Numbered from the stretch's first letter, positions 1-64,000 are shown. The stretch: 64,000 bases of DNA from Clostridia bacterium (GCA_017415805.1 JAFQEC010000008.1:108111-172110); one strand, 5' to 3'. The notes: a model not told the origin generated them from the letters alone. Translations and numbers: made by a program.

Positions 1-276
1 GCCATGCTTCTCGCGGACGCGGTCATCGAGAAAAGGAACGAATATGCGCCCTTTTTCACACCGTCCAGGAGCATCTTTACCAAGCAGCTCGCCGCGAACG
101 CCTGGGAATCGACGCGCAATCTGCTCTCGCTTTCCACAAGGCGCTGTCCGCATATGGGCTGTGCGCTCAAATGGAACGCAGCCGAGCATTCGTGGGATTG
201 CCCCTGCCACGGCTCGCGCTTCGGCGAGGACGGCCACGTCATTGAAAACCCCGCGAACCGCGATATCGAGCCCTGA
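1..276 (+). CDS. Rieske [2Fe-2S] domain, C-terminal part of an oxidoreductase (5' end outside window)
   Basis: Open from base 1 in frame of ORF 4..276; Rieske ligand motifs CPHMGC and CPCHGSRF; stop 274-276. Confidence 0.8.
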   Translation, partial: AMLLADAVIEKRNEYAPFFTPSRSIFTKQLAANAWESTRNLLSLSTRRCPHMGCALKWNAAEHSWDCPCHGSRFGEDGHVIENPANRDIEP

Positions 277-310
277 AGCCGCCCCCTTTTTGTAAAAATC
301 CTTTTTTGTC

Positions 311-339
311 TTGCTTTTGCCCCTTCAGAATGTTATAAT
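311..339 (+). promoter_or_regulatory. sigma-A-type promoter (TTGCTT-17-TATAAT)
   Basis: -35 TTGCTT 311-316, 17-nt spacer, -10 TATAAT 334-339, about 30 nt upstream of ATG 371. Confidence 0.5.
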
Positions 340-370
340 ACAAAGGAAGAAAAGCAGAAAGGAAGCGGAT

Positions 371-1093
371 ATGGAACAGATCTATACCATTCCCGTAAAC
401 GAGGCGTTTGAGACCTCTGCCGCCGATCACGCCTGCGGCTGCCCGATGTGCGCGCTCTACCGCAAGCTGGAGGAGAACGAGCTGGAGCTCATCCTCGGTG
501 CCTCGATGATGGAGCCCGACGTGCGCATCAAGACCAACGAGCAGGGCTTTTGCCGCACGCACTACGACATGATGTTCGTGCGCAAGAACCGCCTTGGCAT
601 GGCGCTCACGCTCGAGAGTCACTTAAACGAACTGAAGGACGACCTCTCAAAGGGGCTTCTTTCAACGCTGACGGGCCACCCCGAGGCAAAGCCCCTCAAG
701 CGCATCGCCGCGCTGGAGGACTCCTGCTACGTTTGCTCGCGCGTGGAGTTCCATTTTGCGCATATGGCAGAGACCGTGGTGTACCTTTTTGAAAACGACG
801 AGGCCTTTTTGGGCAAGCTCCGCGCGCAGCCCCTGCTTTGCCTGCCCCACTACCGATTGCTTTTGGAAAAGGGCGCGGCACGCTTGCAAAAAAAGAAGCT
901 GGCCGCCTTTTCCGAGCTGCTCTCGGGAATCGTCAAGGGCTATCTTGACACCCTCTCCGAGGACGTGAGCTGGTTCTGCAAAAAGTTTGACTATCGCTAT
1001 GAGAGCGAGCCCTGGAAGAATTCCAAGGACAGCGTGGAGCGCGCCATCCGCTTTTTGCGCGCCGATCTGCACCGCGCCCCCGACAAAAAATAA
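371..1093 (+). CDS. Cys-rich hypothetical protein (DUF6062-like)
   Basis: ATG 371 after AGGAAG; MEQIYTIPVNEAF..CGCPMC..CRTHY..CYVC resembles clostridial DUF6062 proteins (recalled, not searched); upstream part of ORF 311..1093 lacks an RBS. Confidence 0.7.
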   Translation: MEQIYTIPVNEAFETSAADHACGCPMCALYRKLEENELELILGASMMEPDVRIKTNEQGFCRTHYDMMFVRKNRLGMALTLESHLNELKDDLSKGLLSTLTGHPEAKPLKRIAALEDSCYVCSRVEFHFAHMAETVVYLFENDEAFLGKLRAQPLLCLPHYRLLLEKGAARLQKKKLAAFSELLSGIVKGYLDTLSEDVSWFCKKFDYRYESEPWKNSKDSVERAIRFLRADLHRAPDKK

Positions 1094-1123
1094 GCATCGC
1101 TGCAAATACGTTTCGGAGCAAGC

Positions 1124-1696
1124 ATGAGCAACAAATACGGAAATATGATTGACCTTTTACAGCTGCAAAAGCAGTTTGTGTTAAATCACCTCGGTGCGGG
1201 AGATACCGCCGTGGACTTTACCATGGGCAACGGACACGACACCGAATTTCTCTCCAAAACCGTGGGCGAAACGGGGCACGTATACGCCTTTGATGTGCAA
1301 CAGCAGGCACTTGCCTCTACCGCGCGGAATCTGGAGGCGGCGGGCTGCGTGCCAAACTATACGCTGATCCTCGATTCGCACCACAACGTCAAAAAATACG
1401 TGCAGGGCCCGATCCGCGCAGGGATGTTTAATCTCGGCTATCTGCCGGGAAGCGACAAAACGGTCACCACCATGCGCGAGACCACCATGCCCGCCATTGA
1501 GGCGGCGCTCGATCTGCTGGACCACGGCGGCGTGCTTCTGATCGCGGTCTATCCCGGGCACGCCGAGGGCGATGCCGAGGGCAAAATGGTGCTGGACTAT
1601 CTTGCCACGCTCGACCGCCATTTGATCTGCTGCACGCTGATCCGCATCGTAAACTCCCCCGCCTCGCCCTTCTTTATCGTTGTTGAAAAGAAATAA
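1124..1696 (+). CDS. mnmM: SAM-dependent methyltransferase, YtqB/MnmM-like (tRNA mnm5s2U34 synthesis)
   Basis: Blocks DFTMGNGHDTEFL, FNLGYLPGSDK, AVYPGHAEG, LDYLATLD parallel B. subtilis YtqB (MnmM). Confidence 0.75.
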   Translation: MSNKYGNMIDLLQLQKQFVLNHLGAGDTAVDFTMGNGHDTEFLSKTVGETGHVYAFDVQQQALASTARNLEAAGCVPNYTLILDSHHNVKKYVQGPIRAGMFNLGYLPGSDKTVTTMRETTMPAIEAALDLLDHGGVLLIAVYPGHAEGDAEGKMVLDYLATLDRHLICCTLIRIVNSPASPFFIVVEKK

Positions 1697-1810
1697 CGGC
1701 AAGGGAACAGAACTTTTTGCTACCGTTTGGGCACTTTTGCGTTTTTCGCACACAACGCCGTGAGCCGACCGAGCCCCCGTCACCGACAAGAGCACGAAAA
1801 GGAACGCACG

Positions 1811-2182
1811 ATGAGATCAATGAAGGAAACAAAAGAAAATAAAACAAAACTGATCCTGGAAGCGGTGGTGCTCTGTATCACCCTGCTCGCGGGCATCACG
1901 CTGATCATGGTGGCAGGCCATGTTGATCTGGAGACCTGGCAGCGCGTCACACTCACCGTCATTGCCCTGGTGGTGATCTTTGGCGGCATCGCGGTCGCGG
2001 CCGTACTGGAAATGACCGCAGGCGGCTTTGAGTGCCCGAAATGCGGCAAGTACTTCGTGCCGACAAAAACGGCCTATATTATGGGCATGCACACCGTTAC
2101 GCGCCGCCATCTGCGCTGCCCACATTGCGGCGTGAAGAGCTGGTGCCGCCGCCGTCTTGCACAAAAAGAAGAACAGGAATAA
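1811..2182 (+). CDS. small membrane protein with C-terminal zinc ribbon (hypothetical)
   Basis: ATG 1811 after AAGGAA; two hydrophobic helices, then CPKCG...CPHCG. Confidence 0.6.
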   Translation: MRSMKETKENKTKLILEAVVLCITLLAGITLIMVAGHVDLETWQRVTLTVIALVVIFGGIAVAAVLEMTAGGFECPKCGKYFVPTKTAYIMGMHTVTRRHLRCPHCGVKSWCRRRLAQKEEQE

Positions 2183-2184
2183 AG

Positions 2185-2213
2185 AAAGGTCGCGCGGCGT
2201 GCGCGGCCTTTTT
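2185..2213 (+). terminator. intrinsic terminator
   Basis: GGTCGCGC-ggcgt-GCGCGGCC followed by TTTTT, 3 nt after stop 2182. Confidence 0.7.
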
Positions 2214-2326
2214 CATTGGTCAATTTTCTTTTTTTGTACAAAAATAACGAAAAAGCAAGAATTTTGCCCTTTCGCTTCACATAAAATTATGTTACAATAA
2301 AAGTACCATAAAAAAGGAGCGTTGCG

Positions 2327-3220
2327 ATGAAAACCTACATACTTTATAATCCCCGCGCCGGGCACGGCGACAAGGCCAAGGCTGCCGAGAGCATCGCGCA
2401 TCAATTTGAGGGCGAGGTCGTCATCAAGGATGCCACCACCGTTGCGGATTATGCGGCCTTCGTGGCCCCCCTCACAGCCGAGGACACCGTGGTGCTTTGC
2501 GGCGGCGACGGCACGCTGAACCGCTTTGCGAATGCGGTGCAGGACACCGACTTCGCGTGCGACGTGCTCTACTATGCGGTGGGCACGGGCAATGACTTTC
2601 TGCACGACCTGGGGCTCGAGCCCGGTGCTGCACCCTTTGCGGTAAAAAAATACCTCAAGGATCTGCCCAGCGTCGAGATCAACGGAAAGAATTACCGTTT
2701 TCTCAACGGCATCGGCTTTGGCATTGACGGCTACTGCTGTGCCGAGGGCGACCGATTGAAGGCCATGAGCGACAAGCCCGTCAATTACACGGGCATTGCC
2801 ATCAAGGGCATGCTGTACGCCTACAAGCCGCGCACCGCCACCGTCACGGTGGACGGCGTGACGCACGTGTACAAAAAGGCGTGGATCGCCGCAACCATGA
2901 AGGGGCGCTTTTACGGCGGCGGCATGATGACCGCCCCCGCACAGGCCCGCCTCGCCGAGGACGGCGAGGTCACGCTGGTGCTCTTCCACGGCAAGGGACG
3001 GCTCAAAACGCTCATCGTTTTCCCCTCGATCTTCAAGGGCGAGCACATCCATCACCCCGATATGGTGGCCGTACATAAGGGCAAGGAGATCACCGTGACC
3101 TACGATAGCCCCGCACCCTTGCAGGTGGACGGCGACACGGTGCTGAACGTCACAAGCTACCGCGTCACGGCAGGCAGGGTTTCGGTCAAGACCGCAGACG
3201 AAGCGACCGTAACGGTATAA
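2327..3220 (+). CDS. diacylglycerol/lipid kinase family protein (YegS/DagK-like)
   Basis: GGDGTLN motif, about 300 aa, AAGGAG RBS. Confidence 0.85.
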   Translation: MKTYILYNPRAGHGDKAKAAESIAHQFEGEVVIKDATTVADYAAFVAPLTAEDTVVLCGGDGTLNRFANAVQDTDFACDVLYYAVGTGNDFLHDLGLEPGAAPFAVKKYLKDLPSVEINGKNYRFLNGIGFGIDGYCCAEGDRLKAMSDKPVNYTGIAIKGMLYAYKPRTATVTVDGVTHVYKKAWIAATMKGRFYGGGMMTAPAQARLAEDGEVTLVLFHGKGRLKTLIVFPSIFKGEHIHHPDMVAVHKGKEITVTYDSPAPLQVDGDTVLNVTSYRVTAGRVSVKTADEATVTV

Positions 3221-3229
3221 GAAAAATTA

Positions 3230-3267
3230 AAAAGCAGCGCAGATGCTTTCGCATTTGCGCTGCTTTT
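3230..3267. terminator. bidirectional intrinsic terminator
   Basis: AAAAGCAGCGCA...TGCGCTGCTTTT with inner ATGC/GCAT; A-run 5' and T-run 3'. Confidence 0.7.
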
Positions 3268-3405
3268 GCGAACGAGAGGAACTGCAGTATTCGATGCAGA
3301 AGAAGTGATCTCGGCACGAGAGCTGTATGATATACTGCAAGTGCCGAGAGCGCGCCTAAAAAACACACATAAAAAAATGAAATTCGGCACGAATTTCTAC
3401 CGCAA

Positions 3406-3444
3406 AAGCCGCTTCACCATCAATTTCCGATGGCAAAGCGGCTT
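3406..3444 (-). terminator. probable ppa terminator hairpin
   Basis: AAGCCGCTT/AAGCGGCTT 9-bp stem with inner CCATC/GATGG; U-rich flanks on both strands. Confidence 0.5.
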
Positions 3445-3497
3445 CTTTTATTCTTTTTTGTGTGTTTTTGTTCTGCGCGAATAATACAGTTCCGTTA

Positions 3498-4031
3498 TCA
3501 GGCCTTGCAGAATTTTTCGATGTACCCGTCGATCGCCTCGCGCACGATCTTCTCGGCGGTCTCGCGGTCGTAGAGCTCCTTGATGTCGGTCTGCTTATTC
3601 TCCAGCTGCTTATAGACCTTGAAGAAGTGCATGATTTCATCAAAGATGTGCGGCGGCAGCTCGTCGATCGAGCGAATGTTGTTGTACGTGGGATCGGAAA
3701 ACGGGATCGCAATGATTTTGTCGTCGATATGCCCGTCATCCAGCATACGCATCACGCCGATGGGATAGACGCGGATCAGCGTCATAGCCTGGATCGGCTC
3801 GGCGCAGAGCACCAGCACGTCAAGCGGGTCATTATCGTCGGCATAGGTGCGCGGAATGAAGCCGTAATTGGCAGGATAGTGCGTCGAGGTGTAGAGCACG
3901 CGGTCCAAGCGCAAAAGGCCTGTGCCCTTATCCAGCTCATACTTACAACGGCTGCCCTTCGGGATCTCGATCAGGGCGGTAAAATCGGTAGGGGTGATCT
4001 GGTGCGGATCCATGTCGTGCCAAATGTTCAT
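3498..4031 (-). CDS. ppa: inorganic pyrophosphatase (family I)
   Basis: YPANYGFIPRT..DNDPLDVLV signature, 177 aa. Confidence 0.95.
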   Translation of the reverse strand: MNIWHDMDPHQITPTDFTALIEIPKGSRCKYELDKGTGLLRLDRVLYTSTHYPANYGFIPRTYADDNDPLDVLVLCAEPIQAMTLIRVYPIGVMRMLDDGHIDDKIIAIPFSDPTYNNIRSIDELPPHIFDEIMHFFKVYKQLENKQTDIKELYDRETAEKIVREAIDGYIEKFCKA

Positions 4032-4041
4032 AGTCTTCTCC

Positions 4042-5328
4042 TTATTTTACAAATTCAAATTCAAATCCGTAGAGGTTGACGGTGTGCCCGTCGGTACAGC
4101 CCTTTTCGGTCAGCATCGCAATAATGCCGCTTTTGATGAGTGCCTTTTGGAAGTAGGCAAGCGATTCATAGTCGTCAAAATTGATGCGACCCATCAGATT
4201 TTCAACCCATTTACCTTCAACGAAGAAGGTGTTGTTCTCACGGCGCACCGTGATCTCGCCTGCATCCTCGATCTCCTGATCCTCAGTGATCTCACTCTCG
4301 AAGACCGTAAGGGGCGGCAGGTCGCGCAAGCGCTCCGACACGCGCTTGACAAGTGCGTCCAGCCCCTTGCCCGTTGCCGCCGAGACGTAGTGCAGCTCCC
4401 AGCCGTTCTCCTTGACGAAGGCCTCAAACGCGGTCACATCCACGTACGTGGGATCCAGCATGTCGCTCTTGTTCGCGACGATGATCTGCGGGCGCTCGGC
4501 CAGCACCGCGCTATAGCGCGCGAGCTCGCGGTTGATGGCACGAATGTCCTGTGCGGGGTCACGCCCCTCGGTGGCCGAGATATCCACCACGTGCAAGAGC
4601 AGCCGACAGCGCTCCACGTGGCGCAAAAACGCGTGTCCGAGCCCCGCGCCCTCTGCCGCACCCTCGATAAGGCCCGGGATGTCGGCGGCCACAAAGCCTG
4701 CCTCGCCACCCGTGCGCACCACGCCGAGATTGGGAGAGAGGGTGGTAAAGTGATACGCCGCGATCTTGGGGCGCGCCGAGCTGATGCGCGAGAGGATCGA
4801 GGATTTGCCCACGCTGGGCATACCGATAAGACCCACATCGGCCAGCATCTTCAGCTCCAGCACAAGCTCGCGCTCCTCGCCCTTGGTGCCGTTTTTGGCA
4901 AACATGGGCATCTGGCGCGTGGCGGTGGCAAATCGGCGGTTGCCCCAGCCGCCGCGTCCGCCGCGGCAGCACACAAAGGGCTCGTCATCCGACATATCCT
5001 TGATGATCTTGCCGCTTGCGGCATCGCGGATCAGCGTGCCCTGCGGCACGAGGATCTCGATATCGGCGCCGTTCGCACCGTGGAACTTTTCGCTCTGCCC
5101 GTTGCCGCCGTTCTTGGCCACGAACTTGCGGTGATCGCGGAAAAACAGCAGCGTGGTGGCTCCCTTGTCCACACGGAACACCACGTCACCGCCGTTGCCA
5201 CCGTCGCCGCCCGACGGGCCGCCGTGCGACACGTACTTCTCGCGGTGGAAGGCCACGGCTCCGTTGCCGCCGTCCCCCGCCTTTACATAGATCTTGGTTT
5301 TGTCAATGATTCGCTCGGCATCACGCAT
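4042..5328 (-). CDS. obg: GTPase Obg
   Basis: Obg fold GDGGNGAVAFHREKY, P-loop GMPSVGKS, C-terminal OCT-type domain. Confidence 0.95.
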   Translation of the reverse strand: MRDAERIIDKTKIYVKAGDGGNGAVAFHREKYVSHGGPSGGDGGNGGDVVFRVDKGATTLLFFRDHRKFVAKNGGNGQSEKFHGANGADIEILVPQGTLIRDAASGKIIKDMSDDEPFVCCRGGRGGWGNRRFATATRQMPMFAKNGTKGEERELVLELKMLADVGLIGMPSVGKSSILSRISSARPKIAAYHFTTLSPNLGVVRTGGEAGFVAADIPGLIEGAAEGAGLGHAFLRHVERCRLLLHVVDISATEGRDPAQDIRAINRELARYSAVLAERPQIIVANKSDMLDPTYVDVTAFEAFVKENGWELHYVSAATGKGLDALVKRVSERLRDLPPLTVFESEITEDQEIEDAGEITVRRENNTFFVEGKWVENLMGRINFDDYESLAYFQKALIKSGIIAMLTEKGCTDGHTVNLYGFEFEFVK

Positions 5329-6658
5329 CGGGCACCTCCTCGCCCTTCTGGCGAATGATCAGCTTGATCGGCGTGCCGCGAAATCCAAAGGTCTCACGCA
5401 GGCAGTTCTCGATAAAGCGCTGGTAGGAAAAATGGAACAGCTCCGCATTGTTGCAAAAGATCACGAAGGTGGGGGGGGCGGTGCGGATCTGCGTCATATA
5501 GTAGATCTTGAGCCGCTTGCCCTTGTCCGAGGGGGGCTGCACGCGCGTGGTCGCATCTCCCAGCACGTCGTTGAGCATGCCCGTGGAGATGCGCATTTGG
5601 GTTTGGTTGTATACATACTGAATGTGCTCAAAAATGTTGGGCACACGCTGACCCGTCTTGGCCGAAACGAAGAGCAAGGGCGCGTACTGCATATACCCCA
5701 GCGCCTCATAGACCCGCTTGGTGTACTCGTTCACGGTGCGGTTGTCCTTCTCGACGGTATCCCACTTATTCACCAGAATAATGGACGCCTTGCCCGCCTC
5801 GTGTGCGATACCCGCGATGCGCTCGTCCTGCTCGGTCACGCCCTCGTTGGCATCGACCATAATCAGGCACACGTCCGCACGCTCCACCGCCATATGGGCG
5901 CGCAGAACACTGTATTTTTCGATCTTGTCGTTGATCTTGGACTGGCGGCGAATGCCCGCCGTGTCGATGAAGGTGAACTTGCCGTACTCGTTCTCCACCA
6001 GCGTATCCACCGCATCGCGCGTCGTGCCCGCAATACTGGAGACGATCAGACGCTCACTGCCCACGAAGCGGTTGATGATGGAGGATTTGCCCGCATTGGG
6101 CTTGCCGATCACGGCGACCTTGATCGAATCGTCCTCCTCCTCGGCAAAGTCGGCGTCGGGGATGGCGGCGATCACCGCATCGAGCAGATCTCCCGTGCCC
6201 GAGCCGTGCACCGAGGAAACGGCGATGGGCTCTTGCTCGAAGCCGAGCTCGTAAAACTCATAGTATTCAAAGGGCAGCGACCCCACGCGGTCGCACTTGT
6301 TGATCGCGGGGATGATCGGCTTGCCGCTTTTTTTGAGCATCACCGCAACGTCGCGGTCGGCGGCCGTGAGGCCTGTGCGCACGTCGCAGAGAAACACGAT
6401 GACATCGGCACTCTCCACGGCGATCTCAGCCTGGAGCTTCATCTGCGAGAGGATCAGATCGTCGGTCTTGGGCTCAATACCGCCCGTGTCGATGAGGGTG
6501 AGCTTTTTGCCGCACCACTCGGTCTCGCCGTAGATGCGGTCGCGCGTCACGCCGGGGATATCCTCCACGATCGAGCGACGCTCGCCGATGAGCTTATTGA
6601 ATAACGTGCTTTTCCCCACATTGGGGCGGCCCACGATGGCCACGATTGGTTTTGACAT
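5321..6658 (-). CDS. der: ribosome biogenesis GTPase Der (EngA)
   Basis: Two tandem G domains (GRPNVGKS, GKPNAGKS) plus KH-like C-terminus. Confidence 0.95.
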   Translation of the reverse strand: MSKPIVAIVGRPNVGKSTLFNKLIGERRSIVEDIPGVTRDRIYGETEWCGKKLTLIDTGGIEPKTDDLILSQMKLQAEIAVESADVIVFLCDVRTGLTAADRDVAVMLKKSGKPIIPAINKCDRVGSLPFEYYEFYELGFEQEPIAVSSVHGSGTGDLLDAVIAAIPDADFAEEEDDSIKVAVIGKPNAGKSSIINRFVGSERLIVSSIAGTTRDAVDTLVENEYGKFTFIDTAGIRRQSKINDKIEKYSVLRAHMAVERADVCLIMVDANEGVTEQDERIAGIAHEAGKASIILVNKWDTVEKDNRTVNEYTKRVYEALGYMQYAPLLFVSAKTGQRVPNIFEHIQYVYNQTQMRISTGMLNDVLGDATTRVQPPSDKGKRLKIYYMTQIRTAPPTFVIFCNNAELFHFSYQRFIENCLRETFGFRGTPIKLIIRQKGEEVPDA

Positions 6659-6670
6659 TGTAACACCTCC

Positions 6671-7993
6671 TTACAGGGGGGTCGATTGCCCCAACAGGGC
6701 AGACACAAGAGCCGTTCCGTCTGCGGGAACGGCACGAACCGGTATGTGCAAGCGCTCGGAGAGCTCTGCGGGGGTCATACCGCACAAAAACAGATCACCC
6801 TCGGCACGCAGCATCGCGGCGGGGATGAGAAGCTCGTCCCCGAGCTCCTTGTTTGCAAGCTGCTCGGCAACGTCCTTGCCTGTGAGCAGACCTGCCACCG
6901 TGATCTCGGGACCGAAAAAGCGGTTTTCGATCACGGCAACGCGCACCGAAAGCCCCGAAACGCGGCGCTCCAGCGCGGCGGCCAGCTCCGCGAGCATATC
7001 GCCTGCGGCTTTGCCCGTAACCAGTGTCACGCGACGTTTGAAATCGGCAGGGAGCGAAATTTCGTCCAGATATTTGAGCTCGGCGTAAAACTCCTCGGTA
7101 AGCGAGCGTAGCATGCCTACGCCGTTCTCGATCTGCTCGTAGTCGCCGTAATAGTCCTCCTCGGGGATCGGAAGGCCTGCCTTGAGATAGAACTCGTCCG
7201 CACAGCAAAAGATCCGCACCCCGTGCTTGTCCACGCAAGCATCGCCAAACGCGGTGACCTTCTCGATCACGGCGCGGCACTCCTCGGGACTGAAGGGCTC
7301 CAGCGGGTACAGACCGTCACGGAATTGCGTGAGTCCCGCCGGCACCACCGACACGCTGCTCATGGCAGGGTGCAACCGCGCAAGATCCTCCATGGTGCGG
7401 GTCAGCTCCGCACCGTCGTTGATGCCGCGGCAGAGCACGATCTGGCCGCACAGGCGGATGTCCGCGGCGGCCAAACGGTCGAGGTAGGAAAGTACCTCAC
7501 CCGCGCGCTTGTTCTTCATCATTTCACAGCGCAGGACGGGATTGGTGGTGTGCACCGACACGTTCACGGGCGAGATGTGCATTTTGATGATGCGGTCAAT
7601 ATCCGCATCATGCAGATTCGTCAGCGTGATATAATTGCCGTGCAGGAAGGACAGGCGCGAATCGTCGTCCTTGAAATACAGCGAGGGGCGCAGGCCCTTG
7701 GGCAGCTGATCAATGAAGCAGAAGATGCACTTGTTGGCACAGCACTGCTTCTTATCCATCAGCGGCGTCTCAAACACAAGGCCGATGTCGTCGTACACAT
7801 CCTTTCGGATGGTAACGCTGTACGGCTTCTCCTCGCGCAGCAGCGCGAGTGTGACGGTATGCTCGGCAAGATAAAAGCGATAATCCAGCACGTCGGCAAT
7901 GGCATTGCCGTTGACCGACACCAGCACGTCGTCCGCCAAGATGCCCGCGCGCGCGGCGCGCGTATGTGGCTCGACCGCACAGATCCGAACCAT
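6671..7993 (-). CDS. PDZ + radical-SAM protein of unknown function (DUF512-like)
   Basis: ATG 7993 after AAAGGAG; PDZ-like N-terminus; CANKCIFC (Cx3Cx2C); upstream 25 codons of ORF 6671..8068 lack an RBS. Confidence 0.85.
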   Translation of the reverse strand: MVRICAVEPHTRAARAGILADDVLVSVNGNAIADVLDYRFYLAEHTVTLALLREEKPYSVTIRKDVYDDIGLVFETPLMDKKQCCANKCIFCFIDQLPKGLRPSLYFKDDDSRLSFLHGNYITLTNLHDADIDRIIKMHISPVNVSVHTTNPVLRCEMMKNKRAGEVLSYLDRLAAADIRLCGQIVLCRGINDGAELTRTMEDLARLHPAMSSVSVVPAGLTQFRDGLYPLEPFSPEECRAVIEKVTAFGDACVDKHGVRIFCCADEFYLKAGLPIPEEDYYGDYEQIENGVGMLRSLTEEFYAELKYLDEISLPADFKRRVTLVTGKAAGDMLAELAAALERRVSGLSVRVAVIENRFFGPEITVAGLLTGKDVAEQLANKELGDELLIPAAMLRAEGDLFLCGMTPAELSERLHIPVRAVPADGTALVSALLGQSTPL

Positions 7994-8030
7994 ACCCTCA
8001 CTCCTTTCAACGCATTTGGGAGCTTTGTCG

Positions 8031-8071
8031 CCCCCGAAAACAAGAGCATTGCCCACATGCGTGGGCAACGC
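8031..8071 (-). terminator. terminator/attenuator hairpin downstream of rny, about 26 nt upstream of the DUF512 RBS
   Basis: GCGTTGCCCAC-gcat-GTGGGCAATGC then UCUUGUUUUC on the minus strand. Confidence 0.55.
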
Positions 8072-8243
8072 TCACTTTTTTGTTGTAGTAGCATTTGCGC
8101 CACCGTTTTGCAGGCGCACGCAATCAGCAAGCAATTATCTCGCCGAATAAGAACCAAGCAATTCCGAATCTCGCCTACGGCGAGAAAATGAAGTTTTCTC
8201 GGCGGCACCGCCGCCGCTTTGCTGCGCAAAAACCGAAAACTTT

Positions 8244-8315
8244 GAAGGCGCACCGGAGCCGATGCCCGAAGGCGATGTTTGCCATCGTCGAGGGCTGAGG
8301 CGAGGAGCAACGCCG
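8244..8315. repeat. intergenic hairpin repeat, copy A
   Basis: 26-nt exact match (8267-8292 = 13538-13563); aligns with 13514-13586 and 29899-29969. Confidence 0.85.
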
Positions 8316-8329
8316 AAGTGCGACGGTTA

Positions 8330-9871
8330 TTATTTGGCGTAGTCCACGGCGCGCGACTCGCGGATCAGATTCACCTTAATCTGTCCGGGGTACTTCACCT
8401 CGTCCTGGATCTTCTTGGCCATATCGCGGGCGATGAGCTTCATGCCCTCGTCGGTCACGTCCTCGGGCTTGACCATCACGCGCAGCTCGCGGCCTGCCTG
8501 GATGGCATAGGCCTTCTCCACGCCGCCAAAGCCCTTGGCGATCTCCTCAAGCTTCTCGAGGCGCTTGATGTAGTTTTCGAGATCCTCGCGGCGTGCGCCC
8601 GGGCGCGATGCCGAGATGGCATCTGCCGCCTGCACCAGAATGGCGATGACGGTCTGGGGCTCGACGTCGTTGTGATGCGCCTCAATGGCGTGGATCACAT
8701 CGCGGCTCTCCTTATACTTGCGTGCTACGTTGACACCCAGCTCCACGTGCGTGCCCTCCACGTCGTGAGGGAAGGCCTTGCCGATGTCGTGCAAGAGGCC
8801 CGCACGCTTGGCAGTTGCGGCGTCCACGCCCAGCTCCTCGGCCATGATGCCCGCAAGGAATGCGGTCTCGATCGAGTGCTTGAGCACGTTCTGGCCGTAG
8901 CTGGTACGGTAGCGCAGACGGCCGAGCAGCTTGATCAGCTCGGGGTGCAGGTTGGGGATGCCCACCTCATAGGTGGCGCGCTCGCCCGCCTGCTTGACGA
9001 CCGCCTCGACCTCGCGGCGGCTCTTTTCCACCGTCTCCTCGATGCGGGCGGGGTGGATACGGCCGTCGGAAATGAGACGCTCCAGTGTGAGGCGTGCGAC
9101 CTCGCGGCGAACGGGATCGAAGCCCGAGAGGGTGATCGCCTCGGGGGTGTCGTCAATGATCAGCTCCACACCCGTCAGGGTCTCGAGCTTTTGAATGTTG
9201 CGGCCCTCGCGGCCAATGATGCGGCCCTTCATCTCCTCACTGGGGATCTGCACCACCGAGATGGTGGATTCGGCCACGTGATCGGTGGCACAGCGCTGAA
9301 TGGCCAGCGAGAGAATGTTGCGCGCCTTGGTGTCGGCATCCTCGCGGAACTGCGTCTCCAGCTCGTCAAGGCGCTGGGCCAGCTCATGCTTGACCTCGCC
9401 CTCCACGCGCTCGATCAGCTCCTCCTTTGCCTCCTCCGCGGTCAGCCCCGCAATGCCCTCCAGCACGCGCTTGTGCTGCTCGAGCGTGGCGGTGATCTCC
9501 TCACGCAGTGCATCGTTGTCACGGATCTTCTGATCCAGGGTCTCGTTCTTGCGGTCGAGTGCCTCGGCCTTACGGTCCAGCGTTTCTTCCTTTTGGGTGA
9601 GGCGTCGCTCGGCGTGTGTAACCTCGGCACGGCGCTCCTTGATCTCGGCATCCGCCTCGTTGCGGCGGCGCAGGATCTCCTCTTTTGCTTCAAGCAGGCT
9701 CTCTTTTTTCAGCGCTTCCGCTTTTTTTGTGCTTTCGTCCAGGATACGTGCCGCCTCGGCCTTTGCCGAGCCGATGCGCTTTTGACCAAATCCGCGGCTG
9801 AAAAACCAGCCTGCGGCAACGCCGAGCACCAGAGCTGCTGCAATCAATCCAATTGCAAGTCCAATTTCCAT
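8330..9871 (-). CDS. rny: ribonuclease Y
   Basis: N-terminal TM helix, coiled coil, KH and HD domains, 513 aa. Confidence 0.95.
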
Positions 9872-9941
9872 AACTTCCTCCTTCTTTCAAAATGATGATT
9901 TCATATATACAAAAATATTCTGTGATTGTATACATTATATC

Positions 9942-9970
9942 ATTATACATTATTTAATTAGACATGTCAA
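9942..9970 (-). promoter_or_regulatory. rny promoter (TTGACA-17-TATAAT)
   Basis: Minus-strand TTGACA (9965-9970), 17-nt spacer, TATAAT (9942-9947). Confidence 0.65.
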
Positions 9971-10012
9971 GGGCGTGCGCGCATTTTATGGGGGCGTAGT
10001 TGTGAAAATTCC

Positions 10013-10041
10013 TTGACAAATGTCGCGCTTTACGCTATAAT
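10013..10041 (+). promoter_or_regulatory. promoter of the HPr-like gene (TTGACA-17-TATAAT)
   Basis: TTGACA 10013-10018, TATAAT 10036-10041. Confidence 0.65.
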
Positions 10042-10091
10042 GATAGCAACACAGGAACCGCTTTCCTGACAACACCGAAAGGAGCCTTCAA

Positions 10092-10325
10092 ATGAAAAGT
10101 GTAAAAATCCGTCTTTCCACCATCGCAGACGTCCGCGATTTTGTCAATATTGTAGCAAAAAGCGATACGGACATTGATCTGGCCTCGGGCCGCTATGTGG
10201 TCGACGGCAAATCCATCATGGGTATTTTCAGCCTGGATCTGCTCTCCCCCATCACGCTGAGTGCACATTCCGACGATACCGACGAGCTCTTTGCCGCGCT
10301 CGACCGTTTCATCATCAAGGAATAA
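10092..10325 (+). CDS. HPr-family protein lacking the His15 phosphorylation site
   Basis: 77 aa; KSIMG (Ser46 region) conserved; no His in the N-terminal half. Confidence 0.8.
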   Translation: MKSVKIRLSTIADVRDFVNIVAKSDTDIDLASGRYVVDGKSIMGIFSLDLLSPITLSAHSDDTDELFAALDRFIIKE

Positions 10326-10345
10326 TTCACCCACAAACGGGTAAA

Positions 10346-10383
10346 GAAAAAGCGCCTTTGCGAAATTCGCAAAGGCGCTTTTT

Positions 10384-10385
<2 letters not shown>
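10346..10385. terminator. bidirectional intrinsic terminator
   Basis: AAAAAGCGCCTTTGCGAA/TTCGCAAAGGCGCTTTTTT perfect palindrome between convergent genes. Confidence 0.8.
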
Positions 10386-11376
<991 letters not shown>

Positions 11377-11387
11377 ACCGTTCTCCT

Positions 11388-12554
11388 TTATTCTGCACAA
11401 ACGGCAAGGATCACCTCTGCCGCTTTTTTGAGCTGCTCCATTGGAATATTGAGTGCGGGAAGCAAGCGCACCTTATGCTTAGCCGTCAGGCACAGCACGC
11501 CGCGCGCGATGCAGGCCTTCACCACCTCGGCGGCGGGCTTTTCGGTCTCAATGCCGATCATCAGGCCAAGACCGCTGACCGACTTCACGCCCTTTGCGTT
11601 TGCAAAGGTCTTGAACAAATACGCGCTTTTTTCCTTCACGGCATCCAACAGTGCACCGTCGATGCGCGAGAGGATGCTGTACGCACCCGCACACGCCACG
11701 GGATTTCCGCCGTAGGTCGAGCCGTGGTCGCCAAAGCCCAGCACGTTCTGTACGCGCTCGCCCAGCATCGCGGCACCGATCGGCAAGCCGCCGCCAAGTC
11801 CCTTGGCGGTGGTCACAACGTCGGGCGTAATACCGTAGTGCATATAGGCATACAGCGCGCCCGTGCGGCCGTTGCCCGTTTGCACCTCGTCCACCATAAA
11901 GACGATGTCCTCACGCGCGGCAAGCGCGGCCGCGCCCTGCACGAAGGCCTTGTCCATCACGTTCACGCCGCCCTCGCCCTGGATACACTCAATTAAAATA
12001 CCCGCAACCTTGTGGGTGGCAACGGCCTGCTCCAGCGCGGCAAGATTCCCCGGCTCTACGTGCACAAACCCGGGCGTCAGGGGCTGATAGAGCTCGTGAT
12101 AATGCTCCTGCCCCGTTGCGGCCAGCGTGGTGAGCGTGCGGCCGTGGAAGCTGTTCTTGAGCGTAATGATGGTGCTGTATTCCGCGCCCTTTTTCTCGGC
12201 GGCGTACTTGCGTGCCACCTTGATGGCACATTCGTTCGCCTCGGCACCCGAATTTGCAAAAAAGACCTTTTTAAGCCCCGTTCTGGTACATAACAGCTCG
12301 GCGAGCTTAGCGCAGGGCTCGGTATAATACAGATTCGAGGTGTGCTGCAGCAGCCCAAGCTGCTCCGTCACGGCCTTTTTCCACGTCTCATCGGCAAAGC
12401 CGAAGGCGGTCACGCCGATGCCCGAGCCAAGATCAATATATTCCTTGCCCTCGGTGTCGTACACCAGCGAGCCCGTACCGCGCACGAGCTCTACGGGAAA
12501 GCGCGCGTACGTGCCTGCAACATAGGCCCGATCCAGCTCCTGTAACGTACTCAT
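11388..12554 (-). CDS. argD: acetylornithine aminotransferase
   Basis: Class-III aminotransferase ([18 protein letters not shown]); arg operon context. Confidence 0.9.
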
Positions 12555-13426
12555 GCCCGTTCCCCCATCACCATCGTGCCTGCGCCCTCGTCGGTGAGCA
12601 GCTCCATGAGGATCGAGTGGGGCACGCGGCCGTCCATGATGATGACGTTCTTCACGCCGCGGTGCAACGCCTCAATGCAGCAATCGACCTTGGGGATCAT
12701 GCCGCCCGAGATCACGCCCTGCTCGAACAGCTCCTCGGCCTCCTCGATCGTGATCGAGGGGATGAGGGTGGTGGGGTCGTCCTTGTCGCGCAGGATCCCT
12801 GCGATGTCGGTCATCATGATCAGACGCTCCGCGCCAAGCGCGCCCGCGATAAAGGCGGCCGCGGTGTCGCCGTTGATGTTATAGGCGTTGCCCTTGCTGT
12901 CACAGCCAATGGTGGAGATCACGGGGATGTAGCCCTTCTCCAAAAGGTCGACAACGGGGTCAATATTGACCTTGGTGATCGAGCCAACGTAGCCCAATCT
13001 CTCGTCCTTCATTTTGGCCTCGATGAGGTGCGCATCCATGCCCGAAAGGCCCATGGCGGTGCCGCCCTTCATCTCCAGAAGGTTGACCAGCGACTTGTTG
13101 ACCTTGCCTGCCAGCACCATCTGCACGATGTCCACGGTCTCCTTATCGGTGACGCGCAGACCGTCCACAAACTCGGGCTTTTTGCCAAGGCGCTGCATCA
13201 GGTCATTAATCTCGGGGCCGCCGCCGTGCACCAGCACGACCTTGACACCAACGAGGTTGAGAAGGACCAAGTCCTCCATCACCTGCTGCTTGAGCTGCTC
13301 GTTGATCATGGCGTTTCCGCCGTATTTCACCACAACGATCTTGCCGTTGTAGCGCTGAATGTGCGGCAGAGCCTGCGTGAGCACCTCTGCGCGCTGTGCA
13401 TTGGAAAAATGATTGTCGATGTTCAT
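12551..13426 (-). CDS. argB: acetylglutamate kinase
   Basis: VVKYGGNAM amino-acid kinase motif; ATG 13426 after GAGAGGAAAA; 4-nt overlap with argD. Confidence 0.95.
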   Translation of the reverse strand: MNIDNHFSNAQRAEVLTQALPHIQRYNGKIVVVKYGGNAMINEQLKQQVMEDLVLLNLVGVKVVLVHGGGPEINDLMQRLGKKPEFVDGLRVTDKETVDIVQMVLAGKVNKSLVNLLEMKGGTAMGLSGMDAHLIEAKMKDERLGYVGSITKVNIDPVVDLLEKGYIPVISTIGCDSKGNAYNINGDTAAAFIAGALGAERLIMMTDIAGILRDKDDPTTLIPSITIEEAEELFEQGVISGGMIPKVDCCIEALHRGVKNVIIMDGRVPHSILMELLTDEGAGTMVMGERA

Positions 13427-13513
13427 AGTTTTCCTCTCGTTTTTGTTCTCACGGGGTTTCGTTATCGCGCCGCTTTTACTATCGATCGGCTGATCGTTCA
13501 GAAGCAAGCGAGG

Positions 13514-13586
13514 CAAGGCGCGACGCAGAAAGCAAGGCGAAGGCGATGTTTGCCATCGTCGAGCCGCTTTCCAGAAAGCAACGCCG
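13514..13586. repeat. intergenic hairpin repeat, copy B
   Basis: GAAAGC-aa-GGC-gaa-GGCGATG-tttgc-CATCGTC-ga-GCC-GCTTTC; 26-nt identity to copy A. Confidence 0.85.
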
Positions 13587-13607
13587 CATCACGCCGCCAA
13601 TCGGCGG

Positions 13608-14822
13608 TCAGGTGCGATAGTCACCATTAATTTTGACATAATCATAAGTCAGATCACAGCCCCAAGCCGTTGCGGCATGTGCACCGTCACCGATGCAGAC
13701 CTTGATCTCGATCTCCTTTTCCAGCAGGATCTGCTTGGCGATCTCCTCGGAGAATTCCACGCCCGCGCCGTTGCGGCAGACCGCGATCTCGCCCTTTGCA
13801 GAGGCAAAGGAAACGTCCACACGGTTTACGTCCACGTCCGCACCGCTGTAGCCGATGGCGCACAGCACGCGCCCCCAGTTGGCATCTGCGCCGAACATCG
13901 CGGCCTTGAGCAGGCTGGAGCAGATCACGCTTTTGGCCACCGTCTTGGCGGTTTTTTCATCGTCTGCACCCGTCACGCGGCACTCGAGCAGCTTGGTCGC
14001 GCCCTCGCCGTCGCCCGCGATCATGCGGCACAGATGCACCGTGACGGTGTTGAGGGCCTGCATAAATGCGGTGAAATCCGCGCCCTCGGCGGTGATCTCG
14101 GCGTTCCCCGCCAGTCCGTTGGCCAGAATCGTGACCATATCGTTGGTCGAGGTGTCGCCGTCCACGCTGGTCATATTAAAGGTGCTCTGAATATCGCTTT
14201 TCAGTGCCTTCCCCAGCATGCTCGCGGAAATAGCCACGTCGGTGGTGATGAAGACCAGCATGGTTGCCATATTCGGGTGGATCATGCCGCTTCCCTTGGC
14301 AATACCGCCGATACGGCAGGTCTTGCCGCCCACGGTGAACTCCACGGCGATCTCCTTTTTGACGGTATCCGTGGTCATAATGCCCTCGGCTGCGGCCTCG
14401 CCGCCGTCGCGCGAGAGCTCCTTTACCAGCTGTGGGATACCTGCGGCGATGGGCGCGATATCAAGGGGCTGACCGATCACACCCGTGGACGCCACCACCA
14501 CGTCGGTGGCGGGGATACCAAGCTCCTTGCCAAGCAGTGCACACATCTGCTCCGCGATCTCGATACCGTTTGCGTTGCAGGTGTTGGCGTTTCCGCTGTT
14601 GCAGATCACCGCCTGCGCAAAGCCGTCGGCAATGTTATTCTTGGTGACCGTCAAGGGTGCACCCTTGACCAAATTCGTGGTATATACGGCCGCCGCGGTG
14701 GCGCGCGTCTCGCTCACGATCAGTGCGATGTCGCGCTTGGTGCGGTTCTTGCGGATGCCGCAATGCACGCCGCTGGCCTTGAAGCCCTTTGCGGCGCAAA
14801 CGCCGCCCGATACTGTTTTCAT
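13608..14822 (-). CDS. argJ: bifunctional ornithine acetyltransferase / N-acetylglutamate synthase
   Basis: Autocleavage region HPNMATMLVFITTD; 404 aa. Confidence 0.95.
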   Translation of the reverse strand: MKTVSGGVCAAKGFKASGVHCGIRKNRTKRDIALIVSETRATAAAVYTTNLVKGAPLTVTKNNIADGFAQAVICNSGNANTCNANGIEIAEQMCALLGKELGIPATDVVVASTGVIGQPLDIAPIAAGIPQLVKELSRDGGEAAAEGIMTTDTVKKEIAVEFTVGGKTCRIGGIAKGSGMIHPNMATMLVFITTDVAISASMLGKALKSDIQSTFNMTSVDGDTSTNDMVTILANGLAGNAEITAEGADFTAFMQALNTVTVHLCRMIAGDGEGATKLLECRVTGADDEKTAKTVAKSVICSSLLKAAMFGADANWGRVLCAIGYSGADVDVNRVDVSFASAKGEIAVCRNGAGVEFSEEIAKQILLEKEIEIKVCIGDGAHAATAWGCDLTYDYVKINGDYRT

Positions 14823-15751
14823 GCTCTCCCTCCGATTGAAAGCCCGACGGTTTCTTCTGTGCCGAGCAGAATGTTCATGTTCTGAATGGCCGCGCCCGAT
14901 GCGCCCTTGCCAAGATTGTCATAGCGTGCGGTGAGCAGAATGCGCTCGGCATTGCCCGCCACCGAGATCTCCATATCGTCGCGCAGCGAGAGCTTGCCCG
15001 CCGAGAGGAATCCCCCCTCGTCGGCCGTCTCCTCAAAATGCACGACGGGTGTGTTGTAGACGGCGCGGTAGATATTTTTGATATCCTCGACCGTTCCCTT
15101 GATATCCTTTGCAAACAGCGGAACGGTAACCTCCATGCCGCTGTAAAAATCCCCCACGATGGGGCAAAAAACAGGCGCGGTGGTGAGGCCCGTAAGCTTG
15201 ACCATCTCAGGCAGGTGCTTGTGGCTCTGCGAGAGGCCGTACTGGCGCGGTGCACCGAGCAGCGCGTCACGCGCCTCGCTCTCATATTCGGCGATCATCT
15301 TCTTGCCGCCCCCCGAATAGCCCGTGAGCGAGAAGCAGGTGAGTGCCGCGTCGCGCGCGAGGATCCCCGCCTTCACAAGGGGGGCGACCAGCGCGAGAAA
15401 CCCACTGGCGTGACAGCCCGGGTTGGCGATGCGGCGGGAAGTGGCAATCTGCTCGCGAAGCCCAAGCTCCGCAAAGCCGTAGGTCCAGCTCTCTGCCGTG
15501 CGGTGCGCCGTGGACGTGTCGATGACGGCGGTGTGACTGTTCTCCACCAACCCCACCGCCTCAATGGCGGCGGTATCGGGCAGGCAGAGGAACACAATGT
15601 CTGCCGCGTTGATCGCCTCACGGCGCGCGGCGGTGTCCTTGCGCAGCTCCTCGGGCAGGGAGATCAGCGTGAGATCGACGCGTGCGGCAAGTCTCTCGCG
15701 GATGCGAAGCCCCGTGGTGCCCGCGCTGCCGTCAATAAAAACCTTTGTCAT
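14819..15751 (-). CDS. argC: N-acetyl-gamma-glutamyl-phosphate reductase
   Basis: Active-site PGCHASG; ATG 15751 after AAGGAG; overlaps argJ and argH by 4 nt each. Confidence 0.9.
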   Translation of the reverse strand: MTKVFIDGSAGTTGLRIRERLAARVDLTLISLPEELRKDTAARREAINAADIVFLCLPDTAAIEAVGLVENSHTAVIDTSTAHRTAESWTYGFAELGLREQIATSRRIANPGCHASGFLALVAPLVKAGILARDAALTCFSLTGYSGGGKKMIAEYESEARDALLGAPRQYGLSQSHKHLPEMVKLTGLTTAPVFCPIVGDFYSGMEVTVPLFAKDIKGTVEDIKNIYRAVYNTPVVHFEETADEGGFLSAGKLSLRDDMEISVAGNAERILLTARYDNLGKGASGAAIQNMNILLGTEETVGLSIGGRA

Positions 15752-17124
15752 TGTGCCAGCTTCTCCTTCACGTATGCGATCTGTGCGCGTACCGACTCGC
15801 GCGAGGTGCCCCCCTCGGAAATGCGGCGGTTGACGCAGGCCTCGAGGTCGATCACGGCATAGAGATCCTCCCCGATGCGATCGCAATGGGCTTGATAGAT
15901 CTCAAGGGGCAGCTTCTCCAAAACCGTACCCTCACGGATACAGTGCGCGACCAACTCGCCCGAGATCTTGTATGCGGTGCGGAAGGGCAAGCCCTTACCC
16001 ACCAGATAATCGGCGAGGTCCGTGGCGTTGATAAAGCCGCCGCTTGCCGCTTTTTTCATGTTTTCGGGCTTGACCGTCATGGTGGCGAGCATCGGGGTGA
16101 GCACCGCGAGACACATCTTTACGGTATCCACCGCGTCAAACACGGCCTCCTTGTCCTCCTGCATATCCTTGTTGTATGCAAGCGGCAGACCCTTGAGCGT
16201 GGTGAGCAGTGCCATCAGATCGCCGTACACGCGCCCCGTCTTGCCGCGGATGAGCTCCGCCATATCGGAATTCTTCTTTTGCGGCATGATCGACGAGCCC
16301 GTGGTATAGGCGTCCGCGAGCTCGATAAATGCAAACTCCCAGCTCGAATACAGGATCAACTCCTCGGCCATGCGCGAGAGGTGCATCATCAAGATCGAGG
16401 AGGAGCTCATAAATTCCAGGCAAAAATCGCGGTCCGAAACACCGTCCAGACTGTTGCGTGCGATCTCGGGGAAGCCGAGTCGCTCTGCCTCAAAGCGGCG
16501 GTCGGTGTTGTAGGTGGTGCCTGCCAGTGCACAGCATCCGATGGGCGACACGTTCATACGCACGCGCGCGTCGGAAAAGCGATCCAGGTCGCGCAAGAGC
16601 ATCATGGCATAGGCCATGAGCCAGTGCCCGAAGGTGATGGGCTGTGCACGCTGCAGATGCGTGTAGCCGGGCATGATGGTGCCCTCGTGCTCGGCGGCGC
16701 GGTCGGAGAGGACCTCCAGCAGCTCACGCAGTGACTCCATGATGCCGTCGGTCTCGGCGCGCAAATGCATGCGCAGATCCAGCGCGACCTGATCGTTGCG
16801 GCTGCGCGCGGTGTGCAGCTTTTTGCCCACGTCGCCAAGACGCTCGGTCAGCACCTGCTCCACGAACATATGGATATCCTCGGCGGCGGGGTCGATCGCG
16901 AGCGCGCCCGATTCGAGATCCGCAAGGATCCCCGAGAGCCCGTCGATGAGCGTATTCGCCTCTGTTTGGGTGAGGATGCCCTGCTTTGCGAGCATCGCGG
17001 CGTGCGCCATGCTGCCCGTGATATCCTCTTTGTACATTCTGCAGTCAAAGCGGATCGAGGAATTGAAATCGTCCGCCACGCGGTCGGTCTCGCCCGCGGT
17101 TCTGCCTGCCCACATCTTTGCCAT
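15748..17124 (-). CDS. argH: argininosuccinate lyase
   Basis: Fumarate-lyase signature GSSIMPQKKN; ATG 17124 after AAGGAG. Confidence 0.95.
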   Translation of the reverse strand: MAKMWAGRTAGETDRVADDFNSSIRFDCRMYKEDITGSMAHAAMLAKQGILTQTEANTLIDGLSGILADLESGALAIDPAAEDIHMFVEQVLTERLGDVGKKLHTARSRNDQVALDLRMHLRAETDGIMESLRELLEVLSDRAAEHEGTIMPGYTHLQRAQPITFGHWLMAYAMMLLRDLDRFSDARVRMNVSPIGCCALAGTTYNTDRRFEAERLGFPEIARNSLDGVSDRDFCLEFMSSSSILMMHLSRMAEELILYSSWEFAFIELADAYTTGSSIMPQKKNSDMAELIRGKTGRVYGDLMALLTTLKGLPLAYNKDMQEDKEAVFDAVDTVKMCLAVLTPMLATMTVKPENMKKAASGGFINATDLADYLVGKGLPFRTAYKISGELVAHCIREGTVLEKLPLEIYQAHCDRIGEDLYAVIDLEACVNRRISEGGTSRESVRAQIAYVKEKLAQ

Positions 17125-17217
17125 GCTACTCTCCTTAAAGAACACCATAGGACTGCCCCCGAAAAAGAGGCAGTCCAAGGCATCGGGCGGGACGCGCTCC
17201 CGCCGCTGTTGCGTTTT

Positions 17218-18441
17218 TTATTTCAGCTTGCCCATGTCGGACATTGCCTGCACCTGGATCGGCAGGCCGAACAGATTGATAAAGCCCTCTGCGTCCTTCT
17301 GGTTGTAGTTGCTCTCACCGAAGGTCGCGATCTCCTCGCTGTACAGCGTGTAGGGGCTCCAAACGCCTGCGTTGATCATGTTGCCCTTATAGAGCTTGAG
17401 GCGCACCTTACCCGTCACGCGCTCCTGCGTCTTGTCCACGAACGCGGCAAGTGCCTCGCGCAAGGGGGTGAACCACTGACCGTTGTAGACCAGCTCGCCG
17501 TAGGTGACGGCCAGCTTCTGCTTCTCGTGCATGGTGTACTTGTCCAGGCAAAGCGTCTCCAGCACGCTGTGTGCCTTGTACAGGATCGCGCCGCCGGGCG
17601 TCTCGTACACGCCGCGGCACTTCATGCCGACCAGGCGGTTCTCGACGATGTCAAGAAGGCCGATGCCGTTCTTGCCGCCGATCTCGTTGAGGGCCAGAAT
17701 GATCTCCTTGGCGCTCATCTTCTTGCCGTCGAGCGCAACGGGTGCGCCCTGCACGAACTCCAGCTCCACGTAGGTGGGGGTGTCGGGTGCCTGAATGGGC
17801 GAAACGCCCATTTCAAGAAAGCCTGCCTTCTCGTACTGCGGCTCGTTGCCCGTGTCCTCCAGATCCAGACCCTCGTGCGAGAGGTGCCAGAGGTTCTTAT
17901 CCTTGGAATAGTTGGTCTCGCGGTTGATCTTCAGCGGCACGTTGTGCGCCTCTGCGTAGTCGATCTCCTCCTCGCGGGACTTGATGTCCCACTCACGCCA
18001 GGGGGCGATGATGGGCATATCGGGTGCAAAGCGCTTGATAGTCAGCTCAAAGCGCACCTGATCGTTGCCCTTGCCCGTGCAGCCGTGGGCGATGGCGTCC
18101 GCGCCCTCCTTCAGGGCGATGTCGACCAGTGCCTTTGCAATGCAGGGACGCGCGTGGCTGGTGCCGAGCAGATATTCCTCGTACAGTGCGCCTGCCTTCA
18201 CGCAGGGAATGATGTAGTTATCCACATAGTCGTCGGTGAGATCGAGCACGTAAAGCTTGGAAGCACCCGTTTTGAGCGCCTTCTCCTCCAGACCCTCGAG
18301 CTCATCGGCCTGGCCCACGTTGCCCGAAACCGCAACGACCTCGCAGTTGTTATAATTTTCCTTCAACCACGGAATGATGATCGAAGTGTCAAGTCCGCCC
18401 GAATACGCCAGAACGACCTTTTTGATGTTTTCCTTATTCAT
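17218..18441 (-). CDS. argG: argininosuccinate synthase
   Basis: [12 protein letters not shown]-binding motif; ATG 18441 after GGAGG. Confidence 0.95.
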
Positions 18442-18453
18442 GTTTGCCTCCGC

Positions 18454-18467
18454 GAATAAATATTCAA
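18454..18467 (-). promoter_or_regulatory. ARG box (ArgR/AhrC operator-like) in the argG 5' UTR
   Basis: Minus strand TTGAATATTTATTC fits TGAAT-wwww-ATTCA; lies between the promoter and the SD. Confidence 0.55.
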
Positions 18468-18490
18468 TGGTTTTGTTTTCCACGCATATG

Positions 18491-18519
18491 ATTATACGCG
18501 CCCTTTATATATTTGTCAA
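18491..18519 (-). promoter_or_regulatory. arg operon promoter (TTGACA-17-TATAAT)
   Basis: Minus-strand TTGACA 18514-18519, TATAAT 18491-18496. Confidence 0.65.
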
Positions 18520-18645
18520 GAGGTTTTCAAAATCTTTTTTCGATTTGTGCAGGATCGTGTGATTTTTATTCGAAATTTCATGAATATTGTGAATAATTAT
18601 AACACGTGAGCTACCCGCAACGCCCTCTGTCGCCATCCCGACGCC

Positions 18646-18675
18646 TTGACAAACGCCCCAACAAGGAATTATAAT
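18646..18675 (+). promoter_or_regulatory. promoter (TTGACA-18-TATAAT) of the asrC-like/ABC operon
   Basis: TTGACA 18646-18651, TATAAT 18670-18675; about 35-nt UTR to ATG 18711. Confidence 0.6.
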
Positions 18676-18710
18676 AAACAAAGAATGAAATTCCACAGGA
18701 GGCTTTTGTT

Positions 18711-19652
18711 ATGAATTACGATCGGAATGCGTTTGTGAAATGTACCGTTCCTGCCCCCGAGGTCGCACGCCTCAAGGGGCTTGGATGCCTGCGCGACAAA
18801 ACCACGCCCGACGCCTTCAACTGCCGTGTGCTCACACGCAACGGGCGCATCTCGGCCGAGGAAATGCACGCCATTGCCGACGCGGCCGCGCGCTTTGGAA
18901 ACGGCAAGATCGCCTTCACCACGCGCCAGACCGCCGAGGTGCAGGGTGTTCGCTTTGATCAGGTGAATGACATGATCGCCTTTCTCGACGCGGCGGGGCT
19001 GTCGATCGGCGGCACGGGGCCGCGCGTTCGCCCCATCGTCTCGTGCAAGGGCACGACCTGCGTGTTTGGCCTTTGCGATACATACGCCCTCTCGGAAAAG
19101 ATCCATCATCTATATTATGTGGGGTACCACGACGTCAAGCTGCCGCACAAATTCAAGATCGCGGTGGGCGGATGCCCCAACAACTGCGTCAAGCCCGATC
19201 TCAACGACGTTGGCATCATCGGTCAGCGTGTGCCTGTGCCGAACGCCGCGCTTTGCCGCGGCTGCGGCGCGTGCGTGCGCGCCTGCCCCATTCACGTGGC
19301 CGAGCTGAAGGACAAGAAATACACGCACAGCGTGGAGTGTAACCGATGCGGCCGCTGTGTGGCGGCCTGTCCCTTTGGTGCGCTGGACGCCGTGGATGGC
19401 TACAAAATGACACTGGGCGGCCGCTGGGGCAAGCAGGTGGCGCGCGGACAAGCCCTCACGCATCTGTTCACCGCCGCGGATGAGGTGCTCTGTGCCGTGG
19501 AAAAGGCCATCCTGCTGTTTCGCGACAAGGGCGTGGCGGGCGAGCGCTTTGCCGATACGCTTGCGCGCATCGGAATGGAAGAAGCCGAGCGGCTGATCCT
19601 CTCCGACGAGCTGCTTTTGCGAAAGGATGAGATCCTTGCGAAGGCTCTGTAA
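18711..19652 (+). CDS. nitrite/sulfite-reductase-family siroheme/[4Fe-4S] protein with ferredoxin insert (AsrC/DsrA-like)
   Basis: SCKGTTC...GGCPNNC coupling-cysteine pattern; CRGCGACVRACP and CNRCGRCVAACP 4Fe-4S motifs. Confidence 0.75.
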   Translation: MNYDRNAFVKCTVPAPEVARLKGLGCLRDKTTPDAFNCRVLTRNGRISAEEMHAIADAAARFGNGKIAFTTRQTAEVQGVRFDQVNDMIAFLDAAGLSIGGTGPRVRPIVSCKGTTCVFGLCDTYALSEKIHHLYYVGYHDVKLPHKFKIAVGGCPNNCVKPDLNDVGIIGQRVPVPNAALCRGCGACVRACPIHVAELKDKKYTHSVECNRCGRCVAACPFGALDAVDGYKMTLGGRWGKQVARGQALTHLFTAADEVLCAVEKAILLFRDKGVAGERFADTLARIGMEEAERLILSDELLLRKDEILAKAL

Positions 19653-20553
19653 TTTTCTCGCGCTTTTGCTGGCAGTCTGTCTGCTCGGGAGCTGCGCCGC
19701 GCCGCAATCGACTGCGGGCGAGATCACCTTTTGCGACAGCACGGGGGCACAGATCACACTCGCGGCCGCGCCCACGCGCGTGGCGGTGCTGTTTTCCTCG
19801 CTTGCGGACATCTGGGTCACGGCGGGGGGCGAGGTGGCGATCACGGTGGGCGAAAGCGTGGAGCGCGGTATTTGCAAAAGCGACGTCACGCTGGTGGACA
19901 CGGGTGCGGGAAAGACGATCGACCGTGAAGCCCTGCTGGCGGCGCGCCCCGATCTGGTGCTCTGCTCGGCGGACATTGCCGCCCAGGCCGAGACCGCCGC
20001 ATTTCTCACGCAAATGGGCATCCCCGCAGCGCAATTCCGCGTGGAGAGCTTTGACGACTATCTCGCAGTGCTGGGAATCTTTACCTCTATTACGGGCAAC
20101 GCAAACGCCCTGCTCACACACGGCACGGCGCAACAGGCTGCCATCGAAGCGACCGTTGCAGCGCAGCCCTTCTCGGGCAAGAAGATCCTGTTTATCCGCG
20201 CGGGCACGTCTGCGCGCTCGGTCAAGGCAAAGGGAACGGCCGACCATTTTGCCTGCGCGATGCTGGCCCGGATGGGGGCGACGAACATCGCCGACACAGC
20301 ACCGATCCTCGCAGAAGGTCTGAGCATGGAAGCCATTCTTGCCGCCGATCCCGACTACATCTTCTTTACCGCCATGGGAGACGAGGCCGCATCGCAGAGC
20401 TACGTCACCGAAATGCTCACGGGCGCGGAGTGGCAAAGCCTGTCAGCCGTAAGAGAGGGACGCTACACCTTTTTGGAAAAGGATCTGTTTCACTACAAGC
20501 CAAACGCAAGATGGAGCGAGGCGTATGCACGCCTTGCCGCCACACAGGGATAA
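19627..20553 (+). CDS. ABC transporter substrate-binding lipoprotein (BtuF/FhuD class)
   Basis: Signal peptide with lipobox LLGSC; cluster-A SBP-like sequence; 26-nt overlap with the upstream gene. Confidence 0.85.
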   Translation: MRSLRRLCNFLALLLAVCLLGSCAAPQSTAGEITFCDSTGAQITLAAAPTRVAVLFSSLADIWVTAGGEVAITVGESVERGICKSDVTLVDTGAGKTIDREALLAARPDLVLCSADIAAQAETAAFLTQMGIPAAQFRVESFDDYLAVLGIFTSITGNANALLTHGTAQQAAIEATVAAQPFSGKKILFIRAGTSARSVKAKGTADHFACAMLARMGATNIADTAPILAEGLSMEAILAADPDYIFFTAMGDEAASQSYVTEMLTGAEWQSLSAVREGRYTFLEKDLFHYKPNARWSEAYARLAATQG

Positions 20554-20556
20554 GAT

Positions 20557-21549
20557 ATGAAGCAACGATTTAAGCGTGCGGCACTCCCCTTTGGGGTGCT
20601 TGCGCTCCTTTTGCTCTCCTGCCTGCTCGCACTGCGGCTGGGCAGCACATATCTGGATACGCCCTCCTTTCTTGGGGGGCTTTTTCGGCGTGCGGGCTTT
20701 GAGACGCAAAGCGTGATCCTGTATTCGATCCGTTTGCCGCGCATGCTCGCAGGGGTCTTTGCGGGTGCGGGGCTTGCGCTCTCGGGCTCACTGCTCCAGC
20801 GCGTAAGCGACAATGCCCTTGCCGCGCCCTCGATCCTCGGCATCAATGCGGGCGCGGGATTTTTCGTGATCCTTGCGCTCACACTCGCGCCGCGCGCCTT
20901 TGCGCTCTTGCCCGTAGCAGCCTTTTGCGGCGCACTGCTCGCGGCACTTCTGATACTCGGCATTGCAAGCCGTCTGGGGTTGGATCGCACGGCCGTGGTG
21001 CTCTCGGGCGTGGCACTCTCGGCACTCTTTTCGGCGGGGATCTCCTTTTTCTCGGTTCTCGATGCCGATGTACTCTCCTCATACACCGACTTTTCGGTAG
21101 GAGGACTGCGCGGCGTCACGATGCGCGAGCTCTACATACCGATCCCCATCATTCTCATGTGCTACCTCCTTGCGCTGCTGCTGGCACGCCGACTCAAGCT
21201 GTTTTGCCTCGGTGACACGCTGGCCGCCTCGCTTGGCGTATCGGTACGGCGCGTGCGGCTCACCGCCCTCATGTTGGCGGCGGCATCGGCGGCGGCCGCA
21301 GTCTCGTTTGCGGGGTTGCTTGGCTTTGTGGGGCTTTTGGTGCCCCACGTCACCCGTCGTTTGGTTAAGCACAGCACCGAAACGGAGCTGCTTCTCTCCC
21401 CTCTTTGCGGTGCGATATTGCTGTTGCTGGCAGATCTTGCGGGGCGACTGCTGTTTGCCCCCACCGAGATCCCCGTGGGCATCTTTACCGCGCTGCTCGG
21501 TGTGCCTTTCTTCCTCTCACTGCTCATAAGGAGGAAACACGATGCTTGA
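20557..21549 (+). CDS. FecCD-family ABC transporter permease
   Basis: About 10 TM segments; typical BtuC/FecCD blocks. Confidence 0.9.
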   Translation: MKQRFKRAALPFGVLALLLLSCLLALRLGSTYLDTPSFLGGLFRRAGFETQSVILYSIRLPRMLAGVFAGAGLALSGSLLQRVSDNALAAPSILGINAGAGFFVILALTLAPRAFALLPVAAFCGALLAALLILGIASRLGLDRTAVVLSGVALSALFSAGISFFSVLDADVLSSYTDFSVGGLRGVTMRELYIPIPIILMCYLLALLLARRLKLFCLGDTLAASLGVSVRRVRLTALMLAAASAAAAVSFAGLLGFVGLLVPHVTRRLVKHSTETELLLSPLCGAILLLLADLAGRLLFAPTEIPVGIFTALLGVPFFLSLLIRRKHDA

Positions 21550-22294
21550 ATTTCAAAACGTGGCTATACGGTACGAAAAAGAGCTGCTTTCCAAGCTCTC
21601 GTTTGCCCTGCGCGGCGGCGAGGTGAGCGTACTGCTCGGCGCAAACGGCACGGGCAAGACCTCGCTTTTGCGCGCCGTACTCGGCGAGGTGCACTATACG
21701 GGCGATATTACGCTGGGCGGCACGCCGCTGCAAGCACTCCCTGCCAAGGAACGCGCCACACGCATTTCTCTACTCCCTCAGCACCTGCCCGCCCCCGCCC
21801 TCGCGGTGCGCGAGGTGGTAGCGCTCGGGCTTGCTCCCCACGTCACGCGCCCCTCGCAAAAAGAGTGGCAAACGGTAGACGAAACACTCGATCGGCTCTC
21901 GCTCACAAGACTCTCAGGCCGCGCGGTCTGCTCACTCTCGGGTGGCGAGCGACAAAAGGTCTTTCTTGCGATGCTCCTTGTGCAAAACACCCCCGTGCTC
22001 CTCTTGGACGAGCCCACCACGTATCTTGACCCCGCGCACCGCGCGCAGTTGTTCAAAATCCTCGCCGCGGAAGCAAAAAGGGGAAAGGCGATCCTTGCCG
22101 TACTGCACGACCTGAGCGAAGCCGTTGCCGTGGCAGACCGTATCCTGCTGTTGGATCGCGGCACGCTTGCCTTTGACGGCACGCCCGAACGCTTTGTTGC
22201 CGACAAAGTGGCCGAGCGCACGCTTGGCATGCGGCATTACACCGCAAAGCGGGATAAAAAAACGGCGCATTTCTTTGCGCCTGAATACAACTAA
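21542..22294 (+). CDS. ABC transporter ATP-binding protein
   Basis: Walker A GANGTGKT, signature LSGGERQ, Walker B LLLDEP. Confidence 0.9.
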   Translation: MLEFQNVAIRYEKELLSKLSFALRGGEVSVLLGANGTGKTSLLRAVLGEVHYTGDITLGGTPLQALPAKERATRISLLPQHLPAPALAVREVVALGLAPHVTRPSQKEWQTVDETLDRLSLTRLSGRAVCSLSGGERQKVFLAMLLVQNTPVLLLDEPTTYLDPAHRAQLFKILAAEAKRGKAILAVLHDLSEAVAVADRILLLDRGTLAFDGTPERFVADKVAERTLGMRHYTAKRDKKTAHFFAPEYN

Positions 22295-22299
22295 TCAAA

Positions 22300-22337
22300 C
22301 AGAGGGCGCGCATCCAACGGGTGCGCGCCCTGTTTTG
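22300..22337. terminator. bidirectional intrinsic terminator
   Basis: CAGAGGGCGCGCA...TGCGCGCCCTG + TTTTG between convergent genes. Confidence 0.75.
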
Positions 22338-22342
22338 CATTT

Positions 22343-22717
22343 TTAGATCTCTGCAATGACCTCAACCTCAACCAGCGCCCCCTTCGGGAGCTCCTTGACG
22401 GCCACGCAGCTGCGTGCGGGCTTTTCAGTGAAGTACTTGCCGTACACCGCATTGAAGGCGGCGAAGTCGGCAATATCGGCGAGGAAGCAGGTGGTTTTAA
22501 CCGCCTTTTCATAGGACGAGCCTGCGGCGGCGAGCACCGCGCCGAGATTTTGCATCACCTGCTCGGTCTGTGCGGTGATATCCGTGCCCACCATGGTGCC
22601 CGTGGCAGGATCCAGCGGGATCTGACCCGAGGTGAACACCAGTCCCCCCGTAACGATGGCCTGCGAATAGGGGCCGATGGCGGCGGGGGCTTTTTCGGTT
22701 GCGATTTTCTTTGCCAT
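22343..22717 (-). CDS. ridA: RidA-family reactive enamine/imine deaminase
   Basis: 124 aa YjgF/RidA fold sequence; immediately downstream of ilvA. Confidence 0.9.
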
Positions 22718-22729
22718 ACGTATTCTCCT

Positions 22730-23926
22730 TTATGCCAAAAGATGGAATCCGTAGTCGGTGAGCGCCTTACGGATCTCGTGGATATGTTCAAAATTGCGCG
22801 TTTCGAGCACGATACGCAGATAGCAGCCGTTGACGTCCGAGCCGCCGTTGGTGTGCTCGTGATGCACCTCGATCACGTTGCCGCCGTGCTCGGCGACGAT
22901 GCGTGACACGTTCATTAGCTGACCGGGCTTGTCCACAAGCTCGATGGTCATCTGGCAGGTTCTGCCCGACATCAGAAGACCGCGATGGATCACGCGCGAG
23001 AGAATGGTCACGTCGATGTTACCGCCCGAGAGCAGACAAACGATTTTCTTACCCTTGATATCGACCTTGCCGAACATCGCGGCGGCAACCGCCACAGCGC
23101 CCGCGCCCTCGGTGACCAGCTTGTGCTGCTCCATGAGCGCAAGGATCGCGGCCGAGATCTCGTCATCGGTGACGGTGACGATCTCATCCACGTACTTGCT
23201 GCAAAGCTCGTAGGTGTTCGCGCCCGGCTTCTTGACGGCGATGCCGTCGGCAATGGTCTTCACGCTCGACAGCTCTGTAATGGCATGATCCTTGACCGAC
23301 CGATACATCGAGGGTGCACCCGCGGCCTGTACACCGTAGACCTTGACGCTCGGGTTCAGGCTCTTGATGGTATACGCCACACCCGAAATGAGTCCACCGC
23401 CGCCGATCGGCACGATCACGGCATCCAGATCGGGCAGCTGCTCCGAGAGCTCCAGGGCGATGGTGCCCTGCCCCGCGATCACGTCCTCGTCGTCGAAGGG
23501 ATGAATGAAGGTGTAGCCCTTTTCGTCACGCAAGGAAAGCGCCTTGCGGTAGGCATCGTCGTACACGCCCTCCACGAGACACACCTCCGCGCCATAGCTC
23601 TTGGTGGCCTCCACCTTGGAGATGGGTGCACCGTCGGGCAAGCAGATCACGGCCTTGATGCCGCTTTTCTGTGCGGCAAGCGCCACACCCTGCGCGTGAT
23701 TGCCTGCCGAGCAGGCCACCACGCCGTGCCGCTTCTCCTCCTCGGAGAGGCACGACATCTTATAATACGCGCCGCGCACCTTGAACGAGCCCGTGATCTG
23801 CAGATTCTCGGTTTTGAGATACAGCTCGGTGCCGGGGCAAAGCTTGGGGGCGTAGATCACGTCGGTTCGGCGCACCACGTTGCGCAGAACGTAGCTGGCG
23901 CGATATACATTATCCAGTGTCAACAT
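22730..23926 (-). CDS. ilvA: threonine ammonia-lyase (threonine dehydratase) with C-terminal ACT-like domain
   Basis: PLP-dependent fold with Lys in SFKVRGA; ATG 23926 after AGAGGAAG; the longer ORF to 24262 overlaps the upstream gene. Confidence 0.9.
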   Translation of the reverse strand: MLTLDNVYRASYVLRNVVRRTDVIYAPKLCPGTELYLKTENLQITGSFKVRGAYYKMSCLSEEEKRHGVVACSAGNHAQGVALAAQKSGIKAVICLPDGAPISKVEATKSYGAEVCLVEGVYDDAYRKALSLRDEKGYTFIHPFDDEDVIAGQGTIALELSEQLPDLDAVIVPIGGGGLISGVAYTIKSLNPSVKVYGVQAAGAPSMYRSVKDHAITELSSVKTIADGIAVKKPGANTYELCSKYVDEIVTVTDDEISAAILALMEQHKLVTEGAGAVAVAAAMFGKVDIKGKKIVCLLSGGNIDVTILSRVIHRGLLMSGRTCQMTIELVDKPGQLMNVSRIVAEHGGNVIEVHHEHTNGGSDVNGCYLRIVLETRNFEHIHEIRKALTDYGFHLLA

Positions 23927-23963
23927 TTTCTTCCTCTTTCTCACACCGTTAGGGTGTATACAA

Positions 23964-25181
23964 TCAAAGCAGGCTCTTGATGAACTGCTCGGCACAGCGG
24001 GCCGAGCGATAGCCGCGGCGCAGCGCAAAGGCCTCGGCCTCCACGTCCAGCAGCTCGCGGTCGCGCGTGATGCCGTGGCGTGCCGCCAGCTCGTGCACGA
24101 TGTCGAGATACAGCTTCTTTTCGGGACGGTAGAAGCGCACCACAAGACCAAAGCGCTCGGAGAGCGACATGGTCTCTTGCATGCTGTCGTTGCGATGCAC
24201 GTCGCCGCCCTCACGATCCCCGAAGGTCTCGCGCACCATATGGCGGCGGTTCGAGGTGGCATAGATCACGGCGTTGGGGGCTTTTGCACTCGCAGACCCC
24301 TCCAGGATCGCCTTGAGCATGCCGAAGCAATCGTCGTTGCGGTCGAACGAGAGATCGTCAATAAACAGAATAAATTTCAGCGGATTGTGGCGGATGCGCC
24401 CCATGATACGCGGCAGGTGGAAGAGCTGATCCTTTCGAACCTCGATCAGGCGCAGGCCCTCGTCAAAGAGGTAATTTGCCACCGCCTTGACGGTAGAGGA
24501 TTTGCCCGTTCCCGCGTCGCCGCAAAGCAGTGCGTTCGCGGCAGGGCGGCCCTCCAGCAGCGCCATGGTATTGGCAAGCACCTGTGCGCGCTCACTCTCG
24601 TAGCCCACAAACTGCTCCATGGTAATGGGATCGGCGCTCTCCACGGGCAGGATCTCGCCCGCGGCGTCCAGACGGAACATGCCGTGCGAGGCGAAAATGC
24701 CGTAGCCGTGCTTGCCGATCTCACAAAGGCGCGCCTCGTACTCGGCAGCCAGATCCACACGCTCGGCCACGTAGTGCGGAAGCAGCAGCTCAGTGCTTTT
24801 TGCATCCCGTTCGGTGCTGTTTTCCAGCGCGGCGGCAAAATCCGCCGCCGTCAGTGCCGCAAAGTCCGAGAGGAGCGCGAGCTCCCGTGCGGCAGAATCG
24901 CGGATAGGTGACGGCACAGCGTTGCCGTTCGCGCACGTCACCACATAAACATTCTCATTCTCAAACACGATGCGGCGCACCGCATCGGCGAGATCCCCTC
25001 CCGCGTCATAGATCTCCGCCACGAATTTGCCGTAATCGGCAAGACGCTCCTCGCGCGTGCGCGCGGGAGAACAGAAACCCAAAAAATGCGCGAAAAGCGG
25101 CTTATCCAGCACGCCGCGGAAGACCGCGGATGCCAGCAACCCCTCTGCCACACGGCCAAGGTCGTTTTGATACCCGTTCAT
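23964..25181 (-). CDS. P-loop ATPase of unknown function (DUF815/COG2607-like)
   Basis: Walker A GDAGTGKSS, Walker B-like FILFIDDLSF; 405 aa. Confidence 0.8.
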   Translation of the reverse strand: MNGYQNDLGRVAEGLLASAVFRGVLDKPLFAHFLGFCSPARTREERLADYGKFVAEIYDAGGDLADAVRRIVFENENVYVVTCANGNAVPSPIRDSAARELALLSDFAALTAADFAAALENSTERDAKSTELLLPHYVAERVDLAAEYEARLCEIGKHGYGIFASHGMFRLDAAGEILPVESADPITMEQFVGYESERAQVLANTMALLEGRPAANALLCGDAGTGKSSTVKAVANYLFDEGLRLIEVRKDQLFHLPRIMGRIRHNPLKFILFIDDLSFDRNDDCFGMLKAILEGSASAKAPNAVIYATSNRRHMVRETFGDREGGDVHRNDSMQETMSLSERFGLVVRFYRPEKKLYLDIVHELAARHGITRDRELLDVEAEAFALRRGYRSARCAEQFIKSLL

Positions 25182-25185
25182 GGCC

Positions 25186-26256
25186 TTATTTCAGCTCCTT
25201 GAGGATCAGATCGGTCATCTCGGTGGTGGTAACGGCATCGCCGCCGTGTGCAAGATCTGCCGTGCGATAGCCTGCGGCCAGCACACGATCCACCGCATCG
25301 ATGATCGCCTTTGCCTCGGTCGCCATATCAAAAGAGTACAGCAGCATCATGGCCGCCGAGAGGATGGTCGCGATCGGATTGGCCTTGTTCTGCCCCGCAA
25401 TATCGGGGGCTGAGCCATGGATCGGCTCGTAGAGTCCGCGCGCGGTGTCACCAAGCGACGCCGAGGGCAGCATGCCGATCGAGCCCGTGATCTGCGAGGC
25501 CTCGTCGGACAGGATGTCGCCAAACATGTTCGAGGTCACGATCACGTCAAACTGTGCAGGGTTGCGCACCAGCTGCATGGCGGCGTTGTCCACCAGCATA
25601 TCGGCGCACGCCACGTCGGGGTACTGCTCGGCCATTTCGTGCACGATCCTGCGCCACAGACGCGAGGATTCCAGCACGTTTGCCTTGTCGATGCTGGTGA
25701 GCTTTTTGCCACGCTTGCGCGCGGTCTCAAACGCCACGCGCGCAATACGCTCGATCTCCATGCGGCTGTAGCACTCGGTGTCATAAGCCTCCTCGCCGTA
25801 TTTGCCCCAACGCTGCCCGCGCTCACCAAAGTAAATGCCGCCCGTGAGCTCACGCACGATCATAATATCAAAGCCTGCGGCCACGATATCCTCGCGCAGG
25901 GGGCACTCGCCCTTCAGTGCGGGGTAAAGCTTTGCGGGGCGCAGATTGGTGAAGAGCTCCATCGCGGCGCGGATGCCGAGCAACGCCTTCTCGGGGCGCA
26001 AGTCACCGGGGAGCGTATCCCACTTGGGGCCGCCTACCGCACCCAGCAGCACGCTGTCCGCAACAAGGCAGCCTGCAACCGTCTCCTCGGGCAGGGGCTT
26101 GCCCGTGGCATCAATGGCAGATCCACCGATCAGGTATGGCGTAAAGGTGAATTTGTGTCCGTACTTTGCGGCGACCGCCTCCAGCACGCGCACCGCGCTG
26201 TCGACGATCTCGGGGCCGATGCCGTCGCCCCGCAGTAATGCGATCTTCTTTTCCAT
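25186..26256 (-). CDS. leuB: 3-isopropylmalate dehydrogenase
   Basis: Signature [12 protein letters not shown]. Confidence 0.95.
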
Positions 26257-26268
26257 GGTTATTTCCTT

Positions 26269-26763
26269 TCAGCAGAAATCGCTCTTTTGGATCGAGGCGA
26301 CAAGCCCGCCGTTGGTGATCATTTTTTGAATAAAGGGCGGGAAGGGGTTGGTGGTAAAGGTTTTGCTCGTGGTGAGATCCGTGATCACACCTGCGTCCAG
26401 ATCCGCCTGCACCTCATGGCCGTTTTCAATGGCCTCTGCGGCCTCGGGGCACTCCAGGATCGCAAGCCCGATGTTGATGGAATTGCGGTAGAAGATGCGC
26501 GCGAAGCTCTTGGCGATCACCAGCGAAATGCCGCTGGCCTTGATGGCGATGGGCGCGTGCTCGCGCGACGAGCCACAGCCGAAGTTGAGCCCCGCGACCA
26601 TGATGTCGCCCTCTTTGATCTTCTTGTGGAAATCCTTGTCGATATCCTCCATGCAGTGCGAGGCGAGCTCCTTTACGTCAATGGTGTTCAGATGACGCGC
26701 GGGGATGATGACGTCGGTGTCCACGTTGTCACCGTACTTGATGACTGTTCCTTGAAATTTCAT
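26269..26763 (-). CDS. leuD: 3-isopropylmalate dehydratase small subunit
   Basis: Aconitase swivel-domain sequence; ATG 26763 after GAGGGGGAG. Confidence 0.95.
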
Positions 26764-26780
26764 TGTACGCTCCCCCTCTC

Positions 26781-28040
26781 TCAAATCTTTGCGGGATCGG
26801 CGATCTTACCCGCAATTGCACTGGCGGCCGCCACGGCGGGGCTGGCCAGATAGACCTCGGACTCCACGTGCCCCATACGGCCGACGAAGTTACGGTTGGT
26901 GGTAGCCACGGCGCGCTCGCCCGCGGCGAGGATGCCCATATGGCCGCCAAGGCAGGGGCCGCAGGTGGGCGTGGAGACCACACAGCCTGCCTCGATGAAG
27001 ATCTTGACAAGCCCCGTCTCGATGGCCTTCAAATAAATATCCTGCGTGGCGGGAATGATGATGGCACGCACGTGGTCGGCGATCTTGCGGCCCTTCAGGA
27101 TCTCGGCCGCCTCGGCCAGATCCTTGTAGTGACCGTTGGTGCACGAGCCGATCACGACCTGGTCGATCACGACCTCGCCCGCCTCGTCAACGGTGCGGGT
27201 GTTCTCGGGCAGGTGAGGGAAGGCCACGGTGGACTTGATCTGGCCAAGGTCGATCTCATAGACCTCGTCGTACTCCGCGTCGGCATCGGCCTCGAAGACC
27301 ACGGGCTTGCGGTCCGAGTGCTCCGCAACGTAGGCCAGCGTCTGCTCGTCTACAGGGAAAATGCCGTTCTTTGCGCCTGCCTCAATGGCCATGTTGGAGA
27401 TGGTGAGACGGTCATAGATCGAAAGCGCGGCAACGCCCTCTCCCGTGAACTCCATCGAACGGTAGAGCGCGCCGTCCACACCGATCTTGCCGATGATGTG
27501 CAGGATCACGTCCTTGCCCGAAACGTATTTGTTCAGCTTGCCCTTCAGTACAAATTTGATCGCAGAGGGCACCTTGAACCAGGCCTTGCCCGTTGCCATG
27601 CCGCACGCCATATCGGTCGAGCCCACGCCCGTGGAGAACGCGCCCAGCGCCCCGTAGGTGCAGGTGTGGGAGTCCGCGCCGATGACCGCGTCACCGGGCA
27701 CGACCAGTCCCTTTTCGGGCAGGAGTGCATGCTCGATGCCCATGCGCCCCACGTCGTAGAAATGCGTGACCTCGTGCGTGTTGCAGAAGTCGCGGCACAT
27801 TTTGCACTGTGCGGCGGCCTTGATATCCTTGTTGGGGGCAAAGTGATCCATCACCATGGTCACCTTGTCCTTATCGTACACCTTGGTGGCTCCGATCTTC
27901 TCAAACTCGCGGATCGCCACGGGCGAGGTGATGTCATTACCAAGTACGCGGTCCAGATCCACTAAGATCAGCTGACCTGCCTTGACCTCGGAGAGCCCCG
28001 CCTTTGCGGCAAGGATCTTTTGCGTCATTGTCATTGCCAT
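26781..28040 (-). CDS. leuC: 3-isopropylmalate dehydratase large subunit
   Basis: Aconitase-family catalytic domain with Fe-S cysteines. Confidence 0.95.
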
Positions 28041-28088
28041 GGATAAATTCCTTCTTTCAATGTAAATTCCGTTCGCACGGATGCGTGT

Positions 28089-29750
28089 TCAGCGATTGAT
28101 GATCGCGCCCTTGTCGGCCGAGCTGACCATTGCGGCGTAGCGCTTGAGGTAACCGCTGATGTTCTCTTTTTTCTTGATGGGCATCTCGGCGCGGCGCTTC
28201 GCCATCTCCTCGTCCGAGACCTTGAGTTCGATCTTATACGCGGGAATATTGATCGAAATGATATCGCCGTCCTTGACGTAGGCGATCGGGCCGCCGCTCA
28301 CCGCCTCGGGCGAGACATGCCCGATGGATGCGCCGCGCGTTGCACCCGAGAAGCGTCCGTCGGTGATCAGCGCCACGCTGCCACCAAGCCCCATGCCCTG
28401 AATGGCCGAGGTGGGGTTGAGCATCTCGCGCATGCCGGGGCCGCCTGCGGGGCCCTCGTAGCGGATCACCACCACGTCGCCCGCGACGATCTTGCCACCG
28501 TGGATCGCGTCAATGGCGGCCTCCTCGCTCTCAAAGACCTTGGCAGGGCCCTCGTGCACCAGCATCTCGGGCGCAACCGCCGAGCGCTTGACCACGCAGC
28601 CGTCGGGCGCAAGGTTGCCCTTGAGCACCGCAATACCGCCCGTGCGGCTGTAGGGGTTCTCGGGGGTGCGGATCACCTCGGGGTCGCGGTTGGTCGCGCT
28701 TGCAATATTCTCACCCATGGTCTTGCCCGTGCAGGTCATGACCGAGGTTTCGATCAGGCCCATATCCGCCAGCTGCTTCAATACAGCGTACACGCCGCCC
28801 GCCTCGTTGAGATCCTCCATATAGGTGGGGCCTGCGGGGGCGAGGTGACAGAAGTTGGGGGTGCGCTCACTGATGGCGTTGACCTCCTCAAGGTCAAACT
28901 CCACGCCGCACTCGTTGGCGATGGCGGGGAGATGGAGCATGCTGTTGGTGGAGCAGCCCAGTGCCATATCGGCGGTGATCGCGTTGCGGATGGTGGCCGC
29001 GGTCATGATGTCGCGCGGACGGATGTTCCGACGCACCAGATCCATGACCTGCATGCCCGCATGCTTGGCAAGCTGAATGCGTGCCGAATAGGCCGCGGGG
29101 ATGGTGCCGTTGCCCGCAAGACCCATGCCCATTGCCTCGGTGAGGCAGTTCATGGAGTTGGCGGTGTACATGCCCGAGCACGAGCCGCAGGTGGGGCAGG
29201 TCTTGCACTCAAATTCTTCCAGCTTCTCGCCGTCGATCTTGCCCGCGTGGTACGCGCCGACCGCCTCGAACATGGAGGACAGGCTGGTCTTTTTGCCGCC
29301 CACGCGACCGGCCAGCATCGGGCCGCCGCTGACGAACACCGTCGGGATATTCAGACGTGCCGCCGCCATCAAAAGCCCCGGCACATTCTTGTCGCAGTTG
29401 GGAATCATCACAAGGCCGTCAAAGCCGTGTGCGCGCACCATCGCCTCGGTGGAGTCGGCGATCAGGTCGCGCGTGACCAGCGAATATTTCATGCCCTCAT
29501 GCCCCATGGCGATGCCGTCGCAGACCGCAATCGCGGGGAACAGAATGGGCGTGCCGCCCGCCATGGCCACGCCGAGCTTGACCGCATCGGCGATCTTGTC
29601 GAGATTCATGTGCCCGGGCACGATCTCGTTGTACGAGCACACCACGCCGATCAGCGGCTTTTGCAGCTCCTCGGACGTGAGGCCCAGCGCGTTATAGAGT
29701 GAACGGTGCGGTGCGTTGTCGCAGCCGTTTACAATGGTATCCTTAATCAT
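28089..29750 (-). CDS. ilvD: dihydroxy-acid dehydratase
   Basis: IlvD/Edd family, [10 protein letters not shown] motif, 553 aa. Confidence 0.95.
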
Positions 29751-29898
29751 ATTTTACCTCCTTGAAAGGCACTGTATGGGGCGCAGAAGGCTTCCCTTCT
29801 GCGCCTTTACAATAACTTTCGTCTATCTGTTCCGACAACCGAAAAGGCAAATACTCCCTTCCCGGCTACCGATAATTTGTTCAGAAAAGCGAGTAAGA

Positions 29899-29969
29899 CA
29901 AGGCGTACCGGAGAAAGCAAGGCGCAGGCGTAGTAACCTACGTCAAGCCGCTTTCGAGGAACAACGCCG
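29899..29969. repeat. intergenic hairpin repeat, copy C
   Basis: GAAAGC-aa-GGC-gca-GGCGTAG-taac-CTACGTC-aa-GCC-GCTTTC; same frame as copy B with a compensated inner stem. Confidence 0.8.
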
Positions 29970-29992
29970 TATTACGAAGCTTTTTGGACAAA

Positions 29993-31051
<1,059 letters not shown>

Positions 31052-31552
31052 TTATTTTGCAAGAAGCGAGGTGGTGCCGCGCTCCAGTGCCACGATACCC
31101 GTGCGGCAGATCTCGATGATGCCAAAGGGCTTCATCAGCTCGACAAACGCGTCGATCTTGGAAGGGTCGCCCGTGACCTCGATGCACATGCCGTCGGTGG
31201 TATAATCCACGACCTTGGCGCGATACGCGTCCACGGCAAAGTGGATGTCGGCGCGGTTTTCGGGCTTGTTGTAGATCTTGATGAGCATGAGCTCGCGCTT
31301 GATGCAGGAGTCGTCCTCCAGCACCTCGACCTTTTTGACGTTGAACAGCTTTTTCATCTGATTGATGAGCTGCTCGCGCGCATAGCCGTCACCCGAGAGC
31401 GAGATGGTGATGCGCGAATACGCAGGGGATTCGGTCTCGCCGACCGTCAGTGCGTCGATGTTGAAGCCGCGCCGCGTGAACATGCTGGTGACGCGCGTCA
31501 GCACGCCGAATTGGTTGTCCACATACACGGCAATGACAAATTTATTGCTCAT
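31052..31552 (-). CDS. ilvN: acetolactate synthase small (regulatory) subunit
   Basis: ACT-domain N-terminus; 11-nt overlap with ilvB. Confidence 0.9.
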   Translation of the reverse strand: MSNKFVIAVYVDNQFGVLTRVTSMFTRRGFNIDALTVGETESPAYSRITISLSGDGYAREQLINQMKKLFNVKKVEVLEDDSCIKRELMLIKIYNKPENRADIHFAVDAYRAKVVDYTTDGMCIEVTGDPSKIDAFVELMKPFGIIEICRTGIVALERGTTSLLAK

Positions 31553-33245
31553 TTTCCCCTGCCCCCTTTTCTCTGACCTTGGTGATCAGATCCTCGATCG
31601 AGCCGCCGGGCGGCAGCATCGGGAGAACGAACTCGTCCTTGCCGATATAGGTATCGATCACCACAGGACCCTGCACCGCAAGAGCCTTGCAAAATGCGTC
31701 CTCAAACTCGGCAGGCGTGGTGGCACGCATGCCCACGGCGCCAAATGCCTCGGCAAGCTTGACAAAATCGGTCTTGCGCTCGAGCACCGTGTTGGAATAG
31801 CGGCTGCCGAAGAACAGCGTCTGCCACTGGCGCACCATGCCAAGCACGCCGTTGTTCATCAGCACGATGACCATCGGGATCTTGTAGGTCACGGCCGTAG
31901 CCAGCTCGTTGAGGTTCATGCCAAAGCTGCCGTCGCCCGTCACCAGCACCACGGGATCCTTGGTGGCGACCTGTGCGCCGATGGCGGCACCGAGACCAAA
32001 GCCCATCGTGCCAAGTCCGCCGCTGGAAACAAAGCGACGCGGACGGTCAAACTTGACGTACTGTGCCGTCCACATCTGGTGCTGACCCACATCGGTGGCG
32101 ATCACCGTTGCGGGCAGCTTGCGCGCGTTGATGATATCGAACACGCGGCGGGGCACCAGGCGCTCGCCTGCCTGCTCGCGCTGCTCACGCTCGAACTGCG
32201 CTTCCCTCTCGCGCAGGCGACCGACGGCCTCCTGCCACTCGGGGTGCTTTTGCGCGGTCGCCAGCGCGGCGATGCGCGTGAAGGAGTCCTTTACGTCGGC
32301 CACGATGCCAACGTCGACCTGCACATTTTTATTGATCTCCGAAAAATCGGGGTCGAGCTGCACGATCTTCGTGCCCTTGGCATAGGCCGAGACCTTGCCC
32401 GTGGCACGGTCGCTGAAGCGCACGCCGACGGCGAGGATCAGGTCGGCATCCTTTTGCGCCATCGAGGACGCATAGTGCCCGTGCATGCCCTGCATGCCAA
32501 GGAAGCGATCACAGTCGTCGTTCACGGCCGAGAGGCCCATGAAGGTACAGCCGATGTAGGCATCGATGCGCTCGGCCAGCTCTACGATCGCACTGCCGAG
32601 CCCAAGCCCCGCCGCGCCGCCGCCGATATAAATATACGGGCGCTTTGCCGCGTTGAGAAGCTCTGCGGCCTTCGCGATCTGCGCGTCGGTGGCAAGGGGC
32701 AGCGGAAACTTCTCGGGGATGGGCTGCTCCTCCCACTCGCAACTCGCGATCTGCACGTCCTTGGGCACGTCCACAAGCACAGGGCCGGGACGGCCCGAGC
32801 GCGCGATGCGGAAGGCCTCGCGGATCACGTCGGCGAGCTTGGTCACGTCGTTGACAAAATAATTGTGCTTGGTGATGGGCAGCGTGATGCCCGTAATATC
32901 GATCTCCTGAAAGCTGTCCTTGCCGATGAGCGAGCAGGGCACATTGCCCGTGATCGCCACCATGGGGATCGAGTCCATCATCGCCGTGGCGATGCCCGTC
33001 ACGAGGTTGGTCGCACCGGGACCCGAGGTGGCGATGCAAACGCCGACCTTGCCCGTGGCACGTGAATAGCCGTCTGCGGCGTGCGCAGCACCCTGCTCGT
33101 GCGCGGTGAGAATGTGATTGAGGCGCGGCTCACGGTAGAGCGCGTCATAGATATTGATGACCTGGCCACCGGGATAGCCGAACACGTCGGTCACGCCCTG
33201 CTCCACCAGAGTCCTTGCAATAATATCTGCTCCTGTTAATTTCAT
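31542..33245 (-). CDS. ilvB: acetolactate synthase large subunit
   Basis: ThDP-binding GGLGTMGFGLGAAIGA. Confidence 0.95.
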   Translation of the reverse strand: MKLTGADIIARTLVEQGVTDVFGYPGGQVINIYDALYREPRLNHILTAHEQGAAHAADGYSRATGKVGVCIATSGPGATNLVTGIATAMMDSIPMVAITGNVPCSLIGKDSFQEIDITGITLPITKHNYFVNDVTKLADVIREAFRIARSGRPGPVLVDVPKDVQIASCEWEEQPIPEKFPLPLATDAQIAKAAELLNAAKRPYIYIGGGAAGLGLGSAIVELAERIDAYIGCTFMGLSAVNDDCDRFLGMQGMHGHYASSMAQKDADLILAVGVRFSDRATGKVSAYAKGTKIVQLDPDFSEINKNVQVDVGIVADVKDSFTRIAALATAQKHPEWQEAVGRLREREAQFEREQREQAGERLVPRRVFDIINARKLPATVIATDVGQHQMWTAQYVKFDRPRRFVSSGGLGTMGFGLGAAIGAQVATKDPVVLVTGDGSFGMNLNELATAVTYKIPMVIVLMNNGVLGMVRQWQTLFFGSRYSNTVLERKTDFVKLAEAFGAVGMRATTPAEFEDAFCKALAVQGPVVIDTYIGKDEFVLPMLPPGGSIEDLITKVREKGAGENEQ

Positions 33246-33260
33246 ATACTTCTGTCCTTT

Positions 33261-34919
33261 TCAGTCCTTCAACATAATGTTCACGGCGCTAACCAGAGCC
33301 TTGACCGACGAGACGATGATATCGCTGTCCACGCCCGTTCCCCAATAGGTCTTGCCGTCGTGCACGATGCTCACGTAGGATGCCGCCTTGGAGTCGGTCT
33401 TGCTTTCCAGTGCATGCTGGGTGTAGGTGTCCAGCGCGTAGTCGATGCCAAGCGCCTTCTTTACCGCGTTGCTCACGGCGTCCAGACGGCCGTTACCGAA
33501 GGAGACGTGCTCGCGCACCCCGTCGCCGTAGCGCAGCGACACGTTGGCGCGGATGCCGTCCTGCTCGTCGGTATACACCGCGCGGACAACGTCAAATTCG
33601 TCGGTGCGGTTGACGAAATCGCGCAGGAAGATCTCCAGGACCTCGGCGGGCGGCAGCTCGCGGTGTCCGTGGTCCGAAATGCTCTTGACGTGGTAGCCGA
33701 AGACCTCGCGCATCTTCGGGGGCAACACATAGTTGAACTGCGTTTCCATGATATAACCGATGCCGCCCTTGCCCGACTGCGAGTTGATGCGGATCACGTC
33801 GGCCTCGTACTGTCTGCCCACGTCGGTGGGATCGATGGGCAGATAGGGCACGGTCCAGCGACAATCGTGCGCCTCGCGCCACTTCATGCCCTTGGCGATG
33901 GCGTCCTGATGCGAGCCGCTGAAGGCCGCAAACACCAGCTGACCGCTGTAGGGCTGACGCTCGTACACGTGCATGCGCGTGACGCGCTCATAGACCTCGG
34001 TGATGGCGGGCAGATCCGAGAGATCGAGCCCCGGGTCAATGCCCTGCGAGTACATGTTCAGCGCGAGCGTGACGATATCCACGTTGCCCGTGCGCTCGCC
34101 GTTGCCAAAGAGCGTCCCCTCGATGCGGTCGCCGCCTGCAAGCAAGCCCATCTCGCTGTCGGCCACGGCACAGCCGCGGTCGTTGTGCGGATGCAACGAG
34201 ATCACAAGGCTCTCGCGGTTCTTCAAATTCTTGCACATATACTCGACCTGATTGGCGTAGACGTGCGGCATCGAATGCGAGACCGTGACAGGCAGATTGA
34301 TGATGAGCTTATCCTCGGGTGTGGGCTGCAAAATGTCAATGACCTCATTGCAGATCTCGGCGGCAAACTCGGGCTCGGTGCCTGTGAAGCTCTCGGGCGA
34401 ATACTCAAACGAAACGTGCCCCTCGGCCTTGGCGCGGTAATCGCGGCACAGCCGTGCGCCGAAGGTAGCGATGTCGATGATCTCCTGCTTGCTGCGGTGG
34501 AACACCTGCTCGCGCTGGGCCACCGACGTGGAGTTGTACAGGTGCACGATGGCGTGCTTTGCGCCGCGGATGGCCTCAAAGGTCTTGGCGATGATATGCT
34601 CGCGCGACTGGGTCAGCACCTGAATGGTGACGTCGTCGGGGATCAGACCCTGCTCGATGATGGTGCGGCAGAACTCGTATTCGGTCTCCGAGGCGGCCGG
34701 GAAGCCCACCTCGATCTCCTTAAAGCCGATGCGGCACAGCAGCTTGAAAAATTCCAGCTTTTCCTCAAGGCTCATCGGAATGATGAGTGCCTGATTGCCG
34801 TCACGCAGATCCACACTGCACCAAATGGGCGGTCGGTCGATCGCGGTGCGCTTGACCCAGTCCATGCTCACCCCGTTGGGCGCAAAGAACTGCTTTTCGT
34901 ACTTGTTACAGTTTTTCAT
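33261..34919 (-). CDS. leuA: 2-isopropylmalate synthase (long form)
   Basis: HMGL-like DLRDGNQ motif, 552 aa with C-terminal regulatory domain. Confidence 0.95.
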   Translation of the reverse strand: MKNCNKYEKQFFAPNGVSMDWVKRTAIDRPPIWCSVDLRDGNQALIIPMSLEEKLEFFKLLCRIGFKEIEVGFPAASETEYEFCRTIIEQGLIPDDVTIQVLTQSREHIIAKTFEAIRGAKHAIVHLYNSTSVAQREQVFHRSKQEIIDIATFGARLCRDYRAKAEGHVSFEYSPESFTGTEPEFAAEICNEVIDILQPTPEDKLIINLPVTVSHSMPHVYANQVEYMCKNLKNRESLVISLHPHNDRGCAVADSEMGLLAGGDRIEGTLFGNGERTGNVDIVTLALNMYSQGIDPGLDLSDLPAITEVYERVTRMHVYERQPYSGQLVFAAFSGSHQDAIAKGMKWREAHDCRWTVPYLPIDPTDVGRQYEADVIRINSQSGKGGIGYIMETQFNYVLPPKMREVFGYHVKSISDHGHRELPPAEVLEIFLRDFVNRTDEFDVVRAVYTDEQDGIRANVSLRYGDGVREHVSFGNGRLDAVSNAVKKALGIDYALDTYTQHALESKTDSKAASYVSIVHDGKTYWGTGVDSDIIVSSVKALVSAVNIMLKD

Positions 34920-34949
34920 TTGTCATCCTTTCTTGCGTGCGGGGTCGGC

Positions 34950-35215
34950 AAATAAAAAACGCCCCTTTTACGCAACATCATTTGCATAAAAGAGACGAAG
35001 AAAATCTCCGCGGTACCACTCTTTCTTGGCGATCGCTCGCCCACTCAATTCTGTCTGCAACAGAAGCCTCTGTAACGGGAGAACCCGTCCAATTCTACTC
35101 GGCGCGCGGCCTTTTGGTTGGAAGCTCAGGGACGAGTTTCACCGCATCCGACACACCGTCTCGCACCGACCGACGGCTCTCTGTAGTGCATTTGCAGCTA
35201 TAGTTCCCTTCACAG
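34950..35215 (-). promoter_or_regulatory. T-box riboswitch leader, Leu specifier (CUC)
   Basis: Minus strand: AGAGAG...GGTGCGAGA stem-I elements; GAAACUCG specifier (CUC = 35134-35136); T-box AGAGTGGTACCGCGGAG (35008-35024); terminator CGUCUCUUUU/AAAAGGGGCG + U6 (34954-34997). Confidence 0.85.
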
Positions 35216-35225
35216 CTGATAAGTC

Positions 35226-35254
35226 ATTATAACCGTTTTTTTCTCTTTTGTCAA
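35226..35254 (-). promoter_or_regulatory. promoter of the leuA-ilv operon (TTGACA-17-TATAAT)
   Basis: Minus-strand TTGACA 35249-35254, TATAAT 35226-35231. Confidence 0.7.
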
Positions 35255-35280
35255 TATGTTTGGCGCAAATTTTTATGGAT

Positions 35281-35307
35281 GCTCCGCCCGTGCAAAACGG
35301 GCGGAGC
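35281..35307 (-). terminator. ilvE terminator hairpin
   Basis: GCTCCGCCCG-tgcaaaa-CGGGCGGAGC, 9 nt after the ilvE stop; weak U tract. Confidence 0.6.
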
Positions 35308-35315
35308 AAAAATTC

Positions 35316-36377
35316 TTACAGCGGATGCACCCAACCGTAGGTATCGGGGCGCTTACCCCATTGAATGCCCGTGAGAATATCGTAGAGCTTTTGGGTGACC
35401 TCACCGATCTGCTCGTTGTTGACAATATATTCCTCATCGCGGTAGGAAAGACGCCCGATGGGCGAGACCACGGCAGCGGTGCCGCAGCCAAACGCCTCCT
35501 TGAGTCTGCCGTCCTTCATGGCGCTGACCAGCTCCTCGAGCGAGAGCAATCTCTCCTCGACCTTATAGCCGAGGTCGCGCAGCACCTCCACGCAGGACTT
35601 GCGCGTGATGCCGGGCAGGATCGAGCCCGTAAGGGCGGGGGTGACGATGATATCGTCAATGCGGAACATGACGTTCATCGCACCGACCTCCTCGATGTAC
35701 TTGCGCTCCACGCCGTCCAGCCACAGCACCTGCGTGTAGCCCTTTTGCACGGCGCGCTCACCTGCGCGTGTGGATGCCGCGTAGTTGCCGCCGCACTTGG
35801 CCTCACCCGTGCCGCCGCGCACCGCGCGCACGTCGTCCGCCTCGATCATGATGCGAACGGGGTTGATGCCCTCGGCATAATAGCTGCCGCTGGGGGATGC
35901 GATGAGCATGAAGGTGGCGTGCTTGACGGTGTGCACGCCAAGGCTCTCGTCGTTACCGAACAAAAACGGGCGCAGATACAGCGACGTGCCGAAGGAATGG
36001 GGCACGAAGCGCTCCTCCAGGCGCACGAAGGTCTCGAGCAGCTCGAGCATATCGGCCTCGTCCATCGTGGGCAGACACATGCGCGCGGCCGAGTTGTTCA
36101 TGCGACGGATATTCTCCATCGGGCGGAAGAGCTGGATGCCGCCGTCCGCGCGGCGATAAGCCTTCAGGCCCTCAAAGATCTCGGCACCGTAGTGCAGGAC
36201 TGTCGAGGCGGGGTGAATGGAGATGGGCCCGAAGGGCTCGATGCGTGCATCGTGCCAGCCGTTCTCCACATCCCAGTCGACGCGGAGCATATGGTCGGAA
36301 AACACCTTGCCAAATCCGAGCTTCTCCTCGGGGGGCATGACCTTGGGGGTCGTTGTTTTCGTGATTGCAATATTCAT
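35316..36377 (-). CDS. ilvE: branched-chain amino acid aminotransferase
   Basis: Class-IV aminotransferase, 353 aa. Confidence 0.9.
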   Translation of the reverse strand: MNIAITKTTTPKVMPPEEKLGFGKVFSDHMLRVDWDVENGWHDARIEPFGPISIHPASTVLHYGAEIFEGLKAYRRADGGIQLFRPMENIRRMNNSAARMCLPTMDEADMLELLETFVRLEERFVPHSFGTSLYLRPFLFGNDESLGVHTVKHATFMLIASPSGSYYAEGINPVRIMIEADDVRAVRGGTGEAKCGGNYAASTRAGERAVQKGYTQVLWLDGVERKYIEEVGAMNVMFRIDDIIVTPALTGSILPGITRKSCVEVLRDLGYKVEERLLSLEELVSAMKDGRLKEAFGCGTAAVVSPIGRLSYRDEEYIVNNEQIGEVTQKLYDILTGIQWGKRPDTYGWVHPL

Positions 36378-36414
36378 GGAATCATCTCCCGTTTATAAAA
36401 TAATATACAAGCAT

Positions 36415-36443
36415 ATCATAACACACACGCGCGCGCAAGTCAA
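36415..36443 (-). promoter_or_regulatory. ilvE promoter (TTGACT-17-TATGAT)
   Basis: Minus-strand TTGACT 36438-36443, TATGAT 36415-36420. Confidence 0.55.
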
Positions 36444-36489
36444 GTATTTTGCCGCATAAAAATACGGTTTTCGCGCATTTTCTTGCTCT

Positions 36490-36531
36490 TTTTTGCAAAA
36501 AAGAAGGGGCGCTTCAAGCGAAGCACCCCTT
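36490..36531 (-). terminator. intrinsic terminator after nfnB
   Basis: AAGGGGTGCTTC-gctt-GAAGCGCCCCTT + CTTTTTTG on the minus strand. Confidence 0.8.
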
Positions 36532-36544
36532 GCGGCTTATAAAA

Positions 36545-37957
36545 TTATTTGCCCTGCAAATACGTGTCGATCGCCGCGGCGGCGTTCTTGCCCGCACCCA
36601 TTGCAAGGATCACGGTGGCAGCACCCGTCACGGCGTCACCGCCTGCCCAGATCCCCTCGCGCGAGGTCAGCCCCTGCTCGTTTGCAACGATGCCGCCCCA
36701 CTTCTCGGTGGCGAGCCCCTTTGTCGTGGATTTGATCAGGGGATTGGGCGAGGTTCCCAGCGCCATGATCACGCTGTCGACCTCCAGCACAAATTCACTG
36801 CCCTCCTTGACCACGGGGCGACGGCGTCCCGAGGCATCGGGCTCGCCCAGCTCCATCTCCACGCATTTCATGCCCGTCACAAAGCCGTTTTTCGGATCGC
36901 GGCGGTCGCCCTCGTTGCGGTAGCCGAGGATCTCGGTGGGGTTGCACAGCGTTTTGAACACAATGCCCTCCTCCATCGCGTGCTCGATCTCCTCGCGGCG
37001 TGCGGGAAGCTCCTCCATGCCGCGACGGTACACAATGTACACCTCCGCACCCAGACGCTTGGCACAGCGTGCCGCGTCCATGGCGACATTGCCGCCGCCC
37101 ACCACAGCCACGCGCTTTGCGTGCTGAACGGGCGTTGTGCTGTCGGCACGGTAGGCCTTCATCAGGTTGATACGGGTCAAAAACTCGTTGGCCGAATACA
37201 CGCCCTTGAGGTTCTCACCGGGGATGCCCATAAACTTGGGAAGCCCCGCGCCCGTGCCGATGAACACCGCCTCGAAGCCCTGCTCCTGCATGAGCTCGTC
37301 GATCGAGACGGTCTTGCCAACCACGGTGTTGGTCACGACCTCAACACCCAGGGCCTTGAGCCCCTCGATCTCCTTTTGCACGATGGCCTTGGGCAGACGG
37401 AACTCGGGGATGCCATAGACCAGCACGCCACCCGCGAGGTGCAGTGCCTCAAACACCGTGACGGCGTAGCCCTTTTTGGCAAGATCCCCCGCACAGGCAA
37501 GGCCCGCAGGGCCCGAGCCGATCACGGCTACCTTGTGGCCGTTCGCGGCAGGACGCTCCACGCTGCCGCTTGCATTGGCGTTGTGCCAGTCGGCCACAAA
37601 GCGCTCCAGTCGCCCAATGGCAACGGGCTCGCCCTTGATGCCGCGCACGCACTTGCCCTCGCACTGGTTCTCCTGCGGGCACACGCGGCCGCACACGGCG
37701 GGCAGGCTCGAGGCCTCGGCAATGATGCGATACGCGCCCGCAAAATCACCCTCGGCAACGCGTGCGATAAAATCGGGGATGTAAATTTTTACAGGACACC
37801 CCGCAACGCAGGGGCGATTCTTGCAATTCAGACACCGTTTTGCCTCATCCATCGCCTGCTCGGCGGTATAGCCCAGGGCCACCTCGTCAAAATTTCGGCT
37901 GCGCACCGCACTGTCCTGAACGGGCATCGGATTCTTTTTGGGATTCATATTTGCCAC
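36545..37957 (-). CDS. nfnB: NADPH-dependent glutamate-synthase-small-chain-like oxidoreductase (NfnB-type)
   Basis: N-terminal Fe-S cysteines (CLNCKNRPC..GCP; CGRVCP); two GxGxxG motifs (VIGSGPAG, VVGGGNVA). Confidence 0.85.
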   Translation of the reverse strand: MANMNPKKNPMPVQDSAVRSRNFDEVALGYTAEQAMDEAKRCLNCKNRPCVAGCPVKIYIPDFIARVAEGDFAGAYRIIAEASSLPAVCGRVCPQENQCEGKCVRGIKGEPVAIGRLERFVADWHNANASGSVERPAANGHKVAVIGSGPAGLACAGDLAKKGYAVTVFEALHLAGGVLVYGIPEFRLPKAIVQKEIEGLKALGVEVVTNTVVGKTVSIDELMQEQGFEAVFIGTGAGLPKFMGIPGENLKGVYSANEFLTRINLMKAYRADSTTPVQHAKRVAVVGGGNVAMDAARCAKRLGAEVYIVYRRGMEELPARREEIEHAMEEGIVFKTLCNPTEILGYRNEGDRRDPKNGFVTGMKCVEMELGEPDASGRRRPVVKEGSEFVLEVDSVIMALGTSPNPLIKSTTKGLATEKWGGIVANEQGLTSREGIWAGGDAVTGAATVILAMGAGKNAAAAIDTYLQGK

Positions 37958-37958
37958 T

Positions 37959-38801
37959 TTACTCTACCTCTTTTGCAAACAGATTGCAGCTCTCCTCATA
38001 GCGGTGACGCTCAAAGTCACGGTACATGGAGCTGCGCTCGATGGCCTCGTCAAAGTCGATCAGCGCGCCGTCAAACTCGGGGCCGTCCACGCAGGCGAAC
38101 ACCGTCTTTCCCCCCACCGACAGGCGGCAGCCGCCGCACATCCCCGTGCCGTCGATCATAATGGGATTCATCGAGGCCACGCATTTGACGCCGTACTTGG
38201 TCGCCAGCGCGCAGACGAATTTCATCATGACAAGAGGGCCGATGGTGATGACCTCGTCGTATTGCTCGCCCGATTCGATCAGGGTGCGGAGCGCATCGGT
38301 CACAAGGCCCTGCGTGCCCCACGAGCCGTCGTCGCTCATTTTGACCGTACGGGTGCTGTTCTCCTCGAACTCCTTTTCCAGGATCACAAGCTCCTTGGAG
38401 CGAAAGCCCACGATGGCGTGCACCTCACAGCCAAGGCTGTGCAGCTTTTTTGCCACGGGATAAGCGATGGCACAGCCCACGCCTCCACCCACCACGGCAA
38501 CCTTACGCAGCCCGTCGGTGTGTGTGGCACGGCCCAACGGCCCGACGAAATCCTGCAGGCAGTCTCCCACATTCATATGATTGAGTCGCTCGGTGGTGGC
38601 GCCCACGACCTGAAAAATAACGGTTACGCGACCCGTTTCGCGGTCAAAATCCGCGATGGTCAGCGGAATACGCTCTCCGTCCGCATGGGTGCGCAGGATG
38701 ATAAACTGCCCGGGCTCGGCCTTTTTGGCGACGGCAGGCGCGTAGATATCCATACGCGTGACGGTGGGATTCAATTCTTGTTTTTTCAAAATCTCAAACA
38801 T
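37959..38801 (-). CDS. nfnA: FNR-like FAD/NAD-binding subunit with C-terminal [2Fe-2S] (NfnA/SudB-type)
   Basis: ATG 38801 after AGAGAGG; C-terminal GTGMCGGCRL...CVDGP; abuts nfnB. Confidence 0.8.
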   Translation of the reverse strand: MFEILKKQELNPTVTRMDIYAPAVAKKAEPGQFIILRTHADGERIPLTIADFDRETGRVTVIFQVVGATTERLNHMNVGDCLQDFVGPLGRATHTDGLRKVAVVGGGVGCAIAYPVAKKLHSLGCEVHAIVGFRSKELVILEKEFEENSTRTVKMSDDGSWGTQGLVTDALRTLIESGEQYDEVITIGPLVMMKFVCALATKYGVKCVASMNPIMIDGTGMCGGCRLSVGGKTVFACVDGPEFDGALIDFDEAIERSSMYRDFERHRYEESCNLFAKEVE

Positions 38802-38877
38802 GGTGTACCTCTCTTGCGTGCCGCCGCAATTCCCTTGCAACGGTTACGCAAAGTGCGATTTTTTCAATATGGTATTT

Positions 38878-38906
38878 ATTATAAAACACGCGACGCATTT
38901 TGTCAA
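38878..38906 (-). promoter_or_regulatory. nfnAB promoter (TTGACA-17-TATAAT)
   Basis: Minus-strand TTGACA 38901-38906, TATAAT 38878-38883. Confidence 0.65.
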
Positions 38907-38981
38907 TCGTTCGGCAAGTAAAATACAAAATTTTGCGTGCGCACAAAGCAAGGCCGACGCGCTTGCGCGTCGGCCCCCTTT

Positions 38982-39431
38982 TTATCGGCTCTGTATGTAG
39001 TCCTCAAGGATCTCGGCGGCGCTCACCACCATCGCCTCACACGGGCGTGTGCGGTAATATGCCGCGGTACGGGGTGTGGGATCGGGGGTCTTGAAGTCGG
39101 GATCCTTGATCGCCAGTCGCTCGCCGCAGATGATGGTGCCGTTGCTTGCACGAAAGCGCGTGCAAAGCTGTTGCACGAGCGCATAATGCGCGCGCTTGGC
39201 CTGCTGATCCTTTGGATCGTCGTAGCCAAAGAGCGCACCTGCCACCATGCACATCCCCGAGACTGCGCCGCAGACCTCGCGCTGACGCGCGATGCCGCCC
39301 CCAAAGGGCGCGGAAAGGCGCAACGCCTGCTTTTCATCAAGACCGATCAGATCGGCAAACGCAAGCACCACGGCCTGCGCACAGTTGTATCCTTCGCGGA
39401 AGAGCTCTCCCGCACGCTCTGCTCTGCTCAT
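38982..39431 (-). CDS. C_GCAxxG_C_C-family putative redox protein
   Basis: EGYNCAQAV...GGG...CGAVSG pattern; ATG 39431 (or GTG 39437) with the GGAG SD overlapping the upstream stop. Confidence 0.8.
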   Translation of the reverse strand: MSRAERAGELFREGYNCAQAVVLAFADLIGLDEKQALRLSAPFGGGIARQREVCGAVSGMCMVAGALFGYDDPKDQQAKRAHYALVQQLCTRFRASNGTIICGERLAIKDPDFKTPDPTPRTAAYYRTRPCEAMVVSAAEILEDYIQSR

Positions 39432-39437
39432 ATCCAC

Positions 39438-40085
39438 TCACTCCAAATGCAACGAATCGGTGTGCAAAAACTCGTGCGCGTCCAACAGCGAATCGGTGGG
39501 GATCACGCGCGTAGCACCGCACTTGCGGCAAGAGACCTTCACGCCCTCGGGCAGGATCTCGGCATCGTATTCTCTGCCCTCGTCCCCCGCGGCACAGCGG
39601 CAATAAATTTTGCCCTCGTCGTCCAGATCCCGTATCACGTACAGCACGATCTCCAGCACCTGCGGATCGGTCACGGTCTGCTCGGCCTCGCGGTGCAGCG
39701 CGTGAAAATCGGTGATGCCGTTCTTCTCCATCAGATCCAGCAGCTGCAGCTCGGTGCGCGAGAGCTCGGCCTTGACGTGATTGATCTCACCCATGGCGCA
39801 AATATTGATATCGGAATACGGACAGGGCAGCACGAACAGCTCCTTGCCGAAAAAGATCTTTTCGCTCACCGAAAAGCGGTGGGGCTTGGGACAGATGATG
39901 CAGGGCGCGGTGATACGCACCTTTCCGTCTGCCACGGGCTGCACCTCCAGCGTGCTCTGCCCACACTCGCATTTGAGTCGGATCATCGAGCCCTTGAGCG
40001 CAAACAGGCTCACCGCGCTCATCACACCCGTACCGCAATGGGGACAGCGGTAGGCAATCGTCGTTTGCTTGGATTCCAATACCAT
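39438..40085 (-). CDS. multi-zinc-ribbon hypothetical protein
   Basis: CPHCG..CECG, CIICP, CRC..CRKCG cysteine pairs; 215 aa. Confidence 0.65.
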   Translation of the reverse strand: MVLESKQTTIAYRCPHCGTGVMSAVSLFALKGSMIRLKCECGQSTLEVQPVADGKVRITAPCIICPKPHRFSVSEKIFFGKELFVLPCPYSDINICAMGEINHVKAELSRTELQLLDLMEKNGITDFHALHREAEQTVTDPQVLEIVLYVIRDLDDEGKIYCRCAAGDEGREYDAEILPEGVKVSCRKCGATRVIPTDSLLDAHEFLHTDSLHLE

Positions 40086-40110
40086 AGGTCAAAATTTCTC
40101 CTGTTCTGTG

Positions 40111-41190
40111 TTACGGGTCAATGTCGTACCCGTCGAGTATATCGTAATTATACCCAAATGTCAGTGTCTCTACCCACCCGTTGTACCAATCGGCAAACGC
40201 AGCGTCATACAGTGCCATACGCGCCGAAACCTCGCCGTAAGTCATACCGTTGCCCGTGTAAAGCAACAGATAGATCACGCCGCCCGTGTCCACGCGCCCC
40301 GCGTCGCCCACCTCGCGCCCTGCGGCAAACAGCCACCGGGAGATCGCCGCAACACCGCTGTTGTCGGGGGTGAGATTTTGCTCACGCGCGACGGTGCCCT
40401 CGCCCGAAAAGCTCTGCATGGTGGCATCGGTCGGGCTTGACAGCAGCGTCTGCATCAGCTCCTCGGCCTTGGCCTTGGTGGCCGCCGCCGTGCCCGAGGT
40501 CAGCATCAGATAGGTCAGATTACGCGATTTGGTGGCATCGGTAAAGCCGTTTGCGCTGGCGTAGTCGCGAATGGCGCTCGCGGTGATGCCGTTCTCCAGC
40601 GTGCTGTTCACGGTCGCGGCGTGTGCCGAGGCAAGGGCACGCAGCTCCAGCACCGCACGCAGATCCCCCTCGGTCATCAAGGGGCCGTACAGCCGCTGCA
40701 AATAGGGCTCCAGCTCCATCGAATAGCCTGCCGCGGCATCAAAGCGCAGACGCGCGATCTCACTCTCGACCGTGGCCCTTTGTGCGTCGGTCAGCGTCAC
40801 GCCTGCGGCGTGCGCCGCTTCACAGTATATGAGCATCTCCGAGACGCTGCGCAAGGTCTCGTTCATGATCACGTCATACCATGACTGCGTATCGGTATAC
40901 ATCTGATCGTGCAGGGATTTGGTACTGTCGTAGGGCTTGTTCTTCTCCATGGTGGACAGCAGCACGCCGCCGTAATCGTAGAAGAAATACGCCATCATAC
41001 CGGGGGTCACGGTGAAATGGTCGGTCTGCATGGCAACACCGTCGTCGTGCACGGCCACACCCTCGATCATGGAGAGCCCCGGGCTCAGGGGCGCGGTGCT
41101 CTTTTTCTTGCAGGCGACAAGCCCGAGCAAAAGGCAGAGCGCCAACGCTATGGAAAGAATCCGCACGACGGCGGCCGTTCTTTGATTCAT
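40111..41190 (-). CDS. lipoprotein, paralog of the N-terminal region of the adjacent PPIase
   Basis: ATG 41190; signal peptide with lipobox LVAC; blocks TPGMMAYFFY, CEAAHAAGVTLT, LELRALAS match 41276..43222. Confidence 0.7.
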   Translation of the reverse strand: MNQRTAAVVRILSIALALCLLLGLVACKKKSTAPLSPGLSMIEGVAVHDDGVAMQTDHFTVTPGMMAYFFYDYGGVLLSTMEKNKPYDSTKSLHDQMYTDTQSWYDVIMNETLRSVSEMLIYCEAAHAAGVTLTDAQRATVESEIARLRFDAAAGYSMELEPYLQRLYGPLMTEGDLRAVLELRALASAHAATVNSTLENGITASAIRDYASANGFTDATKSRNLTYLMLTSGTAAATKAKAEELMQTLLSSPTDATMQSFSGEGTVAREQNLTPDNSGVAAISRWLFAAGREVGDAGRVDTGGVIYLLLYTGNGMTYGEVSARMALYDAAFADWYNGWVETLTFGYNYDILDGYDIDP

Positions 41191-41275
41191 CTGCACTCCC
41201 ACTTCCTCGATGCAAATGGCTCGGAGCAGCACGCCCGAGCCATTCGTATTTATGCGCGGTCGCGCGTGGGGGCGA

Positions 41276-43222
41276 TCAGCCCTTCACACACTTCCACTTA
41301 TTGGCATGGATCTCAACGGATGCGCCCTTTACAAAGTCGGTCAGCCACGCCTGATAATCGCTTGAGCCAAGGGAGGAGCGGATCGTGCTTCTCCAAGCGA
41401 GGCCCTCGCCGCGATACATCATGATATGGCAGCCGTAATCCTTGCTGGTGACAGGCTCGGGATACGAGATCTCGCCCACCACACGCGCCGCGTCGAACAG
41501 CCAGCTCTCAAACTCGTCCACCATCTGGCCCTCGGCAACCTCGTCGTAGAAGACGTTGCCGTCCTCGGTGTACAGAAGTCCGTACTCCTCGAACACAGCC
41601 TCATCGACCGTATAGTAGGTCTTGCCGTCCTTGGTCACAGCGGTGATCTTGCCCTCATCGTAGAGCATATCCAGCAGCTCGATGGCCATGGCGTATGCGG
41701 TCAGCATATCCACGCCCTGCTTTGCCAGCACGCGGTCAGCAAGCTCCTTGACCTTACCCGTAAGGCTGTCGGTATTCGTCAGGCCGTCGTAGGTTTTGCT
41801 GGCGAAGAGGATGTGTCCCGCATCGCGCACCACACTGCTTTCGCGGTGGATCGCGCCGGTAACAACATATGCGGAATAGGTGGACTTCACGGACTTATAT
41901 TTGCCGTCCGCATCGGCCTTTGCGTTCGTCGCGTCCACGAACTTGGTGGCATCACCGGGTCTGCGAAGGTGCACGGAAATCTCTTTGCCCTCATCGTCCT
42001 TCTCTTTCTTGGTCTCAAAGAGCCACTTTTCAAACTTGTCGGTGCTGTCCTTGCCGCTGAAATCGGTCACTGCGGCGGCCGTCAGCTTGGACATTGCCGT
42101 GCCATCGGCCTTCTTGGCCGCCTTATTCTCACACGCCTCAATTTCCTCGGGGGTCAGCGTGATGGTGTCGGGATCTGTGTTTTCGTCGGCGTTCTTCTTT
42201 TTCGTCTCCAGCGCCGTATTCTTCTCCTTGGTCAGCGCCTCCTCGTATGCATCCTCATAGAGGTAGCCGTAAAGCAGTGCATTGAACGCCTTTGCGTCGG
42301 GGGCCTTGGCCAGTGCCTCTACACGCGCAGCGTACTTCGCCTGCAATGCGGCGTATGCGGCCAGTGCCTCGGTCTGATCGGCCGTCTCCTCGCCCTCGGC
42401 GGGGGTTGCGGGCGTAAACTTTGCCTCAAAGGTGTAGCCGATATAGTCCATGTACTTGTCGTATGCCGAGGGGTTTGCGGCATACTGCTCCTGAATACGC
42501 AGATCGGTAATGGCGTTGAGCACCTCCTGATTGCGTACGGCCGTATACTTCGACGCCAGCCGCTCGAGCTCCATCATCTTGCGCATGTCGCGTGCATTGA
42601 CGCCCTCGCCGTACATAGCGGCAACGTATGCGTTGGTGGAATAGCCGTACTGTGCGGCGTAGGTATCGAGCGATTCAACCGTCTGATCGATCGTGGCATA
42701 ATCCTCCTCGGTGAGGGCCATACCGTAATAGTCGGCCATCTCGCAGCAGGCAAGAAGCTGCTTCACGTATTCCTCGGCGCTCGCGGCGAAATGATCAAAC
42801 CAGGTCTTGGTCACATTGCCCTCGTCGTCGCGCTCATAGACCTGCGAGCGCAGATCCATGGTGGCGGTATTCAGCGGATCGCCGTTCTTGCCGCCGCCGA
42901 TCTTCGGCGCGGTCGAGCTTGAGCTGTATTGCTGATACATCGAGATCAGGTTTTGGCGCTGTGCATATACCGCATACGTCATCATCGTGCCCGAGATCTT
43001 GTAGTTCTCGCTCTCGGCAACCGTCTGCATGCGCGAGAAGGTGCCGCGGCGGTTCAGCGACAGCGCGCCGATGAAGATCAGCAGCACGGCCAGCACGCCA
43101 ACGACGATCAGCGTGCCTACCCAGGTCGGCAGCTCACGCTTTTTCTTCTGCGTCTTGCGGATAGTGGGAGCGCTCAGTACCTGATTCGCTCTTTCCTGTC
43201 TTGTTCTGTTTCCTTTTCCCAT
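41276..43222 (-). CDS. membrane-anchored peptidyl-prolyl isomerase (parvulin domain, PrsA/PpiD-like)
   Basis: N-terminal TM anchor; C-terminal parvulin block HILF...GQMVDEFESWLF...GCHIMMY; ATG 43222 preferred (AGGTGG SD), 43243 possible. Confidence 0.75.
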   Translation of the reverse strand: MGKGNRTRQERANQVLSAPTIRKTQKKKRELPTWVGTLIVVGVLAVLLIFIGALSLNRRGTFSRMQTVAESENYKISGTMMTYAVYAQRQNLISMYQQYSSSSTAPKIGGGKNGDPLNTATMDLRSQVYERDDEGNVTKTWFDHFAASAEEYVKQLLACCEMADYYGMALTEEDYATIDQTVESLDTYAAQYGYSTNAYVAAMYGEGVNARDMRKMMELERLASKYTAVRNQEVLNAITDLRIQEQYAANPSAYDKYMDYIGYTFEAKFTPATPAEGEETADQTEALAAYAALQAKYAARVEALAKAPDAKAFNALLYGYLYEDAYEEALTKEKNTALETKKKNADENTDPDTITLTPEEIEACENKAAKKADGTAMSKLTAAAVTDFSGKDSTDKFEKWLFETKKEKDDEGKEISVHLRRPGDATKFVDATNAKADADGKYKSVKSTYSAYVVTGAIHRESSVVRDAGHILFASKTYDGLTNTDSLTGKVKELADRVLAKQGVDMLTAYAMAIELLDMLYDEGKITAVTKDGKTYYTVDEAVFEEYGLLYTEDGNVFYDEVAEGQMVDEFESWLFDAARVVGEISYPEPVTSKDYGCHIMMYRGEGLAWRSTIRSSLGSSDYQAWLTDFVKGASVEIHANKWKCVKG

Positions 43223-43341
43223 TTTCGGTTCCACCTTTGTCATAGTATTTCATATCGCGCACCGAGGTGCACGTTTATTGGGACACATTGAGAATAGCAC
43301 ATCACCGTGTCGGTTTTTTGACCGTCACGTGAACAACGTGC

Positions 43342-45126
43342 TCACACATCCATAATGATGGGCAGGATCATCGGCTTGCGCCCGGTTTTGGAGAATACGA
43401 AGCGCGAAAGATCGTCACGCACGCGCGTCTTGATACGCATGCGGTCGCCGCGGTCGCGCGACTCAAGGCAAGATTGCAAAGAGCGCTGGACCACGCGCTT
43501 GGCCTCGTCCATGAGCGACTCGTTCTCACGCACGTACACAAAGCCGCGTGAGACCACGTCAGGCCCCGAAACAAGCAGTCCGTGGTCGTTGTCCACCGTG
43601 GCTACCACCACGATGAGTCCGTCCTCGGCCAGATGCTTGCGGTCGCGCAGCACGATGTTGCCCACGTCGCCCACGCCGTAGCCGTCCACCAGAACCTGAC
43701 CTGCGGGAACGGTGCCCGCAAAGCGTGCGCCCTTCTCGTCGATCTCCAATACCTTGCCGATCTCCGACACGAAGATATTGCGGCTCGGAATACCCATTTC
43801 CAGTGCCAGCTCTCGGTTTGCGGCAAGGTGCCGCGATTCGCCGTGGATCGGCATGAAATAACGGGGCTTGGTGAGTGCCTGCATGAGCTTGAGCTCCTCC
43901 TGGCAGGCGTGGCCCGACACGTGCACCGCCATCGCGGCATCGTGCAGCACCTCCACGCCGTTGCGCGAGAGCTCGTTGATCACACGCCCCACCAGCTTTT
44001 CGTTACCGGGGATCGCACTGGAGGAAAGCACCACCAGATCGCGCTCACCGAGCGTCACCTGATTGTGGTCGGAATACGCCATGCGGTAAAGCGCCGACAT
44101 GGGCTCGCCCTGGCTGCCCGTGGTCACGAGCGTGAGCTGCTCGGGCGCATAACGCTTGATCTCATTGATGTCGATGAGCACGCCCTTGGGGACGTTCATA
44201 TACCCCAGCTCTACGGCCGCGCCCACGATATTGAGCATGCTGCGCCCCGTAACAGCGACCTTGCGCCCGTGCTCGGCACTGATATCAATGATCTGCTGCA
44301 CGCGATGCACGTTCGAGGAGAACGTGGAGATCACGATGCGCTTATCGGGATTGGAGCGGAAAATATAGTTCAGCGACTGCCCCACCTTCTTTTCCGAGGG
44401 GGTAAAGCCCGGTCGCTCGGCATTGGTGGACTCGCACAGCAGCATCAAAACGCCCTTGTTTCCAAGCTCACCAAGGCGCGCCACGTTCATCATCTCGCCC
44501 TGAATGGGGGTGATGTCCAGCTTGAAGTCGCCCGTGTGCAGTACGGTGCCGAGCGGCGTATGGATCGCAAGACAGCAGGCATCCGCGATCGAGTGGTTGA
44601 CACGGATGAATTCCACATTCAGCGCGCCTGCACGAACCGTGCTTCCCGCCGAAACGGTACGCAGATCGGCCTGCCAGGGAAGCGCGTGCTCCTGCAGCTT
44701 GTTCTTGATGATACCGACCGTGAGCTTTGTGCCGTAGATCGGGGTATTGACGGTGCGCAGCACATACGGAATGGCACCGATGTGATCCTCATGCCCGTGC
44801 GTCAGGAAAATTCCGCGCAGGCGGTGCTGATTCTGTTCAAGATAGGTCACGTCCGGGATCACAAGATCCACACCCAGCATATCTTCATCAGGGAATGCGA
44901 GTCCGCAATCCACTGCAATCATATCGTTTTCGTATTCGATCACCGTCAGGTTCTTGCCGATCTCCTGCAAGCCACCCAGCGGTATAATGCGGATCTTACC
45001 CTTGCTCTTGCCCTTTCTCGGCTCGGGCGCGGCGTTCCTTACCGCTTGCTTTTTCACTTCTTTTTTGACAACGCGTCTCGCGTCCTTTTTTTCCTCTTGC
45101 CCGATCTCTTTTTTTATCTTCGGCAT
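43342..45126 (-). CDS. rnj: ribonuclease J
   Basis: Metallo-beta-lactamase HGHEDH + beta-CASP; Lys-rich ~45-aa N-terminal extension. Confidence 0.95.
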   Translation of the reverse strand: MPKIKKEIGQEEKKDARRVVKKEVKKQAVRNAAPEPRKGKSKGKIRIIPLGGLQEIGKNLTVIEYENDMIAVDCGLAFPDEDMLGVDLVIPDVTYLEQNQHRLRGIFLTHGHEDHIGAIPYVLRTVNTPIYGTKLTVGIIKNKLQEHALPWQADLRTVSAGSTVRAGALNVEFIRVNHSIADACCLAIHTPLGTVLHTGDFKLDITPIQGEMMNVARLGELGNKGVLMLLCESTNAERPGFTPSEKKVGQSLNYIFRSNPDKRIVISTFSSNVHRVQQIIDISAEHGRKVAVTGRSMLNIVGAAVELGYMNVPKGVLIDINEIKRYAPEQLTLVTTGSQGEPMSALYRMAYSDHNQVTLGERDLVVLSSSAIPGNEKLVGRVINELSRNGVEVLHDAAMAVHVSGHACQEELKLMQALTKPRYFMPIHGESRHLAANRELALEMGIPSRNIFVSEIGKVLEIDEKGARFAGTVPAGQVLVDGYGVGDVGNIVLRDRKHLAEDGLIVVVATVDNDHGLLVSGPDVVSRGFVYVRENESLMDEAKRVVQRSLQSCLESRDRGDRMRIKTRVRDDLSRFVFSKTGRKPMILPIIMDV

Positions 45127-45259
45127 AATTCCTCCTTGATTTTTTGAAGATCCGTCATCAAGTCACCCCTGTGCTCGGCCGTTTTTGGCACGGTATCACG
45201 TCCCCCCGCGCGCACGCGCCGACGGGCGATCTTACAATTTGGATCGATTCATTCATACT

Positions 45260-45288
45260 ATTATACACCCAAGCGAGATTCTTGTCAA
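45260..45288 (-). promoter_or_regulatory. rnj promoter (TTGACA-17-TATAAT)
   Basis: Minus-strand TTGACA 45283-45288, TATAAT 45260-45265; implies a ~125-nt 5' UTR. Confidence 0.6.
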
Positions 45289-45292
45289 GTAT

Positions 45293-45556
45293 TCAAAAGC
45301 CAATGAGGGCGCGCAGCAGCAAAAAAATGCCCGCCCCCAGCAAAAAGCCGAGCAAAAAAAGCAACACGCCCCGTCCGCGGTGACGCCGCCGTGCAAAATA
45401 TCCGCTTCCCGCCCCGATGATGCGATTGGCCTCTGCCAGCATATCACCGCGTGGCAGTGTGGGCTTTTCGCGGCGCAGAATAAAATACGCGTGCTCAAAC
45501 AGCGCGCTGTCCTGCGTTTGCAATACGATCATTTCTCTCTGACAACCCTTGAGCAT
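45293..45556 (-). CDS. small hypothetical protein with C-terminal TM helix
   Basis: ATG 45556 after GGAGGTGA; MLKGCQREMIVLQTQDSALFEHAYFILR... then VLLFLLGFLLGAGIFLLL. Confidence 0.6.
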   Translation of the reverse strand: MLKGCQREMIVLQTQDSALFEHAYFILRREKPTLPRGDMLAEANRIIGAGSGYFARRRHRGRGVLLFLLGFLLGAGIFLLLRALIGF

Positions 45557-45733
45557 AGTTTCACCTCCGTTTTCTACCATTCTTGCCGTTTTCCGCATTT
45601 CTCAATCATCCAAAAAAGCCGCAAAACGCATACCGTATGCCCCCTTATCGACAAAAAAGCAGAAAATTCCCGATAAATGCAGGCGGCCGTCCTCTAAAAA
45701 TGTGAAGTTTCCATAAATTCCCATTTTTGGCTA

Positions 45734-45762
45734 TTGACAACCATATTTCGACCTCGTATAAT
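45734..45762 (+). promoter_or_regulatory. promoter (TTGACA-17-TATAAT) of the abrB-like gene
   Basis: TTGACA 45734-45739, TATAAT 45757-45762. Confidence 0.65.
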
Positions 45763-45825
45763 AAGAATGAGGGCGACTCCTGTCGCTTCCTGCAAAAATC
45801 CGTAAAATCAAATGGGGGGAGTATT

Positions 45826-46068
45826 ATGAGAGCAACCGGAATTACCCGTCGAGTCGATGATCTTGGACGTTTTGTCCTGCCTGCTGAGATCCGCCGCACG
45901 CTGGATATTGCTTTGGGCGATGCGCTGGAGATCTTTACGGATGGCGATCGCATCATCCTCAAAAAATACGAGCCGTCCTGCACCTTCTGTGAAAGCGCGG
46001 ATGACGTGATTCCCTTTGGCGACAAGCGCATCTGCCGCGCGTGCTTAAAAAAATTAAAGGCGCTGTGA
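45826..46068 (+). CDS. AbrB/SpoVT-family DNA-binding protein with C-terminal CxxC..CxxC
   Basis: ATG 45826 after GGGGGGAG; swapped-hairpin motif TRRVDDLGRFVLPAEIRRTL; CTFC...CRAC tail. Confidence 0.85.
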   Translation: MRATGITRRVDDLGRFVLPAEIRRTLDIALGDALEIFTDGDRIILKKYEPSCTFCESADDVIPFGDKRICRACLKKLKAL

Positions 46069-46072
46069 TGCG

Positions 46073-46633
46073 ATGATCGATCTGGCATTTGTTCCGCAGC
46101 CGATCCCCTGTGCGCGCGATGCGCAAAGCCGAGCCGCGCATGCGCGGCTCGCGGCGCTCCTGCATGCGCACGGAATCTGTGCAACGGCCGTCGAGCGCAC
46201 GCCGTCGGGGCGCCCCTTTCCGGTCGGGCTTCCGCACGTGGATTTCAGCATCTCGCACACACAAGGGCTGTCTGTCGTGGCACTGTGCACCGTGCCTGAA
46301 GGCGAAAACGCGCCCCGCATCGGCGTTGACGTAGAGCACATCGGTTCACTCGCGTCATCGCACATCATGCGCCTTGCAGAGCGTTTTTTTGCCCCCTGCG
46401 AGCGTGCGTTCCTTGAGACGCATAAGGATGATGTTCTCCACGCATTCGCCACGGTATTCACAAGAAAAGAGGCCCTTGCAAAATGCCGCGGCGACGGGCT
46501 ATCACACCATCTGCGCACAACCGACACGATGCAAGAGGGCTTTGAGCAAGCCGAGCATGTGCGCTTTTCTACCCCCGATGCACCTGCGGGATATTGTATT
46601 ACACTTTGCACGCAGGCCCAAAGCTCGCTCTGA
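46073..46633 (+). CDS. 4'-phosphopantetheinyl transferase (Sfp type)
   Basis: GRPF..FSISHT, IGVDVEHI, FTRKEALAK motifs. Confidence 0.85.
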   Translation: MIDLAFVPQPIPCARDAQSRAAHARLAALLHAHGICATAVERTPSGRPFPVGLPHVDFSISHTQGLSVVALCTVPEGENAPRIGVDVEHIGSLASSHIMRLAERFFAPCERAFLETHKDDVLHAFATVFTRKEALAKCRGDGLSHHLRTTDTMQEGFEQAEHVRFSTPDAPAGYCITLCTQAQSSL

Positions 46634-46636
46634 TAA

Positions 46637-46676
46637 ACAAAAACAGTCCCCGCACGCCGTGCGGGGACTGTTTTTG
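46637..46676. terminator. bidirectional intrinsic terminator
   Basis: AAAAACAGTCCCCGCA-cgccg-TGCGGGGACTGTTTTT. Confidence 0.85.
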
Positions 46677-46682
46677 TTGCAA

Positions 46683-47027
46683 TTACTCCTCAACCAACTG
46701 AATCAGAGCCATCTCTGCGGCATCACCGCGACGGGGACCCATCTTGTAGATGCGGGTGTAACCACCGTTACGGGTCTCATACTTGGGAGCGATCTCGTTG
46801 AACACCTTCGTGACAACATCCTCCTTCGTAATATATGCCAGAGCAGCACGGCGGCTGGCGAGTGTATTCTTCTTGCCAAGCGTGATCATCTTCTCTGCCA
46901 TGGAACGGACCTCCTTTGCTCTTGCAAGCGTGGTCTCCACGGTACCGTTCTCCAGCAGGTAGGTCACGAGCCCACGCAGCATCGCATTGCGGTGCTCGGT
47001 GGGTCTGCCGAGTTTTCTTCCGGGCAT
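46683..47027 (-). CDS. rplQ: 50S ribosomal protein L17
   Basis: Sequence and position after rpoA. Confidence 0.95.
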
Positions 47028-47061
47028 GGTATTCCCTCCTATACTTTAGCTGTAGTAGCGC

Positions 47062-48036
47062 TTACTCCTCTTCCTTCTTCAGGTCGAGACCGAGCGAGCG
47101 CAGTTTCTGAATAACTTCCTCAAGCGACTTCTTGCCGAGGTTGCGGACCTTGATCATGTCCTCCTCGGTGCGATTGGTCAGATCTTCCACCGTGTCAATG
47201 CCGGCGCGCTTCAAGCAGTTGAAGCTGCGAACCGACATGTCAAGCTCTTCAATGGTCATCTCAAGGACCTTTTCCTTGATGGTCTCCTCGCGTTCGACCA
47301 TGATCTCTGCCTTCTTTGCCTCATCGGTGAGATTGACAAACAAGTTGAGATGCTCGTTGAGGATCTTGGCTCCAAGAGAAATCGCGTCCTTGGCTGTGAT
47401 CGTGCCGTTCGTGAGAACGTCGATGGTCAGCTTGTCAAGATCGGTAATGTTACCGACGCGCGTATTCTCCACGGTATAATTCACCTTGTAGACAGGCGTA
47501 TAGATAGAGTCGGTGTAGATCGTGCCGATGGGTGCGCTGACATTTGCGCCCAGTGCCAGTGCGGCATTCTGCTTGTTGCGCTCCTGCGATACGTAGCCAC
47601 GACCGTGATCAAAGGTCAACTCCATATAGAAATGCTCGTTCTCAGCAACCGTTGCGATATGATGCGCGGGATTGAGGATCTCAAGATCGGCATCCTGCTT
47701 GATGTCACCTGCGGTTACCTCGCAAGGACCCGTCACATCGATGATCGCGGTCTTGACCGTGTTGCTGAAGAGCTTTGCCGTGATACCCTTGACGTTGAGG
47801 ACGATCTCCGTCACATCCTCGGTGACGCCGGGAACGGTCGAAAATTCATGAAGGACACCGTCGATCTTGATGCTTGTGACTGCAACACCCTGCAGGGAGC
47901 TGAGCATGATTCTGCGCAACGAGTTGCCCAGAGTGATACCATAGCCACGCTCCAGGGGATCCACGACAAACGTACCGCTGGTGCCATCCTCGCTCAGATG
48001 AGCGATGGTAATATTCGGCTTTTCAATTTCAAGCAT
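47062..48036 (-). CDS. rpoA: DNA-directed RNA polymerase subunit alpha
   Basis: 324 aa; NTD plus CTD ([19 protein letters not shown]). Confidence 0.97.
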
Positions 48037-48132
48037 TCTAGTAACCCCTCCTTCTTAAATGTGTGCCGCACATGCGGCGATTTGCATTGAGATGCCCTCA
48101 GGCGGCGCAATTCTGCCCGCCTTGCGGCAGGA

Positions 48133-48759
48133 TTACTTCGAGTACAACTCGACGATGAGCTGCTCGTTGAAGTCGAAATCGATATCCTCGCGTGCGGGAA
48201 GTGCAACGACCTTTGCAGTTGCGTTCTCGCGGTTGACCTCAAGCCACTTGGGAGAAAGTCTGCTTGCAAGACCTTCCATAAGGCTCTTGATCTTGGCGTT
48301 GTCGCGTGCGCCTTCCTTGATTGCGATGACGTCGCCAACCTTTACGGTGATGGAAGGAATGTTGACCTTCTTGCCGTTGAGGGTGAAGTGCGCGTGCAGC
48401 ACGAGCTGACGTGCCTCCTTGCGGCTCTCGGCCATACCCATACGGTAGACCACGTTGTCAAGTCTGCGCTCCAGCAGGACCAGCAGATTCTCACCGGTCA
48501 TGCCGCTCTGACGCTCTGCCTCTGCATAGCAGTTGCGGAACTGGGTCTCGAGGACGCCGTAGTATCTCTTGGTCTTCTGCTTCTCGCGAAGCTGCATACC
48601 ATACTCACGAACCTTCTTGTTCGCTGCACCGTGCTGGCCGGGAACCGTGCTTCTGCGATCGATCGCGCACTTACCGGTCATGCAACGCTCACCCTTGAGG
48701 AACAGCTTGGTGCCCTCACGGCGGCAAAGACGGCACACAGGGCCTGTATATCTAGCCAT
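48133..48759 (-). CDS. rpsD: 30S ribosomal protein S4
   Basis: [17 protein letters not shown]-terminus. Confidence 0.97.
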
Positions 48760-48782
48760 TTTTCGTTACCTCCTTGTAAATA

Positions 48783-49175
48783 TCAAACGCGGCGACGCTT
48801 GGGCGGGCGGCAGCCGTTATGGGGGATGGGCGTTACGTCCTTGATCATGGTGACCTGAAGGCCAACAGCCTCCAGCGCACGGATGGCGGATTCACGTCCG
48901 GAGCCGGGACCCTTTACGTAGACCTCAACGGTCTTCAGGCCATGCTCCATCGCAGCCTTTGCAGCCTGCTCTGCAGCGGACTGTGCGGCGAAGGGAGTCG
49001 ACTTGCGGGAGCCCTTGAAGCCCAGCTCACCTGCGGAAGCCCACGAAATCGCATTACCTGCAACGTCGGTCACGGTAATGATGGTGTTATTGAAAGTGGC
49101 GCTGATATGAACGGCACCCTTCTCAATATTTTTGCGCTCGCGGCGTTTCTTAACGACTTTCTTTACGTTTGCCAT
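48783..49175 (-). CDS. rpsK: 30S ribosomal protein S11
   Basis: Conserved sequence; alpha-operon order. Confidence 0.97.
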
Positions 49176-49190
49176 TACGCAGCCTCTCCT

Positions 49191-49559
49191 TTACTTCTTC
49201 TTGTTCGCAATGGTCTTTGCGGGACCCTTGCGCGTTCTCGCGTTGGTTTTGGTTCTCTGACCTCTCACGGGCAGGCCCTTTCTGTGACGGATGCCGCGAT
49301 AGCAGTTGATCTCGACCAGACGCTTGATGTTCAGCGCCACGTCACGGCGAAGATCACCCTCCACGTGGTAGTTGGTCTCGATCTCGTCACGCAGCTTTGC
49401 AACCTCTTCCTCAGTCAGATCCTTTGCACGGGTATCGGGATTGATACCGGTCTTTTCGAGGATGTCGTTTGCGCTCTTGCGGCCAATGCCGTAGATATAG
49501 GTCAGTGCAATTTCCACTCTCTTTTGATTGGGAATATCAACACCTGCAATACGAGCCAT
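49191..49559 (-). CDS. rpsM: 30S ribosomal protein S13
   Basis: [11 protein letters not shown]-terminus. Confidence 0.97.
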
Positions 49560-49591
49560 TTGTCATTTCACCTCTTTCTGTGTGTGTGGGA

Positions 49592-49705
49592 TTAACCCTG
49601 TCTCTGCTTGTGCTTGGGGTTCTCACAGATGACCATGATGCGGCCTTTTCTCTTGATGACCTTGCACTTCTCGCAGATCTTTTTCACGGATGGCTTTACT
49701 TTCAT
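49592..49705 (-). CDS. rpmJ: 50S ribosomal protein L36
   Basis: Not in the ORF track (37 aa); hand translation [37 protein letters not shown]. Confidence 0.95.
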
Positions 49706-49752
49706 TTGTTCTACCATTCCTTTCTTCGAAATTGTAGGAGCCTCTCGGTTCC

Positions 49753-49971
49753 TTATTTAGCGCGCCAGGTGATGCGCCCCTTGGTCAGGTCATAGACCGA
49801 AACCTCGATGGTCACACGGTCACCGGGCAGAATACGGATATAGTTCATGCGCAGCTTGCCCGAAATATGAGCCATTACAATGTGGCCGTTGGGCAACTTT
49901 ACCTTGAAGGTGGCGTTGGGCAGTGCCTCAAGCACAACACCCTCAAATTCGATCACGTCATCCTTTGGCAG
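49753..49971 (-). CDS. infA: translation initiation factor IF-1 (start probably CUG at 49971; GTG 49956 is the tracked start)
   Basis: (M)[23 protein letters not shown]...; conserved KDDV lies upstream of the GTG; SD AAGGGAGGG is 6 nt before the CTG. Confidence 0.85.
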
Positions 49972-50010
49972 AAGAATCCCTCCCTTGATTTATTTTGGTA
50001 TTTGCGATTG

Positions 50011-50772
50011 TCATTCTCCGCTTTCCACTTCGGTCAGATTGATGATACCGTCCTCTGTGAGCGCCACGGTGTTTTCGTAGTGCGCAGAGAGGCTGTGATC
50101 CGCGGTTTTTACCGTCCATCCGTCGGCCTCTTCCCTTACCGCAAAGCCCCCGGCGTTCACCATGGGCTCAATGGCAATGACCAGCCCCGCGCAAAGACGG
50201 GGGCCGCGCCCCGGCGTGCCGAAATTCGGAACATCGGGGGACTCGTGCACGTCGCGCCCCACACCGTGACCGACATAACGCCGAACCACGCTGTAGCCGC
50301 GGCTTTGCACGAAGGAGTCGACCGCGTGACCGATATCGCCGATGCGGTTGCCGATCTTGAACGCCTTGAGTGCCTCATAGAAGCTCTGCTTGGTCGCCGC
50401 GATCAGGTCCGCCGCCTCACAGCTGACGCGCCCCACCGGGATGGTTCGGGCACTGTCGCCGTGGTAGCCCTTGTAAAAGGCACCGACGTCGATCTTTACA
50501 ATGTCACCCTCACACAGGATCCTGTCCTTGGACGGGATGCCGTGGATGACCTCATCATTGATGCTGATGCACGCCGAGCCGGGAAAGCCGTAAAGGCCCA
50601 GGAACGACGGCTTGGCACCGCGGCGCTCGATGTGGTGACGGATCACATCGTCGAGCTCCTTGGTGCTCACGCCGGGGCGGACGTGCTCACGGGCAACCAG
50701 CAGCGCCTCGCCCGTGATACGTCCCGCCTCGCGCATAGCAGCGATCTGTACGGAATTTTTGATCTGGATCAT
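50011..50772 (-). CDS. map: type I methionyl aminopeptidase
   Basis: Conserved metal ligands; spc-operon position. Confidence 0.95.
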   Translation of the reverse strand: MIQIKNSVQIAAMREAGRITGEALLVAREHVRPGVSTKELDDVIRHHIERRGAKPSFLGLYGFPGSACISINDEVIHGIPSKDRILCEGDIVKIDVGAFYKGYHGDSARTIPVGRVSCEAADLIAATKQSFYEALKAFKIGNRIGDIGHAVDSFVQSRGYSVVRRYVGHGVGRDVHESPDVPNFGTPGRGPRLCAGLVIAIEPMVNAGGFAVREEADGWTVKTADHSLSAHYENTVALTEDGIINLTEVESGE

Positions 50773-51410
50773 CGTTTTAAGAAGCGGCTGAGCGCCTCGA
50801 GGGTCAGGCGAGTGGTATCGTCTACCCCTTCCTGTCCCTGTACCGTTACAAGCAAGCCGCGCTGGGCGTAATAGGCCTTTACCGGCTCGGTCTGCTCGTG
50901 ATACGTCATAAGTCTTTTGAGCACGGTTTCGGGCGCGTCATCCTTACGGACAAAGAGCGCGGCACCGCACTTATCGCAAACACCCTCCTTTTGGGAAGGC
51001 TTGTAGTCCACATGGTAGGACGCGCCGCAAGTGCAAACGCGTCGGCCACTCATGCGTTGTACGATCTTTTCGTCCTCCACGTCGATGAAGAGGACGGCAT
51101 CCACGCGAATGCCCATCTCCTCCAGCGCGATCGCCTGGGGGATGGAACGGGGAAATCCGTCCAGGATAAACCCGTTTTTGCAAGCATCCGACGTGATGCT
51201 TTCCTTGATGATTCCAATCACGATCTCATCGGGTACGAGCTGTCCCGCATCAATGTAGGACCTTGCCCTTTTACCAAGCTCGGTCTCTGCCTTGATGGCG
51301 GCACGCAGGATATCTCCCGTTGCAATTACGGGAATCCCCCATTTTGCTGAGATCCTCTCGGACTGCGTGCCCTTGCCCGCGCCGGGAGCCCCCATCAGAA
51401 TTAAATTCAT
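50769..51410 (-). CDS. adk: adenylate kinase
   Basis: GAPGAGKGTQ P-loop; Cys-containing lid. Confidence 0.95.
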   Translation of the reverse strand: MNLILMGAPGAGKGTQSERISAKWGIPVIATGDILRAAIKAETELGKRARSYIDAGQLVPDEIVIGIIKESITSDACKNGFILDGFPRSIPQAIALEEMGIRVDAVLFIDVEDEKIVQRMSGRRVCTCGASYHVDYKPSQKEGVCDKCGAALFVRKDDAPETVLKRLMTYHEQTEPVKAYYAQRGLLVTVQGQEGVDDTTRLTLEALSRFLKR

Positions 51411-51433
51411 ACCTTCCTCCGTAAATGACGGAA

Positions 51434-52777
51434 TTAACCAAGGAAGCCCTTGTTGTTACGCAGGCTGAGCTGTGCCTCAAGGTCGCGTACGGTCTCCAGC
51501 GCAACACCGACCACGATCAGCAGCGACGAGCCACCGAAGGTCAGCATGCTCAGATCCACCTTGACCGAGCCGGGGTGTGCGCTCTCGATCGCCGTGGTGA
51601 TCACGGTGACGAGCATGGGCAGACCCGCGACGATGCAAAGGAAGATCGCGCCGATAAAGGTAATGCGCTTGAGGATACGCTGGATATACTGCACCGTGGG
51701 ACGGCCCGAGCGAAGGCCCGGGATCATGCCGCCGTTGGCGGTGATGTTGTTCGCCACTTCCACAGGGTTGAACGAGATCAAAATGTAGAAGTAGGAGAAC
51801 GCCACGATCAGAATGAGGAACACAACCAGATACTCCCAAGTCGTGGGCGAGAAGAAATTCTCGACGAACTTGTAGAACCAGTTTTCACGGTTGCTCATGA
51901 AAGCAGTAATCGTTGCGGGGATCGAAACGATCGAGCTGGCAAAGATGATCGGCATCACGCCCGACATGTTCAGCTTGATCGGAAGATTGGTGTTCTGACC
52001 GCCGTACATCTTGCGACCCACCACGCGCTTGGCGTACTGGATCGGGATGCGACGCTCGGAATTGGTGATAAAGACCACGAAGCCCACCATTGCAATTGCA
52101 ACGATGACAACGCCGACTGCCACCAGAGCACCGACCCACCATGCCACAGCACCGCTGGTGATGTTGGTCACGAGCGTGCGCACAAGGCCGGGGATGCTGG
52201 CGATGATGTTGGCGAACAGGATGATCGAGATACCGTTGCCGATACCCTTCTCGTTGATCAGCTCAGCGAGCCACATCACGAGAGCCGCGCCTGCACAGAA
52301 GGCTGCATTGATCACGAGCATCACAAACCACTCATAGCGGGGGTCGATGCCGCTCACCAGCCAGCCGTTGTTCTTCAGCAGCATGCTGTAGCCAAAGCTG
52401 GTGATAAGTGCCAGAGCCACCGTGACGTAGCGGGTAATGACGTTGATCTTCTTCTGACCGTTGGCTCCGTCCTTTGCCATACGCTCCAGAGGAGGAATGG
52501 CAATGGTAAGGAGCTGCATTACGATCGAGGCCGTGATATACGGGCTGACCGAGAGTGCAAACAACGTTGCATACTGCATCGCGCCACCCGACAGGATGCT
52601 CATAAGCCCGAGGACCGAGGAGCCGTACGCTGCCGAGAAGGACGACGAAATCTCACTGCTTACATAAGGAACATAGATACAGGCGCCAAGGCGATAAAGG
52701 AGGACGATAAATAATGTGAAGAGCATCTTCTTTTGAAGTTCGGGCGTCTTCCACGCGTTCTTTAACGTCTTAAACAT
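51434..52777 (-). CDS. secY: preprotein translocase subunit SecY
   Basis: 10-TM SecY sequence. Confidence 0.97.
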   Translation of the reverse strand: MFKTLKNAWKTPELQKKMLFTLFIVLLYRLGACIYVPYVSSEISSSFSAAYGSSVLGLMSILSGGAMQYATLFALSVSPYITASIVMQLLTIAIPPLERMAKDGANGQKKINVITRYVTVALALITSFGYSMLLKNNGWLVSGIDPRYEWFVMLVINAAFCAGAALVMWLAELINEKGIGNGISIILFANIIASIPGLVRTLVTNITSGAVAWWVGALVAVGVVIVAIAMVGFVVFITNSERRIPIQYAKRVVGRKMYGGQNTNLPIKLNMSGVMPIIFASSIVSIPATITAFMSNRENWFYKFVENFFSPTTWEYLVVFLILIVAFSYFYILISFNPVEVANNITANGGMIPGLRSGRPTVQYIQRILKRITFIGAIFLCIVAGLPMLVTVITTAIESAHPGSVKVDLSMLTFGGSSLLIVVGVALETVRDLEAQLSLRNNKGFLG

Positions 52778-52779
52778 CC

Positions 52780-53220
52780 TTATGCCACCTCGATCTTTCC
52801 ACCTGCTGCTTCAATCTTTTCCTTTGCACTAGCCGAAAAGACAGCTGCTTTTACGGTTAATTTCCGGGTCAGCTCGCCGTTGCCCAGAATTTTGAGACCG
52901 TCGTTGGCCTTTCGCACGATCTTCTTGGCGAGAAGCGCCTCGAGATCGACGACTGCGCCATCCTCAAACACGTTGAGGGCGCTGACATTCACAATGGCAT
53001 ACACCTTTGCGAACTTATTGTTGAAGCCGCGCTTGGGCAGCTTGCGGTAAAGGGGAAGCTGACCGCCCTCAAAGCCGGGGCGCACGCCGCCGCCGGAGCG
53101 GGCGTTCTGACCCTTGTGACCCTTGCCTGCGGTCTTGCCGTTGCCCGAACCGGGGCCACGGCCCTTGCGGAAGGCGGCCTTAGCGGAGCCTTCTGCGGGA
53201 GAAAGTTCATGGAGTTTCAT
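52780..53220 (-). CDS. rplO: 50S ribosomal protein L15
   Basis: Conserved sequence and order. Confidence 0.97.
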
Positions 53221-53234
53221 CCTTCTATCCTCCT

Positions 53235-53408
53235 TTACGCGTTTTCGACCTTGACAAGGTGCGAAATGACCTTCACCTTGCCGGCCAGAACGGCGTTGTC
53301 CTCATGAATGATGAAATCGCCGATTTTGTTGAGACCCAGCGAAGCGGCAGTTGCCTTCTGCGCGGGCTTTGCACCGATGGTGCTCTTTACGAGAGTTACC
53401 TTCTTCAT
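53235..53408 (-). CDS. rpmD: 50S ribosomal protein L30
   Basis: Not in the ORF track (57 aa); hand translation [57 protein letters not shown]. Confidence 0.93.
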
Positions 53409-53420
53409 GACCAACCCTCC

Positions 53421-53924
53421 TTATGCCTTGACCTGGTCCACGCTGATCTCGCGAGCCTTCGCGACTTCCTCAGCGGAACGCAGAGCCTTCAGACCCTCAA
53501 CGGTTGCCTTGACAACGTTTGCGGGGTTGTTCGAGCGCAGGCACTTTGCACGGATGTTCTTGATGCCGGCAAGCTCCAGCACGAAACGAACACCGCCGCC
53601 TGCGATGATACCGGTACCGGGTGCGGCGGGCTTGAGAAGCACCTTGCCTGCACCGAACTCACCGATAACCTCGTGAGGGATGGTGGTTCCCTTCAGGGAA
53701 ACCGTGATCATATTCTTCTTTGCATCCTCAATGCCCTTGCGGATTGCCTCGGGCACCTCGGCTGCCTTACCGAGACCAACACCGATGCGGCCCTTGCCGT
53801 CGCCCACTGCCATAATAGCGGCGAAACGTGCGATACGGCCACCTTTAACGGTCTTGGAAACACGGTTGAGCGCGATCAGCTGCTCCTTAAATTCCTGCTC
53901 GGCAGGATTTCTGTTATAAGCCAT
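53421..53924 (-). CDS. rpsE: 30S ribosomal protein S5
   Basis: Conserved sequence and order. Confidence 0.97.
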
Positions 53925-53977
53925 GTTATTCCTCCTAAAATTTGCTCAACGAATGTTGAACAGTGTACAAACCGGAC

Positions 53978-54337
53978 TCAGAACTTCAGGCCGCCCTCGC
54001 GAGCGCCTTCCGCCAGTTCCGATACACGTCCGTGGTAAAGATAGCCGCCGCGGTCGAACACGACCTCGGTGATACCCTTTGCAGCTGCGCGCTCGGCAAC
54101 GGTCTTGCCGATGATGCGGGCGGCTGCCTTGTTGCTGCCGATGCCCTCGAAGGACTTTTCCAGGGTGGAAGCGGAAGCCAGCGTAACGCCTGCCACGTCG
54201 TCGATGATCTGTGCGCTGATGTTCGCATTGGAGCGATATACAGCAAGACGGGGACATGCGGCGGTGCCGGAGATCTTGGCACGGACTCTCTTGTGTCTCT
54301 TGAGTCTGGCCTGATTACTGTCTTTTCTCGATACCAT
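53978..54337 (-). CDS. rplR: 50S ribosomal protein L18
   Basis: Conserved sequence and order. Confidence 0.97.
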
Positions 54338-54355
54338 TTCGATCCACTCCTTTCA

Positions 54356-54916
54356 TTATTTACCGGCTTTACCGGCCTTGCGGCGAATGTGCTCGTTGGC
54401 ATACTTGACGCCCTTGCCATGGTAAGGCTCGGGGGGTCTCTTGCCGCGGATCACAGCTGCGATCTGGCCGACTGCCTGCTTATTGATGCCCTTGACCACG
54501 ATGGTGTTGGGGTTCGGAACCTCAAAGGTGATGCCTTCGGGCTCGGTGACCACAAGGCTTGCCTGGGGCATGCCGTTGACCAGCGAGTGGCCGAGGTAAA
54601 GCATCAGGTTCTTGCCCTGCTTGGCGACCTTGTAGCCAACGCCCACGACCTCAAGGGTCTTGGAATAGCCGGTGATGACGCCGACGACCATATTGTTGAG
54701 CAGCGCACGGGTCAGGCCGTGCAGGCTCTTGGTCTCCTTCTCATCATTGGGGCGGGTAACGACGATCTCGCTGCCCTCCTGCTTGATGGTGAGAACAGGG
54801 GTAAAGGTCTCGGTCAGAGTACCGAGAGGGCCCTTAACGGTAACAACGTTGCCCTCGGCGACGTTCACGGTAACACCCGCGGGAACGGCGATGGGCATTC
54901 TTCCGATTCTTGACAT
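54356..54916 (-). CDS. rplF: 50S ribosomal protein L6
   Basis: MSRIGRMPI N-terminus; ATG 54916 after GGAGG. Confidence 0.97.
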   Translation of the reverse strand: MSRIGRMPIAVPAGVTVNVAEGNVVTVKGPLGTLTETFTPVLTIKQEGSEIVVTRPNDEKETKSLHGLTRALLNNMVVGVITGYSKTLEVVGVGYKVAKQGKNLMLYLGHSLVNGMPQASLVVTEPEGITFEVPNPNTIVVKGINKQAVGQIAAVIRGKRPPEPYHGKGVKYANEHIRRKAGKAGK

Positions 54917-54930
54917 ATTTCCGTACCTCC

Positions 54931-55329
54931 TTACCAAACGAAGGCGAGAACTTCGCCGCCGATCTTGAGCTCACGAGCCTTCTTGTCGGTCATGATGCCC
55001 TTCGAGGTGGAAACGATGGCGATGCCGAGGCCGTTCATGACCTTGGGCATATCCTCGTAGCCGGCATAGATACGCAGACCGGGCTTGGACACGCGGCGCA
55101 GACCGCGAATGACCTTCTGCTTGCCCGCAGCATACTTCAGGGTCACACGGATGGTGCCCTGCTTGCCGTCTTCGATGACCTGATAGCCCTTGACATAGCC
55201 CTCTGCCACAAGAATATCGGCAATGGACTTCTTCATGTTGGATGCCGGAATGTCAACCGTAGCATGCTTCGCATTGCTTGCGTTGCGGATACGGGTGAGC
55301 ATATCGGCGATAACGTCAGACATTTGCAT
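54931..55329 (-). CDS. rpsH: 30S ribosomal protein S8
   Basis: [13 protein letters not shown] motif. Confidence 0.97.
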
Positions 55330-55495
55330 AGTATTTATCCTCCTGTATGCAAGTACATTTTTCTTGCTGCCGGCGTACCGGCGGCCAATCGGCGGTTAAA
55401 TCGAACTGCCCACTGCTTTTGGAGCTTCGTCTAATTTCCTGCCGAGTGCTGGGGGTTTCACATCGGGGGCATTGCCCCCACCCGTGAACGGTTTT

Positions 55496-55681
55496 TTACC
55501 AGGATGCCTTCTTCACACCCGGGATCTCGCCCTTGTAGGCAAGGTTACGGAAGCAGATACGGCAGATACCGAACTTACGCAGGTATGCGTGAGGACGGCC
55601 GCAGATCTTGCATCTCGTGTAAGCACGCGTGGAGAACTTTGCCTCCTTTTGCTGCTTCAAAATCATAGATTTCTTTGCCAT
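55496..55681 (-). CDS. rpsN: 30S ribosomal protein S14 type Z (zinc-binding)
   Basis: 61 aa; CKICG...CRIC. Confidence 0.97.
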
Positions 55682-55699
55682 TTTGTGCTACCTCCCGGA

Positions 55700-56239
55700 T
55701 TATTGTGCGAAGGGAGCGCCCATCAGACGGAGCAGCTCTCTTGCTTCTGCATCGGTTTGTGCGGTGGTGACGAAGCAGATATCCATACCGCGGATCTTCT
55801 CGACCTTGTCGTACTCGATCTCGGGGAAGATCAGCTGCTCCTTGAGGCCGAGCGAATAGTTGCCGCGGCCGTCAAATGCGTTGGGATTGATACCCTTGAA
55901 GTCGCGCACGCGAGGCAGAGAGAAGTTAAAGAGACGATCCATAAACTCGTACATACGGTCGCCGCGAAGGGTAACCTTTGCACCGATCTTCATGCCCTGA
56001 CGGAGCTTGAAGTTTGCAACCGACTTCTTTGCAACGGTGGCAACCGCCTTCTGACCGGTGATGATGGTCAGATCGCGAATGATGTTGTCGATCACCTTTG
56101 CGTTGTCCTTTGCGTCGCCTGCACCGATGTTCACCACGATCTTGTCGAAGCGCGGGATCTGCATCACGCTGGAGTAGTTAAACTGCTTCATGAGGGCGGG
56201 AGCAACCTGTGCCTTATACATTTCCTTCATTCTGGTCAT
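55700..56239 (-). CDS. rplE: 50S ribosomal protein L5
   Basis: Conserved sequence and order. Confidence 0.97.
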
Positions 56240-56255
56240 GTCACTCTACCTCCCA

Positions 56256-56570
56256 TCAAAGCTTTGCGCCACACTTGGCGCAGACGCGAACCTTCTTGTC
56301 GCCGTCCATTTCCATCTTCACACGAACGCCCTTGTCGCACTTTGCGCAGTACAGCGCAACCTTGGATGCGTACAGAGCGCCCTCGGCGTCAATGATGCCG
56401 CCGGTCTCGCCCTGCTTGCGGGGCTTCACGTGCTTGTGGATCATGTTTACGCCCTTTACGAGCACCTTCTTTTCCTCGGGAGAAACGGCGATGACCTCGC
56501 CCTTCACACCCTTGTCGTCACCGGAAAGTACAACAACGGTATCACCGGTCTTAATATGAAGCTTATTCAT
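56256..56570 (-). CDS. rplX: 50S ribosomal protein L24 (Cys-pair C-terminus)
   Basis: MNKLHIKTGD N-terminus; ATG 56570 after GGAGGT; CAKC...CAKCG tail. Confidence 0.95.
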   Translation of the reverse strand: MNKLHIKTGDTVVVLSGDDKGVKGEVIAVSPEEKKVLVKGVNMIHKHVKPRKQGETGGIIDAEGALYASKVALYCAKCDKGVRVKMEMDGDKKVRVCAKCGAKL

Positions 56571-56587
56571 GTTACCAGTTACCTCCA

Positions 56588-56956
56588 TTACAGTACTTCG
56601 GGAGCGAGCGAGAGGATCTTCAAGTAGTCCTTCTCACGCAGCTCGCGCGCCACGGGGCCAAAGATACGGGTCCCGCGGGGGGTCTTGTCTTCACGGATAA
56701 CGACTGCAGCGTTCTCGTCAAACTTGATATAGGAGCCGTCTGCACGCTTCAAGCCATGCACACTTCTCACGATAACAGCCTTGACGACCTCGCCCTTCTT
56801 TACCATACCACCGGGGGCTGCCTTCTTGACGCTGGCAACCACCACATCGCCGATGTTCGCATAGCGACGGCCCGAGCCGCCCAGAACGCGAATGCACATC
56901 AGCTCCTTGGCACCGGTGTTATCGGCAACCTTCATTAAGCTCTGTTGCTGAATCAC
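56588..56956 (-). CDS. rplN: 50S ribosomal protein L14
   Basis: [19 protein letters not shown]-terminus. Confidence 0.97.
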
Positions 56957-57022
56957 TTTTCTTTCCTCCTACTGTTTTCGGTACGCAACGACGTACCTAC
57001 TGTTCGAATTCTGTGTGGGCGA

Positions 57023-57283
57023 TTACTTCGCCTTCTCGATGATCTCGGTCACGCGCCATCTCTTGGTCTTGGACAGCGGACGCGTCTCCATGATGGCAAC
57101 GCGGTCGCCCTCGCCGCACGTGTTTGCTTCGTCGTGTGCGTGGACCTTCAGAGTGCGCTTGATGATCTTGCCGTAAACGGGGTGCTTCACGTTGTCCTCG
57201 ATGGCAACGACCACGGTCTTGTCCATCTTCGAGCTTACAACGGTACCGACTCTCGTTTTTCTCACCGTTCTTTCTTCAGTCAT
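57023..57283 (-). CDS. rpsQ: 30S ribosomal protein S17
   Basis: Conserved sequence and order. Confidence 0.97.
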
Positions 57284-57295
57284 GACTGCTCCTCC

Positions 57296-57484
57296 TTATG
57301 CGTTCTTCTGGTTGAGAACGGTCATTACGCGAGCAATATCCTTCTTGACCTCCACCATCTTGTGGGGGTTCTCGAGCTGGTTGATCGCGTGCTGGAAGCG
57401 GAGGTTAAAAAGCTCGCCCTTGAGTTCCTTGAGCTTAGCGTTAAGCTCTTCGACACTCAGCTTATTCAGTTCTGCTGCCTTCAT
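57296..57484 (-). CDS. rpmC: 50S ribosomal protein L29
   Basis: Conserved sequence and order. Confidence 0.95.
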   Translation of the reverse strand: MKAAELNKLSVEELNAKLKELKGELFNLRFQHAINQLENPHKMVEVKKDIARVMTVLNQKNA

Positions 57485-57487
57485 TGC

Positions 57488-57910
57488 TTAACCCTCCCCG
57501 TTTTCTTCTTTTTTGATAAACTTGGTCTTGATGGGAAGCTTGTGTCCCGCAAGACGCATAGCCTCTTTTGCAACATCCTCTGCAACGCCGTCCATCTCGA
57601 ACATGATTCTGCCGGGCTTGACAACGGCAACCCAGTACTCGGGCGAGCCCTTACCGGAGCCCATTCGGGTCTCGGCAGGCTTCTCGGTGATGGGCTTGTC
57701 GGGGAAGATCTTGATCCAGACCTGACCGCCACGCTTGATATAACGCGTCATTGCGATACGGGCTGCCTCGATCTGATTGCTGGTGATCCAAGCGGGCTCC
57801 AGGGCGACCAGGCCGTAGCTACCGTTGGACAGGGTGTTGCCGCGCAGGGCCTTACCCGTCAAACGACCGCGCTGTACGCGACGGAATTTTACTCTCTTAG
57901 GCATCAACAT
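57488..57910 (-). CDS. rplP: 50S ribosomal protein L16
   Basis: [12 protein letters not shown]-terminus. Confidence 0.97.
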
Positions 57911-57912
57911 GA

Positions 57913-58698
57913 TTATTTCGCGCCTCCTTGTCTCGGAGCTTTGCGCTCACCGTGAAACTCACGGCGCTCGCCGTTGCCGCGGCCCTGGCCGCGACGGTCG
58001 CCACCGCGGAAATCGCGGCGGTCACGGCGCTCACGGTTGTCACGGGGAGCTGCTGCGGGGCGGTTGACCTCGTTGAGGACCTCGCCGCGGTAGATCCAGA
58101 CCTTGATACCGATCTTGCCGTAGGTGGTGTTTGCTTCCCAGAAGCCGTACTCGATGTCCGCACGCAGCGTCTGCAGCGGGATCGTGCCCTCGTGGTAGCT
58201 CTCGCTCTTTGCGATCTCGGCGCCGCCAAGACGGCCGCTGCAGCAGATCTTGATACCCTTGGCACCAAGGCGCATCGTGTTGCGGATCGCCATCTTCATC
58301 GCGCGGCGGAAGGCCACACGGTTCTCGAGCTGCGAAGCAATGTTCTCAGCAACCAGCTGGGCATTCAGGTCGGGCGACTTGACCTCAACCACGTTGAGGG
58401 CAACGGGCATACCAACCATCTTCTCGAGCTGTGCCTTGTACTTCTCGATCTCTGCACCGCCCTTACCGATCACGATACCGGGCTTTGCGCAGTGGATGAA
58501 TACGCGAACTCTGTGGCTGTCGCGCTCGATCTCGATCTTGGGCACGCCTGCCTTCTGGAGCTCTTTCTTCAGATACTTACGAATCTGATAGTCGGAAACG
58601 AGCGTGTCGCCGAACTTCTTGTCGTCAACAAACCATCTCGAGTCCCAGTTCTTAATAACGCCGACGCGAAGGCCGTGCGGATTGACTTTCTGACCCAT
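57913..58698 (-). CDS. rpsC: 30S ribosomal protein S3 with Arg/Gly-rich C-terminal tail
   Basis: [14 protein letters not shown]-terminus; 261 aa. Confidence 0.97.
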
Positions 58699-58714
58699 TT
58701 TTCGTTTCCTCCTC

Positions 58715-59050
58715 TCAATCTCTTTCTTTCACAACCATGGTGACATGGCTGGATCTCTTCAGGATGCGGTCTGCGCTACCCTTCGCACGGGGCATGATGC
58801 GCTTCATCGTGGGGCCGGGGCAGACGAAGCACTCGCTGACGTAGAGCTTCGATGCATCCATGTGGAAATTGTTCTCGGCATTGGCAATCGCACTGTTCAG
58901 CAGCTTGATGAGAAGCTCAGATGCTGCCTTGGGAGTGGTCTTGAGAATGCCCATTGCTACGCCCGCGTCTTTGCCGCGAATCAGGTCAAGAACGATCTTT
59001 ACCTTACGGGGGGAGATGCGCGCATACTTGAGATATGCTCTTGCTTCCAT
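58715..59050 (-). CDS. rplV: 50S ribosomal protein L22
   Basis: Conserved sequence and order. Confidence 0.97.
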
Positions 59051-59064
59051 TTCTGTAACCTCCC

Positions 59065-59346
59065 TTATTTACCGTTGTTCGACGTCTTGGAGCCTGCGTG
59101 GCCTTTGAACGTGCGGGTGGGGGCGAACTCGCCCAGCTTGTGTCCGACCATATCCTCGGTCACGTACACCGGCACGTGCTTCTTACCGTCGTGCACCGCA
59201 ATGGTGTGGCCGACGAAATCCGGGAAGATGGTGGATGCGCGGGACCAGGTCTTGAGGACCTTCTTCTCATTCTTTTCATTCATAGCGCAAATACGCGTGT
59301 AGAGTTTCTCTTCGACGTAGGGCGCTTTCTTCAAACTTCTGCTCAT
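59065..59346 (-). CDS. rpsS: 30S ribosomal protein S19
   Basis: [12 protein letters not shown]-terminus. Confidence 0.97.
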
Positions 59347-59362
59347 GATCGATTACTCCTCC

Positions 59363-60193
59363 TTACTTTGCGTTTCTGCGCTTGACGATGAACTTGTCGG
59401 TTCTCGCCTTCTTGTTACGCGTCTTATAGCCCATAGCAGGCTTGCCCCAAGGCGTTACGGGAGTGGGGCGGCCGATGGGCGACTTGCCCTCACCACCGCC
59501 GTGGGGGTGGTCGCAGGGGTTCATGACCGAGCCGCGGACGGTCGGGCGGATACCCTTGTGACGGGTCTTACCTGCCTTACCAACCTTGACCGTGTCGTGC
59601 TCAATGTTGCCGACCTGGCCGACGGTCGCCTTGCAGTCCAGACGAATGATGCGGACCTCACCCGAGGGCAGACGGACCTGCGCCACGCCGTTCTCCTTTG
59701 CGATCAGCTGTGCGAACACACCTGCCGAACGGACGAGCTGCGCGCCCTTGCCGGGGTAAAGCTCTACGTTGTGAATGAAGGTACCAACAGGGATGTTGGC
59801 GATGGGCAGCGTGTTGCCGGGCTTGATGTCGGCATCCGCACCCGAGTACACCACGTCGCCGTCCTTCAGACCGACGGGAGCGATGATATAGCTCTTCTCG
59901 CCCTCTGCGTTCTGCAGCAGTGCGATATAAGCGCTGCGGTTGGGGTCGTACTCGACACCGATCACGGTTGCAGGAGACGTGCTCTGACGCTTGAAATCGA
60001 TGATTCTGTACTTGACCTTGTTGCCGCCGCCGCGATGACGGACGGTGATGCGGCCGTAGCTGTTACGGCCCGAATTCTTCTTCTTGGTGACCGTGAGGCT
60101 CTTCTCGGGGGAGAACTTGGTGATCTCCTCAAAGGAAGGAACCGTCATCTGTCTTCTTGCCGGGGTAGTCGGCTTATACTTAATCGTAGGCAT
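59363..60193 (-). CDS. rplB: 50S ribosomal protein L2
   Basis: Conserved sequence and order. Confidence 0.97.
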
Positions 60194-60213
60194 TATTCAT
60201 AAACCTCCTACTC

Positions 60214-60507
60214 TTACTTCATACCATCGAAGAACTCGATGGTCTTGGAATCTGCCGTCAGGGTGACGATGGCCTTCTTCCACTCGGAAGTGTAGCCGAA
60301 GTGCACACCCATTCTCTTGGGCTTCTTCTTCATGTTGATGGTATTGACGGAAGCGACCTTGACCTTGAACATCGCCTCAACTGCGTGTGCGACGTCAGCC
60401 TTGGTTGCACCGCTCTGTACCTTGAAAACGTACTTCTTGGCGTCGAGCATATCCATGCTGGCTTCCGTGATGATCGGCTTAATGATGATATCTTCTACCA
60501 TTTTCAT
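60214..60507 (-). CDS. rplW: 50S ribosomal protein L23
   Basis: Conserved sequence and order. Confidence 0.95.
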
Positions 60508-61130
60508 TATGCGTACACCTCCTCAAGTCTTGCAACGGCATCCTTGACGATGATGAACTTATCGGCATTGAGCACGTCGTATACGTTGACGGTGTTCGAC
60601 TGCGTGGTGACAACGCCGGGAATGTTGGCGAAGCTCTTGATCACGGCTGCGTCCATGCCGTTCAGCACAACCAGTGCCTTGCCGGTCACGTTCAGAGCCT
60701 TGAGCATCGAAACCATCGTCTTGGTGGAGTAGCCCTCGGTCTTGATGGCGTCCACCACAATCAGATCACCTGCGGCAACCTTCGCAGAAAGCGCGCTGCA
60801 GATGGCGACCTTCTTGGTCTTCTTGTTCATACCGGTGCGGTAGTCACGGGGCTTCGGGCCGAGTGCAACACCGCCGTGCGTCCACTGGGGAGCGCGGGTC
60901 GAGCCCTGACGGGCGCGGCCGGTGCCCTTCTGTCTCCAGGGCTTCTTGCCGCCGCCCGAAACCTCGGTGCGGGTCAGCGTGGACTGCGTGCCCTGTCTCT
61001 GGTTCATCAAATATGCACGAACTGCCGCGTGGAGGACAGCACCGTTCACCTCTGCGCCGAACACTGCGTCGCACAGAGCGATTTCGCCGACTTCCTTGCC
61101 GGCCATATCAAAAACTTTTACGTTTGGCAT
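60507..61130 (-). CDS. rplD: 50S ribosomal protein L4
   Basis: Conserved sequence and order. Confidence 0.97.
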
Positions 61131-61148
61131 GGTATTTCCTCCTTCCGC

Positions 61149-61778
61149 TTATTTCTTCACCGAGTCGCGAACGAACACGATGCCGTCCTTGGCACCGGGG
61201 ATCGCGCCCTTGATGGCGATGAGGTTCTTCTCTGCATCGATCTTCACGACCTTCAGGTTCAGAACCGTGACCTGCTCGTTACCGTACTGACCGGCCATCT
61301 TCTTGTTCTTGAAGATTCTGGCGGGGTCGATCACGCCCATCGAGCCGGACTGACGGTGGACAGGGCCCACACCGTGCGTCATGCGCAGCTTGTGCAGGTT
61401 CCATCTCTTGATCGCGCCCGTGTAGCCACGACCCTTGGTGATGCCCGTTACGTCGACCTTGTCGCCTGCGGCGAAGGTCTCGGCGGTGATCACGTCGCCG
61501 ACGTTCAGCGCGCTGCAATCGTCAAGGCGGAACTCCTTGAGGTGCTTCTTCGCAGCAACGCCTGCCTTGGCAAAGTGGCCCGCCATGGGCTTGTTGGTGT
61601 TCTTCTCCTTGGCGTCGATGAAGCCAAGCTGAACGGCGTCATAGCCGTCGTTTTCGGCGGTCTTCTTCTGTGCGACGACGCACGGGCCCGCCTCGATAAC
61701 CGTGACCGGGATTACATTTCCGACCTCGTCGAAAATCTGAGTCATACCGATCTTCTTACCGATAATACCCTTCTTCAT
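61149..61778 (-). CDS. rplC: 50S ribosomal protein L3
   Basis: [17 protein letters not shown]-terminus. Confidence 0.97.
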
Positions 61779-61891
61779 TTTGTTTCCTCCTGTAGGTTAT
61801 TGGTTGACGCTTGGAATTTCCCCGTGGGGCTACGTCAACATGACCGACAAAGAGTCGGATCTCTCCGACAGTTTGCGTTTGCCGTTTGAGC

Positions 61892-62203
61892 TCAGAGCTT
61901 GATCTCGATCTCAACACCGGCGGGGAGCTCGACGTTCATCAGTGCGTCCACAGCCTTCTGGGTGGGCTTGATGATGTCGATGAGTCTCTTGTGCGTGCGC
62001 AGCTCGAACTGCTCACGGCTGTCCTTGTACTTGTGCACCGCGCGAAGAATGGTGATGATCTCCTTCTTCGTGGGGAGCGGCACAGGGCCCGAAACGGTTG
62101 CGCCGTTTCTCTTGGCAACGTCCACGATCTTCTCCGCAGCGGTATCGATGAGGGTGTGATCGTAGCTCGTCAGTCTGACTCTGATCTTTTCCTTGACTGC
62201 CAT
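61892..62203 (-). CDS. rpsJ: 30S ribosomal protein S10
   Basis: [16 protein letters not shown]; ATG 62203 after AAGGAGG; the longer ORF to 62251 lacks an RBS. Confidence 0.97.
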
Positions 62204-62340
62204 TGTTTTTGCCTCCTTTTTGAAATTTGCGTCCCGGTGGGGCGGTCTCATATTAATAATGAAGATTGCAGCTCCGGTCCGCGTTTCGAATTGGGGCGAG
62301 ATCGCTCGGACACTGTGCCGCGCGTTTCTTTTCTCTCCTT

Positions 62341-62390
62341 ACAAAAACCGGATTTGCCCACACATCAGCATCTGTACGGGTAATCTCCGG
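62341..62390 (-). terminator. terminator-like hairpin inside the S10 leader (candidate attenuator)
   Basis: Minus strand CCGGA-gauua-CCCGUACA-gaugcuga-UGUGUGGG-caaa-UCCGG + UUUUUGU, about 140 nt upstream of the rpsJ ATG. Confidence 0.5.
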
Positions 62391-62520
62391 GAAAAAGGCA
62401 GGAAAAGCGTGCACAACCTGTGTCGTTGCAAACTCTGTCGCCCGGTTTGAACGGACATACTCCGCGAAAATTCCCCGCTTGCGCGGCAACCTCTCGCTTC
62501 ATCGCATATCAGACCCGTCT

Positions 62521-62549
62521 ATTTTAACATAATCGCCCTTGAATTGCAA
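62521..62549 (-). promoter_or_regulatory. S10 operon promoter (TTGCAA-17-TAAAAT)
   Basis: Minus-strand TTGCAA 62544-62549, TAAAAT 62521-62526; implies a ~310-nt leader. Confidence 0.55.
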
Positions 62550-62906
62550 GTAGGAAAGCAAAAATTTTTTTCGTCATTCCTACAAAGTTTGCTTAAATAT
62601 TAGACCTGAAATATACATTTTATACAAAAACGGGCGGTTTTCGTTGCAGATTCGCCACAAAATATAGGGGCAGAGCCGCTTGCACGCCGCAATTTCGCCC
62701 ACTCGGACACAAAAAAGGGCAAAAATCGCCCGTTTTGATGTTTATTTTTATAGAAGCCAACAATTTTCGCTTGGAACGACCGCTGTGCACGCAAAAAATC
62801 TATTTTTCCGTTGTGCACATTTGTGTACATTTTAAGCAAGGCTTTGCATTATAATAAAGGTAGTAACACGATACGCCGTGCACTGCGCGGCGAAGGAGGT
62901 CTGTGT

Positions 62907-63713
62907 ATGAACCGTTCCGATTCCATCCTGCGCGCGGCCCGCATCGCCGTGCCCACACTTGTCACGCTGACCGTGCTGCTGCGCACGCTGGCGCTCTGCC
63001 TTGCCTTTGACCGCGCCCCCGGCTACTTCCGCTCGGGTGCGGTGCTGCCGATTCTCTACTATATTATATTAGGGGTCAGTGCCATCGCCTTTTGCGCGCT
63101 CCCCTTCCTCGTGCGCGATCGCGCGCTCCTGCCTGCCGAGGCACCGCTTTCGCTGGGGCGCTTGGTGGCGGCAGGCGTGATGTCCTTGCTTGCAGCGGTC
63201 AATGCGATCTATCTGTTCGCAAACGCCGACAGCACCGCGGCACCTGCGCTCCTTTGCGCACTTGCGGCCATGGCACTGCTGGCGGGCGGCGCACACTTCC
63301 TGCTCCATTTTCTCGGCGAGCGCGCCCGCACCGCACGCGTGCTGTGCGGCTACGCCATGATCCTTGCCGCCGTGCTGCTGCTCTCGGCCACCTATTTTGA
63401 CCTGCGCACCCCGATGAACGCGCCGCACAAGGTCGGGCTTCATGTGTGTATGCTGGCGATCATGGGATCCTTGCTCGCGGATCAACGCGCCGCGCTCGGT
63501 CGCAATAAGCCCCGCGCGCTCGCCGCGCTCTCTCTGCTCGCTCTGCTCATCACAGCCACAGTCGGCGTTTCGGGCGTTGTCGCCTATCTTGCGGGCGTAT
63601 ACACCGACACGCTGTATTTGCTGCAGGATCTGCTTACGGTGGGCTATGCGCTCTTCGTCGGCACGCGCATTTTTGTGGGCAACGCAACCGTGGAAAGCGA
63701 GGCCGTGACATGA
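62907..63713 (+). CDS. polytopic membrane protein (hypothetical)
   Basis: ATG 62907 after GAAGGAGG; about 7-8 hydrophobic helices. Confidence 0.7.
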   Translation: MNRSDSILRAARIAVPTLVTLTVLLRTLALCLAFDRAPGYFRSGAVLPILYYIILGVSAIAFCALPFLVRDRALLPAEAPLSLGRLVAAGVMSLLAAVNAIYLFANADSTAAPALLCALAAMALLAGGAHFLLHFLGERARTARVLCGYAMILAAVLLLSATYFDLRTPMNAPHKVGLHVCMLAIMGSLLADQRAALGRNKPRALAALSLLALLITATVGVSGVVAYLAGVYTDTLYLLQDLLTVGYALFVGTRIFVGNATVESEAVT

Positions 63714-64000
63714 ACGCGAGCGACCGTATTCAATGGCTGCATCGATGCATTACCGATATGCGCTATCCCAACGCCAACCGCTTGGCCGAGCGCTTTGGCA
63801 TCTCGCACCGACAGGCCCAGCGTGACGTGGACAGCCTGCGCCGCGATTTCGGCGCGCCGCTGGCATACAGTGCCGCACACCGTGGCTTTTATTATACGAA
63901 AGCCTATACCCTTCCCACCTACACCATCTGCGCAGGCGACGAGGATCCCGTGGATGCCGTGACGGGCGCCGAGGTGCGCGACGTGGCGCGCGCGATCGTG
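63710..64000 (+). CDS. HTH transcriptional regulator, YafY/WYL-type N-terminus (3' end outside window)
   Basis: ATGA overlap with the upstream gene; hand translation MNASDRIQWLHRCITDMRYPNANRLAERFGISHRQAQRDVDSLRRDFGAPLAYSAAHRGFYY...; open to base 64000. Confidence 0.65.
   Translation, partial: MNASDRIQWLHRCITDMRYPNANRLAERFGISHRQAQRDVDSLRRDFGAPLAYSAAHRGFYYTKAYTLPTYTICAGDEDPVDAVTGAEVRDVARAIV

Follow-up and report, generated by a model that had tools for sequence, protein, structure and literature searches.

A rod-like hairpin element in three operon spacers of a Clostridia bacterium and its relatives across bacterial phyla

Why should three unrelated spacers in one stretch of bacterial DNA carry the same long hairpin? 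The window, a stretch of 64,000 nucleotides from an uncultured Clostridia MAG (GCA_017415805.1 JAFQEC010000008.1:108111-172110), holds copies A, B, and C of such a hairpin (Table 1). A preliminary description had noted them as a frame of about 72 nt, recurring in one orientation between minus-strand genes, and had taken the structure to be selected. It offered three readings: a REP/BIME-like stability or processing element; a protein-binding site; or an antisense RNA. Gene identification through Pfam confirms the setting, as all three copies lie between co-directional minus-strand genes (rny and a DUF512 radical-SAM gene, argJ/argB, and ilvC/ilvD), and each ends at the stop codon of the preceding gene in the mRNA sense.

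Table 1. Copies of the element, their parts, and neighboring features in the window.
Feature	Coordinates	Strand	Remarks
Copy A, whole element	8221..8338	+	rny/DUF512 spacer; covariance model R1 62.7 bits, E 1e-17; fold -45.8 kcal/mol
rny stop codon, overlapped by right end of copy A	8330-8332		
Copy A, core of the preliminary description (AAGGCG...CAACGCCG)	8245..8315	+	
Copy A, apical stem P3 including G.U pair	8271-8289	+	
Copy B, whole element	13491..13609	+	argJ/argB spacer; R1 66.9 bits
Copy B, core	13515-13586	+	copy B abuts argJ stop codon 13608-13610
Copy C, whole element	29876..29992	+	ilvC/ilvD spacer; R1 72.6 bits; fold -46.8 kcal/mol
Copy C, core	29900-29969	+	
Copy C, outer stem AATTTGTTCAGAAAAGC / GCTTTTTGGACAAATT			reaches ilvC stop codon 29993-29995
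rny (RNase Y), upstream of copy A in mRNA sense	8330..9871	-	Pfam RNase_Y_N, KH, HD
argJ, upstream of copy B in mRNA sense	13608..14822	-	Pfam ArgJ
argB	12551-13426	-	Pfam AA_kinase
ilvC, upstream of copy C in mRNA sense	29993..31009	-	Pfam KARI_N/C
ilvD	28089-29750	-	Pfam ILVD_EDD
Left flank of copy B, ATCGCGCCGCTTTTACTATCGATCGG	13464..13489	+	equals junction between two tandem copies in strain variant L001
ATCACGCCGC, 10-bp near-repeat of ATCGCGCCGC (13464-13473)	13588..13597	+	

The likeness among the copies is real. The 26-mer CGAAGGCGATGTTTGCCATCGTCGAG said to be shared by A and B is present exactly at 8267-8292 and 13538-13563, against none expected by chance, and has no further site in the window with up to three mismatches allowed. 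The shared frame, searched as AAGGCG-N45-65-CAACGCCG, gives three matches in the window, all on the + strand, versus 0.07 expected; the aligned copies have a mean column identity of 77%. Ordinary GC-rich hairpins or intrinsic terminators might be thought to resemble one another by accident, given a genome of 58% G+C in which hairpins are common and on which covariance model R1 finds many matches of 6-14 bits in the window. Against this, the three copies score 62-73 bits and the next best match 14 bits, and terminators proper in this genome take another form, a hairpin followed by a T-run, as at 10347-10386 (the end of the arg operon) and at 3229-3268. Taken together, the frame statistic, the bit scores, the 26-mer, and the family-wide covariation described below exclude chance similarity, to which we assign practically no probability.

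The covariance model finds no fourth copy in the window. (One candidate, at 46297-46397 on the minus strand, scores 14 bits, has no fold, and appears by eye to be coding; it was dismissed as chance.) The count of three thus stands for the window, though not overall, as the element proves to have many relatives elsewhere. Copy C recurs with one substitution in a second sample of the source species.

As the preliminary description had it, the copies build the same hairpin from different bases. Copies A and B pair GGCGAUG with CAUCGUC in the inner stem, where C pairs GGCGUAG with CUACGUC. For the middle and outer stems, A has GCC..GCCC/GGGC..GGC, and B and C have GAAAGC..GGC/GCC..GCUUUC. The 72 nt are only the core, however: the model extends each copy to about 118 nt. 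Across the family, each copy forms by itself a single rod-like hairpin (-38 to -98 kcal/mol) whose modules keep a constant order. From the base inward these are: one or more variable outer stems, P0; a 5' AA bulge; P1, GGCG/CGCC; a 3' (C)AA bulge; a stem of 3-4 bp; an internal loop rich in GA or purines; the variable stem P2; and a closing C-G pair. The apex follows, with a 3x2 loop (GNA opposite RA), P3 (GGCGUAC/GUACGUC with a fixed G.U, or G.T in DNA), and a terminal loop of 4-9 nt. Many copies also have an outer module, GAGA...AGAURCAAGG / CGCCGYAGAU...AUC. The conserved part of the element is its interior and apex, whereas its termini vary. The rod is a single unit: its left and right halves folded alone reach -16.5 and -15.4 kcal/mol, about 25% each of the -62.0 kcal/mol of the whole.

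How far does this architecture extend? A scan of contigs, one genome per species, with the pattern CGGCGTTG-N12-18-CTNGACG-N10-16-CGCCTNCG matched at least 120 loci. Among the 120 listed, about 50 carry the same element, and roughly half are chance matches in GC-rich coding DNA. The carriers include MAGs of Clostridia, Eubacteriales, and Oscillospiraceae, and one Selenomonadales MAG (Negativicutes); Desulfobacteraceae, Desulfarculaceae, Syntrophobacteraceae, and Geobacteraceae, the last including the cultured Geomobilimonas luticola and Geobacter argillaceus; and Myxococcota, Planctomycetota/Phycisphaerae, Binatia, many Acidobacteriota, and several Gammaproteobacteria. Model R1 returned 67 matches at E <= 1e-6, some from outside its seed, so the further copies that a covariance-model scan was expected to reveal do exist. 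Pattern and model together give about 65 copies. Because the pattern fixed some positions, invariance there is partly a product of retrieval; the 5' CAAGGCG, the outer module of many copies, and the overall architecture are genuinely conserved outside it. Judged by sequence, copies A, B, and C are members of a cross-phylum family, within which they belong to a Clostridia subfamily.

The structure, moreover, is under selection. In the model alignment, 90.2% of the cells assigned to pairs are paired (a percentage inflated by fitting the alignment to R1), versus 67.1% after shuffling and 25-41% with the partners slid; 18 of the 26 modeled pairs change on both sides, and the covariation score is 0.486 versus 0.116. 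RNAalifold on a MAFFT alignment gives 26 consensus pairs, of which 16 vary in a compensatory manner. Both controls, slid and shuffled, lead to the same conclusion, as do the folds computed independently from single sequences. The suggestion of a selected structure, made from three copies, is therefore borne out by strong covariation over about 65.

Beyond chromosomes the element was met once. A second, more specific pattern applied to IMG/VR identified one phage contig, with a P22-like portal and capsid, that carries two copies; one lies directly upstream of the capsid gene, with an uncharacterized ORF on its other side. (A strict pattern gave eight IMG/VR matches, none with the fold, and these were set aside as chance.) BLAST found no match for a type-1 copy or copy C among PLSDB plasmids, none for copy C among GenBank phages, and no similarity to a type-1 copy in 5,426 E. 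coli genomes.

Is the family new? The preliminary description did not recognize it, and Rfam agrees: at the gathering thresholds of Rfam 15, the window and 18 loci yield only T-box, S10 leader, tmRNA, tRNA, and ZTP matches, all elsewhere, and in E-value mode copy A and a proteobacterial copy (L073) yield only noise of 13-20 bits. The element had nevertheless been noticed. Aklujkar 2009 (BMC Microbiol 9:109, PMC2700814) lists 24 intergenic "predicted short RNA elements" of Geobacter metallireducens, Gmet_R1001-R1024, labeled "group 1 predicted regulatory short RNAs", of about 112 nt and with the central palindrome GRCGTAGCGCTGCTACGCC. They are reported also from G. sulfurreducens (GSU0160.1), G. 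uraniireducens, and Desulfotalea, and are aligned in the supplement, without structure, name, or function (PMC2700814). Their neighbors are unrelated (hemE, nuo, dapL, nifD, speA, fliK, and others); some elements form clusters of mixed orientation, and some lie inside operons (dapAB/dapL) (PMC2700814).

An nhmmer profile of alignment A2, which includes the window copies, matches 11 of 12 published Gmet sequences on the reverse strand (E 2e-11 to 0.01), and the reverse complements of the Gmet sequences fold into the same rod. The reverse complement of GRCGTAGCGCTGCTACGCC is GGCGTAGCAGCGCTACGYC, that is, P3 with its loop, and is identical in the Geomobilimonas locus. Copy C has GGCGTAGTAACCTACGTC in the GGCGTAGCAGCGCTACGYC frame, and A and B carry the compensated GATG/CATC. 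Lengths are similar (112-116 nt for Gmet, 117-119 nt in the window). Both sets are intergenic and multicopy, share the P3 palindrome, and occur inside operons and beside unrelated genes; they differ in that the published elements were described for Geobacteraceae and Desulfotalea only, and that the Clostridia subfamily has other P0, P2, and loop sequences. On these comparisons of sequence and predicted fold, the window copies and Gmet_R1001-R1024/GSU0160.1 are one family. A search of the literature available found no paper other than PMC2700814 that mentions the Gmet elements, and a full-text search for the core sequence found no match. Since that one paper gives neither structure, name, nor function, the family appears to have been seen once and never characterized, and its reach far beyond the Geobacteraceae appears unreported. 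Missing from Rfam and from repeat catalogues, such copies would be left unannotated or called regulatory RNA, as in the Geobacter annotation, the one checked.

What the copies do within genomes is the behavior of a dispersed repeat of the REP/REPIN/MITE type. Tandem arrays occur with a period of 124-128 bp at three loci (L001, L068 with three units, and L083, which also holds a copy with an internal deletion) and of 172 bp at a fourth (L115). Six near-identical Desulfobacteraceae copies, four from one assembly (CAZWEV01; L017, L020, L023, and L071) and two from two other MAGs (L009 and L052), have sharp ends, ATTCCA...TGGAAT, about 127 bp apart. At these six there is no target-site duplication, the flanking di- and tetranucleotides differ, the flanks are unrelated, and no sequence outside the hairpin is conserved. 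Orientation is random: the immediate flanking genes are (-,-) at 13 loci, (+,+) at 11, divergent at 10, and convergent at 9, and within 3 kb most coding shares the strand of the element at 20 loci and takes the opposite one at 23. The neighbors have heterogeneous housekeeping functions. (At one locus, L095, a tmRNA gene is bordered directly at either end by one of two inverted copies, with a third copy 800 bp off.)

The argJ-argB spacer shows the repeat changing within a species. In the strain variant L001 it is 305 bp long and holds two copies; in the window it is 181 bp long and holds one, and the ArgJ proteins are identical. The left flank of copy B is similar to GCGCCGCTT, the outer arm on the 3' side in other Clostridia copies, and is probably the remnant (a 3' stub) of a lost neighboring copy. 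The microhomology ATCGCGCCGC/ATCACGCCGC borders the 124-bp unit duplicated in L001.

More distant relatives were sampled through 80 related metagenomic arg loci (857 kb; ArgJ 59-80% identical), scanned with the covariance model. None holds a strong copy; one (L153) has a weak, diverged true member about 7 kb from argJ, outside the junction. Among the 18 nearest relatives read, argJ and argB are usually separated by 10-25 bp, the length of a ribosome-binding site (by more in two), and none of the junctions read contains the element. Set against the 181 bp of the window, this indicates that copy B was inserted into a normally narrow gap between the two genes and is no ancestral regulator of arg. 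(For the other two junctions, synteny is not kept, no ArgJ-related locus has both genes of rny/DUF512 or of ilvC/ilvD, and the exact RNase Y protein beside copy A is absent from the records searched.)

These observations bear on one reading of the window copies, as cis-acting mRNA elements whose hairpin sets the differential stability or RNase processing of the flanking operon genes. Their position within operons, right after the upstream stop codon, invites it. So does the fold of the 81-nt core, which reaches -26 to -28 kcal/mol even on the mRNA-sense strand, as well as the phage copy directly upstream of a capsid gene. REPs are known to stabilize upstream mRNA (Di Nocera 2013, PMC3733652), which lends the reading a precedent. 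But the element is essentially missing from the 80 arg loci, with junctions of ribosome-binding-site length in the closest relatives; random orientation means that half of the copies would show the complementary sequence; the neighboring genes are functionally unrelated; and a generic hairpin barrier has no need of a sequence-specific core kept across phyla. We consider this reading improbable, the least probable of those that take the copies to be related. Multiple copies, arrays, strain variation, random orientation, and near-absence from the arg loci together argue against an operon-specific regulator. Of the REP/BIME-like proposal, then, the REP-like behavior survives, and an operon-specific role in stability or processing is unlikely.

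Which strand is active, and as RNA or as DNA? The preliminary description had argued for the + strand because the one non-Watson-Crick pair of the inner stem is G.U there and A-C in the mRNA sense. This holds for the invariant pair, which is G.U on the + strand in A, B, and C, and is G.U in P3 of 64 of 66 distinct family copies in the covariance-model alignment. It does not hold for the variable modeled stems, where 73 G.U stand against 54 A.C (p = 0.11); without a significant excess of G.U, these stems evolve like a DNA palindrome of which either strand folds. Nevertheless, 46 of 54 copies fold more stably as the + form than as the - form, the mean difference being 8 kcal/mol.

Replication may also distinguish the strands. 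In windows of 8 kb, 30-32 loci carry the + form on the strand that is locally richer in C, versus 12-13 with the reverse (sign test, p 0.007-0.035 depending on threshold). The GC skew of the stretch analyzed here is -0.037, with genes on the G-rich strand, and copies A, B, and C all follow the C-rich-strand rule. Together with the unbiased gene orientation, this modest excess hints at a replication-related bias. Such bias is known for IS200/IS605-type single-stranded DNA (ssDNA) transposons and for REPs. In G. metallireducens, 15 of 24 copies have their published orientation on the presumed leading strand, assuming an origin near position 1 and a terminus near 2.0 Mb.

The annotation of the Geobacter copies in PMC2700814 amounts to another reading: an autonomous family of structured small RNA genes, multiplied by duplication, whose + form would be a rod RNA that binds or sequesters a conserved protein. 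The core kept across phyla, the purine-rich internal loops, the invariant G.U, and the better folding of the + strand all suit an RNA, and an orientation independent of neighbors suits an autonomous unit. The window copies, however, have neither promoter-like sites nor intrinsic-terminator signals beside them; neither strand has a T-run after the element, so the definition of an intrinsic terminator does not apply. No flank is conserved beyond the hairpin; tandem arrays, internal deletions, and strain changes in copy number are traits of repeats; and G.U is not significantly above A.C in the variable stems. In addition, the copies are antisense to their operons, so that the mRNAs carry the complement and a + RNA would need antisense transcription. 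We regard a small RNA family as unlikely, if somewhat less so than a cis-acting mRNA element; the antisense RNA of the preliminary description, wanting promoter-like and terminator-like signals, is not borne out. (The apical-loop TTGACA was considered as a -35 box, but has no -10 partner, and the loop varies in Clostridia; a small ORF within the element, open in copy B, was rejected by inspection, as copy A has a stop.)

The reading that we lean toward, by a modest preference, is that of a mobile or amplifying hairpin element and not a gene-specific regulator. It would be a non-autonomous palindromic element of about 120 nt, dispersed, in the manner of REPs and REPINs, as DNA that moves or amplifies. 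We infer that it spreads within genomes and occasionally between them. Amplification or movement might pass through a single-stranded hairpin intermediate, in which the asymmetric core (the AA and CAA bulges, the G.T pair, and the GNA/RA loop) would serve as the recognition surface for a trans-acting protein. The best precedented candidate for this partner is an HUH/Y1-type (RAYT-like) nuclease; a universal host factor that binds hairpins is equally possible. Inserted just past a stop codon, the element would be co-transcribed with the gene, and in the mRNA would act at most as a generic stable hairpin, such as a barrier to 3' exonucleases or a processing site.

The specific HUH/ssDNA route is more doubtful than mobility or amplification as such, and we think it rather unlikely. 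A tblastn search with an IS200 TnpA sequence, itself distant from RAYTs, detected no homologue of the Y1 type across about 1 Mb (the 8-kb flanks and the window; best E 1.8). This negative is weak either way, since RAYTs are single-copy genes that would rarely fall within 8-kb flanks. Several observations count against mobility itself. A filled and an empty site were not captured at nucleotide resolution, and the difference between L001 and the window fits slippage on the 10-bp microhomology. A core kept across phyla is atypical of REPs and REPINs, and fits a functional RNA or the binding of a universal factor equally well; the conserved purine-rich loops resemble tertiary motifs of RNA; the modest bias in GC skew comes from 8-kb windows; and PLSDB plasmids and GenBank phages gave no match.

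As a kind, the element is a variant of the dispersed hairpin class that includes REPs, REPINs, and MITEs, from which a single 120-nt rod with an interior conserved across phyla sets it apart. Like the REP/BIME and REPIN-RAYT systems of Enterobacteria and Pseudomonas, it is intergenic, multicopy, hairpin-forming, clustered, often just 3' of genes, non-coding, and without target duplication; the likeness extends to stem mismatches or G.T pairs, and REPINs too are hairpins of about 100 nt. The basal module AAGGCG...CGCCGCATC may resemble the E. coli REP stem, GGATAAGGCG...CGCCGCATCC. A REPIN, however, consists of two self-palindromic REPs and a spacer, whereas the element is one long hairpin in which no internal REP unit is recognizable. 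It also has no terminal GTAG/CGTC tag, and no RAYT, the Y1 HUH transposase that such repeats usually flank, was seen in the 8-kb flanks and the window; REP and REPIN sequences are lineage-specific, whereas its core is shared across phyla.

Closer in reach are the GTAG- and CGTC-tagged REP superfamilies, which span phyla, lie mostly between unidirectional or convergent genes, and possibly function as RNA hairpins; the CGTC repeats "apparently lack a dedicated transposase" (PMC3733652). Their units are 20-40 bp long, with stems of 8-9 bp, an unpaired terminal tag, and a CCA tail (PMC3733652). The present family shares their phylum-spanning distribution, and the tetranucleotides CGTC and GTAG/GTAC occur in its P3. 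Here, in contrast, CGTC and GTAG are paired inside P3, within an element of about 120 nt and at least four helices, which does not fit the definition of a classical REP (20-40 bp, a single stem of 8-13 bp, and an unpaired tag).

MITEs and the Correia, ERIC, RUP, BOX, and RPE repeats resemble the element in length (100-170 bp), intergenic position, long hairpins, and co-transcription with neighbors. MITEs have terminal inverted repeats that match a parent IS, and target-site duplications; the six well-bounded Desulfobacteraceae copies have inverted ends but no duplication. With the hairpins of attC sites and of IS200/IS605, where an enzyme reads the bulges and mismatches of one strand and not the stem sequence, it shares imperfect pairing, conserved bulges and mismatches, and covarying stems; IS200/IS605 elements also have an orientation bias relative to replication. 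The element stands alone, however, and not at the end of an IS. Nor does it lie at cassette boundaries: its neighbors are housekeeping operons, with no integrase or TnpA nearby. Inspection of alignment A2 finds no R''/R' pairing (RYYYAAC/GTTRRRY) of the attC type, the base being GGCG/CGCC with AA and CAA bulges, and AAC having no GTT partner. The K-turn, group II intron domain V, the sarcin-ricin loop, and the CsrA site were likewise rejected on inspection, each failing at a defining position.

A bolder proposal would unite all of these copies, from at least eight phyla or classes and one phage, in a hitherto unrecognized superfamily defined by the asymmetric core: either a mobile ssDNA hairpin that has a dedicated enzyme and moves horizontally, or a rod RNA that docks a universal host protein. 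We hold this tentatively, with less confidence than mobility or amplification and more than the small RNA family. A core shared across such groups implies a common recognition partner, and implies either horizontal spread or very old ancestry. If the proposal is true, the Geobacter elements of 2009 and the copies of gut Clostridia would be a single entity, either ancient or spreading horizontally, with a reach like that of REP-RAYT but a distinct structure. The element sits within essential biosynthetic operons (arg, ilv, and dap), where it lengthens tight junctions ten-fold. Its cultured carriers include G. metallireducens, G. sulfurreducens, Geomobilimonas luticola, and Geobacter argillaceus, which makes the active strand, the RNA or ssDNA nature of the rod, and its protein partner directly testable.

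At L001:1690-1932, in the argJ-argB spacer of a contig from the same species as the window, the element and its 5' flank form a tandem duplicate with a unit of 124 bp; this spacer is 305 bp long, compared with 181 bp in the window. The edges of the unit are a 10-bp near-repeat, ATCGCGCCGC/ATCACGCCGC, and the second copy differs by about four substitutions. Another carrier contig, L083, has copies at 6972-7088 and 7098-7214 and, next to them, one with an internal deletion (reverse strand, ~730-790). There, GGAGCAACGCCGC is fused straight onto the 5' flank AAAAATCAAAGCCCTGCA, which shows that array members decay through deletion between short repeats.

The search pattern is narrower than the true family: in L153, from a clostridial relative of the organism that the window comes from, a diverged member (16027-16146, minus strand; 22.9 bits) has GAGCGUAC...GUACGUGAU where the canonical core would stand. 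The REP element of Escherichia coli has the stem GGATAAGGCG...CGCCGCATCC, similar to the basal module at the foot of the rod in the family consensus, AAGGCG...CGCCGCATC. BLAST comparison of the element with E. coli genomes found no similarity.

Among loci with family copies, element orientation is unbiased with respect to the genes. The + form, the strand on which the apical stem has its G.U pair, nevertheless lies on the locally C-rich strand at 30-32 loci versus 12-13 with the opposite arrangement (p 0.007-0.035; the comparison covers window 1-64000 and ~45 loci that carry the family). This excess may reflect a replication-strand bias.

L095, a metagenome-assembled genome labelled Actinomycetes bacterium OFTM219 (40% G+C), has two copies within 3542-4174 and a third at 4836-4955. 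Both ends of its tmRNA gene (3658-4053, minus strand) adjoin a copy, the two being mutually inverted, and the third copy lies 800 bp away. Such flanking could be coincidental, or it could mean that the element inserts preferentially where structured RNA genes begin and end. L211 (IMG/VR contig UViG_3300037424_002862) comes from a phage, with genes for a capsid protein and a P22-like portal. It has two copies (750-870 and 5429-5549), one of them directly upstream of the capsid gene, with an uncharacterised ORF on its other side; the phage is a possible vehicle for horizontal spread of the element.

The window also contains other structured signals (table). The perfect hairpin near copy C, the copy in the ilvC/ilvD spacer, has no U-tract downstream; it is separate from the element and unrelated to it. 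The short GC hairpins in the rny/DUF512 spacer, pointed out in the preliminary description, and the additional T-run hairpin at 8061-8075 do not match the element model, and may be remnants or independent signals.

Structured signals in the window
Feature	Position	Strand	Score	Remarks
Perfect 11-bp hairpin, GGCGCAGAAGG-GAAG-CCTTCTGCGCC	29780-29805	minus (sense)		between copy C and ilvD ribosome-binding site
Several short GC hairpins	8061-8215			remainder of rny/DUF512 spacer
Hairpin and T-run	8061-8075	+		rny/DUF512 spacer
T-box leader	34988-35222	-	125.8 bits	
S10-Clostridia ribosomal protein leader	62435-62511	-	46.2 bits	
Classical bidirectional intrinsic terminator	10347-10386	both		A-run, perfect GC hairpin, T-run
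Classical bidirectional intrinsic terminator	3229-3268	both		A-run, perfect GC hairpin, T-run

The T-box leader, upstream of a 552-aa gene (33261-34919), heads the ilv/leu gene cluster, with copy C farther downstream in the same cluster. The S10-Clostridia leader supports the Clostridia origin of the window. Finally, the two bidirectional terminators, the first of which ends the argCJBDF operon, show the form that genuine terminators take in this genome.
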